DNA of 64,000 bases, the filler included, from Basidiobolus ranarum (taxonomy: Eukaryota): assembly GCA_040143965.1 (NCBI GenBank). It is 33 parts of 33 records of this genome, joined end to end, with 100 filler letters (N's around TTAATTAATTAA, not from the genome) between each part and the next. Parts side by side here need not be neighbours in the genome. Positions count along the whole stretch, not along the records: positions 35,075 to 36,916 come from JASJQH010004231.1; 32 more parts are not named here. The stretch is one strand, 5' to 3'. Position 1 is the stretch's first letter, and every line of letters starts with the position of its first letter. Positions 1-64,000 of this stretch are shown here, piece by piece. The notes under the pieces were generated by a model. The model was not told the origin of the DNA. It was given only the letters and a program-made list of their open reading frames with translations, and did not search any database. A program made the translations under genes and the position numbers.

Positions 1-26
1 TATATGACTATTTAGTTGAGGGAGAG

Positions 27-372
27 TGTTGAAATTAGCATTGCCTAAGCACCTATATAGTCATATATAGCTTAGTACTTAGTTATCTTATAACTCACTA
101 AGATATTATCAGTTATCCTCAATTGGAATTTACTTAGAATATTTTTACCTACTTAGAGTTCTCAGATATATAGATTTTTCAAACTTGTGCTAAAAGCCCC
201 AAACTTTGCACACATGTTCCTGGGACCTTCCTTAACACATTCTACATGTTATTTTGCCTATATCTTGACAAAACTATAAATGTCAACTTTCTACTCAATA
301 AATCAATAAGTGAAAACCACCAATTCCTCTAATTCTCCAAACCACTTCCAAAGGCTCCCAAATACTTTAACA
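27..372 (+). mobile_element. Copia family-A 3' LTR (346 bp)
   Basis: TGTTGAAATTAG...CTTTAACA termini, preceded by polypurine tract GAGGGAGAG; the same junction follows RNase H at 28883; about 12 copies in the window. Confidence 0.93.
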
Positions 373-633
373 AAGTATATGGAAGAGTTTGTTATATAAT
401 TTTATGATGTTGTATATGTTGTAGATCAATTGTTGTGCACCAACATATAAAGTTACTTAACTCATACAACTCCTATTCAATTTGCATAAGTATATGTATA
501 CTTAATCAAGATTGCTAACAAGCCTGCTGACCTCATCCAGTGACTCGATCAAGTGTTCTATCACATGATCATTATCCAATCAGTATTAACAACTGAGTCA
601 TCTCCCAAGACTCAAGTCAATATGAGTCATAAG

Positions 634-980
634 TGTTAAAGTATTTGGGAGGTTGTTGGATGTGGCTTAGAGAATTAGAGAAACTGGTGTTTTCACACAT
701 TGATTTATTAAGTAGAAAGTTGACATAAATACTTTTGTCAACATGTAAACATACTAACATGTAGAATGTGCTAAGGAAGATACAAGGAGTATATGTGCAA
801 AGTTTGTGGCTTCTAGCACTAGTTCAAATAATCTCTATAACTGAGAACTTCTAAGTTAGTAAAAATATTCCAAGTAGGTTCCAGTTGAGAATAATGGGTA
901 ATATCTTAGTGAAATGTAAGATAACCAAATACTAAGCTTCATATGACTATATAGGTGTTAGGGCAATGCTAATTTTGCCA
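634..980 (-). mobile_element. Copia family-A LTR, diverged
   Basis: Reverse-complement match to 27-372. Confidence 0.88.
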
Positions 981-989
981 AACAGAATC

Positions 990-1740
990 ATAACCAATGA
1001 TCTTTCACTGCCATGACTTAAGCCAATATAGGTCTCACTTATCTATCTATAAATATATCCAATCATATTTTATTTTATCAAAATTAGTAATCCATTATCT
1101 TTGTGCTGACCAATTAACATTGCTATGAAAAAGTATAAATATAGCTAACTAAATCTTTTGGTTTAGTGTATATCTCGACAAATATTTGATTTCAGCATAT
1201 CTCAATGCATCTCAACAAATTCAATATACCTCTCTTGTTTCTATCAAAACCTACTTTTCATTTGCACCTACAGAATGCAATCCTAGATGCCTAGCACACC
1301 TACTCTCTACCATAACATATATACCACAGCTATTCACAACACTCATATTAGTTAGATTAGCCCTGCTAATATTTCTTACTTTAATAGTCAAGTTCAAGCC
1401 TTTTATTGGATAATTAATCTTTATTCAACATCATAGTTAACTTCAGTTATGATACATATATCAGAAACAGAAAGCAACATATTTATAGCCCCTATATTCT
1501 AAATAGGAATATCTCTATATCTATATAACAAGTTTGTCTTATTACCCCCACTTATCTATTATATCTTACTGCACAAACTCCTGAATATCTCCAACAATTG
1601 ATTTACTTTTCTACTATATAGGGCACCATATACTCTTAAGAATAAAGCAACTAAAACACACTATCATAAGTTGCTTCTAATACACAAAGTCTAACCCCAT
1701 TATGTCAAGATCCTCCATCAACTTTTTATCTACTTTTCTC
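990..1740 (-). pseudogene. Degenerate repeat, possibly the AP-endonuclease region of a non-LTR retrotransposon
   Basis: Related copies at about 24776-24985 and 52533-52720; stop-ridden minus-strand peptides (SDICIITE, GIYVMV, ETYIGLSHGSERS) loosely follow APE motif order. Confidence 0.4.
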
Positions 1741-1748
1741 TTGGACAC

Positions 1749-1854
1749 TGTTAAAGTATTTGGGAGCCTGTTGGAAGTGGTTTGGAGAATTAGAGGAATT
1801 GGTGGTTTTCACTTATTGATTTATTGAGTAGAAAGTTGACATTTATAGTTTTGT
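1749..1854 (-). mobile_element. Copia family-A LTR, cut by contig end
   Basis: Matches the LTR-A terminus TGTTAAAGTATTTGGGAG. Confidence 0.88.
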
Positions 1855-1954
1855 NNNNNNNNNNNNNNNNNNNNNNNNNNNNNNNNNNNNNNNNNNNNTT
1901 AATTAATTAANNNNNNNNNNNNNNNNNNNNNNNNNNNNNNNNNNNNNNNNNNNN
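1855..1954. other. Artificial contig linker (first of 32 identical ones, about every 1.95 kb)
   Basis: N44-TTAATTAATTAA-N44, with stop codons in all six frames; flanking contig lengths fall steadily from about 1854 to 1833 bp. Confidence 0.98.
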
Positions 1955-2687
1955 GTTTATGAAACACTGATAGCGTGAAATTGTCATATATCAAAAAAAT
2001 CAATGATAGCCTATTAATACAAGCGATTTCACTACAATCAAATGAAAAATGTCTGTCAATAAAAATCTTGAGCGGCTGTATTGGCTTGATATGGCTCAAT
2101 CCGTTCACAATTTCACCCAATTAGAAGCTTACATGATTGAATAAATAATTAGCTGATCTAAGAATGATGAATCAAGCAATTCTGATCACTACCATCATAC
2201 TGCAGATTGATCCATCATTAAGTGCTGTGATTTGCCACCGGTGTGCCAAAACTACTGGTGTTTTGTAATGGAGGATCTGTTGTGCCCAATTGAAAATCAG
2301 GATACTGTGTTAGTGGGGGACAAATGATAGGCCTAAAAACATGTGAATGTCTTGGTTATAGATTTGATTGGGTAAGTTACAGTATAAATTATTTATTGTT
2401 ATACATTCAGTAATTTGTAAGTTAAAAACTAGGGGATGAATTTACTTTGTCAGTTACCCAAAATTGTAATTTGGCAATAGTAAATTGGGTAACTTGGTAC
2501 GGGCTGGCACAATATCTCCAAAAAAATCATTGTGTCCAATTGCGGTGGGATAGTGCCATATTGTTCCTTATAGTGCCCAATCGAGTGTTATAGGACCCAG
2601 CCATGTTAATTGACAGATCACGGCAGATGGTGTGCTAGCAGGCTGGATTGAGCAGCATGATCTGACCTGGTCCAATGGAACAAGTCT
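1955..2687. mobile_element. End of a TIR DNA element (PHIS/Harbinger-group-like)
   Basis: Last ~330 bp closely match 27300-27633; ends CAATGGAACAAGTCT followed by AAT; terminus shared with the MITE at 49893. Left boundary is unknown. Confidence 0.65.
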
Positions 2688-2689
2688 AA

Positions 2690-2990
2690 TGAGATTCCTG
2701 TTCTTTTTGATACTCTTGATGACCAGAACATAAAGTCTAAAATATCCAAATAAAGGCATGCATTTCATTCAAGTTCCTATAGCAATAAACCCAGTAATTT
2801 GCCATATGAGAATTTGTTCTTACCAATAATTGTTGGAAATTAAATGATATATGTCAAAATAAAGGAGCACTCTTTCTCCGTATGTGATTACTATCATAAT
2901 ATAATTTAGAAGCCACTGTCTCACCATCAAAATCTCTAGCATAATGCAAGCCACCATTTTTATGATGGATTTAGAGAGCATGTGCTCTAG
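2690..2990 (+). mobile_element. Diverged right arm of the CACTA element
   Basis: Similar to 24440-24740 (AAACCCAGTAATTTGCCAT...CACCATCAAAATC). Confidence 0.7.
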
Positions 2991-3541
2991 ATGGATGGTT
3001 CCAAAATCAAATGCAATAAGGTGGTGGCTGGATATAAAAGCTATGAATGGATGGCCAAGCATTGAATCACCAATAAAAGTACTAGTATTGCATCTGTGGT
3101 TTTGAAATTCTTTTTCACAGCAGCATGTTGTCCTGCTGCAGCCCTGTGGCAAACTTTGACAGAATCAATAAGTTGGTTCAAAAGTAATCCCTAATTTTTT
3201 GAACATCTTGAAGTCAAGAATTCCTGTATATTGAATATATGCTAGTGTTAATATTTGTGATGGCTCTTTAGAAATGGTGGAAGCGCAATCAATATTTGGC
3301 ATGTTTTAAGATTTCTGCATGGTTGGAAAGCTCTAATTTGGATATTACAATTGCAGTTAAATATGTTGAAAATGATTAAGCTTTGATACAACTCTAGGTC
3401 ATAGAGAATACTATGCTTTTTATTGCTCTGAAAGAGTATTGAAAGATAGCAATATACAATTTTTATTCTTCTTAAAAGGTGCAGAATATTGTTTAAATAT
3501 TTACAAAACTACAGCACCCAATTATCAGAATCTAATTAGAC

Positions 3542-3697
3542 TAATGAAAGTGTTTAGGGGATTTGGAAGTGTTTTGGACAAGATTAGGAATTGCAAATTA
3601 GACACTTACTTTTATTGAACTGAACATGTCCTATTTATAGTTTACTATAAAATAGAACTATTTGATATGTTTAGATCATAACAAATATGCCTATCAG
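3542..3697 (-). mobile_element. Partial Copia family-E LTR
   Basis: Similar to the start of 47041-47390. Confidence 0.65.
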
Positions 3698-3907
3698 CCT
3701 CAGTAAGTAGTGGCTGATGCAAACATTATCCACCAGAACCAAACATGTCAAGAAATGTTGATGAAAGCCATAAGACATGAACTTTGAAGTGGTTGGATTT
3801 GATCTATNNNNNNNNNNNNNNNNNNNNNNNNNNNNNNNNNNNNNNNNNNNNTTAATTAATTAANNNNNNNNNNNNNNNNNNNNNNNNNNNNNNNNNNNNN
3901 NNNNNNN

Positions 3908-4598
3908 GATGATGTATTCCATATACCAAATATAGCCAAGAATCCACTCCCAATAAGCTATGCAACAACTCAAGGACTAAATTCTGTGTTCAGCAAGGCT
4001 GGATGCACTATCACAGATCAGAATAATACCAAATTAGCCACTGGAATCAAAACTCAAAACTTATACAAGCTAGAAATCAACATAATGCATTCTGTGCATG
4101 CAAATTAGGCCAAAACTGGTGCAATAAGCTCTCAAATGTGTCATAGAAGATTAGGCCACAATGGGGAACAAGGCCAATCTGTTGCATTTATAGCTGAAGT
4201 GCCAAAGTACCATATGTTGACAGACTAGGTTAAGGTCCTTAGCAATATAGGCATAGCATACAAGGACTGGTAGCACAGTGGTTAGAGCACCTTGCTAGAG
4301 TGAAGGAAGTCACAGGTTCAAATCCTGGCCAGACAAATGGTTCTCCCTGAATAATTGAAAATCAGGCCATATTATCAAAGATTACAAAAAAAGGAGGTTT
4401 GCCAATAGCTAAAATTGGAGCAAACAAATCAAGTCAGCTCTGTTAGAGATCATCAATTTGTGTCTGCACTATTAGTACCCACTAAGGAAGAATCAGAAAT
4501 GTGATACATTGATGCAGGAGCCTCTTAGCATATGTCAAACAAGAAATATTTGTTTTCCAGCTTAGCCCATCCACACTAGGAATGTCTGCTCAATTGAT
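3908..4598 (+). pseudogene. Rearranged Copia pol/gag fragments (GAG-pre-integrase, then zinc knuckle/protease), split by the tRNA-like element
   Basis: HRRLGH motif before 4170; after ~4357 it aligns to the knuckle/protease region at 57400-57590. Confidence 0.8.
4170..4356 (+). mobile_element. tRNA-containing short interspersed repeat, copy 1 (cloverleaf 4264-4336)
   Basis: Matches 35141-35334 and reverse 7548-7711. Confidence 0.85.
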
Positions 4599-4978
4599 TA
4601 TTGGGAAAATATGGGCTGTTTGGAGGAACTTTAGAATAGTGGAGTTGTGAATAGCTTTGTGAGATAGTTATTTATTATCCAGAATTAAGCATTTATACTT
4701 TTTGATAAAAAAATATAGAAAACTAACACTGGGTTTGTGTTCAGAACATCTGTGGGAGTTAAATGAGCTATCTTTGGGGCAAATTGGACAAGTTTGAAAT
4801 TTCCAATTTGGAATTGCTAATTCTCACATTATTCATATATATATATATAATATATGTTCTGACTTCAGCTAAGTGATATGTGACCAAGTAATGTCAACTA
4901 ACTTATATGCAATATATGAAATAGTTAGGTGTATAAAGATAGATATAACAAATATGATAAAGACAATAAACTTCAACA
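4599..4978 (-). mobile_element. Copia family-D 3' LTR
   Basis: Adjacent to polypurine tract (CTCCCACTC on plus) and RNase H; second copy at 42215-42591. Confidence 0.88.
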
Positions 4979-5759
4979 CTCCCACTCAACTAATTATTCA
5001 TATATCTTAATTCTAACTCAAATCTTAATTCTTCAAATTTTGGCTTAGGTAATGGTTTGTTAAGTATGTCAGCAAGCATGTCCTCAGTTGGTCAGTACTG
5101 TAGTTGGACATGCTTATTCTCAATAGCTTCCCTAACAAAGTGATGTTGAATGTCAATGTGCTTACTTCTAGCATGAAATTTGGGATTTTTAGCTAAAGAA
5201 ATACAACTTTGATTATCCTTGAAAATATGGTGGGTGAACTTTGAAAAATGCCCAAGTCTTTAAACAGTTTCCTTAGCCTCATAGCCTCCTTTGTTGTATG
5301 TGATGCTGCCATATATTCTGCTTCTGTTGTTGAAAGTGCTATGGCAGGTTGTTTCTTGCTGTTCCAAGATATGGCTGCTTCACTATAGAGAGAGGTATAT
5401 CCAGTGATAGATCTTCTGTCCTCAATATCACATCCCCAATCTGCATCACTTAGCCCAATGAGATCCTTATTCTGATAAGAATATATGTATCTTAATCCTA
5501 GATCAATTGTTTCCTTCTAATATCTGAAAATCCAGTAAACTGCTGCATAATGCTCAGATCGTGGGTTTTGCACATATTTCATTGTAGTCCGCTCCTTCCA
5601 TTTGAGAGTATCCTTTAGCCACAAGTCTAGCTTTATATCTTTCTACAGACCCATCAGCTTGCTGTTTAACTTTAAACACCCATTTGCATCCAATTGATTT
5701 TTGGGCATCAGGTAACTTAACCAAAGTTTGGGTTTGGTTATATATGAGTGACTGATACT
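4979..5759 (-). pseudogene. Copia RT/RNase H relic with internal deletion
   Basis: SDADWG, ALSTTEAEY, KHIDIQHHF and ADILTK motifs on the minus strand. Confidence 0.92.
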
Positions 5760-5859
5760 NNNNNNNNNNNNNNNNNNNNNNNNNNNNNNNNNNNNNNNNN
5801 NNNTTAATTAATTAANNNNNNNNNNNNNNNNNNNNNNNNNNNNNNNNNNNNNNNNNNNN

Positions 5860-7547
5860 TAATCACAAGCACAGTCACTGTACAAAGCCACCAGTTGCAC
5901 AAAGCCTGGTGTATAACAACAGTAATAAGTGCACTAAATTGACTTTAGTTTTGCCCATTGAGTCCACTGAGTGTACTTTGCCTCAAAGTTTGGTAACAAT
6001 GCCAAAAGTCAAGATACCATGGAGTTATCACAGTTATGTGACCAGCATGATGTAGGTAGAAATGCAACTTTGGTCAAACCATTAAGTCCAGGCAACTTTG
6101 TGGACTTGCTGCTAGATGTTGACCTTAGTTATTCCAGTACTGATGGTAGTATATCAGAAGTTGAAGAAGAAGATGATGGTTTTATTACGGACTTCTTGTT
6201 ATTGGCAAACAATACTCCACTCATAACACTTACTGTAAAGGAAGCAGCTTTGATTATTCAGGAGCGGAGAGTTCAATCCAATCTTAGGAACCAGGTGTTT
6301 ATTGGTTATCTTACAATTTCACAACAGTTGATTGGCAACTGTTGCTTGCCACAGACCTGGTACAAGTGGAAAACGCTTGTAAGTCATATGACTTACAATC
6401 CTTCAGTAATGAAACTACCTTCATGTCCAAATGGTTGTTTGGCTTTCACCAGTGATCTGAAAAACCTGAGGTCATGTACTGTTTGCACAGAATTGGTAAT
6501 CACTGAATTAGGTAAATATTGTTCATATTTGGCTCACATACCATTGATTCCCCATCTTAAAGTTTTGATGAAATCACCCAAATACAGATCATTGATCAAA
6601 CACCAAAGTACTGACTACAAAGCTGATGGCATTACCAATATACTTGATGGATATCACTACCCAAATCTGAAAATTCAAGGTTTCTTTGAGAACACATAAG
6701 ATCATACATTTGCATTGGCTCAGGATGGTTTCTTACTAAACATATATACCATTGGAAAGGCTTGCTGGCCAATAATTTCAATCAACTCAGTCTCCCTCCT
6801 TCTGAACAGTATAAGAGTTGTAATATTTGATACTATCCATCATATCTGGACCTAAATCACCAGTGCTTATAGATAGCTTCTTGGAGCCTTTGATTGTGGA
6901 ATTTGAACAGGTATCTAATGGGGTTCAGATGGGTGAATATTTTGTTATAGCTATTATCATTGTATGTATAGGTGACACTCCTGCCATCAGTAAACTTGGA
7001 GGTTTTTGCAGGCACAATGCACTATCTTGCTGTAGATTTTGTCAAATTAATGGAGTCTACTCAATCAGGCATACACATTACTACTATCCAAATACAAAAT
7101 TAAACTCCATGATATTACTGTCAAGAGCCCGGTCAGATTTCAACATGATCACTGATAGCAATTCACCAAATAGTCAGTCTAACATCAAACTTGGTATTAG
7201 CTGTAGGCCTAAGATTATATTGCTAAAGGGGATCAGCTGGAGCCAGAGCTTCCCATTAGGTTCTACGCACTTACTATTAAACAATATTCCAATACTACTT
7301 ACTTAGCTATATAGTGGAAAATACAACATTATGAGCCATTCAAGGTAGGATCAAAGTTTTAATCAAACTGGAAAATGCTTGAAAACATCAAGATACCATC
7401 ATATTTTACCAGGACTCCCATCATTATCCACTTAGCTTGGCATTTATTCAGGTGCAAAGACTGAAAGTATTGAATTTGTGAATATTCAAGTGGAATGTTG
7501 AAAAGATTTCTGCCTGATATAGTATTGGTGCCATTGGGAGTTGTTTG
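5860..7547 (+). mobile_element. CACTA/EnSpm (Tnp2/Transposase_21-like) transposase pseudogene
   Basis: CPNGCLAF..CxxC, CWPII, ISGPKSP..IDSFLEPL, GDTPAISKL and CRFC motifs; stops and frameshifts. Confidence 0.88.
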
Positions 7548-7711
7548 TATTGAAATTATTTAGGGAGAAATATTGGTCTGGCCAGGATTTGAACCTGGGA
7601 CCTCCTTCACTCTAGCAAGGTGCTCTAACCACTGAGCTACCAGTCATTGTATGCTATGCCTATATTGCTAGGGAACCTTAACCTAGTCTGTCAATGTATG
7701 GTACTTTGGCA
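7548..7711 (-). mobile_element. tRNA-containing repeat, copy 2 (cloverleaf 7574-7646), abutting CACTA transposase
   Basis: Reverse complement of copy 3; cut by contig end. Confidence 0.85.
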
Positions 7712-7811
7712 NNNNNNNNNNNNNNNNNNNNNNNNNNNNNNNNNNNNNNNNNNNNTTAATTAATTAANNNNNNNNNNNNNNNNNNNNNNNNNNNNNNNNN
7801 NNNNNNNNNNN

Positions 7812-8072
7812 TAATTCTATGCCTATGAGAATTGTAAGCTAATGGTTCGATCAACGTTTGGATTTAAAGATGGAGAAGACCCAGATATTGCTGGGAGATT
7901 TCAACAAAAGCATCCTGATTCCTACGGCAAAGGCCATGTGGAAACAAGAAGGCATGCGAGTATTCTTTAGAGGATTGCTTCCAGCCCTCGTTGGAGTATT
8001 TCCATTTGCAGCGATTGATCTTTCCGTCTTTGAGTCGCTGAAGCACTCTTCCAACAATACTGACTCAATATT
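7812..8072 (+). pseudogene. Ca-dependent mitochondrial carrier (SCaMC/Sal1-like) pseudogene fragment
   Basis: FYAYENCK..DIAGRF, then in another frame EGMRVFFRGLLPALVGVFPFAAIDLSVFESLK; the intervening carrier helix is missing; interrupted by an LTR. Confidence 0.78.
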
Positions 8073-8383
8073 TGTTGAAGTATTTTGGGAGTTTGTTGGA
8101 AGTGGATTTTCGAACTAGAAGAATTGGTGGTTTTCACTTATTGATTTATTGAGTAGAAAATTGATATTAATAGTTTTGTCAAGAGGTAAACAAACGTATA
8201 GAATGTGTTAAGGAAGGGCCTGGGAACATGTGTGCAAAGTTTGGGGCTTCTAGGACAAGTTCTCAAAATCTCCCAAGTAAATTCCTCTTGAGAATAGTGG
8301 GTGATACCTTAGTTCAATATGGAATAACTAAATACTAAGCCATATATGACTATATAGATGTTTAGGCCATGTTAATTTCAACA
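8073..8383 (-). mobile_element. Solo Copia family-A LTR with 5-bp TSD ATATT
   Basis: ATATT at 8068-8072 and 8384-8388; TG...CA ends. Confidence 0.93.
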
Positions 8384-9502
8384 ATATTAACATCAACTAC
8401 CAATGTTGTTTCAGGTAGGATACTCCTACAATACCCTGAATAAACACTCCAATTGATAAGCACCAGTTCCGAACCGGATACAAGTGTATTTAGTGCTGTT
8501 ACTGATTGAATTAGAGGAAGGATCAACTGGACCTATACTCCTTTTAATTGGAACGAATATCGATCATAATAACCATTCACATACATCGAAGGAAGCTCTT
8601 ATCCTTAAGCTAACTCAAGTTAGATCGCTAAGTTGATAATCTCAACAGGTCTACACGTTTTCACTCACTTGTCAAAGGTCGCATTCCCCTTCAATAGCTA
8701 TATATATAATAGATGAAGCTAATTTAGAAAGAGATTGGACGTTGGGAATTTCTATGTCCATCCTGCAAGCAAAGGCAACATTATATTAATTTGCTACTTC
8801 AGTGCGAATATCCAATGACTGGGTTATGCATTGGTGTTATTGAAGTTGATGACCAAATTTCTCTATTTGGCAACTGTTCTATTGAACCCCAATGATCTAT
8901 TGGAACCATTGGCCATCGACATGGGAGAATCCTTTACCAGACCACCGAGCGAGACAATGTATTGCGTCTATCCTATGTCTATTTCTTGTCTGGAGTAATC
9001 AGACCTTGAAGCCGCTGTCATATTCTCCAACACAATCTACCAATACATTAGTGATTCATTGATAGTCTCTCCCCTGAAGATTCTTCCCATTCGAACTGTT
9101 TAGTACGGAATCATGCAATAGAACAGAGGATTTGCTTATCTAAGATGTGATGAGTATCATGGTCTTCGATCCAATCAGACATTCCAATTTATGTACTGTT
9201 TTAGACATCGAATCAAATGCTGGTGAAACCTTATGGCTCCTCGATAATCGTAGAACAAATCAGGGGCAAGTTCAAAGTTGGTTCAAAAGTAGGGTTTTTA
9301 CATAGAATATTATTCAGTGAGTGAAGGTATTAAGGTCAAAAGTAGATATCATACATATGCGTGTTCACACTTTGGTTATTCTCGGCACAGTAGTTGTTGG
9401 ATATATCAAGGGGGGGGGTTATGAATACCTGAAAATTAAATGAGCCATGGGAGCATGGAGATGGAATGGCAAAACTAAACTATATATCGCGTCATTGGTG
9501 GT

Positions 9503-9661
9503 CTATGGCTTTGGGTCCGGTTCAGATGGATCCACTGTCATGCTATGTAAGCTCATCTGATCGTCACCAGCAACAACAATTGCCGGTGAAGTCAAAACAT
9601 TCTTAACGCCATGGCCATCTGCTGCCAGTTCCCTACGAAGCAGCGCATCACTGTAAAGACT
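9503..9661 (-). CDS. Probable C-terminus of an unknown protein
   Basis: Open frame from contig end, SLYSDALLRRELAADG...EPDPKP*, in CpG-normal sequence. Confidence 0.4.
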   Translation of the reverse strand, partial: SLYSDALLRRELAADGHGVKNVLTSPAIVVAGDDQMSLHSMTVDPSEPDPKP

Positions 9662-11035
9662 ANNNNNNNNNNNNNNNNNNNNNNNNNNNNNNNNNNNNNN
9701 NNNNNNTTAATTAATTAANNNNNNNNNNNNNNNNNNNNNNNNNNNNNNNNNNNNNNNNNNNNGGTGGGAGTGAGTTACGCACAAAAATAAAGGGGATTAT
9801 CCAACATATTTCTGCGCCGTTCCTGGCGACAGTGTCTCAATGGTTGATTTTGATGAGGTTTTGCCAACACCATGGTTCTCATCGTTTCGTGGTGCTATTT
9901 AATAACGAACCCTATGTTTTAGGGGATATAGAACCCAAGTGCACGAGTCTTTTCATCTACAATGTTTCTGACAATAGTCGTACGAGAGAGAAGGGCGCTT
10001 CTTTGCCATGCTAACAGAGATACGAGTCAGACACCGAACTATGATATACCCTAGGCACCTTGTACTTGATTTCTAATCCATGCTCAGAGGCAACTTGCCT
10101 ATTGAAGTGCAGGTGATTTCCCCTATTTCCAGTAATAGCTTCGGAATCGTAATCACATAGCTTTATTTCCCCCTTTATGACCTAATCATGACTGCACTTG
10201 GCCAACATACTATGGAAACTTCACCTTGTCTAGTATGCCATGGGGCTAATGAAGTACTAGGCTTTGTCTCCTTGTATGGTACGAATTCCAACAAATCAAT
10301 GACAACCTTAGCCAATCACTCGAGGGTATCTACATCCTAGAAACAAAAAGCAATTTCACGCCCTAATAAAGGTAATTATAGATAAATCAGCTAAATTTCG
10401 ACTGAATAAATCAGTTGCATATGTTTACTTGATCAAATCGAATTAATATTTAATTCCGTATATGGTGCAGATTATTTTCGTCCTAATAACGTTGGTCTAT
10501 TGATGTTGAGTTTTCTTTGTGGGCCACTCTATGCAAGTTGCTTATTTAATCGAACTCATCTACGTAGTGATATCCTCTATTTGCAGCTGACTGAAATTTA
10601 ATAGTTGCTTTGAAATATACTGCTTAGGTATTGGGCTTGTGCTAATATATTCCAATCAATCGTGAATGATTTGAGAGGGAGCAACAGGGGGAGATTACTA
10701 AAAATGTATAAAGTGATTACTCTCCTATATATACCACTGGTATACTTGAAAAACCTTGACACAATGGTAGCACATGTTATAGGCAATACGCTATCCCATT
10801 TGCTTACCAAATACTCCGATTCGGTGTTCTTTTTTGTGAAATATTATAACAAAGAGCAATCGAAATAGTGGTCGAAGTATCATTATCAGTAGGTAGATAT
10901 TCATAGCCGGAGTATTATGTTGTGCTCTTTGCTTTCCCCTATATATTGCAATAATTTAAAAGTTTCAAAAACAAACATCAAGTTGTAACAAAGCCTTCAT
11001 TTTCTCTCTATTTCATTAAGCAGAATAGTACTAGG

Positions 11036-11382
11036 TGTTAAAGTATTTGGGAGCCTGTTGGAAGTGGTTTGAGAATTTGAGGAATTGGTGGTTTTCACTT
11101 ATTGATTTATTGAGTAGGAAGTTGACATTTATACTTTTGTCAAGATATAAGCAAACTAGCAGGTAGAATGTGTTTAGGAAGGTCCCAAGAACATGTGTGC
11201 AAAGTTTGGGGCTTCTAGCACAGGTTTGAAAAATCTATATATCTGAGAACTTCTAAGTTGGTGTCAATATTCTGAGTAAATTCCTCATGAGAATAATGGG
11301 TAATATCTTAGTGAAATATAAGATAACTAAGTACTAAGCTATATATGACTATATAGGTGTTTAGGCAATGCTAATTTCAACA
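11036..11382 (-). mobile_element. Full Copia family-A LTR, no matching TSD
   Basis: TGTTAAAG...TTTCAACA on plus; flanks CTAGG and GATGT differ. Confidence 0.92.
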
Positions 11383-11510
11383 GATGTTACATAACAACAT
11401 GGTGAAACTTAGGTAGCTAACTATATGACTATATAGAAGCTTAATCTATGTCATTTTCTGCATAGAAAATTGTAACTAACCCTTGCTTGCTCAAGTAATG
11501 ACCCAGACAG

Positions 11511-11613
11511 TGTTAAAGTATTTGGGAGCCTGTTGGAAGTGGTTTGGAGAATTAGAGGAATTGGTGGTTTTCACTTATTGATTTATTGAGTAGAAAGTTG
11601 ACATTTATAGTTT
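11511..11613 (-). mobile_element. Copia family-A LTR, partial
   Basis: Matches the LTR-A terminus. Confidence 0.88.
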
Positions 11614-11713
11614 NNNNNNNNNNNNNNNNNNNNNNNNNNNNNNNNNNNNNNNNNNNNTTAATTAATTAANNNNNNNNNNNNNNNNNNNNNNNNNNNNNNN
11701 NNNNNNNNNNNNN

Positions 11714-12859
11714 TAATACTATGTATCTCAATCTTTCTCACCAAGAAGTCTGTCTTGCAGCTTTCCTAGAAATATTCTCAGATTATCACACTAACAAACT
11801 AGTCCAAGTTATAGTTGTACTTACTCTGTGTCCATGGATTGGGTTTTGTTGCTGTTATTGTGCTCAAACAAAGCAAAACCCATGAGCACATTGAAAAGAG
11901 CCATTTGTGGGAACATTAATATACTCTGGAGTCTCCATATCCCATTACATTACATCTATCAATGTTTTTGCTGATGCACTGTTAATCAGATTAGCATATG
12001 ATAATACTGAAAATTTCACACAAAGGATCATTTCACCACAGGTGCGCTCCATTGGGAACTCTTGGAATGTATAACAAGTGTTTTAATCTCTAAGTATTGT
12101 GAAAGATGCAGCAGGGAATGTATTGAATTCCACAATAGATTCAGTCTATCTCCTCTAAAGCTGCAATAAAGCTTTCATATCCAATTAAAAAATCTTAACA
12201 CAGTTGCTCTATCAGCCTGAGATCTGCCAATGTGAGACAACGCCATAAAAGTATATTATCAATATCCACAATGAGCTGCCAATGTTGCCAATACTTATCA
12301 GGCAGAAATCTTTTCAAGATTCCACTTGAATACAGACAATTCCAATGCTTCCAGTCTTTGCATTTGAATAAATGCTTACATGAGTGAATATTGATGGGAG
12401 TCCTGGTAAAAATGATGGTATCTTGATGTTTTCATGCTTCTTCCTAATCAATTAAAACTTTGATCCTATCTCAAATGTCTGATTCCTATTGAATTATTCA
12501 CTATATAGCTGAGTATGTATTATTGGATTGTTGTTGAATAGTAAGTGCATAGTGCCTAAAGGAAAACTCTGACTCACGCTGAACCCACTTAGCAATATAA
12601 TCTTAGGCTTATGGTCAATTCTAAGTTTGATGCTTGACTGACTATTTGGTGAATAAATATCAGTGAGCTTGTTGAAATCTGACTAGGCTCTAGATAGTAA
12701 AATCATGTAATTTAGTGTTGTATTTAGTGAGTAGTAATGTATATGCCCAATAGAGTAAACTCAATTGATTTGACAAGATCTTGGGCAAGATAGTAGATTG
12801 TGTCCACAAAAACCTTCAGGTTTATTGAAGGCAGGAATGTCACCAATCTGTACAATGAT
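11714..12859 (-). mobile_element. CACTA transposase pseudogene
   Basis: Reverse match to 6960-7540 and 23680-24120 (SIHSLLHL, EFPMERTCG). Confidence 0.88.
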
Positions 12860-13563
12860 CCCTAACAGAAATTTGAGGACTGTTATTGTAGGAAAACCAT
12901 TTACTCACTATCATAAAATTGTCAAGTTAGATTTGATTTTAATCCATTTTTTCAGTTTTGGGAGTGAAGTTTCAAGATCTCACAAAATAGTTGCACATGA
13001 TTGGCTACAATCTCAGAGAACTATGGATCAACACATGTACAAAAAACATAACTCAAATTTTACACAATTACCACTTAAATGCTAATTTATCACCTTTGAA
13101 ATACCTAGTCTCTTTGATATATTCTCCTGAATATTTTTATAGAGTTCTTTGTACCTAAGGTTTAGCTCATACCCAACACAGGTTTGTATCAATATCTCCA
13201 TCAAAGCTCACCATTGTGTTAATGTTGCTGAATCAACATTCTGCCAGCTATCTGGCAAATATCCTGCAATATTGTGCCACTCTATATTAAGTTCTTCCCA
13301 GATATCTACATGGTCAACGCCAGACTGAATGTCAAGTTCAATGTTCTTCTTCTGAAGCCACTTTCTGCATACTTCCACTGCATTTTTCCCTTCATACTTT
13401 TGAAAATACTCCTCAAGCACTTTGACTATTCTTGCATGTCCTTGTAGTGTGACACTACTGAGGGTACTTTGCGGTGTTTGTGTGGCTTTTTGCTTGCCTT
13501 TAACTTTGAGGCTAATTTCAACACTTTGAAAAGTACCAGTTGAGGTTTGAGAGCCGTGAGTTT
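12860..13563 (+). mobile_element. CACTA left arm starting at TIR CCCTAACAGAAAT, containing the 3' end of a minus-strand second ORF
   Basis: Same start at 16911, 32895 and 50186, reversed at 40452 and 49670; ORF 13208-13420. Confidence 0.82.
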
Positions 13564-13663
13564 NNNNNNNNNNNNNNNNNNNNNNNNNNNNNNNNNNNNN
13601 NNNNNNNTTAATTAATTAANNNNNNNNNNNNNNNNNNNNNNNNNNNNNNNNNNNNNNNNNNNN

Positions 13664-15513
13664 ATGCATTACCAGCAAACTAATGTTGGAAAATTGCTAA
13701 ACATCTAAAGTTTTTAATAGCACTGACACTTGGCAAATAGCTGACTCTTGTTACCATTCACAATGAGAATAAGCTCTTGTATTTTGGCAAATTTCTGTAA
13801 AGATTTCAGCCAATAAATTCCCAACTTGCAGGCAACAAATGTCCAACCACTAATAGATATATCATTGTTTAAATAGATTACCCAATGGCTAAAACAATAA
13901 CATTGCAAATCTTGATCTTTCTCACCAAGAAGTCTGTCTTGCAGCTTTCCTCAAAATACCATCAGATTATCACACAAGCAAATTAGTCCAAATGATAGAG
14001 ATACTTACTCTGTGTCCATGGATTGGGCTTTGTTGCTGTTATTGTGCTGAAACAATGCAAAACCCGTGAGCACACTGAAAAGAGCCCTTTATTGGCAGGT
14101 TAATATACTCTGTAGTCTACTTAAACCATTGCACAACATCCATCACTGAATTTGCTGATATATTGTTAATCTGTTTAACATATGGTAATACAGATGATTT
14201 CACACAAAGCATCAATTCAACACAGGTGTGCTCCATTGGTAACTCCCAAAATGTATAGCAAGGGCCTATAGTCTCTAAGCATGGTGAAAGATGCAGCAGG
14301 GAATGTATTGATAGCAGCATAGATTCAGTCTATCTTCATCAAGTCTGCAATAAAGTTTTTTGTATCCAATTATAAAATCTTTGCATAGTCATTGTATCTG
14401 CCTGAGATCTGTCAATGTGAGTTGACACCATAAGAATATATTAACAACATCAACAAACAACTGCCAATCTTGCCAATACTAATCAGGTAGAAATCTTTTC
14501 AAAATTCCACTTGAATTTATACAAATCCAATACTTCCAGTCTTTGCATTTGAATAAATGCCCAGATGAGTAGATATTGATGGAAGTCCTGGCAAAATATG
14601 ATGGTATCTTGATGTTTTCAAGCATTTTCCCAATAGATTCAAACTTTGATCCTATCCCAAATGGCTCATTGATATTGAGTTTTCTAATATATACCTGAAT
14701 AGGTAGTATTGGAATGTTGTTGAATAGTAAGTGCATATTTGCTAATGGGAAACTCTGGCTCCAGCTGATCCCCTTTAGCAATACAATCTTAAGCTTGCAG
14801 CTAATACCAATTCTGATGTTAGACTGACTATTTAGTGAATTGATATCAGTGATAATATTGAAATCTCACCCAGCTTTTGACAGTAAAATCATGCAATTTA
14901 GTGTTGTACTTGAACAGTAGTAATGCATATGCCTAATAGAGCAAACTCCATTGATTTGACAGAATCTGCAGCAAGATAGTGCAGTGTGCCTGCAAAAACC
15001 TCCAAGTTTACTAATGCCAGGAGTGTCATCAATACAGACAATGATATTAGCTTTATTAAAATATTCACCCATCCAAACCCCATTAGATACCCATTTAAAT
15101 TCCTCAATCAAAGGCTCCACAAAGCTATCTATATGCACTGGTGATTTAGGTCCAGATATCATTGTTAGTTTTGAAATATTATGACTCTTCTATCACTCAG
15201 AAGGAGAAAGATTCAAGTTGATTAAAATTATTGGTCAGCAAGCCTTTCCAATAGTATATTTGTTTAGTGAGAAACCAACCAGAGCCAATGAAAATGCATG
15301 ATCATAAGTGTTGTCAAAGAAACATTAACTTTTCAGATTCTGGTAGTGATATCCATCAGGTATATTGGTAATACCATCAGCTTTATGGTGAGGTAGTTTT
15401 ATTACTGAAGGATTATAAGTCATACAAGTGACAAGGGTTTTCCACTTGTACCAGGTTTGTGGCAAGCAACAGTTGCCAACCAACTGTAGTAAAACTGTAA
15501 GAAAACCAATAAA
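13664..15513 (-). mobile_element. CACTA transposase pseudogene plus 3' arm
   Basis: ORFs 14117-14320, 14479-14781 and 14866-15162 are homologous to 5971-7306 and 23663-24013. Confidence 0.88.
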
Positions 15514-15613
15514 NNNNNNNNNNNNNNNNNNNNNNNNNNNNNNNNNNNNNNNNNNNNTTAATTAATTAANNNNNNNNNNNNNNNNNNNNNNNNNNNNNNN
15601 NNNNNNNNNNNNN

Positions 15614-15818
15614 TGTTTCACCTTGCAATATCTATATAAGCCCCATGTATTCCTTGATCAGACCTCAGTCTGATCAATGCCAGTTATCAATAAAGATTCT
15701 TGCCAAAGTTTCTTCCTTGTCCAGTCTTGTCTTGTCTTGTGGTCTACACCCAAGTACTCTCCTGCCTTCTAGCCTCTTGTTGTTGTTTCCAGTCCTTGTC
15801 CAGTTCCTTATTGTGACA
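15614..15818 (+). mobile_element. 3' part of LTR family H (probably Gypsy-type)
   Basis: TATA box, AATAAA, ends TGTGACA; near-identical reverse copy at 54178-54367. Confidence 0.72.
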
Positions 15819-16002
15819 CCAATTCATAATTAATCTTAGATGGAAAAACATATTTGAATACCTTTATTGATGCTTAGATAAGATACATTTGGGCTGACTT
15901 CAAGGAAAGAAAAGAAGAAGTTCTCTCTATCTTTGGAGATTTTAAAATAATTATGGATATGGAAACTCTCACTAAAATCAAGAAAATATGTAATACTGAT
16001 GA

Positions 16003-16910
16003 TGTTAAAGTATTTAGGAGCATCTTTGAAGTGGTTTGGAGAATTAGAGGAATTGGTGGTTTTCATTTATTGATCTATTGAGTAGAGAGTTGACATTTAT
16101 AGTTTTGTCAAGATGTAAGCAAACTAATGTGTAGAATGTGTTAAGGAAGGTCCCAGGAACATGTGTGCAAAGTGTGGGGCTTCTTTGAGAAATCTATATA
16201 TCTGAGAACTTCTAAGTTGGTGAAAATATTCCTACTAAATTCTGATTGAGAATAATGGATAATATCTTTGTGAATTATAGAATAACTAAGTACTAAGCTA
16301 TATATGACTATATAGGTGTTTAGGCAATGCTAATTTTAACACTCTCCCTCTACTAAATTGTCATATAAACTGATCCTAATAAAGGTCTATATTTCTCAAA
16401 TTTCTGTCTAGCTGATGGTTTGGTTAATATATCAGCAATCATGTCTTCTGTAGAGCAATAAGTTAATTCAATAAACTTATTCTCCGTAGTCTCTCTAATG
16501 AAGTGGTGTCTAATATCTGTATGTTTGCTTCAATTATGAAACATGGGATTTTTAGCCAATTTGATATAGCTTTAATTACATTAAAATATTGTAGTTGGTA
16601 ACTTTTGAGAATAGCCTAATTCTGTTCAAAGTTTTCTTAACCATATTGCTGCTATTGTTGCTTCACAGGCAGCTATGTATTCAGCTTCTGTTGTTGAAAC
16701 CGCAACAGTAGGTTGTTTATTTAGATTCCAAGAAATAGTTTCATTAGAGCAAAGAAATAAGTATCCTGTTTTAGATCTTGTGTCTTCAATATCTCTTGCC
16801 CAATTTGCATCTGAATATCCCATCAGATCAAAGTTTGACCCAGAATATGTGTATTTTAGGCACAGATCCACAGTACCTTTCCAATATCTCAAAATCCACT
16901 TAACTGCTAT
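16003..16910 (-). mobile_element. Copia family-A 3' end: RT/RNase H relic, polypurine tract and LTR (16003-16341)
   Basis: GYSDANWA and STTEAEY motifs; tract CTCTCCCTC at 16342. Confidence 0.93.
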
Positions 16911-17463
16911 CCCTAACAGAAAATTGAGGATTGTTATTATAGGGAAACTGTCACAATTTTAATCCATTTGGGATCAACCATTGACTTATCATCATAAAAT
17001 CATCAAGTTAGATTTGACTCTAATCAATTTTTTCAGTTTCAGGAGTGAAATTTCAAGATCTGGCAAAATAGTTGCAAATGATTGGCTACAATATCAGAGA
17101 GCCATGGATCAATGCATGTGCAAAAAATGTAACTCAAATTTTACACATTTACCATTTGACCAATAATTTGGGACCTTCAAAATTCTTAGTTTCTTTGATA
17201 TATTCTCCTGAATATTTTTATAGAGTTCCTCATACCCAAGGTTTAGCTCATACCCAAGGTTTAGCTCATATCCAACACAAGTTGGTATCAATATCTCCAT
17301 CAAAGCCCACCATTCTATTAATGTTGCTGCATCAACATTCTTCCAGCTATCTGGCAGATACCCGGCAATATTGTGCCACTCTGTATTATGTTCTTCCCAG
17401 ATATCTGCATGGTCAACACCAGACTGAATGTCAAGTTGAATATTCTTCTTTGGAAGCCACTTT
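16911..17463 (+). mobile_element. CACTA left arm abutting Copia RT
   Basis: TIR CCCTAACAGAAA; in-frame 18-bp tandem duplication at 17231-17266. Confidence 0.85.
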
Positions 17464-20400
17464 NNNNNNNNNNNNNNNNNNNNNNNNNNNNNNNNNNNNN
17501 NNNNNNNTTAATTAATTAANNNNNNNNNNNNNNNNNNNNNNNNNNNNNNNNNNNNNNNNNNNNCTTAAGCCATAATGTTGAATTTTTGGCTCTTTAAAGC
17601 ATAGAATTTAGTTATTAAGCTGATAAGGTATAACTTCAGTATAAAAAACATGTTGTATTCAAAGTTAGTTGACTCACTGCACTCAATAAAAGTGTGCATG
17701 ATATCACCAAGATGGGTAAATTCACTAGACAGTGTAGTCAGTGTGGCAAACAAAACATTCAAATACAGAGCAAATAACAAAATATTGTTGCTTGAAAAGG
17801 TGCATGCAAGAAAATGAAGCAGTTTTGAGCAATAGTATATATTGTGTCAGAAATCATAGGTTGTTGGTCATTTATCACTTGGTTCAAATTGGAACATCTA
17901 TTGTGTGTATGTGAGAATTGTTCAAGCATTTACAAAGTTAAACACAAACATTGGAAGGCATCCAAACAACAACATAGTTTACTTTTGCTTTTGCTTTGAA
18001 CACATTGCTATTGTTTGCTTTTATTATTTCATTGCCAGTAATTAACATCTCTCAACCTCATACTGGCTCCATTTCTTGAAGCCCCTTCCACAATGCTCAT
18101 GTTTTCATAACACCTTAATTCAATGATTTAGAGCAAATTAAATTCAGAGCAGTGGTTTGGAGGGAATAGCAAACTCCTAGACTAACCCTAGCTCAATATA
18201 ATGGGATTGTTTTGGTTTTCAACCAATTGGTGTTTGACAAAGTAATTGTAACCAGTTTGGAGGTGATACATGAAAAAGTTAGGTTTTACTATTTCGGGAT
18301 AAAGAGCTTCAATGTAAGTATCATTGTTTAGTTAATAAAGTTATGGTCTATAAGCGGATTTTGTACCTAGTGATATTAGACTAAGTAATGCTAGCTTACT
18401 TTGATGAGATTTATGAAGTAGTTAGAGGTATAAGGACTGAGATAGCAAAAACGATACCGATAATAATTTTGTTTCACATCAACACTTTTCAGAGACTTCA
18501 ATTTCTGTCCATTACTCGGAATAACTGAATATCAAAATATAAACATGTGAAAAGAGCCAGGAGACTAGACACAGAAACATATATTAGTCTCACCCCTCTA
18601 ATACCAATGGATCTACTTTGGTGATCAAAACCTTTGGGGGACCAGTAACCTTCGTTCAAAGAGATCATTGATGGAAAAAGCCCTGTTTGACTTGATAACC
18701 AATACTTGAGCTGAAGGTAAGTATTGTCTCGGTACTTATACCAACAGCTGGGAATATGAGGTAGCTCGTAGTAGCCCAAGATGATCCGAGTGGATTGTAG
18801 GTAGAACCACAAGATGAGAGAGTGTGGAAGTGGTGTTTGTTGTTAGTGTTCCGAGCCATGGAACAATGATACAAATACTGCCGACAGTAGAGATTACGTC
18901 CCAACTTATCATGGATACTGATACGGTTGATTCCCAACCCTTCAGAATATGGAAGCCAATACCTAGTACTCTACACGTAATCACATGAGCATAGCCAAAT
19001 AAATCCCATTTTGTTATTCATGGAAGCATTTGTTATTTCCTGGATTAAATGCTATATTGAGCATGGGCTCGATATAGGATTACAAATAGCCCCATGTCGA
19101 ATGAGCATTGGAGTCAACCGACTTGGATGCCTATAAAACTGAAAATAGCCGCCCCTTCAATGTTAAAAATGGGAGGGGCTTGAGACCTTCTCATTGGCAA
19201 GCGAACGAAATTGCATCACCTTATACGTAACATTGCACTCGAACTCGTCATGTGAATTATTCTGAAGGTGGGTATAGAGGCCTGTCGATGTTAAGCTGAA
19301 TGCTACGTCGGATTGGAGTGTCTCCACCACGCACGATCTCTACAGAGAAACAGTTGTGTATGGCATGAAAAGAGTCAGAGAGCAATTCGAGCTCGTCGTA
19401 ATACATTTGAGTNNNNNNNNNNNNNNNNNNNNNNNNNNNNNNNNNNNNNNNNNNNNTTAATTAATTAANNNNNNNNNNNNNNNNNNNNNNNNNNNNNNNN
19501 NNNNNNNNNNNNTAGTTTCCTTTCCATTAATTTTATTCGATTCTTCCAATGTACATTCAATTGATGGAAAATCTGCCTAAGAATTGATTTTTCGTGTCTT
19601 ATTTCAAGTTGATACAGCCAAATAAATGAACATTTATGATAACATATTGCCCGTGAATTTTATTCGTGTAATCGCCATCCAAAACCAATGACTGAAGCGC
19701 GAATCAGATCACTTTGAGCAATGCTCTAGACTATTCGGTTGTAAATTTTGTGAAATGATGGAAGTGGAGGAATCAGGCAAGTCTCACTCATGAATGCGAG
19801 AATGATATGGCAGAGCGGAAGTACGCATTCCTAAATTTCTGGCAATGTAAAAGAAAGTCCAAGCAATGCCTCTTCATAGCCATAGCACTTCGTTTGGGCT
19901 GGAGTGGCTGCAGCTAGGAAGAGTCTATTTATTACACAACGCAGATGACACCGAGTTTATCTAATAGTCTCAGACCTAACTCGCTGATGCCCCATTCTAT
20001 ATTGTATACTATACAGTTATATAGGTTTCGGAATCAACACATAAGACTGATTGGTTTCTAATGTAGTGGAGAATCAATGGCTCATTGTGTTGATCTCTCC
20101 TAGAAGACTCGCCATTGAGCAGCTCCTGCGCCAACTACTCTGCTTCATTTCAAGTTGAACATTATTTACTTTACATATTAAACTCCGCTTCACCCAATAG
20201 ATTTTATGTGCCATAGAATAGAGGATGTGGGTTTCTGAACCCTGTATTAAAATAAATATGCGAGGAATATGGCACTTCATTTGTGACGTATTGTCAAGTG
20301 ATTTCACTAATTTCGGACATTATGTGGATTTAATTGGTGATTAATAGGCGCACTTGTTCGATCAAGTCAAACTGAAGTCGTCCTATTGGTTTCGTAGGTG

Positions 20401-20656
20401 CAGTCATCTATACCAATCCAGCTATTTTAGAGTACCTTTTCGGGCACTTAATGGTCAATTTCCCCACTCCAAGATCAATGAGGATGCACAATTCCCTGAA
20501 ATAACAAAAATGTGAAAACACATGAAGCAGCCATATCACTTAGTTTGGCGATATCTACAAATTCGTTACTTTGGTTAATAATTCGCGATAAACCCTTTAC
20601 TTTCACCTGTTGGTGGGTTTCCATTGAAACGAACCCTATTGAAGAATCAGCTGAGC

Positions 20657-21360
20657 ATGGATAATCCGGATTCCACTGCAGTCCGTGAAGAGAATAAAGG
20701 TGATGTAATCAACAGTAATGACAATCCAACGGGAATACGAGGCTTCATTGGTAAACTTTTCGGTTCTAATAAGAATTCCGAGACGAGAGCTGATGGTGAG
20801 CAAGATACATCATCCGAGGATCCAAGTGAAAATAAAACGAAATCCAAAAAAAGCCAAGAAGAACAGAAGCAAAGAATAAAGGATCTATGGGGGAAAGTTC
20901 GTGATCATGTCGTAAGCACTGATAAAACTGGTGGTGTGCTACCGTTAGCTGATGTAGTGGAAATCATGGAGCCGGTTTGGAAGGTATATATCAAACTAAA
21001 AGTATTACTACACCTCTCAGAGATAAACTATTCATATTTTTTAAATATATATTAGAGCAAAGCTGCCGACAACAAAAATGTACAGCCTATGGAGGACCAG
21101 TATTGGCTAGAGGTTCTTGACCCTAAACATAGATGGGGAGGGGCGCTGGCTAAACATCATAAAGTCTGGCAAAGCTTAGATACTGATACAGATTTCTTCA
21201 CTTGGTTGGATATAGACAAAGGATATCGATCACACCCTAAGTTGTGGCCCATGCGGCTTCTAGAAAAACTTACCTCAGTGAGCATCTTGGAGCCTGAGGA
21301 GCGAGAAGATTATGGAGTGATTGCTAATGATGATGGAAAGCTTATATTCAAAAAAAGCGG
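20657..21360 (+). CDS. IQM-like (IQ calmodulin-binding family) protein, 5' part, intron about 20984-21055
   Basis: QYWLEVLDPKHRWG..W....FFTWLD..G and L.PEEREDY resemble the conserved IQM core; GT..AG intron joins the two ORFs. Confidence 0.72.
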
Positions 21361-21460
21361 NNNNNNNNNNNNNNNNNNNNNNNNNNNNNNNNNNNNNNNN
21401 NNNNTTAATTAATTAANNNNNNNNNNNNNNNNNNNNNNNNNNNNNNNNNNNNNNNNNNNN

Positions 21461-22380
21461 AAGAAAATTTGACTTTTCAGATTCTGGTAGTGATATCCAT
21501 CAAGGATATTGGTAATATTATCAGCTTTATGGTGAGTACGTTGGTATTGGATCTATGATCTATATTTGGTTGTTTTCATCAAAACTTCAAGACAGGGAAT
21601 CAATGGTATGTAAGCCAAATGTGAGCAATATTTATCTGATTCAGTGATTACTAATTTTGTGCAAACAGTACATGACTTCAGGCTTTGCAGATCATCGGTG
21701 AAAGCCAAACAACCATTTGGACATGAAGGTAGTTTGATTACTGAAGGATTATAAGTCTTATGATTGACAAGTGTTTTCCACTTGTACCAGGTCTGTGGCA
21801 AGCAACCGTTGCCAATCAACTCTGGTTAAGGGTAAGAAAACTTATAAACACCTGGTTGCTAACATTGGATTGAACTCTCCACTCTTCAAAAATCAAAGCT
21901 GCTTCCTTTACAGTAAGTGTTATGAGTGGACTAATGTTTACCAATAACAAACAGTCCATAACAAAGCCATTGTCTTCTTCTTCAATTTCTGATATACAAC
22001 CATCAGTACTGGAATTACCAAGGTCAACATCTAGCAGCAAGTCCTCAAAGTTGTCTGGACTTACTGGTTTGACCAAAGTTGCATTTCTACCTACATCATT
22101 CTTGTCATATAACTCTGGTAACTCCATGATATCTTGACTTTTGGCAGTTTAACCAAAACTTTGAGGCAAAGTACAGTCAGTGGACCCAATGGGCAAAACT
22201 AAAGTCAACTTAGTGCACTTATTACTGCTGTTATACACCAGGCTTTGTGCAGCTGGTGGCATTGTACAGTGACAATGCTTATGATTATTTTTTTTATGAG
22301 GCCTCCAGCTTTCATAGCACAAGAATTTGCAACAATAATAGCAGGGCTTCTCTAAAGGTATGTGTTGCAGCATGTGAAGG
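21461..22380 (-). mobile_element. CACTA transposase 5' region
   Basis: Homologous to 5860-6700. Confidence 0.88.
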
Positions 22381-22597
22381 ATATTGAAGAAAAAAGAACC
22401 CCTTCAATGTAAGGGTGGTATTATAGGTATAGCCCATCAATATCATCAGCTGATTCTGAGATGGTGTCACACATAAGTCATAAGGAGATTCACAAGTTAT
22501 TTCCAGTAATAGATGGCAATTTTGGTTTATTATAAGCTGTTTCTAAGCAATCTCATTACACTAAGTTTACCATCTGAAACTTTCAAGACATTCAAAA

Positions 22598-23307
22598 TGC
22601 ATTTGAAATCTAAATCAAAATTGGCTTCCAAGCCCAAGCCTGCTGGCACAAAGGAAAAAAGCCAGCAAGAAAACAGGACTTGATTGTTGAGCAGTCTATC
22701 CATCCACTATCCACTTTGGAAGGCATTAACATGCCAGAAACTAACTCAAGTAATGATGAAGCATTAATCAATTTACTAGATGTTTTCCTTTCCAGTGGTA
22801 GGGCAAGTGAAAAGATTGTAGTCACCCAATTACATAGTAAATCAATAGTTTAGCAAAGTTTCACCAAAACATCATCAAGACCATCAACTTCCAAACTGGC
22901 TACTTTTCCTACTATTGAACAACCTTCTGCAGAAAAATTGGATAGAATTATTACAAATAGGGAATCACAGGCAGAACACTGTAATGATTTGTATGCAATC
23001 ATAAGTAAGAACTACAAAGTTGCCATACAGGCCATGATAAATAAAAATGCCACAATATCACAATTAGTGCAGCATTTGGAAGCAGCTAGTCAACAGATAG
23101 AGAGTCACTCAACAATGAGACAAGACCTTCAGAATGCTATACTTGAGCTACACCAACATGCTGCTTGCTTTTTCTATGTCATGATTCTGATCTTGGCATA
23201 CTGATCCACTGCATATGGAACTCTTCTATTATTAGATTATGACATCATATCTACTGTGCCATCCCTTCTCGGCAATATGCTGTCAGTTCATCCAGATTAC
23301 CTTATAT
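22598..23307 (+). pseudogene. Second, divergently oriented ORF of the CACTA element (unknown function)
   Basis: Stop-interrupted frame including ORF 22938-23204; its 3' part recurs at 50596-50812 and about 40458-40505. Confidence 0.55.
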
Positions 23308-23407
23308 NNNNNNNNNNNNNNNNNNNNNNNNNNNNNNNNNNNNNNNNNNNNTTAATTAATTAANNNNNNNNNNNNNNNNNNNNNNNNNNNNNNNNNNNNN
23401 NNNNNNN

Positions 23408-24775
23408 TCACCCAAATATAGATCATTGATCCAATACCAAAGTACTCACCGTAAAGCTGATGGTATTACCAATATACTTGATGGATATCACTACCAGAAT
23501 CTGAAGAGTCAAGGTTTCTTTGTGAATGTATATGAGCATTCATTTGCATTGGCTCTGGATGGTTTCTCACTAAACTAATGTACTGTTGGAAAGGCTTGCT
23601 GGCCAAAAATTTTAATCAACTTAAATCTTCCTCCTTCTGAACAATATAACGGTCTTAATATCTTGATACTACATATATACAGGTTTAAAGAAGATAGACT
23701 GAATCTATGCCATTATTCAATACATTCCCTGCTGCATCTTTCACCATGCTTAGAGATTATAGGCCCATGCAATAGTTTCTGGGAGTTCCCAATGGAGCAC
23801 ACCTGTGGTGAAATGATGCTCCTTGTGAAATTGTCAGTAACACCCTATGCTAATCTGATTAACAATGCATCAGCTAATTCAGTAATGGATGCAATGAAAT
23901 GGGTTAAGGAGACTCTAGGATATATTAATCTGCTAACAAAGGGCTCTTTTCAAAGTGCTCATGGGTTTTCACATTGTTTGAGCACAATAACAGCAACAAA
24001 GCCTAATCTATGAACACATGGCAAGTACCTCTATAATTTGGACTAATTTGCTTGTGTGATATTGTGATGGTATTTTTAGGAAAGCTGCAAGACAGACTTC
24101 TTGGTGAGATAGATCAAGATATGCAGAATTATTATTTTAACCATGGGGTAATCTATACAAGCAATGACACATCTACTTGTGGCAGGACATTTGTTGACTG
24201 CAAGTTGGGGATATATTGACCACATTCTTTACGGAAATTTGCCAAAATCCAAGAGCTTATTCTCATTGTGAATGGTAACAAGAGTCAGCTATTTGACAAG
24301 TGTCAGTGCTATTCAAAATTTAGATGTTTAGCAATTTTCCACCATTAGTTTGCTGGTAAAGCATATTGATGTTGTTGAGTTGTGTCTAATCAGTCAAGTA
24401 TGTGTATATGTAGAGGCTAAACACAACAAGATTCTTGCATTTTTTGGTTCTCATCATGGCTGGAAGACAAAGTCTAAAATACCTAAATATAAGCATGCAT
24501 ATTAATTGAAATTCCTAAAGCAGTAAACCCAGTAATTTGCCATTTGAAGATTATATTTTACAAAAATAGCCAGATATTGAATAAGGCATGCCAAATTGGA
24601 GGATCAATATTTTAATATGCATGAATACCGTAAAAATACTCTCAAGAAGCCACCGTCACACCATCAAAATCCCTGGCAGAAGGCAAGCCACCAATATTTT
24701 GATGGTCCTCTAATGGTTTTGCTCTTTTGGAGGATGGATCCAATCTGGATCAAATCAATTTTATTTTTGTTAGGG
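23408..24775 (+). mobile_element. CACTA transposase (internally deleted), right arm and TIR
   Basis: FWEFPMEHTCG; ends ATTTTTGTTAGGG, the inverted counterpart of CCCTAACAGAAAT. Confidence 0.88.
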
Positions 24776-25353
24776 TTAACATCATAGTTAACTTTAGCTA
24801 TGATAGATATATCTGAAATAGAAGGCAATGTATCTATAGCTGCTATATTCTAAATAGAAATATCTCTATATCTATATAACATATATGTCTTATTACCCCC
24901 ACTCATCTATTATATGTTATTAAACAAATTCCTCAATATCTCAAACAATTGACTTACTTTTCTACTATATAAGTCACCGTATACCTAGGGAAATATGGCT
25001 AAGACTGCAATCAAAACAACTTATGCTAGTCAGAGATGCTGACTCTGCCAAGAATGCAAGGGAAATCATAGTGGAACATCATGAGCATAAAGGGCTTGCT
25101 CACTTGATAGTGCTACAAAAAACTCTAACACTCTTGTATGTCTGAGGATTCAGATAGTATGACATATGCAAATGGTGTCAAGAAACTTGCCCAAAAACTG
25201 GAATCAGTGAATTATGAAGTATGTGAAATGGATATAATTCCTACCTTAAGCAANNNNNNNNNNNNNNNNNNNNNNNNNNNNNNNNNNNNNNNNNNNNTTA
25301 ATTAATTAANNNNNNNNNNNNNNNNNNNNNNNNNNNNNNNNNNNNNNNNNNNN

Positions 25354-26242
25354 GGGCATTAACGAATTTAACACTTTGCATGGCATCGACTGCCATGTTG
25401 GCGAAGAAATCGCTATCACTAAAGAGAGATGAGTGAGAAGTCGAATTGGGAAGAAATAACATATTTTGATACTTGGTGAATTTATCATGTTCACCAGAAA
25501 TTGTCTAAAAATCTTACCTTCCGATAATTTTACTTGACATACTGGTCTTGGCAACGTTGATCAAAGAATCACGTCCAAGTGCATCGACCTTGGTGGTCAT
25601 CTGGTCGGCAATGAATTTACACGCCTCTTTACTAGCTAACCTGTAGCCAGAAATAATGGTAGTAGGGTGTATCTTATTTTTAACCAATTCGTTGGCTCTC
25701 TTTAAAAGTTCAGCAGCAATAATGACTACAGAAGTAGTACCGTCACCGACTTCTTTATCTTGCTGTTGAGCTAGCTCTACTAATACTTTTCCGGCTGGGT
25801 GTTCAACTTCGAGTAAATTTAATATGGTAGCACCATCGTTAGAAATAGTGACATCCTAAAATTAATACTTGGTTTAGCAAAATGGGACTCTTTTAAGGTA
25901 TTTCTACATAGTCTTCTATTTTACTACTTACACCAATATCATCTACCATCATTTTGTCCAAACCAACGGGACCAAGGGAACTTTTGACGATGTTGGCGAT
26001 GGAAACGGCGGCCATAACTAAAACGCGAACAAAACAAAGTCAATTTTATTAGAAGGGAACTTTTTATGTCACCATTAGGTATAAACTATCAGGAATGTTC
26101 ACCAGATTGCGATGATTACAAGTGCCTTTGTATAGAAAATAGTGTATAGAATGACTTTCATACCATTTTGACTTCTTACGTCTTGTCCGGAGAAACGTTC
26201 ACCTCCGAGGAATAAAGCTGGGTTATGTTCCTTTGCATACAT
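25354..26242 (-). CDS. TCP1: T-complex protein 1 subunit alpha, 5' part, 4 exons
   Basis: MYAKEHNPALFLGGERFSGQDVRSQN / SSLGPVGLDKMMVDDIG / DVTISNDGATIL..EVGDGTTSVVIIAAELLKRANELVKNKIHPT; GT-AG introns. Confidence 0.96.
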
Positions 26243-26671
26243 GGTTTGACTCGTTCAATAGGTAAAAAATGCCAACAAACTTTGGAAAGCAGACCAAAAA
26301 GGAATGATAGTAAAGTAATAAAGGATAATTTAGATTCCACTTGGTAAATGTAGAAATATAGTGATTGGATTCGTTCAGAAATTCACTCAGAAAATCACCA
26401 CAGTCAATCCCAAATTCTGGACATATGCTAATCCAAATACTCGATCTTCCAGTGCTTTCTGCCACAATCATGGCTCGAACATTCCAGAATATAATGTTCA
26501 GGAAACATCATCACCAAATGTAAGTAATGTTCATGGCAAAAAATCGAAAAATGTGATGCTTTTATTACACTACAATGATTACATCTTTCTTGGTTCTGGA
26601 GGGATTTTTTTAGAGGAAGAGCTTTTCTGTTTTGGAGAGAAAAAAGGGGATTGTGTACATTTTGAAAAAAC

Positions 26672-27055
26672 CTACTCTTCATCCATTTCTACTTCATTAT
26701 CGTCATCATCAGCATTTTGACCAGGTACTTGTCCCGAACGTAATTGTTTCTCTAAATACGCGATCTCATCCAGTGTAGAGGCATGCTTAATAGCTTCCTG
26801 TTAACATGGGTCAAGTGTTAGTTTTCATTTGGTCAAGTACATAGCAACGATACGCTCAAAACATACTTTAATCTTGGCTTGCTCCTCTGCTGACAATCCC
26901 AAAGCGGGAAGACCGGCCTTGGTATTTGAAGAGATTGAGCCAGGCAACTCCTCACCAGGTTCAAACGTCTTAGATTTCGTCTCCAGAATAGACTTGGCAA
27001 GGGATGTTAATTCACCATTCTTAGATTGGAATAACTTCTTTGCTTCTTGACGTTC
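26672..27055 (-). CDS. U2 snRNP A' (Lea1/SNRPA1), last two exons
   Basis: ERQEAKKLF..SKTFEPGE..KIK / EAIKHASTLDEIAYLEKQLRSGQVPG resembles the U2A' C-terminus. Confidence 0.82.
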
Positions 27056-27299
27056 CTATTAAAGATCACAGATAGATGTGACTTCATATTAATAAAACGC
27101 TTTTAACCTGAGCCCCCCCCCCCCCGGGTTGTTCAAACACAAGGGGGCGGGCGGGTGGGGGGTCGTGGGGGGGCTGGGGGGGGTGTGGGGTGGGGGGTGN
27201 NNNNNNNNNNNNNNNNNNNNNNNNNNNNNNNNNNNNNNNNNNNTTAATTAATTAANNNNNNNNNNNNNNNNNNNNNNNNNNNNNNNNNNNNNNNNNNNN

Positions 27300-27633
27300 G
27301 GTTATACATTTGATTGGGTAAGTTACAGTATAAATTGTTTATTGTTACACATTCAGTAATTTGTAAGTTACAAACTAGGGGATGAATTTACTTTGTCAGT
27401 TACCCAAAATCGTAATTCGGCAATACTAAATCGGGTAACTTGGTACGGGCTGGCATGATATCTCCAAAAAAATCATCGTGTCCAATTGTGGTGGGATAGT
27501 GCCATATTGTTCCTTATAGTGTCCGATCGAGTGTTATAGGACCCAGCCATGGTAATTGACAGATCACGCCAGATGGTGTACTAGCAGGCTGGATCAAGCA
27601 GCACAATCTGACCTGGTCCAATGGAACAAGTCT
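27300..27633. mobile_element. End of the PHIS-like TIR element, abutting Copia RT
   Basis: Matches about 2354-2687; followed by ATT. Confidence 0.75.
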
Positions 27634-29144
27634 ATTATACATTTAATGGATGTTAAAACAGCTTTTTAAATGGTGAGCTTGCTGAGGAGATCCATATGGA
27701 CCAGCCAGATGGATTTGTGGACCCAGAAAACCCTAAAAATATGCAAACTCCAGAAAATACTCTATGGCTTAAAACAAACTTCAAGAGCTTGGAATAGCAA
27801 GATAGACACTTTTTTGTAAACACTCAAATTCCAAAAGAGTAATGCTGACTATAGTATCTACTTCAGGCCAGATAAGACAAACCCAGTTTTATTAGCCTTA
27901 AATGTAGATGACCTATTATAGCATCCAATGACTTGAAGACTTTGGAGAAAACCAAATCCAGCTTATGTGCCAAACTCAAAATGACTGATCTTGGTGAACT
28001 GACATACTATCTTGGAATCCAAATTAAGATAGATAGAACTACCAAAACAATAGCTTTAAACCAGTCTAAGTATATCCTAAATATACTAAAGAAGTTTAAA
28101 ATGCAAGAATGTAATCCAGTATCTACCCCAATGTAGACAAATCTTAACTTGACCAAAATAGCTCATATCAGATGTTCTTGGATTCAAATGAAAGCCAGAA
28201 ATTTCTTTATCAATCTATGGTTGGTAGTTTGATGTATATCATGGTTGAAACATGGCCAGATATTGCATATTCTGTGGGAGTTATGTGCCAGTATCTTCAA
28301 AAATATGGATCTGATCAAATCATAGCAGTTAAGCAGATTTTCAGATATTTGAAAGGTATTGTGAATCTATGCTTAAAATACACATATTCTGGATCAAATT
28401 TTGATCTGATGGGATGTTCAGATGCAAATTGGGGAAGAGATATTGAAGGCAGGAGATCTACAACAGGATACTTATTTCTTTGCTGTAATGGAACTATTTC
28501 TTGGAATTCAAAGAAACAGCCTATCTTAGCACTTTCAACAACAGAAGCTGAATACATGGCTGCCAGTGAAACAAAAAAAGAAGCAATAAGGTTAAGAAGA
28601 CTCTTAACAAATTTGGGTTACTCTCCAAGTTCACCAATTACAATATTTCAAGATAAGTATCAAATTAGCTAAAAATCCCACATTCCATAATAGAAGTAAA
28701 CACATATATATTAAGCATCCCTTCATTAGAGAGACTATAGAGAATAGGTTTATTGACTGAATGTATTGTTCTACAGAAGACATGATTGCTGATATGTTAA
28801 CCAAACCATTAGCTATACAGAAATTTGAGAAATTTAGACCTTTATTAGGATTAGTTTATATGACTATTTAGTTGAGGGAGAGTGTTAAATTAGCATTGCC
28901 TAAGCATCTATATAGTCATAAATAACTTAGTACTTAGTTATCTCATAACTCACTAAGATATTATCAATTATTCTCAATTGGAATTTACTTAGAATTTTTT
29001 TTTACCAAGTAGAAGTTCTCAGATATATAGATATTTCAAACTTGTGCTAGAAGCCCCAAACTTTGCACACATGTTCCTGGGACCTTCCTTAACATATTCT
29101 TCATGTTAGTTTGTTTACATCTTGACAAAACTATAAATGTCAAC
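27634..29144 (+). mobile_element. Copia family-A RT-RNase H relic, polypurine tract and 3' LTR (28883 to contig end)
   Basis: MDVKTAF, LYGLKQ, VDDL, MTDLG, SDANWG and STTEAEY; GAGGGAGAG then TGTT. Confidence 0.95.
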
Positions 29145-29245
29145 NNNNNNNNNNNNNNNNNNNNNNNNNNNNNNNNNNNNNNNNNNNNTTAATTAATTAA
29201 NNNNNNNNNNNNNNNNNNNNNNNNNNNNNNNNNNNNNNNNNNNNA

Positions 29246-29661
29246 TATGCGAAGGCTGCTTTATCAGGAGATTCAAGCCCTGATACTCATAGTGCTATGG
29301 CTGTGCTGGTTGCTGGTGGTCTTGCTGGTATGGCTAATTGGGCTGTTGCTATTGTAAGTAAAAACCCACCGTGAACGGTGTATTGTTTTATCAAACTCAA
29401 ATCATAATCTCAAGGATTAAAGCTAACACTGATTTATTATTTTTTTATTAGCCCCCGGATGTCTTGAAATCTCGTCTTCAAACTGCCCCTGAAGGTACAT
29501 ATAAGGGCGTCATGGATGTCTTCACCCATCTTATCCGCACAGAAGGGCCTAGTGCTTTGTTCCGAGGTCTCGGGCCCGCTATGTTACGCGCATTCCCCGC
29601 AAACGCTGCCTGCTTCCTCGGCGTGGAAGCATCTCTTAAATTAATGAATGAAGCTTGGTAG
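29246..29661 (+). CDS. CRC1: Mitochondrial carnitine/acylcarnitine carrier, last two exons
   Basis: [14 protein letters not shown] / [31 protein letters not shown]; intron GTAAGT..TTAG. Confidence 0.9.
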
Positions 29662-30920
29662 ACTGCTTACTTCACGTAACAGAGACTACATCATACTACA
29701 CTCTACTACGCATCTGCTCTTTCCTCCTTTGCATCTATTCACTGCTACACATTCTCTCATCATTTGCAAGTCATTTGTTAGTAACATCAAAAGTACATCA
29801 TTTCTTTATAAATAGCTCAACATAGAGTATAATCAAAGTTAATTTTGAGCAGTTCTCCATTACTGCATCTCCAAACATTACAAAATTTGAAAAAATCAAC
29901 GTTTCATATGGATTCCATTTTTGGTATAAATGACTCGCCTCAAAAAGTTGTGGCTTTGAGATAAGGATTATCATACTATAACTCTATTGCATCGTTGATG
30001 ACGTCAAAATTGAGTGATAAGAGATTCTTGGCAATAACCGTAAGATCATCATCTTGATTTATTGATACTGGATGTAAAATATTTGTTGAAGAATGGATTG
30101 CTTCCAACCGAATGCACTAAGCTCAGGAAACCTCGGTAGACTTGCGGAGTGATGTATTGGTAGCGAGTAAGGTGGGATCGGATATGTATGTTATAATTTC
30201 AAGAGTTAAGGTTCAAATTCTATCTAGAAGAGTTCATCCCGTCAAACCTACGAGGTGGCACAAATTTAAGGCTTAAATCAACATGGGCATATTCTACTTT
30301 CATTTCCAGATACAACCTTTCCATTTAGTACGCGAACGATGTAGTAACCATGCACAACTGACGATAGGTATAAACCTTCAAACACTTGCATTTTTCAAAG
30401 CTATCCCATTTGATGGATAGTTTTGCTAAAATAATACACATAATGTCAGTTAGGATGAAGAGATAATGGCTTTCTAAAGTCCTCATGGGTATTTCTGATA
30501 TACCACACTTGCTGATGCTGCTGCTGTGGATGATTCATAGCACTCCCAGAAGGGTCGTCAGAGAATATTTAATACTTCACATCTCTTAGTGCACTCAAAT
30601 ATTGCATTGCTCTAACATAGGTGTCGTATATAGCCTTACATGAAAATTGACATCTCTAAAGAAGTGATGATGTGACTGGTATTTACAGTTTGAATACCTC
30701 ACTGTAATACTGTTCATTAAACTAGAGATTGATACAACATCAGTCACATCTATTGATTAACAAATGTGAGCATTACATGATAGAGTTGTTGACTAAATGT
30801 ATCTCCAGGCTGATAAAGTAAATGTGTCCAAGAAAGAATGAATAGTCGTAAAATGGACTTTTCACAGGTGGTATCGATTGAGTATTTGAATCCACTATCT
30901 ATATGATCTGATCAAAGAAT

Positions 30921-31088
30921 GGACTTGTTCCATTGTGCAAGGATTTATTAGACCCTGGCTCAATATATTAGAGTAATTGTGATTGAAATTGATCATGCCA
31001 GAGAGTGCTGGATTGTGCCAAATTGTGCCGCATAAATTTTAGAATACTTTATCCAATATGATATATACAGCACAATCTGGCACTATCA
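30921..31088. mobile_element. MITE copy, cut by contig end
   Basis: Reverse match to 49893-50074; preceded by AAT. Confidence 0.85.
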
Positions 31089-31188
31089 NNNNNNNNNNNN
31101 NNNNNNNNNNNNNNNNNNNNNNNNNNNNNNNNTTAATTAATTAANNNNNNNNNNNNNNNNNNNNNNNNNNNNNNNNNNNNNNNNNNNN

Positions 31189-32894
31189 TTGTAGTAACAA
31201 AACAAATTGACTAGCTGCTTTCTGGTAGGTATTGGAGTATATAAGCCACAGAATTTCTCAAATATAGCTTCTAGGGTGGTGATAGGAAAGCCAGTAGTTG
31301 CTTTTGGATTAATGAGGAATGACCATTTAGAGTAGATAGAGAGCATGATATTAATCTTGTATTGAGCTGGCATGATACTGATCTATCTAGCATGTGCAAG
31401 TTGTTTATCTAAGATTTTCAATTATCATGGTAAAATTTCCTACATTCTGCATAGTAAAATTTCTGTTTGTATTTATTTTCCTAATTATTTCAATTATGTG
31501 TTATTCCATGGAAATTATATAATAAACTGCATCAGCAAATTTAATCATAGTTTGATCCAAATCAATCTATTTAGCATACATATCAAAATGGCTCAAAGTG
31601 GAATGCATTATGCTTGATCACACTTTAGGAAACTAACTTTGACATTTTAACCAATAATATAAAAAGATCCTTAATTTTGATTGCAACCAATAAATTCTGA
31701 CATCATAGATATATATGGTAGTATCATGTCAAAACAGATCCTTCCTGATTCACAACCTACTTTGGTACAGGAAACCACCACTTCCAAAATTTTATGTGTG
31801 CAGTCAAATGAAGGTGTGAGTGGCACAAAGCAGCACACACCTAATGATTTTACAGATGCCCAGGTACCCACTATGAATTCTTGCTTGGATATATGGAAGT
31901 TATTGATAAACTTGACAGAAGCTGGTGAAGAGGGCATTAGACAAAAGTGGAAGCAACTTTTGACTCTGCTTTGGAGAGAATACTATATCTTCACGCCTTC
32001 AGAAGTCTGCAAGAAAATATACAATAAGACTCATGAGGATAGAAAGCATGAATTGAGAAATAGAAATTTCAATTTTGAGTCTGCAAAGACACAATTCCAA
32101 TTGTGTTTTTGCTTGTATGGACCGGAAGCAACCATTGCAGCCTCAACTTTAGAAACAAAATCATCACCTAGTAGTACACATTGACAGCAATGCCTGCTTG
32201 GAAGAGTCTGTGATGTTTCACCTGTTTTTGATGAAGAGCAAGCAGTTGATGAGAGCCAGAAAGAGGATGGTGCACATTCTCACGCATTGTAGCATGTGAT
32301 TTACCTTATTCAACTAGACCAACCAGTGAGCTTTTTACATCTGGAGAAGAGTCAGCTCCAAGGAGCATGCCACCAGAAAGACATACCGGTTTAACGCGTA
32401 CAACCGTGCAACAGCAACAAAGGCCAACCACAAGAATTATTGAACCTTCCACTTTGTTGGATGAAGATCTGACATCTGAGAGCAATCTACTAAGACAGCA
32501 ATCCATTACAATGTGTACCCTCACAAGACTAAGACAACAGGTGTTTGAGAGAGATAGTGAAGCTCTTACTGAGCTTGAAGAAGCCATAACAGTCAAACAC
32601 AAACCTCAAGGTAGACAATATGCTCCAATGCATTCCACCATGCAACAGAGGTCATGGTGGCCAGTCAAAAGAGATGAAGCCTCTACCATGGTTGAAGAGG
32701 CAAGAACTGCCAAACACAAACCTCAAGGTATATGACTTGCTCCAACACATACTGGAATGCAACCATGGCAATGGCCATTAAAAAGAGATGAAGCTTGCAC
32801 TGTGGTCAAAGAAGCAATAACCACCAAACACAAACCATGAGGTAGACAACTAGCTCCAATATGTATTCTCACAATTCTTGGTTATGAAAGCTGG
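31189..32894. mobile_element. Unclassified CpG-depleted element with two divergent ORF relics
   Basis: Minus ORF starting at 31373; plus ORFs 31681-32184 and 32367-32735 with in-frame tandem repeats. Confidence 0.45.
32551..32861 (+). repeat. About 2.7 in-frame tandem repeats of 114-117 bp
   Basis: CAAACACAAACC at 32594, 32711 and 32825; peptide EA...EEA.T.KHKPQG..AP. Confidence 0.85.
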
Positions 32895-33031
32895 CCATAA
32901 CAGAAATGTGAGGATTGTTTTCATAGGAAAACCGTCACAATTTTAATCCATTTGGGATTGACCGTTTACTTACCATCATAAAATCGTCAAGTTAGATTTG
33001 ATTTTAATCAATTTTTTCAGTTTCAGGAGTG
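32895..33031 (+). mobile_element. CACTA left arm
   Basis: CCATAACAGAAAT variant of the TIR plus the shared arm sequence. Confidence 0.82.
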
Positions 33032-33131
33032 NNNNNNNNNNNNNNNNNNNNNNNNNNNNNNNNNNNNNNNNNNNNTTAATTAATTAANNNNNNNNNNNNN
33101 NNNNNNNNNNNNNNNNNNNNNNNNNNNNNNN

Positions 33132-34974
33132 TTTTGGGCATTAGACACTCAGGTTTTATTGATTTGAATAAACTCCTATGTATAGTTTGCTATGAAATAG
33201 AACGAGTTGATGTGCTTAGAGCATGACAAACATGCCTGTTAAGCATGGGTGAAAACTTCAGGTGATTTGGCGAGGTTTTGAGAAAATAATGAAAATTGGT
33301 AAAGGTGATTTAATTTGTATATCTATCAATTAGAGTAATAAACAAACATTTTTCAATGGCAGAATAGAGTGCTAAGTGCTCAGATTACAAGTCAACTAAC
33401 TATTAAATAATGAGTTGCTATTTGTATATTTACAACATTTCCACTCAACTTATCATTTTGTACTTCTGTTAAACCTGACTTATATCTCAATAATTCAAAT
33501 TGTTCTTAAGTAAAGGTTTAGTTATGATGTCAGCAATCATTTCTTCAGTAGGGCAACAGGCAAGTTCAACTATATCATTCTCTATTACTTCTCTAACAAA
33601 ATGATGCCTAATATACATACATTTTGTTTAAGCATGAAATGTGGGGTTTTTAGCTAATGAAATACAACTTTGATTATCTTCAGATTCATTAATAGCATAT
33701 TATTGCATGTATCCTAAGACTGTAAGCAACTTCCTTAACCACATAGCTACATGTGTAGTAGCTGCAACAGCCATATACTCTGCTTCAGTAATGGAAAGTG
33801 CTATGGTTGGTTACTTCTGACTATTCCAAGTTATGGCTCCATTACCATGGAGAAAAGTGTACTCAGCTGTTGATCTTCTATCATCAAGGTTTCTTCACCA
33901 ATCTGCATCACTATAGCCTTCAAAGTTCTGTGCATCAGGAGTGCCAGAGTATTCTAGAATGAGATCTAATGTTCCTGTTAAATACCAGAATACTTGTTTT
34001 ACTGCTGTTTTGTGCTCAAATGCTGGATTTTTTAGATATGGGCTGACAGTTCCCACTGCCACAGTAATGTCTGAACATGTTCCAAAAATTGTGTACATTA
34101 AACTACCCACAATGGATTGCTAAGGGAGCTCCTGGCTTATATTTGAGTCTTTTTGGGCCAAATTGGATGAAATTATGATTAATTTCACATTGGACCCATT
34201 GATGTTGCCACAGGCTTGCTATTCTCAATGTTGAAGTATTTTAGGGTGTCTAGGAAGTATCTGGACTGAGTCAGCAGGATTCTCTGATGAGGTGTATATC
34301 TTTTGATTTGGATTCCAACAAAATAATTAAATGAACCCATATCAGTCATCTGAAATTTTTTTGATAAGCCTCTTTTTGTGTGATAGAGTGTTTAAAGTCA
34401 TCCACATATAGTGCCAAGATAAGGATCCTGTTTCTGGTTTTTTTGATGTAAATACTGTAGTCTGCTATGCATTTTTGGAATTCTAGTGTTTCTTGATAGG
34501 TATATATCTTATGGCACAATTACCTGGGTACTTTCTTGAGTCCATAGAGCAATTGTTGCAATTTACAGATCATATCAGGGTGTTATAGATCAACATATCC
34601 ATCTGGATGCTCCATATAGATCATTTCTAGTAGATTTTCATTGAGAAAAGCCATTTTGATGACCATTTGATGTAAATCAAGGTTGTGGATGGCTGAGAGT
34701 GCCAGGATTGATCAAGTGAACTCAACTTAGCTACTGCAGTAATATTTTCATTAACAGCAATTCCTGAGTCTGGAATAACCTTTTGCAACTAATCTTGCTT
34801 TGTACCATTTACGGTTCCATCAGCTTTGTTTTATGAGTATGTAGACCTATTTGCAGCATAAAGGCTTTCTCCCGGGTAGTAGAGGACTTAAATCTCACAT
34901 TTAACTGTGCTGAAGTGAAGAAAACTCATCAGACATTGTTATTTCCCATAAATTTAAGTTTGGACACTCTGCAT
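33132..34974 (-). mobile_element. Copia family-E RT/RNase H relic and 3' LTR (33132-33437)
   Basis: [20 protein letters not shown] and EAEY motifs; polypurine tract next to the LTR. Confidence 0.92.
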
Positions 34975-35140
34975 NNNNNNNNNNNNNNNNNNNNNNNNNN
35001 NNNNNNNNNNNNNNNNNNTTAATTAATTAANNNNNNNNNNNNNNNNNNNNNNNNNNNNNNNNNNNNNNNNNNNNGATACAAGCAGTAATTCCCAAAGAGG
35101 AAAATATGGAGTATGGTGACTGTATCTGAACATAAAGTCT

Positions 35141-35334
35141 AAGGCCAATCAGTTGCTTGTATAGCTGAAATGCCAAAGTACCATAGATTGACAGACTAGG
35201 TTAAGGTTCCCTAGCAATATAGGCATAGCATAAAAGGACTGGTAGCTCAGTGGTTAGAGCACCTTGCTAGAGTGAAGGAGGTCCCAGGTTCAAATCCTGG
35301 CCAGACCAATATTCCTCCCTAAATAATTTCAATA
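35141..35334 (+). mobile_element. tRNA-containing repeat, copy 3
   Basis: Three dispersed copies with conserved flanks, each in a different transposon context. Confidence 0.87.
35236..35308 (+). tRNA. tRNA-like pseudogene (73 nt, AGA at the anticodon position, short variable loop)
   Basis: GGACTGG-TA-GCTC-AGTGGTTA-GAGC-A-CCTTG-CTAGAGT-GAAGG-AGGTC-CCAGG-TTCAAAT-CCTGG-CCAGACC-A; A and B boxes intact; A3:A70 and G31:G39 mismatches. Confidence 0.8.
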
Positions 35335-36231
35335 AATGGCACATCTGGATATAACTCATCTTCCAAAATCAACAGCAGGCTACAAGTACATTGTAGACTG
35401 CAGAGATAACTTCTCTAGATGGGTCAAAGCAAGAATGTTAAGAAAAACTACAGCTTAAAATGTTGCTTTATTTCTGGAGCAAGATATATTCCTTTGCAAT
35501 GGCAATATTCACAACATTGTCACTGACAATGGAGAATGTGGATGTCAAGAAGTCATTTATATAGCTAGAAAGTATGGTGTGAAACTTATCCATACTTGTC
35601 CATATCATCCTCAAGGAAATGCACCAGTTGAAAGTGGACATGGAGCTTTAATAGAAACACTTGCAAAAAGTGCTATATTTGAACTACAAAAATGGCCAAA
35701 CTATTTCTTTGCTGCAATATGGGCAGACAGAATTACTACCAAGAGAAGTACTGGTTATTCTCCATTCTATCTCATATATGGGTATGAAGCAATACTACCA
35801 ATTGATATTAAGCAAGAAAATTTGCTTAAATTTCAATGGAAAAGAAACATGACAACAGAAGAATTATTTGAAACTAGAATTGAACAAATTCTTTAACTGC
35901 ACAAATGCCTCAAAGTTGCAGCACATAACCTAAAGGTTAGTAGAAGTCAAGCAAAAGAATAAGCAGACAAAGAGAGAACACTAAGAAAAGAAAAACTTAG
36001 AGTTGGTGATCTAGTTTTATTACATAGTACAAAATTAGATACACAATGGTCACAAAAGCTCAATATGAAATGGACAGGTCCATTCTGTATTCAAAAGGTT
36101 TACAACAATGGAGCTTACTCCATTTCAGAACTTGGCAACACACCATTAGCTAATACTTAACATGGTAGCCATCTAAAATTATTCCATCCAAGAATATAAT
36201 GAGGGCATTGTATATCAACTCAGGGGAGACT
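35335..36231 (+). pseudogene. Ty3/Gypsy integrase relic with GPY/F module and polypurine tract
   Basis: DNFSRW, IVTDNG, YHPQGNAPVE, TGYSPFYLIYG and KWTGPF; AGGGGAGA before the LTR. Confidence 0.92.
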
Positions 36232-36916
36232 TGTAGTGTTGGAAATATTCCAATCATATCTTGTACATAATAATCAGGAAGAATAATATCTGTTGCTATC
36301 TTATAATATTTTACATATCAAGAAAAAGAACAGAATATGCAATCACTCATAGTCACATCAATACTTGACTTGTTACAGTAATTTAAGCTGCAATCAAACA
36401 CTCCTGAATTAGATCTTTACAACCATGCAAGAATCATAAGATTTGATCAAATATTAGTGGAGCTACTACCATTTCAAAATTGCCAACACAAAAATCAACA
36501 CTAGCATATATTCAGAACAAAGGAATTCAGGACCTCAAGATGCTCACAAAATTAGTGCTAACTTTTGAACCAGTCAATGGAATCTCTTGAAACTTTGCAC
36601 AGAGCTGTGACACTACTTAATGCTGATGTGTTCAAAGTTTCAAGGGCGCAGCTGTTTATTAGTGATTTTATTGGCACTTTGATGCTAAGCCACCCACTCT
36701 TGGCATTTATTCTCAGCCACCAATTCAAAGCATTTATTCGAAGCTGTGTCTTTATATAAGCAACCCTCCCCACTATTGAAAAAGCTTCTAGCCTTAGCAC
36801 CATCCAAAACTGCACCATATTCTTTATCCTTTCCTTAACTAGATATTCTACCATGTATCATAGTAAGATAATAAAGATTCCTATTGCAACTCAATTAGGC
36901 TTGACTATTGAAGATT
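36232..36916 (+). mobile_element. Gypsy family-C 3' LTR (5' part)
   Basis: Starts TGTAGTGT after the polypurine tract; 36385-36916 matches reverse 41677-42210. Confidence 0.8.
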
Positions 36917-37016
36917 NNNNNNNNNNNNNNNNNNNNNNNNNNNNNNNNNNNNNNNNNNNNTTAATTAATTAANNNNNNNNNNNNNNNNNNNNNNNNNNNN
37001 NNNNNNNNNNNNNNNN

Positions 37017-37592
37017 AGTTGGGGATATATTGGCTGAATTCTTTACGGAAATTTGCCAAAATCCAAGAGCTTATTCTCATTGTGAATGGTAACAAGAGTC
37101 AGCTATTTGCCAAGTGTCAGTGCTATTTAAAATTTCAGATGTTTAGCAATTTTTCCACCATTAGTTTGCTGGTAAAGCATATTGATGTTGTTGAGTTATG
37201 TCTAATCAGTCAAATATGTGCATATGTAGAGACTAAACACAACAAGATTCTTGTATTTTTTGATTCTCATTATGGCTGGAATACAAAGCCTAAGATATAA
37301 AAATAAAGGCATGCATATTAATTTGAATTCCTACAGCAGTAAACCCAGTAATTTGCCATTTGAAAATTATATTTTTGCAAAAATGGCTGGATATTGAATA
37401 ACGCATGTCAAATTTGAGGATCAATCTTTTAACATGTATAAATACCATTAAGATACCATCAAGAAACCACCATCACACCATCAAAATCTCTGGCAGAATG
37501 CAAGCCAACAATATTGTGATGGTTCTCTGATGGTTTTGCTATTTTGGAGGGTGAATCTGATCCAGATCAAATCAATTTTATTTTTGCTAGGG
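37017..37592 (+). mobile_element. CACTA right arm and TIR
   Basis: Matches 24203-24775; ends TTTTTGCTAGGG. Confidence 0.87.
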
Positions 37593-38858
37593 TATTTAGA
37601 TCTGTTGTCTTCCATATTGCTTCTCCAATTTGCATCTGAATATCCCATCAGATCAAAGTTTGATCAAAAATATGTGTATTTTAAGCATAGATCCATGGTA
37701 TCTTTGAAATATCTCAAAATCTACTTAACTGCTACAATTAGATCAGATCTATACATTTGAAGACATTGACACATTCCAAGCTCTTGGAGATTGTTTTAAG
37801 CCATAGAGTGTTTTCCAGAGTCTGCAAACTTTTTTAGGGCTTTCTGAGCTCACAAACCTATCTGGCTGGTCCATATAGATCTCCTCAGCAAGCTCATCAT
37901 TCAAAAAGGCAGTTCTAACACCCATTCAATGTATAATACACTGATATTTAGCTGAAGTTGCTAAAATCAATCTAATTGAATTAAACTTTGCTACAGGAGC
38001 AAACGATTCTGTATAATCTATTCCTGGTGTTTGGGAATAGCTTTTGGCTACTAGTCTAGCCTTGTATCTTTCTATATTGCCTTTTTGGATCTAATTTAGT
38101 CCCATTTTTGGTCATAAATTTGACAAAAGCAATGCATCCAAAGATCCTCAATTGTTTTACATCAGGTTTAATTCCAAACCAAGCTTGATATGGTTTAAAG
38201 TTAGACCAACTTCTAGTAAAACTCCTATTATTCAGATATACAGCTGTAGCAACAAATTCTGCCCATAAGTTATGAGATACATTTTGTGCATGTGTCATAT
38301 ATCTTGCTATTTCTATTATAGTCCTGTTAGCTCTTTCAGCAACTCCATTTTGTTGAGGTGAATAGGGGGCAGTAGTTTCTTGCTTAATTCCATGAACTTT
38401 GCAAAAGTGCTTAAATAGTGTTGAAGTATATTCTCCACCATTATCAGTACATATTTTCTTGATTTTAGTTCCAGTTTCAGTCTCCACAAGTGTTTTAAAA
38501 TCTCTAAAGATAGAGAGAGCTTCTTCTTTTCTTTCCATAAAGTAGACCCAAGTGTATCTTGTATAATCATCAATAAATGTGATTAAATATCTTTTTCCGC
38601 CTAAAGATAAATTTTGCATAGGTCCACACAAATCTGAATGAATTAGATCCAATTTTTTGACAGATTTGATTAAACCAGAGCTCTTGAACGGTTGCCTGGC
38701 TTGTTTTCCATATATACAACCCTCACAAATTTCCATTTTGGTTGGGGGGTTAATTTGAATTCCAGAAATTAGGCAATTTTTGATCATTTTGCTCAAATAA
38801 TCAAATCCAATATGGCCAAATCTCTTATGCCATAATTGAATAGTTTCTTGATTGGAAT
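37593..38858 (-). pseudogene. Copia integrase (ORF 38056-38796) fused by deletions to RT fragments
   Basis: CEGCIYGKQ, HSDLCGP, FIDDYTRY, TDNGGEY and PQQNGVAERANRT. Confidence 0.95.
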
Positions 38859-38958
38859 NNNNNNNNNNNNNNNNNNNNNNNNNNNNNNNNNNNNNNNNNN
38901 NNTTAATTAATTAANNNNNNNNNNNNNNNNNNNNNNNNNNNNNNNNNNNNNNNNNNNN

Positions 38959-41295
38959 GGTTTAAAGAAGATAGACTGAATCTATGCCGGTATTCAATAC
39001 ATTCCCTGCTGCTTCTTTCACAATGCTTAGAGATTATAGGCCCTTGCTATACATTCTGGGAGTTCCCAAAGGAGCACACCTGTGGTGAAATAATGCACCA
39101 TGTGAAATTGTCAGTATTACCATATGCTAAGGTGATTAACAATGTTTCAGCAAAATTAGTAATGGATGTAGGGCACTGGGTTTAGGAGACTCCAGAGTAT
39201 ATTAACCTTGCAACAAAGGGCTCTTTTCAATGTGCTCATGAGTTTTTGCATTGTTTGAGCTCAATAACAGCACCAATACACCATCCATGGACACAGAGTA
39301 AGTACCTCTATAATTTGGACTAATATGTTGGTGTGATTATCTGATGGTATTTCTATGAAAGCTGCAAGACAGACTTCTTGGTGAGATTGATTGAGATACA
39401 CAGTCTTATTGTTTTAGCCTTGGACTTATCTATTCAAGCAATGACATGTCAACTTGTGGTAGGATATTTGTTGACTGCAAGTTGGGGATATTTTGGCTGA
39501 AGTCTTTATAGAAATTTGCCAAAATCCAACGGCTTATTTTAATTGTGAATGGTAACAAGAGTCAGCTATTTGCCTAAAAATTGATGTTGTTGAGTTATGT
39601 CTGATCAATCAAGTATATGAACATGTATAGACTAAACACAACAAGATTCTGGTATTTTTTGATTTTCATTATGGCTGGAATACAAAGCCAAAAATATCTA
39701 AATAAAGACTTGCATATTAATTCAAATTCTTACCACAGTAAACCAGTAATTTGCCATTTGAAATTTACATTTTTGCAAAAATTGACAGAATTTAAATAAC
39801 ACATGCCAAATATAAGGATCAATATTTTTACACATATGAATACCATTAAGATACCATGAAGAAGCCAACATCACACCATCAAAATCCCTGGGAGAATGCA
39901 AGCCACCAATATTGTGATGGTTCTCCAAAGGCATTGTGGTTTCAGAGAGTGGATCCAATCTGGATCAAATCAATTTTATTTTTTTTAGGGAGATATCTGG
40001 GAAGAACTTAATATAAAATAGCATAAAATTGCAGGGACCCATCAAATAGTTGGAAGAATGTTGATACAATGGTGGGCTTTGATGGAGATACTAATACAAA
40101 CTCATGTTGGACATGAGCTAAACCATACGTATGAAGAACTCTACAAAAGTATACAAGAGAATATATCAAAGAAACCAGAGATTTCAAAGATGACAATTTA
40201 GCATTCATCTGGTAAATGTGTAAAATTTCAGTTAAATTTTTCACACATGTACTGATGCATAGTTGTGGGAGATTGTAGCCAATCATGTGCATCTATTTTG
40301 CATGATCTTGAAATTTCACACCTTAAACTGAAAAATTGAATAAAATCCAATCTAACTTGATAATCTTATCATGCTAAGTTAAAGTTCAAACCATAATGGA
40401 TTAAAATTGTGATAGTTTTCCTACAATAACAATCCTTAAATTTTTGTTAAGGCATACAGGTTACCTTATATGGAAGTCATATTCTTTTGAATAATCCAGG
40501 AAATCTAACCCTAACAAAAATAAAATCAATTAGATCCGGATTGGATCCACCCTCCAAAATAGCAAAACCATCAGAGAACCATCACAATATTGTTGGCTTG
40601 CATTCTGCCAGGGATTTTGATGATGTGACAGCGGTTTCTTGACGGTATCTTAGCGGTATTCATACAAGTTAAAATCTTGATCCTCAAATTTAGCATGCGT
40701 TATTCAATATCCAGCAATTTTTGCAAAAATATAATTTTCAAATGGCAAATTACTGGGTTTACTGCTGTAGGAATTCGAATTAATATGCATGCCTTTATTN
40801 NNNNNNNNNNNNNNNNNNNNNNNNNNNNNNNNNNNNNNNNNNNTTAATTAATTAANNNNNNNNNNNNNNNNNNNNNNNNNNNNNNNNNNNNNNNNNNNNA
40901 ACTTAATACAGAGTGGCACAATATTGCAGGGTATCCACCAGATAGCTGGAAGAATGTTGCTTCAGCAACATTAATACAATGGTGGGCTTTGATGGAGATA
41001 TTGATACAAACTTGTGTTGGGTATGAGCTAAACCTTGGGTATCAGGAACTCTAAAAAAATATTCAGGAAAATATATCAAAGAGACTAGGGATTTCAAAGG
41101 TGACAAATTAGCATTCAAGTAGTAATTGTGTAAAACTGAGTTATGTTTTTTGCACATATGTTGATCCATAGTTCTCTGAGATTGTTGCCAATCATGTGCA
41201 ACCATTGTGCAAGATCTTGAAATTTCACTCCTGAAACTGAAAAAATTGATTAAAATCAAATCTAACTTGATGATTTTATAATGGTAAGTAAATGG
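38959..41295. mobile_element. Cluster of CACTA pieces over two contigs: transposase 3' end to right TIR (38959-39990), reversed left arm (39991-40452), reversed right arm (40509-40799), reversed left arm (40900-41295)
   Basis: Each piece aligns to the other family copies; TIRs at 39990, 40452 and 40509. Confidence 0.86.
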
Positions 41296-42214
41296 TGTAG
41301 TGTGGGATAGGGGTATTAACTTAAATATTCAGTAATAAAGCTTAATCCCACTACAAATCTCTAGCAAAGCTGAATTTTTTATACTGGAAGCTTAAAAATA
41401 TTGATAGGAGATATATTCTTCACTCTATCTTGAAACAATAAAAACACACTTTAGTATGTCAATAGCTTGAAGACTTTATGAGAAAAGATTATTTCTGATA
41501 ATAGAACTATCAAAATCCTCAAAACTATAAGGGTAGAAAAAACTCTGATAGTTTCTCTAACTTGAAGTCTGAAGAAAAAGATATTGTTCTTTTGAGATTG
41601 GCAAAGACTTTGATTAAGAGTTGGATATATTCTATGGCTGTAAAAGTGAAGATCACTATGAAAGATTCTGAACTGCAATCTTCAATAGTCAAACCTAGTG
41701 GAGTTGCAATAGGAATCTTTATTAACTTACTATGATACAGGGTAGAATATCTAGTTAAGGAAAGGATAAAGAATATGGTGCAGTTTTGGATGGTGCTAAG
41801 GCTAGAAGCTTTTTCACTTGGGGTAAGGGTTGCTTATATACAGAAACAGCTTAAAATAAATGCTATGAATTAGTGGCTGAGGATAAATGCTATGAGTGGG
41901 TGGCTTAGCAGCACAGTGCCAATACAGTCACTAATATAGCAGCTGTGGCCTTGGAACTTAGAACACATTAGCATCAAGTACTGTTGCAGCTCTGTGCAAA
42001 ATTTGAAGAGAATCAATTGGCCGGTTCAAAAGTTAGCACTAATTTTGTGAGCATCTTGAGGTCCTGAATTCCTATGTTCTGAATATATGATAGTGTTGAT
42101 TTTTGTGTTGGCAATTTTGAAACAGTTGTAGCTCCACCAATAATGGATCAAATCTAATGATTCATGCATGGTTGCAAAGCTCTAGTTCAGGAGTTTTTGA
42201 TTAAAGCTTGAATT
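41296..42214 (-). mobile_element. Gypsy family-C LTR (3' part)
   Basis: Terminus ACACTACA on minus, the inverted repeat of TGTAGTGT at 36232. Confidence 0.8.
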
Positions 42215-42591
42215 TGTTGAAGTTTATTGTCTTTATCATATTTGTTATCTCTATCTTTATACACATAACTATTTCATATATCACATATAAGTTAGTCAAC
42301 ATTACTTAGTCAAATATCACTTAGCTGAAAATCAGAACATATATTTTATGTATATGTGAATAATGTGAGAATTAGCAATCCATATTGGAATTTTTAAACT
42401 CATCCATATTGCCCCAAAGATAGTTCATTTTACTCCCACAGATGTTCTGAACACAACCTTAGTGTTAGTTTTCTGTATTTTCACCAAAAAGTATAAATGC
42501 TTTATTTCTGGACAATAAATAATTATCTCACAAAGCTATTCACAACTCCACTTTTCTAAAGTTCCTCCAAACAGCCCATATTTTCCCAATA
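42215..42591 (+). mobile_element. Copia family-D LTR
   Basis: Reverse match to 4599-4978. Confidence 0.88.
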
Positions 42592-42740
42592 CATTCATCA
42601 GGAGATGGAAACTTTTCTGCCAAGCTTATAATGTTCCTCAAGACAGAATGGCTGAGGAACTACCACCTTACTGTGAAGATGATATTATGTTAGCACTTGA
42701 AGACAACCCTTCCATACTACAAGACTGGAGCCTTATGAAA
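42592..42740 (+). pseudogene. Possible Gypsy gag fragment
   Basis: FIRRWKLFCQAYNV...PPYCEDDI...QDWSLMK resembles a capsid N-terminus; CpG-free. Confidence 0.4.
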
Positions 42741-42842
42741 NNNNNNNNNNNNNNNNNNNNNNNNNNNNNNNNNNNNNNNNNNNNTTAATTAATTAANNNN
42801 NNNNNNNNNNNNNNNNNNNNNNNNNNNNNNNNNNNNNNNNCA

Positions 42843-43604
42843 GCTACTCCTAAAACTGTCGCTTGTATTCTTTCATCTACCTTGATTGTTCTTCAATCAT
42901 TCGAGGTACACCCAACAATCATTCATTACGCATTGAACCAAATTTTCTACTATATCTCCGCTGAGATGTTCAACCGTGTAATGATTACCAAAGAATATTG
43001 TTGCCGAGCAAAAGCAATGCAAATTCGTATGAATATCTCCTCTATAGAGGACTGGATACACAGCAATCGTTTACCACAAGTTTTAATTCAACATTTCCAT
43101 TCGTTAATTCAGCTTCTTCAGCTTTTACAATGCATCTCTGGTCTCTCTGATCTGACCGAGCTGCTTGTCACCATCAAAGAGTTCTCTGGGCTGAATCTCC
43201 TTCAATTTTATCGGATTACCAACAACTATCGTTACGAGGTTGGGGAAAACCAACTCCCAGAAGAAATTACTCAGTATTTGGAGCAAGTAGCTAAGGATAC
43301 TTGCAGTCTTCATACGCGCACTTCAATGGAGACAGATAGGGAAGGACACCGAACGCCTAAAGTTCGGGAAGAGAATGTCGATATTTTACCCACGCACGAA
43401 CATAATCAGCCTACTACATCTAATACGCAGTCTGGAGATATGGAAGAACTAATGGACCCCACACACCTTCTTCCATTTGCTATCCCCACTAGCTCCGAAA
43501 TGCTTAGTGGTTGGGGTAGAAGCGAGAAGGAGTATGTACCTTATCTGCCAGACGCTTTCCTTATGGAATTAGATGAGGAATTGCGGGAAAGATTTGAAGC
43601 CTAA
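42843..43604 (+). CDS. DIL (dilute) domain protein, C-terminal exon
   Basis: QIFYYISAEMFNRVM..YCCRAKAMQIRMNISSIEDW and LIQLLQLLQ...YRYEVGE are DIL-domain signatures. Confidence 0.87.
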   Translation, partial: ATPKTVACILSSTLIVLQSFEVHPTIIHYALNQIFYYISAEMFNRVMITKEYCCRAKAMQIRMNISSIEDWIHSNRLPQVLIQHFHSLIQLLQLLQCISGLSDLTELLVTIKEFSGLNLLQFYRITNNYRYEVGENQLPEEITQYLEQVAKDTCSLHTRTSMETDREGHRTPKVREENVDILPTHEHNQPTTSNTQSGDMEELMDPTHLLPFAIPTSSEMLSGWGRSEKEYVPYLPDAFLMELDEELRERFEA

Positions 43605-45192
43605 CTCTTAGATACTAATTTAGGATACTTCAAGATCTACTCTTCAGCTGTACCAAAGTGTTCCATAATTCTTGATTCCTTTCCACTTGTGAAATTTACT
43701 ACTTAGTGTTCCGAATAACGTACTATTGATAACCATTTAATTTTCATTCCATTTCAATTCAATTCATCCAGTTCAGTGATATTCTTTTCTTTCTTTCTAA
43801 GATACATCTTACCTGCATATTTTATATTCTGCGAATATATATACATCTATCGACCCCTCTACCTCCCAGATGATTTTGGTTCCCATTGTTGAAGATAGTT
43901 TAACCTTTTTAGTACCTTATAAGCACAATGATTGGTTTGTGTTGAAATCAATAGGTTAATTAAATACTTGCAAAACCACCCTTTTTGTCGGAGATGTGAT
44001 TAAATTGAAACCTGTATGATGTTAGGTGGTACAATGATATTGATTGACACTATCTTTTCCTCATTGTATGTCAGCAACAACCCATTCTTTGTGTCATCTA
44101 GAAATCAATATAACCGTGTGATCCAGATTGTCTACAATATAGGACTAATTACATGCATCATTTGATTATACCAAGGGTTCAAAGAGGATATATATCCCAA
44201 ATTGGCACCATGGAGAATCGGATATACTCAGTATGTATAAACGAACGGCTCATATAATTATATATTTTGTTTGTAATAAGAGATATTCATTTTGAATTTA
44301 TAATAGATAATCCTGTCAATAAGTGAAGAAACGGTATGGGATAAAAATGGTGGAAGCTGTAGAAGCATAAAACATGCAAAAAATCCGAAATTGAAGAGTT
44401 CAATATGCGAAAGAAAGAATGAAAAAACAAGTAAAATACATAAAGAAGTGAATTTACATGGAAAATGATTTCGGGATGTGAGGTGATTCAAGTAAGTATG
44501 TAAAGGACATTGTAGAGAGCAAAGAGCACCATTTGCATCAAGCATCAATGGTACCTCCATATGTCGGGGCTCGCTTTAATCCTGGGAACATCCAACTAGC
44601 TCCAGTATCCACAAGCCCCCTACCAGTAACCTCTACATCAAGTTTCAAGTATTTACGATCTGTAGAACCCTCAACCCAAGNNNNNNNNNNNNNNNNNNNN
44701 NNNNNNNNNNNNNNNNNNNNNNNNTTAATTAATTAANNNNNNNNNNNNNNNNNNNNNNNNNNNNNNNNNNNNNNNNNNNNAGTAAAGTAACCACGAACCC
44801 ACCTAAAATTTCCCACTTTTATGGAATCTTCACCCACTGAATATCTGAAAAATTTTCTTCTCCCCCACCTATGACTGTAAAAAGAAATTTGCCAACATCC
44901 CATCAAGTTCAACAACTAATATAACATGCAAGTATTTTAATGGTTTTATATAAGTTCCAGTGTCATTGATAAAAAATATACATTCAGTGGATGGAACGGT
45001 GGAGGGTTTACACATACACATACTGCCAAGTTCTCAGGTGTTGATTAATCTTTGTACAAATAACTCACAGGCTCAAGATAAATATGCTTTGTTGGTTGGT
45101 CGTTTCGAATTATGTGAAACTTGGTTTCTATACGAAAAGCATTGGATTCGTTCAAGGCTTCTAACACTACCAAAATATTCCAGCGATGACTG

Positions 45193-46168
45193 TTATTCTC
45201 TCGTATGATCCATATACCATTCCTTAGGAATAATCGCTATTTGCCGACCTAGGGTACCAAAGCAGATGCATGAAGAGTAAATGAGGCACTAGCAAAGGTC
45301 AGGTTAGTTAATGAATTGATTTATCTTAGTTAAAATGCTTGATGAGACTAACCGGTGCTGCGGCACGGAATCCATAGAAATCCGGATTGGTAAAACTGAA
45401 AATGAATTTAGTCTATTATTCCAGTCTATCATGTGTTAAATATCACCTACTGATAAACTCCGTAGTGTACTTGCGCATAGATAAACAGAGTGCCAACAAC
45501 TGTGGAGAGGAAGGCAATTCCAAATCCATGCACAGTACGATCAAAGAAGAACCAAAGTCCCACAGCAATTAACGCCAAAATTCCAGCAAGTTCCATAGTA
45601 TTGGATAGCGAAAGTTTCTGTTATTTTCCAAAAAATTAGTACAACGAAACTGACCTATAATAAATATAGTATCAGTACATACCGAGGCAGCCAAGTTCAC
45701 ACCAAGAAAACCCCCAAGTGAGCTAATAAAGTACCAAATGGTGAGTACTCAATGAAAACCACGAATATTCAGAAGGACAATCACGGCTTACCGAATAGCG
45801 TTAGACCAGTCGTCATAAAACATATGCGTGCTCTTGGAGTAGTAGGTATCTAACCAAGAATAAGCGGTTCCCAATAATACAGCCAAGAAACCCGATAGAA
45901 CAGAGGTTCGCGTAGACACCATAAGACGTGTAACGGGGTCTGGGTATTGAGTTATGTTATGTTGTGCATCTAGTTGGTCATTGATAAGGGCAAATGAAAA
46001 ACCAATAAAGAACAGTATGAAGGCGCGAATTGTGTAATGTAACGAGGAGCTAGTAGAGGAACTCCGTAGATAACAGTTGTATGTATCTTCGGTGATAGCC
46101 ACTTTTTCTAGAGGAAAAGCCCGGTCAAACATACCGTGGGGGTTACTGACAGTAGATAACGGGGACAT
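45193..46168 (-). CDS. INSIG-family sterol-regulatory membrane protein, multi-exon
   Basis: DDWSNAIR / SLGGFLGVNLAAS / ALIAVGLWFFFDRT..G / PDF / GTLGRQIA; GT-AG introns. Confidence 0.85.
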
Positions 46169-46719
46169 ATCTCAAGAAATAGGAAAAATAGGTTAAGAGT
46201 GGTTTAGGGTAAAGTCGAACAAAGCAATGGCCAGATAGTTTATAGAAAAGCAGATGCGTGGAAAACGGGTTGGAAGCAGGAAAGAATAAGATTATAAATG
46301 CAAGCTGTAAAAAAACCTCAACAGATATCTATGATACAATACGTTCAAGATGCAGCTACGAATCAATCAGGAGTATACAGGGAGTCAAGTATGGAGAATT
46401 TTGGAAACGTTAGGCGATGTACAGAACTTTTATAAGGTTATGAAAATGAGGCAAGGGAATTTAGGCTTTGATCCAGATCTAGTTGCCACATCACCCAAAT
46501 AAATTAGCGGGATTGATTTAATAATAACGTCACCCAATAAAGCTCAACCTTGATTATCAGAAAGTCCTTTTTATTTTTCATCCAAGGATTGATGTTTCCC
46601 TCTAATTTCAAAGGTTTGTNNNNNNNNNNNNNNNNNNNNNNNNNNNNNNNNNNNNNNNNNNNNTTAATTAATTAANNNNNNNNNNNNNNNNNNNNNNNNN
46701 NNNNNNNNNNNNNNNNNNN

Positions 46720-47040
46720 GAGTGGATTTGATCTCTCCAGAGCTTGAAAACAGCTGTCTGTGATGTTTTTGATATATTCAACCTGCATAGAGCTAAGCCT
46801 GAAACAAGCTGATTTGGGATCGTTTGGGTCAGTTCTTGTTCCCCAATGTGGCCTAATCTTCTATGCCATATTTGACAGCTTATCTGACTAGTTTTGGCCA
46901 AGTATGCTTGCTCAAAATGCAATCTATAGATTTCTTGCATGAATCAGTTTTGAGTTTTGATCCCAGTAGCTAATTTGGTAATATTCTGATCTGAGATAGT
47001 GCATGCAGCCTTGCTGAGAACATAACATAGTCCTTGAGTT
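46720..47040 (-). pseudogene. Copia GAG-pre-integrase fragment
   Basis: WHRRLGHIG; homologous to 56870-57200. Confidence 0.87.
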
Positions 47041-48558
47041 TGATAAAAGTGTTTAGGAGATTTAGAAGTGTTTGGGCAAGATTTGAGTTTGTGAATTAGA
47101 CACTTAAGTTTTGTTGAATTTAGTATGTCTTATATATGGTTTACTATGAAATTGGACTATTAGACAAGCTGAGATCATAACAAATATGCCTGTTAAGCAT
47201 GGGTGAAAATTTGAGCTCATGTGGAGTAGTTTTGAGAAAATAGTGAAAATTGGTAAAAGTAATCTAAATTATATTTCTATCAATTAGAGCAATCAACACA
47301 TGTTTTTCATTGGCTGAGTTGATTGCTAAATAATCAAAATATGAATAAACTAACTACTAAATAATGAGTTGCTATTTACCTAATTCAACATTCCCACTCA
47401 AGTAGTAAATTTGGATTTCTCCTAAACCTAACTTATATCCTAATACTTCATATTTTGCTTTAGCTCAAGGTTTAGTTAGTATATCAGCTCTCATTTCTAT
47501 AGTAGGGCAATAGACAAGATCAATTGTATCACTCTTTATTGCTTTTCTAACAAAATGATGCCTAATGTCTATATGTTTTATTCTAGCATGAAATTTAGGG
47601 TTTTTAGCTAATGAAATACCACTTGAAATTATCTTCAAATACAGTAATAGTACATTTTTGCATGTATCCTAAGTGGGTAAGTAACTTCCTTAACCACATA
47701 GCTTCATGTGTAGTAGCAGGGGCAGCTATATACTCTGCTTCTGTCGTGGAAAATGTTATGTTTGGTCGCTTCATACTAACCCAGGTTATGGCTTATTACC
47801 ATAGAGAAAAGTGTACCCAGTTGTCAATCCTCTTAAATAACTGGATATTAGTTTTAATGCAGTTTTGTGCTCAGATCCTGGAATTTCAAGTTATTGATTG
47901 ACAGTTCCCACTGCTGCAGCAATGTCTGGATATGTTCCAACCATCTTAAACATTAACCTACCCACCAGCATTTTTAGATGTCAAGGATGTATCTAGACTG
48001 ATTCGGCTTGATTTTCTGATTGCATTTATCTCTCTTGATTTGGATTCCAAGAAAATACTTATTTCACCCATACCAGTCATCTGAAATTGGTTTGATAAGC
48101 TGCTTTCATCAGATTAAGTGCATCTAGATCATTTGTGGCTATGATCAAGTATCCACTTGTAGTACCAAGATAAGAGTCCTGTTTCTGGTAGTTATGATGT
48201 AAATACTATCATCTGCTGTGCATTTTTGGAATTCTAGCTATGCCAAAGAGTTATCAATCTTGTTGTACCATGCCCTGGGTGCTTTCTAGAGTCTATATAG
48301 CAATTTTTGCAGTTTACAGACCATCTCAGGATGTTTTGGATTAACCAATCCATCTGGTGGCTCCATATGGATCTCCCCTTCTAGATTACAATTGACAAGG
48401 CTGATTTTGGATTTATTTGATATAAATCAAGATTATGGGCAGGGGAGAATGCCAGGATTGATCTTATAGATCTAAATTTTTCTACTGGAGCAAAAATTTC
48501 ATTAAAATTAACTTCTGGAGTCTGGGAATAACCTTTTGCAACTAATCTTGCTTTGTAC
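47041..48558 (-). mobile_element. Copia family-E RT/RNase H relic with 3' LTR (47041-47390)
   Basis: [13 protein letters not shown] and KHIDIRHHFVR; polypurine tract TTCCCACTC on plus. Confidence 0.9.
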
Positions 48559-48658
48559 NNNNNNNNNNNNNNNNNNNNNNNNNNNNNNNNNNNNNNNNNN
48601 NNTTAATTAATTAANNNNNNNNNNNNNNNNNNNNNNNNNNNNNNNNNNNNNNNNNNNN

Positions 48659-49279
48659 CCTTTGACTAGTTAACATAGTCTATTTGCTGGAAAGTGATTA
48701 AGCTTCCAGATATATTCCTGATCTTCCTTTTTGGCTTGAGAGAACTTCTTCCCAACAAGTTTCCCAACATTTTCCACTTCCACTTTCTCCTTTAACTGTT
48801 CCTTTCCTTTAACACAAACATATTCTTCTTGTCAGAACAGAAAGATAATAAAGACTCTTATTGCAACTTTATGATTGTTTTTGAAACTGTTAAAGCATTG
48901 CAATATTGAATCTCTTAGAACTCTCTTTTTTTCCACACTCAGAATATATTTCTTTTGTCAAAATCCTTCCACATAGTCTTAATGAAGTGATTCTTTTCTT
49001 CTTTAAGTACAAAGCATTGACTTAAAGTCAGCACAAAAATAGCTAAGATTATCCTAAGGATTATTTTCAAAACACTCTTTTCACATCCATCCATCCATCT
49101 CTTTAGTCTAAAGGCACACTTTAAAGTTGTCTTTAACAGTTTCTTTCAGTAAAGGGTATCTCTTCTATTGATAACTTTAAGCTTCCAGTAAATATAAATT
49201 CATCTTAGCTGAAGATTTGTAGTGGAACATTAGTCTTTTCATTTTAAAGATTGATAGCACACCCCCATTCCACACTACA
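48659..49279 (+). mobile_element. LTR related to Gypsy family C (3' end)
   Basis: Ends CCACACTACA; the last ~130 bp resemble reverse 41296-41420. Confidence 0.6.
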
Positions 49280-49670
49280 ATGGTTTTGCTATTTTTGTGT
49301 ATGGATCTGATCCAGATCAAATTGATTTTATTTTGGTTAGGGCTTAGGTAGGAAGAACTCTATAAAAATATTCAGGAGAATATATCAAAGAGACTAGGGA
49401 TTTTCGAGATGACAAATTACTGTTCAAGTGGTAATTGTGTGAAATTTGAGTAATGTTTTGTGCACATGTGTTGATCCATAGTTTTCTGAGATTGTAGCCA
49501 ATCATTCACAACTATTTGCAAGATATTCAAATTTCACTCCTGAAACTGAAAAAATTGATTAAAAGCAATTCTAACATGATGATTTTATGACCGTAAGTAA
49601 ATGGTCAATCCCAAATGGATTAAAATTGTGACGGTTTTCCTACAATTACAATCCCAAATTTCTGTTAGGG
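49280..49670. mobile_element. CACTA right terminus (to 49342) followed by a reversed left arm
   Basis: GTTAGGG termini at 49342 and 49670. Confidence 0.85.
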
Positions 49671-50185
49671 TTAAGTAGCAGGCTGAGAGATCTGTTGAAA
49701 GATGTAGAGGCAGACTTGTGGCTAAACAATACTCTCAAATGCAAGGGGTGGCCTACAATGAAACATTTGCACCTGGTACGGAGTTTAATACTATTAGAAC
49801 CATACTAGCAGTGGCAGCAAAAAAGAGCTTGAATATCCATCAAATGGATGTAAAACTGCTTTTTTGAATGGGGACTTGGAAGAGGACATATTGGACTTGT
49901 TCTCTGTGAAAGTGCCAGATTGTGCTGTATATATCATATTGGATAAAGTATTCTAAAATTTATGTGGCACAATTTGGCACTATCCATCACCCTCTGGCAT
50001 GATCAATTTCTATCACATTTACTCTAATATATTGATCCAAGGTCCGATAAATCTTGGCACAATGGGACAAGTCCATTCATCAATCAACCCACTGGTTTTG
50101 GGGATCCTGATCACCAAGAGGACATATGTACGCTAAGAAAGTCACTCTATGGACTTAAACAATCATCTTGGCCCTAGTACAGTAA
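49671..50185 (+). pseudogene. Copia RT fragment hosting a MITE
   Basis: HQMDVK, FLNGDLEEDI and LYGLKQ. Confidence 0.88.
49893..50074. mobile_element. Complete 182-bp MITE with 3-bp TSD ATT
   Basis: GGACTTGTTC...GGACAAGTCC; ATT at 49890-49892 and 50075-50077; removing it restores RT EEDIF. Confidence 0.92.
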
Positions 50186-50495
50186 CCCTAACAGAAATTT
50201 GAGGATTGTTATTGTAGGAAAACCATCACCATTTTAATCCATTTGGGATTGACCATTTACTTACCGTCATAAAATCATCAAGTTAGATTTGATTTTAATC
50301 AATTTTTTCAGTTTAAGGAGTGAAATTTCAAGATCTTGCAAAATAGTTGTGCATGATTGGCTAGAATCTCAGAGAACTATAGATCAACACATGTGCAAAA
50401 CATAACTCAAATTTTACACAATTACCACTTGAATGCTAATTTTTACCTTCAAAATCCCTAGTCTCTTTGATATATTCTCCTGAATATTTTTATTG
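50186..50495 (+). mobile_element. CACTA left arm
   Basis: TIR CCCTAACAGAAAT. Confidence 0.87.
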
Positions 50496-50812
50496 NNNNN
50501 NNNNNNNNNNNNNNNNNNNNNNNNNNNNNNNNNNNNNNNTTAATTAATTAANNNNNNNNNNNNNNNNNNNNNNNNNNNNNNNNNNNNNNNNNNNNTTGGA
50601 AGGTCTTGGCAGAAATACACTATGTGTGGGCTGACATGATTGGTTAGGTTTCATGGAATGTTCCACAGAACATGACTTCCATATAAAGTTATCTGGATGA
50701 ACTGACACCAGATTGCCAAGAAGGGATGGCACAGCAGATATGATGTCATAATCTAATAATAGAGTCGTTCTATTTGTAGTGGATCAGTATGCTGAGATCA
50801 AAATCATGACAC

Positions 50813-52432
50813 AATGTAGACAAAATCCCTAGGCAGAGAAAGGTATTTTATGACCTTTATTGATGATAAGACAAAGTACACTTGGGTTTACTTTCTAGCC
50901 AGTAAGGATGAAGCCTTTGATGCCTTCAAGAAATTCAAAGCAATGGTGGAGACTAAAATAGGTCTAAAGATTAAGATCACCTGTACTGATAATGGAGGGG
51001 AATATACCTCAAAACTCTTCTCTAACTTCTGCTCAACACATGGGGTAAAACAGCACACTACAGTGCCCTATTCTCCCTAGCAGAATGGAGTAGCAGAATG
51101 TGTAAATAGATCAATAATGGAAAAGACAAGATTGATGCTTCATGATCAATATTTACCAAATCAGTTCTGGGCTGAATTGATTGCAACTGGAGTATATATT
51201 AGGAATAGATGTCCTTCTAGGTCTCTTTTAAATACAACACCTTATAAAGCTTAGCTTCAAAGTAAACCTGATGTGGCTAATCCCAGAGTTTTTGGAAGTA
51301 CCACATATGCAATGATTCCATACCAGAAGAGATCAAATTTAGACCAAAAAAGCCAGAAATGTCTTTTTTTGGGATATTGTGATGGAACAACAGGGTACAG
51401 ACTGTATGACACTGAAAATAAGAGGCTAACCAAGTCAAGGGATGTGGAATTTGCTGAAGAAGAGAAATTTTCAATCAAAACAATCCAGTATCAAGCAAAT
51501 AACCAAAAATTGATGAAAATTCTTCTTTCTCTCACCAGATCCTGATCAGTGCAAAAAACATTGAAAATTGTTCACCTGCAGTCTCCTCAACCAAGCCTGA
51601 AGTGGTTTCATTGCCTAAATTGGTACCAGAAGTTGTAGTGCCAATTTCCTATTGTAGTAGATCCAATTGGATGAGAGCACTGCCTGATTACTACTCTCAC
51701 CCTAGCCAAAAAGAGCCTAGTGCTAATTTGGCCTTTTCTGATTAACCCAAATCAGTACATGAGGCTATGGAGATTCCCAACACAAAGTGTTGGAGTGCTG
51801 CGATGGCGGAGGAATATTAGTCACTCATAGATAACCAAACTTGGACTTTGGTTTAGTTACCTGATGACCAAAAATCAATTGGATTCAAATAGGTGCTTAA
51901 AGTTAAACAGCAAGCTGATGGATCTTTAGAAAGATGTTAAGCCAGACTTGTGGCTAAAGGATACTCTTAATTGGAATGAGTGGACTACAATGAAACATTT
52001 GCTCCTGTAGCAAAGTTTGATTCCATCAGAACCATACTAGCAGTAGCAGCAAAACACAGCTTAAAAGTCCATTAAATGGATGTTAAAACTGCTTTTTTGC
52101 ATAGGGACTTGGAAGAGGATATATTCATGGATCAAGCAGATAGTTTTACGGATCCTGAGCACCCTGAGGATGTGTGTAAGCTACAAAAATTACTTTATGG
52201 ACTTAAACAATCACCCAGGGCCTGGTACACTAAGATAGACACATACTTGGAATCACTTGATTTCCAAAAGAGTATGGTGGATTTTGGGATCTACTTTAGG
52301 ACAGATAAGGACAGTAAAGTGATACTTGCCTTATATGTAGATGATCTGATTATAGCTACCAATAATGATGAAGCTCTCAGGAACACCAAAAGAGATCCAT
52401 CAGTCTAATTCAAGATGACTGACCTTGATGAA
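50813..52432 (+). pseudogene. Copia integrase-RT relic
   Basis: TFIDD, TDNGGEY, CLFLGY..GYRLYD, MDVKTAFL, LYGLKQSPRAW and YVDDL; many stops. Confidence 0.95.
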
Positions 52433-52746
52433 NNNNNNNNNNNNNNNNNNNNNNNNNNNNNNNNNNNNNNNNNNNNTTAATTAATTAANNNNNNNNNNNN
52501 NNNNNNNNNNNNNNNNNNNNNNNNNNNNNNNNAATTCAATATTCCCCTCACATTTCTATCCAAGCCTAGTGTCTACTAGCATCTACAGAACACCCAGCCT
52601 AGCTGCCTAGCAAACCTATTCTCTACCATAACATATTAACTCACTGCTATTCCCAAGACATATATTAGGTAGATCTGCTCTGCTGACATATCCTGCTTAA
52701 ACAGTTTCAAGATTCTTCCCTTAATTGTTTCTTTGGTTCAGTAAAG

Positions 52747-53331
52747 TTCAAGACTTTTTATCCACTTTTCTCTTGGACACAACAATGCCAAATATATAAT
52801 ATAAGGTCAAATTTTCAGTTCTTGATTCTAGAGTCATTACTAAGCTCTGAAACCTGTGTGGCAGGCTATTTTTGACTGTAACTATGATATCTTGATCAGT
52901 GGCAGGTACTCCAATGCATTCCATATAATCCACTAAAAGAGTGACTATTAATTAGTGATTTGATTTCTTCTCCTGGCTTCATCTTGAAGTTAAAGAATTG
53001 TCTTCTTAGAAACATCTTGTTGTTAGCAGAACTTGTTTGGTAGGTGTCTTCCAAGGCTTTCCACACCTTGTTGGCAGTTTTAGCTCTTAAACATAGAATT
53101 AGCAATTTGTGTTTAATATTAAGACAAATTGTCAAAGGCACTTTGTTCTTTTTTAACTTGGAGTAAAATTTTGGTTTCAGATAGTTTTGCATTGTTTTCT
53201 TCTCCTACAAAAGTGTCCTAAAGTTCTTTTTGTTGTAGCAGCATTTTCATTTTAATTTTCCAAACTTGATAATTGGTTCCATCCAATATTTCAGAAAAGG
53301 GAAAAGTTCCATAAATTTGTGAAGTAGACAT
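52747..53331 (-). pseudogene. Copia family-A gag relic
   Basis: ATG at 53331; LDGTNYQVWKIKMKMLL, AKTANKVWKALE and LPHRFQSLV. Confidence 0.9.
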
Positions 53332-53362
53332 TAGAGAGAGTGCAAGCTCAGGGCTTGTGACC

Positions 53363-53709
53363 TGCTATAGTATTTGGGACCCTGTTGGAAGTGGTTTTGA
53401 AAATTGGAGGAATTGTTGGTTTTCACTTACTGATTTATTGAGTAGAAAGTTCACATTTATAGTTTTGTGAAGACATAAACAAAAAAAGATGTAGAATGTG
53501 TTAAGGAAGGTCCCAGGAACATGTGTACAGGGGTTGGGGCTTCTAGCACAAGCTTGAAAAATCCAGATATCTGAGAACTTCTAAATTGGTAAAAATATTC
53601 CAAGTGCATTCTAATTGGGAATAATGGATAATATCTTAGTGAATTATAAGATAGCTAGGTACTAAGCTATATATGACTATATAGGTATTTAGGCAAAGCA
53701 ATTTCAATA
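53363..53709 (-). mobile_element. Copia family-A LTR with polypurine tract upstream and PBS/gag downstream
   Basis: CTCTTCCTC at 53710 plus the pol 3' end on one side; leader and gag on the other. Confidence 0.9.
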
Positions 53710-54177
53710 CTCTTCCTCAATCAAACAGTGATATAGACTATTCCTGCTAAAGGTCTAAATTGTGGACTACCTATCATATATTGATAAGGGAATTAGGGCT
53801 CTCAATTGCACTTTTTGAGCCATATTTGGCTGATTTTCATATTTTATGATGGGATTTTTGACTAGTTTCACACCTGGATCCAGGGGGGTTGCTACTGGCT
53901 TGCAGTACTCCATCCTGTAAACTCTGAGAATGTCTGAGATGTATTGAGATTGATTCAGAGTAGTTGATTTGCTCAATATATCTGTATGGACCTGCAGGCC
54001 TAAAAAATATGTATGTTCACCTAAATCGGTCATCTTGAATTGGACTAATAGATCCCTTTTGATGTTCCTGAGAGCTTCATCATTCTTGATAGCTTTAATC
54101 AGGTCATCTACATATAAGGCAAGTATCACCTTATTGTCCTTATCTGCCTTAAATTAGATCCCAAAATCCACCTTAGT
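53710..54177 (-). pseudogene. Copia RT fragment joined by deletion to the pol 3' end
   Basis: LALYVDDL and MTDLGE (ORF 53767-54129). Confidence 0.88.
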
Positions 54178-54367
54178 TGTCACAATAAGGAACTGGACAA
54201 GGACTGGGAACAACAACAAGAGGCTAGAAGGCAGGAGAGTACTTGGGTGTAGACCACAAGACAAGACAAGACAAGACAAGACTGGACAAGGAAGATACTT
54301 TGGCAAGAATCTTTATTGATAACTGGCGTTGATCAGACTGAGGTCTGATCAAGAAATACATGGTGCT
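54178..54367 (-). mobile_element. LTR family H, partial
   Basis: Near-identical to 15614-15818. Confidence 0.75.
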
Positions 54368-54469
54368 NNNNNNNNNNNNNNNNNNNNNNNNNNNNNNNNN
54401 NNNNNNNNNNNTTAATTAATTAANNNNNNNNNNNNNNNNNNNNNNNNNNNNNNNNNNNNNNNNNNNNGT

Positions 54470-54679
54470 TGGACTCCAAACTCAGTAGCTATGTGGGATA
54501 ATCGTAGCACTCAGCACAACGCTACCGGAGATTACTATCCATATGCTCGACATGGTGAACGAGTTACCGTCCTTGGTGAGAAACCTTATTTCACTTCCAG
54601 TAGTGTTACTGAGGCGGAAGTCAAAGCACCACAAGTTGAAGCGTTATTGGCCAAATTAAATATCGATCAGTCCAAATGA
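54470..54679 (+). CDS. TauD/TfdA-family alpha-ketoglutarate dioxygenase, C-terminus
   Basis: [21 protein letters not shown]...RHGERVT..GEKPY. Confidence 0.88.
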
Positions 54680-55611
54680 TAGTGAATTCTCCTTTATGAA
54701 ATCAAGCATGAAAGAATGATTAATTGATTTGTAAGGCTAATATGCTTGATCAAAATCAATAAGATGAATAAATTAATCTTTAATAGCTGAACCAAGAATA
54801 ATGATGTCCTTTTTATATCAGTAAAGCCACAGAGCGGTAGCACGTGAGTAAGTATAGCTTCAAAATGTGCGAATGGATAATTTTGATTTATAGCGTCCTT
54901 GTTGGCTCAGTATTCCCATCATAGGACTATCCTACTAGTTGGCCTCTGATATTTGGTTACCTGGGGTAAATCTGAAATGGAAATATCAGCACCAATACTA
55001 TTACACGCCGAACCAATTTGAGCGGCAAGTACACTTTTATTATAGTTGGCTTAGTGAGTTCACCAGGTGCACTAGTAGGTGTGTTCGGTAGTAATATTTG
55101 GATCCTACTTGGACACCAATCAGAGGAATTTTGAACCTAATTCCGTAGTGGAATCGTTAATTGACAGATGAAATTTATAAATATTGACTTAGATTTAACA
55201 TCAATTACATATATATTACGTATATACTGTAAATAATTCTACAAGTTATTATCTTACCACGTTTTAGGCCTTATCTATAAATGTTTCAGATGTACCCAGA
55301 AAATTGGGATTTTTACGATGAATCGCGACTCCTAACCCCACTAACCAAATAAGCAGAACAGATACCGCTATTATTAATATTAGTTGCCTGTTTTGGATGA
55401 AATGAAAATAGGCTATTTGGGTCAGAGTTACTTGTATGAATATTACACACTGGTTGCCATTAATGAGAGTTTATTTCAGAGGATAGGGTTAGAGTAGTGC
55501 TGTATATATTGTATTGAAAAAATTGTCTAGAGCTCACACTTTACATCATGATATTTTAGTTCGATGCAACAAGAACATTGAGTGATTAAGAATGTTATGA
55601 ATCAATAACAC

Positions 55612-56235
55612 TCACAAGTTACTGCGAGGTCTAATTTCATTTTCAAAGTACTCCTTAACGCCTTTACGGATGTCCAATGCACAACCATACGAAAGAGTGT
55701 AGCCTGAGCCTCCGTGACCATAATTATGGAAAATCTTGGGGTTTTTATCATCTTGTCCTACACGGGGTTCATCACGGAATGGTCGAATTCCAACGCGATA
55801 ATAGTAATCAGTGAATTCGGCTTTGGCTAAATCAGGATAGAGATTGACACATCCAGCCTTCATTCTCTCCAGGTATTGATGCTCATTTTCATTCCACTCT
55901 AATGTTTCTTCTCCCATTTGGGCATAACCGCCAAGAATAAGGATATCGTCATTTCTAGGTACGATGAACTCGAATCTTCCTTCATCGGCCTTTCTCTTCT
56001 CTTCAGCAGTAGCATTGGCATCAGCATCCCGTTGAGAGATGGAGATACAGCTTTCAATTTTCCTGAACCGTTTTCCATCATTCTTGGCATGGATCAGGAT
56101 ACCACGGAGGGGCTTCATTTTTTCATCGCCACATAGCTCTCTTGAAGTCATACCAGTACAGTTGATGATGATATCAGCCTTGAATCGCTTCAATAAATCA
56201 GGAGCTTCCTCGTGAAGAGTGTCTTCAACGACAGC
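55612..56235 (-). CDS. D-amino-acid oxidase family protein, last exon
   Basis: IINCTG, RG.L, GIRPFR and HNYGHGGSGYTLSYGCA; intron acceptor near 56236. Confidence 0.9.
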   Translation of the reverse strand, partial: AVVEDTLHEEAPDLLKRFKADIIINCTGMTSRELCGDEKMKPLRGILIHAKNDGKRFRKIESCISISQRDADANATAEEKRKADEGRFEFIVPRNDDILILGGYAQMGEETLEWNENEHQYLERMKAGCVNLYPDLAKAEFTDYYYRVGIRPFRDEPRVGQDDKNPKIFHNYGHGGSGYTLSYGCALDIRKGVKEYFENEIRPRSNL

Positions 56236-56402
56236 ATACTACGGAAAAGAGCATGAATATGACCAAACGGCGACGAAATAAGATTTTGGGGTTAAAAAGT
56301 CGNNNNNNNNNNNNNNNNNNNNNNNNNNNNNNNNNNNNNNNNNNNNTTAATTAATTAANNNNNNNNNNNNNNNNNNNNNNNNNNNNNNNNNNNNNNNNNN
56401 NN

Positions 56403-58237
56403 CAACCTCAGTTTTGATCTATATAGGGCTTCAAATGGAGTAAAATTATGTAGTAATTGTGTTGGGCATCTGTTTTTGATATAGACTGTGGTGGAGACAG
56501 ATTCAGCCCAATATTGGTAATCTAACTTTCAATCATGTAACATTGATCTTGCCATCACCACTATGGTCCTATTAGCACATCCTGTAACTCTATTTTACTG
56601 TGGAGTATAAGGTACAGTAGTTTGTTGCTTAATTCCATGTTCAGAGCAAAAACTAGCAAAGTTTTTAGAGCAGTATTCTCCACCATTATCACTCCTTGGC
56701 ACCCTTATTTTTTGTGCCGATTCATTGTCTGCCATTGCTTTGTAGTGCTTGAACATAGCTAAGGCTTCAGATTTTGATTTGAGAAAGAACACCCAAGTAT
56801 ATCTTGTTTTGTCATCAATAAAGGTCATAGAGTACCTTTCTCCACCTAGTAGAATGAATCAGGGCAAAATTGTGAGTGAATTTGATCTCTCCAGAGCTTG
56901 AAAATGGCTGTCTGTGATGCTTTCCATATATGCAACCTTCACACAAATCCAATTTCCAAGCCTGAAACAAGCTGATTTCTGATTGTTTGGGTCATTTTTT
57001 GTTCCCCAATGTGGCCTAATATTTTTTTATGCCATGTTTGACAGCTTATTTCACCACTGTTGGCCAAGTTTGCATGCTCAGAATGCAATTTGTTGATTTC
57101 AAGCTTGTACAACTTTTGAGTTTTGATTCCAGTGGCTAATTTGGTATTATTCTGATTTGTGATAGTGCTTCCAGTCTTACTGATCACAAAATGTAGTCCT
57201 TGATCTGTTGCTTAGCTTACTGAGAGTAGATTTTGGCTATATTTGGTACAAAGAGTACATCACCTAACTTTGCAGATGGTGTAGGTGAGTTTTGGTTTAA
57301 GTTGAGTATAACTGTATCCTTACCAAATGCATCAAGTGTCTAGTCATCACCCAAGTAGACTTTCCCTGTTAGATTGGTTTTAAGCTGGAAAACCAATCTT
57401 TCCTGTTTGACATATGTTGGGAAGCTCCTGAATCAATGTACAACAATTCTGAGTCTTCTTTAGTGGTTACTGATTGGACAGACGCAAATAGATGATCTCT
57501 ATCAGTGCTCACTTGATTTGCTTGATCCAATTTTAGCTTTTCAGCAAAAATCCTTGTTCTGCAATCTTTAATTAAATGGCCTGGTTTCTTGCAATATTTT
57601 CAGATGATTAACTTCCTATTACACGCATCATTATTGAAGCCTGTCAGACATTTTACAGCACCAAAATATGCCTGTTCTGCATTATTTTGCTGAGAATTAG
57701 ATCTCCTTAATTTTTCATTCAAAAGCCTAGCACTAAAAAATTCCATTGATAATGGCTCTGATCTTGATTCTTGGGCAATTATGAGGTTCCAGAACTTGTC
57801 TGGCAGGCTCCCAAGTAATGTCATGACTAAGTCATCTTCATTTAGAGGTGCTCCAAGGGATGAGAGCTGATCTGCCATAGTTTTTATCCAATTTATATAA
57901 TTAAGCATGAAATCTTGAGGATTCATCTGAATCGAGAATAATTTTCACCTAAGATATAGCCAATTAACAAAATCTTCAGTCTCATATAGTCCCTCAAGTG
58001 TTTCTCAAGCATTTTGTATGTTTTTGCTGATTGTATGTGCATCAGGTGAGAATCTCTGAGATGTAGACAAACTGTAGAGAGTGCTTTCCTCAGCTTCTTG
58101 TGAAAGGCAAGGATAGCTTCTGGTGGTCCCTTTGGCTCTATTTCTTCTCCTGTAACACATCCCTAAAGGTCCTTGTCTTCTAGCACCATTTGCATCTTAA
58201 ACTTTGAAAGGTGAAAGTCTTCACCATGAAACTTCTC
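56403..58237 (-). pseudogene. Copia gag-protease-integrase relic
   Basis: LLGSLPDKF, CKKPGHLIKDC knuckle, IDSGASQHM, TFIDD and RSDNGGEY. Confidence 0.95.
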
Positions 58238-58337
58238 NNNNNNNNNNNNNNNNNNNNNNNNNNNNNNNNNNNNNNNNNNNNTTAATTAATTAANNNNNNN
58301 NNNNNNNNNNNNNNNNNNNNNNNNNNNNNNNNNNNNN

Positions 58338-58560
58338 CTTAGAAGTTCTCAGATATATAGATTTTTCAAACTTGTGCTAGAAGCCCCAAACTTTGCACAC
58401 ATGTTCCTGGGACCTTCCTTAACATATTCTACATGTTAGTTTGTTTACATCTTGACAAAACTATAAATGTCAACCTTCTACTCAATAAATCAATAAGTGA
58501 AAACCACCAATTCCTCTAATTCTCCAAACCACTTCCAACAGGCTCCCAAATACTTTAACA
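58338..58560 (+). mobile_element. Copia family-A LTR, 3' part
   Basis: Ends CCCAAATACTTTAACA. Confidence 0.9.
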
Positions 58561-59659
58561 ATATCAAGTAGTTCTAGATACACGTGAATTTACATATAGT
58601 GGCATATTGATAATCACATGGTTAGGCGGTTTTTGTTCTATTTTAGGAGGCTTACTCTCACAATTTATCAATGTATCAAAAATACTGCATTCAGAACTTA
58701 TATGAGTTCCAGGTTGATTTGCGGGATCAAGGATAGCAATCATCCCAGCAAGGTAACTTGAATTTTCAGTAATACTGCTCTCTGACAGACTGCTAATCAC
58801 GTTTAGTATTTGATTGCTGAGATACAGAAATTTGAATCTGAATTGAAAAAAGTGCAAATCAGTTGAGAACACTCATGCACATTAGTCACCTATTATCTGT
58901 TATTCATATTATAGCTCAATATTAGAATATGTTTATTATAACACTTCTGAGGAAATATGAATAAGCAACATCAAGTGTGAAGTTCAAAAGTGCTGTTAGT
59001 ATATTGAATGAATTGAAAGTGTTTAGAATAACCTCAAGTTCAATATATCTACTCCACTTGTTTTGTTCTACGGTAATCAAGAAAGTACAATAACACCGGA
59101 GGTAAAGAAAATTATAGTAAGATAGATGACTATTGCTATTCAATCTTTGTTGAAGATTGACAGATAATAGAATCAAAGTATGCCAATAGTAGTAAAAATA
59201 CATTTCAGCTAGATAAGTTTCTAAAAAGTAGAGATATACTAAAATAAATACAGTAGCATTGGTATTTGTAGTATTCCAATGTTAAGGAGTCAATAAGAAA
59301 ATAATCAAGCATAGGTTTGGTCCTTGATTCACATTAATATGTTATAGTTACCAGTTGGTAACAAGTTTGCTTACAGCAAGTATTTCTTGTGACTAGCAAA
59401 TTCAATAAGAATATATCTGATGCTAATCTATATTTGGACAGATTCAGACATATGCAGCAGTATATTGAATAGAAATAAGTATTTGAATATTTATATATCA
59501 TACTTTCACTTCATCCTATGCTGTTGGCTCATGTTTGCTAACTTATTACATCCAACACTATTCAAAAATTAGAACTGAGGTCAATACATTTCAAGGTCTA
59601 AGCCTGAGAGAGATTTTCTATATTCATTACTCGGCTCATATATATGGTAGGATTAGAAT

Positions 59660-60171
59660 TGTTAAAGTATTTGGGAGCCTGTTGGAAGTGGTTTGGAGAA
59701 TTAGAGAAATTGGTGGTTTTTCACTTGTTGATTTATTGAGTAGAAAGTTGACATTTATAGTTTTGTCAAGATGTAAACAAACTAACGTGTAGAATGTGTT
59801 AAATAAGGTCCCAGGAACATGTGTGCAAAGTTTGGGTCTTCTAGCACAAGTTTAAAATATCTATATATCTGAGAACTTCTAAGTAATTTCCTCTTGCGAA
59901 TAGTGGGTGATATCTTGGTGAAATATGGATTAGCCAAATACCAAGCTATGAGAATAATGGATAATATCTTATAACTCACTAAGATATTATCAATTATTCT
60001 CAATTGGAATTTACTTAGAATATTTTTACCAACTTAGAAGTTCTCAGATATATAGATTTTTCAAACTTGTGCTAGAAGCCCCAAACTTTGCACACATGTT
60101 CCTGGGACCTTCCTTAACATATTCTACACGTTAGTTTGTTTACATCCTGACAAAACTATAAATGTCAACTG
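59660..60171. mobile_element. Two family-A LTR pieces in inverted (fold-back) arrangement
   Basis: Minus copy 59660 to ~59949, hairpin junction 59950-60001, plus copy to contig end. Confidence 0.88.
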
Positions 60172-60943
60172 NNNNNNNNNNNNNNNNNNNNNNNNNNNNN
60201 NNNNNNNNNNNNNNNTTAATTAATTAANNNNNNNNNNNNNNNNNNNNNNNNNNNNNNNNNNNNNNNNNNNNAGAGCAAGAATGTTCACTAACTGTCAGGG
60301 TATAGCGTTTGATGAGCCTGTACCATCTATTTCCTGTGCATCGTTACTCTCATTTTGGAACCCTGAATCTGATGCTGTAAAGTATCTCCAGGGCTAAAAT
60401 TGTCTCTAGGTGGTGTTGGAGAAACTTCCATGCGAACCTCAGAATCCTGTGGCATTTCATTCCCTCCTGGTGTAATATCATTCACTCCATTAGACCAAGA
60501 AGCGACAACTTCTCCCTGGTTAGATTTTATTCCACTACCTTCAACTTCAAAGCTAGGTAATGAGTATATGGTATGCTAATCTTATCTCTAATCGCATCTA
60601 CTACACCTTGATTCAGATTTGTATATGTTATACTTGTATATGGTTCGGAATAGATGATTTACACCAATTTACTAGCGGTTTTTGAGCTAAGGCTAATCCA
60701 TTCTTGAGCATGTATAGTGCGGCATAAAAACACTCGAAATATTCAGGTAGCTAGAGATTTTAATGTATCATATCTAATTGGTGTATCGGTTGATATGATA
60801 AGATGCGTGTGACTAACATGTGACGAACAAAACCTTACTCGATAAAGAGCGTTAAGGAAACAATATTCAGAGACTCTTCAGGGGTTAGGGTTAGAGACTC
60901 TTCAATATGTTACCTCTAGAAGTTTTATCATTTATTGTGTATA

Positions 60944-61282
60944 TCATGAGCAATCACTCTCTTGCAAAGTTTCTGCAACACATTCACTTGATTTCACACG
61001 TCGAAGTTGTAACCCAGAGTTAAATACCGCAGTATATTTGCATTTCCCATCCGAGCATTGGAAACTGCGAACCCTTGGTGGTAAAATTGATCCTGATGCT
61101 TGAACCGAACATGTGCAGTATTTAACAACACAATTAGACTTCGATCTTCCACCCAAAAAGCTTCCAGTACGAGTATCCAATATTCCAGGAACAGTAATTC
61201 CTTTACATTCAGCACTGCTTTTATTTATATCCCAAGCGCTGGTTGCGGTAATAAGTAGTGCAAAAGCGATAATAATTCTCAT
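60944..61282 (-). CDS. Small secreted cysteine-rich protein (112 aa)
   Basis: Signal-peptide-like MRIIIAFALLITATSA; 8 Cys; intact intronless ORF in CpG-normal DNA. Confidence 0.75.
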   Translation of the reverse strand: MRIIIAFALLITATSAWDINKSSAECKGITVPGILDTRTGSFLGGRSKSNCVVKYCTCSVQASGSILPPRVRSFQCSDGKCKYTAVFNSGLQLRRVKSSECVAETLQESDCS

Positions 61283-62204
61283 TGTGTCAAAGTTCGGAGT
61301 GTACTATCGAATAACTGTTCAGTGAAAGTCTAGAATGTTAGAGGCTAGTAGACTGGCAATGTTGTGTATCTCACGGAGCAATGAAAGAGAATTTATATTG
61401 ATATTGGTTTGTTGAGCAATGAAAGAGACTTTATATTGATATCGGTTCTTATTGTCTAGATAAGTCATCTTGCATAGGCGGAGATTAATATAATTTGAAT
61501 AGATTTACATCATTATTGATTGTGTTAGTTCGCTGCTAGTATCCTTGCACTTATGTAGATTGTATTTATGTAGATTGTATTAAATGTGGTGATTGTTTAG
61601 TGTAATTGTAATAGTAAGTGTCAGAATAATAGTATTGTACACATCTTAGCCACTGTCAAAACCATGTAAGTGAAGATGAGAATAAGAAAATCGACTCTTA
61701 TATTCTTATACTCTTTTCATTCTTTCTTTGCTGTCAGAAAGGTTGCTATGAGCTTACGTTAAATTCTGAATGCTCACTTCAGATAATACATATAAAACTG
61801 AACTCAAATCACTGAATTTCTGCAAACAAAATGCCACAAATGTTCTCAACTCAAAAGCTAATAGGATGTGACCATGTGGCCGGGTTAATTTAAGAATCAC
61901 TACATACCCAATGTAATCAACACTTTTAGCCATTGCTGTAGTGTTAGAAGTAGGTTATACTCTTTCTCCCAGCTTTTTATTAGCCAACTTGCGCTGCCAG
62001 TATCTATAACAAACTGTTTCCATTCAACAATACTGCCAAGGAATTCGGACACTAGGTCATTCTTCCAGTGAAGTGCGCTTGAAATATTGCCAGCTGACTC
62101 TGGCNNNNNNNNNNNNNNNNNNNNNNNNNNNNNNNNNNNNNNNNNNNNTTAATTAATTAANNNNNNNNNNNNNNNNNNNNNNNNNNNNNNNNNNNNNNNN
62201 NNNN

Positions 62205-62579
62205 GATGTTGTTGAGTTATGTCTGATCAGTCAAGTATGTGCATATGTAGAGACTAAACACAACAAGATTCTTGTATTTTTTGATTCTCATTATGGCTGG
62301 AATACAAAGCCTAAAGTATCTAAATAAAGGCATGCATATTAATTCAAATTCCTACAGCAGTAAACCCAGTAATTTGCCATTCAAAAATTATATTTTTTCA
62401 AAAATTGCCAGATATTGTATAATGTATGAATACCATCAAAATACCATCAAGAAACTGCCATCACACCATCAAAATCCCTGGCAGAATGCAAGCCACCAAT
62501 ATTGTGACAGTTCTCTGATGGTTTTGCTATTTCAGAGGTGAATCCAATCCTGATCAAATTGATTTTGTTATTGTTAGGG
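62205..62579 (+). mobile_element. CACTA right arm and TIR
   Basis: Ends TTGTTAGGG. Confidence 0.87.
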
Positions 62580-63490
62580 TATACATTCTTGGTGTTATGA
62601 CTAGCTTTTGTCAAGAACAGGGAATTCAGCAGCACTTTATTATTCCATATAAAGCAGAAAAAAATGAAGTTGCAGAAAGGATGAATAGGACTTTAGTAGA
62701 GAAAGCACATACAATGATGATTGATTCAGATCTGACTAAGACCTATTGGGCTGAAGCTATTTCAACAGTTACATATCTCCAAAATAGAAGTCCAACATGT
62801 GGCAACCATGACTCTAAAACTCCTATTGAAATCTGGACTGAAAGCAAGCCTAATCTTAATAACCTCAGAGCATTTGGATTAATAGTATATGCTTATATTC
62901 CTAAGCCTCCGCATGGGAAATTGAACAAAAAGGCAATTAAATGTATTGTATTAGGATATCAGAATAAAGGATATCAGAACAAATGCTATCATCTCCTAAT
63001 TCCTGGCACAAATCAAGTCATCAACTTCAGATATAGTATTTTCATTTAAGAAAATCTGATATCTTCTAATCAAGGGAATTTGATTTTGGCAGAAAATCAA
63101 TTTTGGATTAACTCAAATTCTGAGTTAACAAGTTTTGAAACCAACCTTGAGCTAACAAGTACTGAAACCAACTTTGAAAATGATACATTGGAAATAGATA
63201 CTGGAATCAGGCCAAATTTGAAATCTGAAACTGTCTATCAACATTATCCAAATCTAGAATATATCACATCTGGGACAAGATCTACAACATCAGCCACTGA
63301 TTAATATCTGACAAAGCTCAAATCATTACCATTCCATGTAGTAAATATTCTTAGCAGAAAGCCAAAAAGCAATAATCCTGTATCAAACTTCACTACAAGT
63401 ATTGAAACCAAGGAGCACAAACTATTATATGATATTCCAGAATCAAGCAGCTGTAGAAGTAGTGAAACATTAGGTAACACTGCAAATACA
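62580..63490 (+). pseudogene. Copia integrase C-terminal relic (another family)
   Basis: VAERMNRTLVEKA, YWAEAISTVTYLQNRSP and KCIVLGY. Confidence 0.88.
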
Positions 63491-63499
63491 CCAATTTAT

Positions 63500-64000
63500 T
63501 GTTGAAGTTAGTGTTGCCTAAACACCAATATACTCATATATAATTTAGTACTTAGCTATCTTATAATTCACTAAGATAATATCAATTATTCTTCATTGGA
63601 ACTTACTTAGAATATTTTTACCAACTTAGAAGTTCTCAGATATATAGATTTTTCTGACTTGTGCTAGAAGCTCCAAACTTTGCACACATGTTCCTGGGAC
63701 CTCCCTTAACACATTTTACACATTAGTTTGCTTACATCTTGACCAAACTATATATGTCAGCTTTCAACTCAATAAATCAATAAGTGAAAACCACCAATTC
63801 CTCTAATTCTCCAAACCACCTTCAACAGGCTCCCAAATACTTTAACAACTGGTGAGCCCCAAGCTTGCACTCTCTGTAATGTCTACTTCTCAAATCTATG
63901 GAACTTTTCCCTCTTCTGAAAAATTGGATGGAACCAATTATCAAATTTGGAAAATTAAAATGAAAATGCTGCTGCAAGAAAAGGACTTTGGGACACTGTT
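63500..64000 (+). mobile_element. Copia family-A 5' LTR (63500-63847), PBS and start of gag (ATG 63879)
   Basis: TGTTG...TAACA; MSTSQIYGTFPSSEKLDGTNYQIWKIKMKMLL. Confidence 0.93.

Follow-up and report, generated by a model that had tools for sequence, protein, structure and literature searches.

A probable Helenus-type LTR family carrying a tRNA-like module in Basidiobolus ranarum

Introduction

Helenus (TRIMp3) elements, first described in 2024, are non-autonomous LTR retrotransposons that bear a tRNA-like sequence (Kojima 2024, Biology 13:119, PMC10886601). As set out in the sections of that report used here, each element has two LTRs, and the short stretch between them contains a primer-binding site and a polypurine tract, the whole measuring 311-1263 bp; fungal members have 5-bp target-site duplications and are apparently mobilised by Copia. 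In the same sections, fungal Helenus is reported from Pucciniales and three Agaricomycetes only. The screen was seeded from Repbase and extended to relatives only, so that early-diverging fungi were not systematically examined in it (PMC10886601).

We inspected ~55 fungal Helenus LTR consensi from the supplementary Data S1 of that report. Nearly all of them start with TGT and have a leader of tens to ~200 nt, a tRNA-like module in sense orientation, and a tail of 20-45 nt that mostly ends in CA; four (LTR-1_PGr, LTR-1_PSt, Helenus-1_MAec and Helenus-3_MLP) end in CAATA (PMC10886601). Section 3.5 gives the A-box pattern TRGCY...YGG for Helenus and GGTTC as conserved in its LTRs, and inflated tRNA-Ser-AGA gene counts in Table 2 are explained as Helenus LTRs, with a disagreement over isotype described (PMC10886601). 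In plants, the Cassandra TRIMs carry a 5S rRNA-derived sequence in their LTR (as summarised in PMC10886601).

Here we describe a ~190-bp repeat unit from Basidiobolus ranarum (GenBank assembly GCA_040143965.1), found in a stretch of 64,000 nucleotides, filler included, that we refer to as the window. The initial annotation of this DNA, made from the sequence alone, had called the unit a 'non-canonical' element derived from a small RNA, either a leader-first SINE or a tRNA-bearing LTR/TRIM that uses a Copia integrase. Our analysis points to a probable Helenus-type (TRIMp3-like) LTR family, unreported in this fungal lineage as far as the sections used of PMC10886601 extend. The label 'non-canonical' overstates its novelty, since the architecture itself was published in 2024.

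Results

The window is composed of 33 contigs of ~1.85-1.94 kb each, arranged from longest to shortest and joined by linkers of the form N44-TTAATTAATTAA-N44 (e.g. 1855-1954 and 7712-7811; 64 runs of 44 N), and has a GC content of 35.7%. Because these contigs are separate, the three copies of the unit are unlinked and not neighbours, and any reading that uses distance or order between contigs is void. The copies lie in the contigs at 3908-5759 (copy 1), 5860-7711 (copy 2) and 35075-36916 (copy 3) and are 91-98% identical. A blastn search of 34801-35700 against the window gave 7711-7548 (97.6% over 164 nt, E 6e-77) as one relative of copy 3, 4170-4356 (91.0% over 188 nt, E 5e-71) as the other, and none besides. 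When the copies were combined into an nhmmer profile, no fourth one was retrieved from the window, the next matches having E values of 0.77-9.4. Both searches recovered the three copies on the strands and at the positions given in the initial annotation.

Copy 3 (35141-35334, + strand), the best preserved by blastn, nhmmer and alignment, is 194 nt long, of which the first 10 nt form a 5' stub and the rest an LTR-like body. The stub, AAGGCCAATC (35141-35150, +), lies 5' of the LTR-like start and is common to copies 1 and 3; it occurs in the window only at 4170-4179 and 35141-35150, and is not purine-rich. The body opens with an 85-nt, U3-like leader (35151-35235, +) that begins AGTTGC in copy 3, compared with TGTTGC at 4180 in copy 1. 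It continues with a 73-nt tRNA-like module (35236-35308, +) and closes with a 26-nt tail (35309-35334, +) ending CTCCCTAAATAATTTCAATA, whose sequence is close to the 3' end of LTR-A, a resident Copia LTR treated below. The tail terminates in TTTCAATA, and copies 2 and 3 have a common end, TAATTTCAATA, i.e. CAATA.

Copy 1 (4170-4356, +) is ~9% diverged, carries its tRNA-like module at 4264-4336, and has its last ~6 nt diverged or missing. Copy 2 (7548-7711, -), with its module at 7574-7646 and its 3' junction in a CACTA relic, lacks the 5' 30 nt; it stops at 7711 because the contig ends there, and this is not a biological truncation. Relative to copy 3, copy 1 differs at 8/84 positions of the leader, 4/73 of the tRNA-like part and 8/26 of the tail, and copy 2 at 2/65, 1/73 and 1/26, respectively, so that divergence is spread roughly evenly over the unit. 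Alignment of the copies upheld the conserved 5' leader and ~26-nt tail that had been proposed, together with the start shared by copies 1 and 3 and the end shared by copies 2 and 3.

ARAGORN called the module as tRNA-Ser(aga) in every copy (4264-4336, +; 7574-7646, -; 35236-35308, +). With the Rfam tRNA model, for which the gathering score is 29 bits, the copies scored 34.9 (copy 1), 49.7 (copy 2) and 58.6 (copy 3), and a permissive Rfam scan of the whole window revealed no tRNA-like sequence beyond these three. In the cmscan alignments, the variable loop is 5 nt long and two stem mismatches, A3:A70 and G31:G39, recur in all three copies; copies 1 and 2 have others in addition. An A-box-like motif, TAGCTCAGTGG, can be read from the sequence at 35243-35253 (+), and a B-box-like motif, GGTTCAAATCC, at 35287-35297 (+); the T-run that follows the tRNA-like part is only two or three T long in the three copies. 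The 73-nt cloverleaf with AGA at the anticodon position, its short variable loop and two common mismatches, and the recognisable Pol III boxes had all been noted before, and each was reproduced here.

A tRNA-Ser has a long variable arm. Neither this arm nor intact stems are found in the unit, which has the 5-nt loop and mismatches in every copy. The module most likely represents a retained internal RNA polymerase III promoter (A and B boxes) rather than a working tRNA-Ser, judging from these features of its sequence. We also considered whether the leader is a second, decayed tRNA, as in a dimeric SINE. This idea was rejected: the score of the leader-tRNA local alignment was reached by 262/2000 shuffles for copy 3 and by 953/2000 for copy 1, and the leader had no match in Rfam at E<=10.

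The flanks of the copies were compared with paralogous sequences elsewhere in the window. At the 3' junction of copy 2, two paralogs of the CACTA relic (~14453 and ~12268) continue without the unit, placing the 3' end of the unit at ...AATAATTTCAAT(A). At the 5' junction of copy 1, two Copia paralogs (~56999 and ~46835) continue into integrase, again without the unit, and place its 5' end at (AAG)GCCAATC. On the evidence of these CACTA and Copia paralogs, the unit is located at insertion-type junctions.

Domain scans also agreed with the earlier placing of the copies beside Copia, CACTA and Gypsy relics. Upstream of copy 1 are a Copia Pol_BBD and a pre-integrase region (..CHRRLGHNGEQ), fused to the common 10-nt stub; its 3' flank holds a Copia zinc knuckle and retropepsin, which in an intact paralog lie upstream of the pre-integrase part. 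Because the 3' flank of copy 1 does not continue its 5' flank, either the junction is a rearrangement or a nested insertion, or assembly from short reads has misrouted the contig through the repeat. The neighbour of copy 2 is a CACTA element with a Transposase_21 domain at 6824-7303, and copy 3 adjoins the relic of a Gypsy-type integrase (35336-35893) that has one in-frame stop and a weak rve match. Among the ORFs of at least 70 aa, 77/115 were scanned for Pfam domains and 38 were left out; Copia domains were frequent among the ORFs scanned, and no LINE-type (RVT_1-type) reverse transcriptase was found among them.

Around copy 3 we found no target-site duplication, the best flank-to-flank alignment being reached by 1290/3000 shuffles, in keeping with the earlier remark that none is visible. 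One candidate pair, ATCTGAACATAA / ATCTGGATATAA, was discarded as its 10/12 match is at chance level by shuffling. For copy 1 the flanking sequence is rearranged, and the contig of copy 2 stops short of its 5' side. Were the copies fragments of 3' LTRs, the contig of copy 3 would not reach the 5' duplicate.

The CACTA-type (Transposase_21) sequences in the window form a set of paralogs that are 80-89% identical (5860-7548, 12268-12859, 14453-15392 and 21461-22287). A 242-aa ORF of this element has a single database relative, a hypothetical protein of B. ranarum. At 8373-8400, an LTR-A end adjoins the same CACTA region (compared with 14453 and 12268), ~15 nt from the point at which copy 2 is inserted in the paralog; this proximity is possibly an insertion hot spot, possibly a coincidence.

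LTR-A is the 339-bp LTR of a resident Copia. It is represented at 16003-16341 (-), where it runs from TGTT(G/A)AAATTAGC to CTCC(C/T)AAATACTTTAACA and is preceded by the purine tract GAGGGAGAG, and by further copies at 10-372 (+), 11036-11382 (-), 63500-63847 (+), 53363-53718 (-) and others; 11 LTR-A 3' ends lie within edit distance 3 in the window. The purine tract precedes LTR-A, as the 3' LTR, in two copies. In the contig at 52533-54367, a primer-binding-like stretch and the ORF of a Copia gag come after LTR-A. The full order there is RVT_2 (53770-54153, -), LTR-A (53718-53363, -) and Copia gag (53204-52899, -): the reverse transcriptase end of one Copia gives way to another Copia's 5' LTR and gag, in a nested or truncated arrangement. 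The primer-binding-like stretch after the 5' LTR is GGTCACAAGCCCTGAGC or ACTGGTGAGCCCCAAGC and recalls, by eye, the anticodon-loop type of primer-binding site known from fungal Copia and Helenus.

The LTR-A 3' end, CTCCCAAATACTTTAACA, and the end of the unit, CTCCCTAAATAATTTCAATA, are separated by an edit distance of 4 of 18, and in copies 2 and 3 the match finishes exactly on the last base; the resemblance covers the terminal 18-20 nt of the unit. Matches of this quality to the LTR-A end arise 6.55 +/- 2.8 times per shuffled window (~5e-5 per position), and it is therefore the exact-terminus position alone that makes the likeness notable. As the comparison was chosen after looking, this sequence likeness would be supportive rather than decisive. 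The initial annotation had already remarked that the unit ends close to the LTR-A terminus. Its 11-mer, TAATTTCAACA, makes a weak case when taken alone (12 matches with <=1 mismatch in the window, versus 4.94 expected); the 18-mer comparison is somewhat better. LTR-A and the unit (copy 1) both begin TGTTG. In other respects they differ: LTR-A has no tRNA-like part, is nearly twice as long, is otherwise unrelated in sequence, and has a clear purine tract, which the unit lacks.

We compared the unit by eye with these ~55 fungal Helenus LTR consensi, and with Data S1 by k-mer look-up (PMC10886601). If the LTR proper is taken to run from TGTTGC (4180; AGTTGC at 35151) to TTTCAATA, as this comparison assumes, the unit follows the Helenus plan described there: a TGTTGC start (copy 1), an 85-nt leader, a 73-nt tRNA-like module in sense orientation in the 3' half, and a 26-nt tail. 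Its A-box (TAGCT...TGG) and B-box (GGTTC) fit the published pattern, and its Ser-AGA isotype call disagrees with its structure (5-nt variable loop, two stem mismatches), as reported for Helenus (PMC10886601). A tRNA-derived sequence with A and B boxes inside an LTR, as in Helenus, is present, provided that the unit really is an LTR. Set against termini of the TG...CA type, the unit has TGTTGC in copy 1 and AGTTGC in copy 3, the CAATA end in copies 2 and 3, and ten common nucleotides outside the TG.

At the level of sequence, a 20-mer of the T-arm, GAGGTCCCAGGTTCAAATCC, is identical in the LTRs of two Cronartium families, Helenus-4_CroRib and Helenus-16_CroRib (PMC10886601, Data S1). None of ten 9-19-mers from the leader, anticodon arm and tail was found in Data S1, in a look-up that may miss line-wrapped k-mers, and the unit is thus not one of the Helenus families listed there. 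Sequence likeness to the listed families is thus confined to the tRNA-like part and could reflect descent from similar tRNAs. The initial annotation had set its proposal against a match to a catalogued SINE or Helenus family; what we found, within Data S1, is agreement in kind, that is, in layout, but not with any listed family.

The unit also departs from the listed Helenus elements in several ways. Its host, Basidiobolus, is outside the Pucciniales and three Agaricomycetes named in the sections used of PMC10886601; copies 1 and 3 have the ten extra nucleotides 5' of TGTTG; and, unlike many of the consensi in Data S1, the unit has no T4 run after its tRNA-like part. No paired units were found in the window, whose contigs are ~1.9 kb long, with the nhmmer profile or the permissive Rfam scan, and no primer-binding site or polypurine tract is visible with the unit in these contigs. 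The commonest fungal Helenus primer-binding motif (12 nt) had 0 matches in the window at <=2 mismatches, versus 2.8 expected. As read here, the unit follows the principle of Cassandra (as summarised in PMC10886601), in which the LTR of a miniature element includes a piece of a small-RNA gene and, with it, a Pol III promoter; in Cassandra the piece is 5S instead of tRNA, and the hosts are plants.

Exact 19-20-mers of the unit gave 0 matches in metagenome contigs and 0 in prokaryote genome contigs. A single viral-contig match to a 20-mer was dismissed as chance, the contig being a GC-rich phage without a tRNA. A literature search returned no follow-up of Helenus in early-diverging fungi and nothing relevant on Basidiobolus transposons.

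Discussion

We consider it moderately probable that the unit is the LTR of a small LTR retroelement of the Helenus (TRIMp3) kind, mobilised by Copia enzymes. The LTR would be ~184 nt long, from a TGTTG start to a CAATA end, with a tRNA-derived module in sense orientation in its 3' half. By analogy with the Helenus family, this module would drive transcription of the element, a resident Copia would supply reverse transcriptase and integrase, and the integrase would recognise LTR ends of the unit that mimic those of Copia itself. The three copies would be LTR remnants nested in other transposons. Copies 1 and 3, with the same 10 nt before the LTR start, may be fragments of a 3' LTR plus stub rather than clean solo LTRs, and the stub AAGGCCAATC may be the last bases of the internal region; such fragments would also explain the missing duplication. 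On one alternative reading of the stub, the LTR starts further 5': in copy 3 a purine-rich stretch leads up to TGTATC at 35118, and copy 1 would be a truncated one.

Several observations stand against the Helenus-type reading. Neither paired units nor a primer-binding site or polypurine tract are visible in contigs of ~1.9 kb, and copy 3 has no 5-bp target-site duplication around it. The 10 nt upstream of TGTTG are not purine-rich and are therefore unlike a polypurine tract, and copy 3 has AGTTG, not TGTTG. The 4-of-18 match to LTR-A recurs in shuffled windows at the rate given above. Likeness to the families listed in Data S1 is confined to the tRNA-like part, the host is outside the fungal range reported in the sections used, and the T-run after the tRNA-like part is only two or three T (PMC10886601).

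The unit might instead be the LTR of a protein-coding, or recently coding, Copia and not of a miniature TRIM, which we regard as unlikely. On this view, copy 1 would belong to a Copia with an internal deletion, of which it is the 3' end: pre-integrase, the last 10 nt of the internal region and the 3' LTR, all nested in the gag of another Copia. This accounts for the Pol_BBD and pre-integrase coding sequence fused to the stub upstream of copy 1; the downstream flank (zinc knuckle and retropepsin) comes from a different part of a Copia, so that one deletion and one nested insertion would suffice, and the Copia that flanks copy 1 is not of the LTR-A family. Kojima's statement that 'not a few' Repbase LTRs contain tRNA-like parts is in line with it, but the autonomous partners of Helenus are argued in the same sections to use Pol II promoters (PMC10886601). 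The basis is, moreover, a single junction, in short-read contigs that may mis-thread a 190-bp repeat, and copy 1 may thus have flanks from two different places. The unit (184 nt) is also short compared with LTR-A (339 nt). A related conjecture, which we hold to be quite doubtful, sees in copy 1 a Helenus-type element near its birth in an early-diverging fungus: Copia coding sequence (gag, protease, pre-integrase) would be joined through the 10-nt stub to an LTR with a Pol III tRNA-like promoter, the result being either a Copia that codes for protein and has LTRs of Pol III type, or a recent derivative of one by deletion. Copies 1 and 3 would in that case be 3'-LTR-plus-stub fragments at microhomologies without target-site duplication, which suggests capture of incomplete cDNA rather than integrase action.

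We also regard it as quite unlikely that the unit is a SINE of tRNA origin, or that a longer non-LTR retroposon has left its common 3' end at each site; in either case copying would be by target-primed reverse transcription with variable 5' truncation, and the leader would be part of a longer transcript. SINE2 elements have a 5' tRNA head, an A-rich, simple-repeat or LINE-derived tail, and variable target-site duplications. The unit resembles them as a short, dispersed, non-coding element whose tRNA-related module has intact A and B boxes, and its common 3' end and the short microhomologies at 5' junctions (AAG in copy 1) fit such an origin; however, no 5' tRNA head, no tail of those types and no variable duplications were seen. 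In the unit the tRNA-like part comes after 85-95 nt of conserved leader, which a type-2 Pol III promoter would omit, as it starts transcription just upstream of the tRNA-like part. The leader is not a second degenerate tRNA, by the shuffling and Rfam results above. The copies end in TTTCAATA with no poly(A) or simple-repeat tail, the ends of the unit look like LTR ends, and copy 3 has no target-site duplication. The 77/115 ORFs scanned contain no LINE reverse transcriptase, and a partner LINE elsewhere in the genome is possible. Kojima's proposal that Helenus itself arose from SINE2 insertions into LTRs counts in favour of the SINE reading (PMC10886601). Between the alternatives in the initial annotation, an LTR/TRIM using a Copia integrase is favoured by the Helenus layout and the LTR-A-like 3' end, and the leader-first SINE found no positive support. 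Very unlikely is a tRNA pseudogene spread with its flanks by DNA-level events (transposon capture, segmental duplication or assembly chimerism) and not as a self-defined mobile unit. Only three copies are visible, all in repeat-rich short contigs, and the flanks of copy 1 are rearranged relative to intact Copia, as this would have it; yet the unit keeps the same boundaries within a few bases in three different flanking contexts, and has LTR-like ends, and its density of three per 61 kb implies that it is abundant. That the loci are working tRNA genes with conserved flanks is extremely improbable: the 58.6 bits of copy 3 on the Rfam tRNA model would agree with it, but the variable loop is only 5 nt long beside an AGA (Ser) anticodon, all copies have mismatches at A3:A70 and G31:G39, with more in copies 1 and 2, and every copy is inside transposon relics.

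If confirmed, the Helenus-type reading would broaden the host range of tRNA-bearing LTR elements (Helenus, TRIMp3), so far rusts and a few mushrooms, to include Zoopagomycota. Such a range would favour either an old origin among fungi or several independent ones. The unit opens no new mechanism. Its practical consequence concerns genome annotation: units of this type inflate tRNA gene counts, here through false tRNA-Ser(AGA) calls, and masking them is advisable.

Apart from transposons, the window contains fragments of host genes. An exon-like ORF of 113 aa (25517-25855, -) is a fragment of CCT1 (TCP-1 alpha), with 98% identity to Basidiobolus meristosporus, 90% to B. ranarum and 86-94% to most other fungi among the matches listed, a few odd top-scoring rows aside. 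This match is the best clue to the host; with the B. ranarum relative of the CACTA ORF, it identifies a fungus and speaks against both a plant and a rust, and it was given more weight than the plant-dominated Atlas neighbours of two ORFs mentioned below. Further fragments, as long uninterrupted ORFs, encode a DIL domain (42843-43601, +), an FAD-dependent oxidoreductase (DAO; 55615-56238, -), INSIG (45791-46171, -) and a mitochondrial carrier (7843-8115, +). The Atlas neighbours of the DIL ORF, and of a Copia integrase ORF, are mostly Streptophyta clusters.
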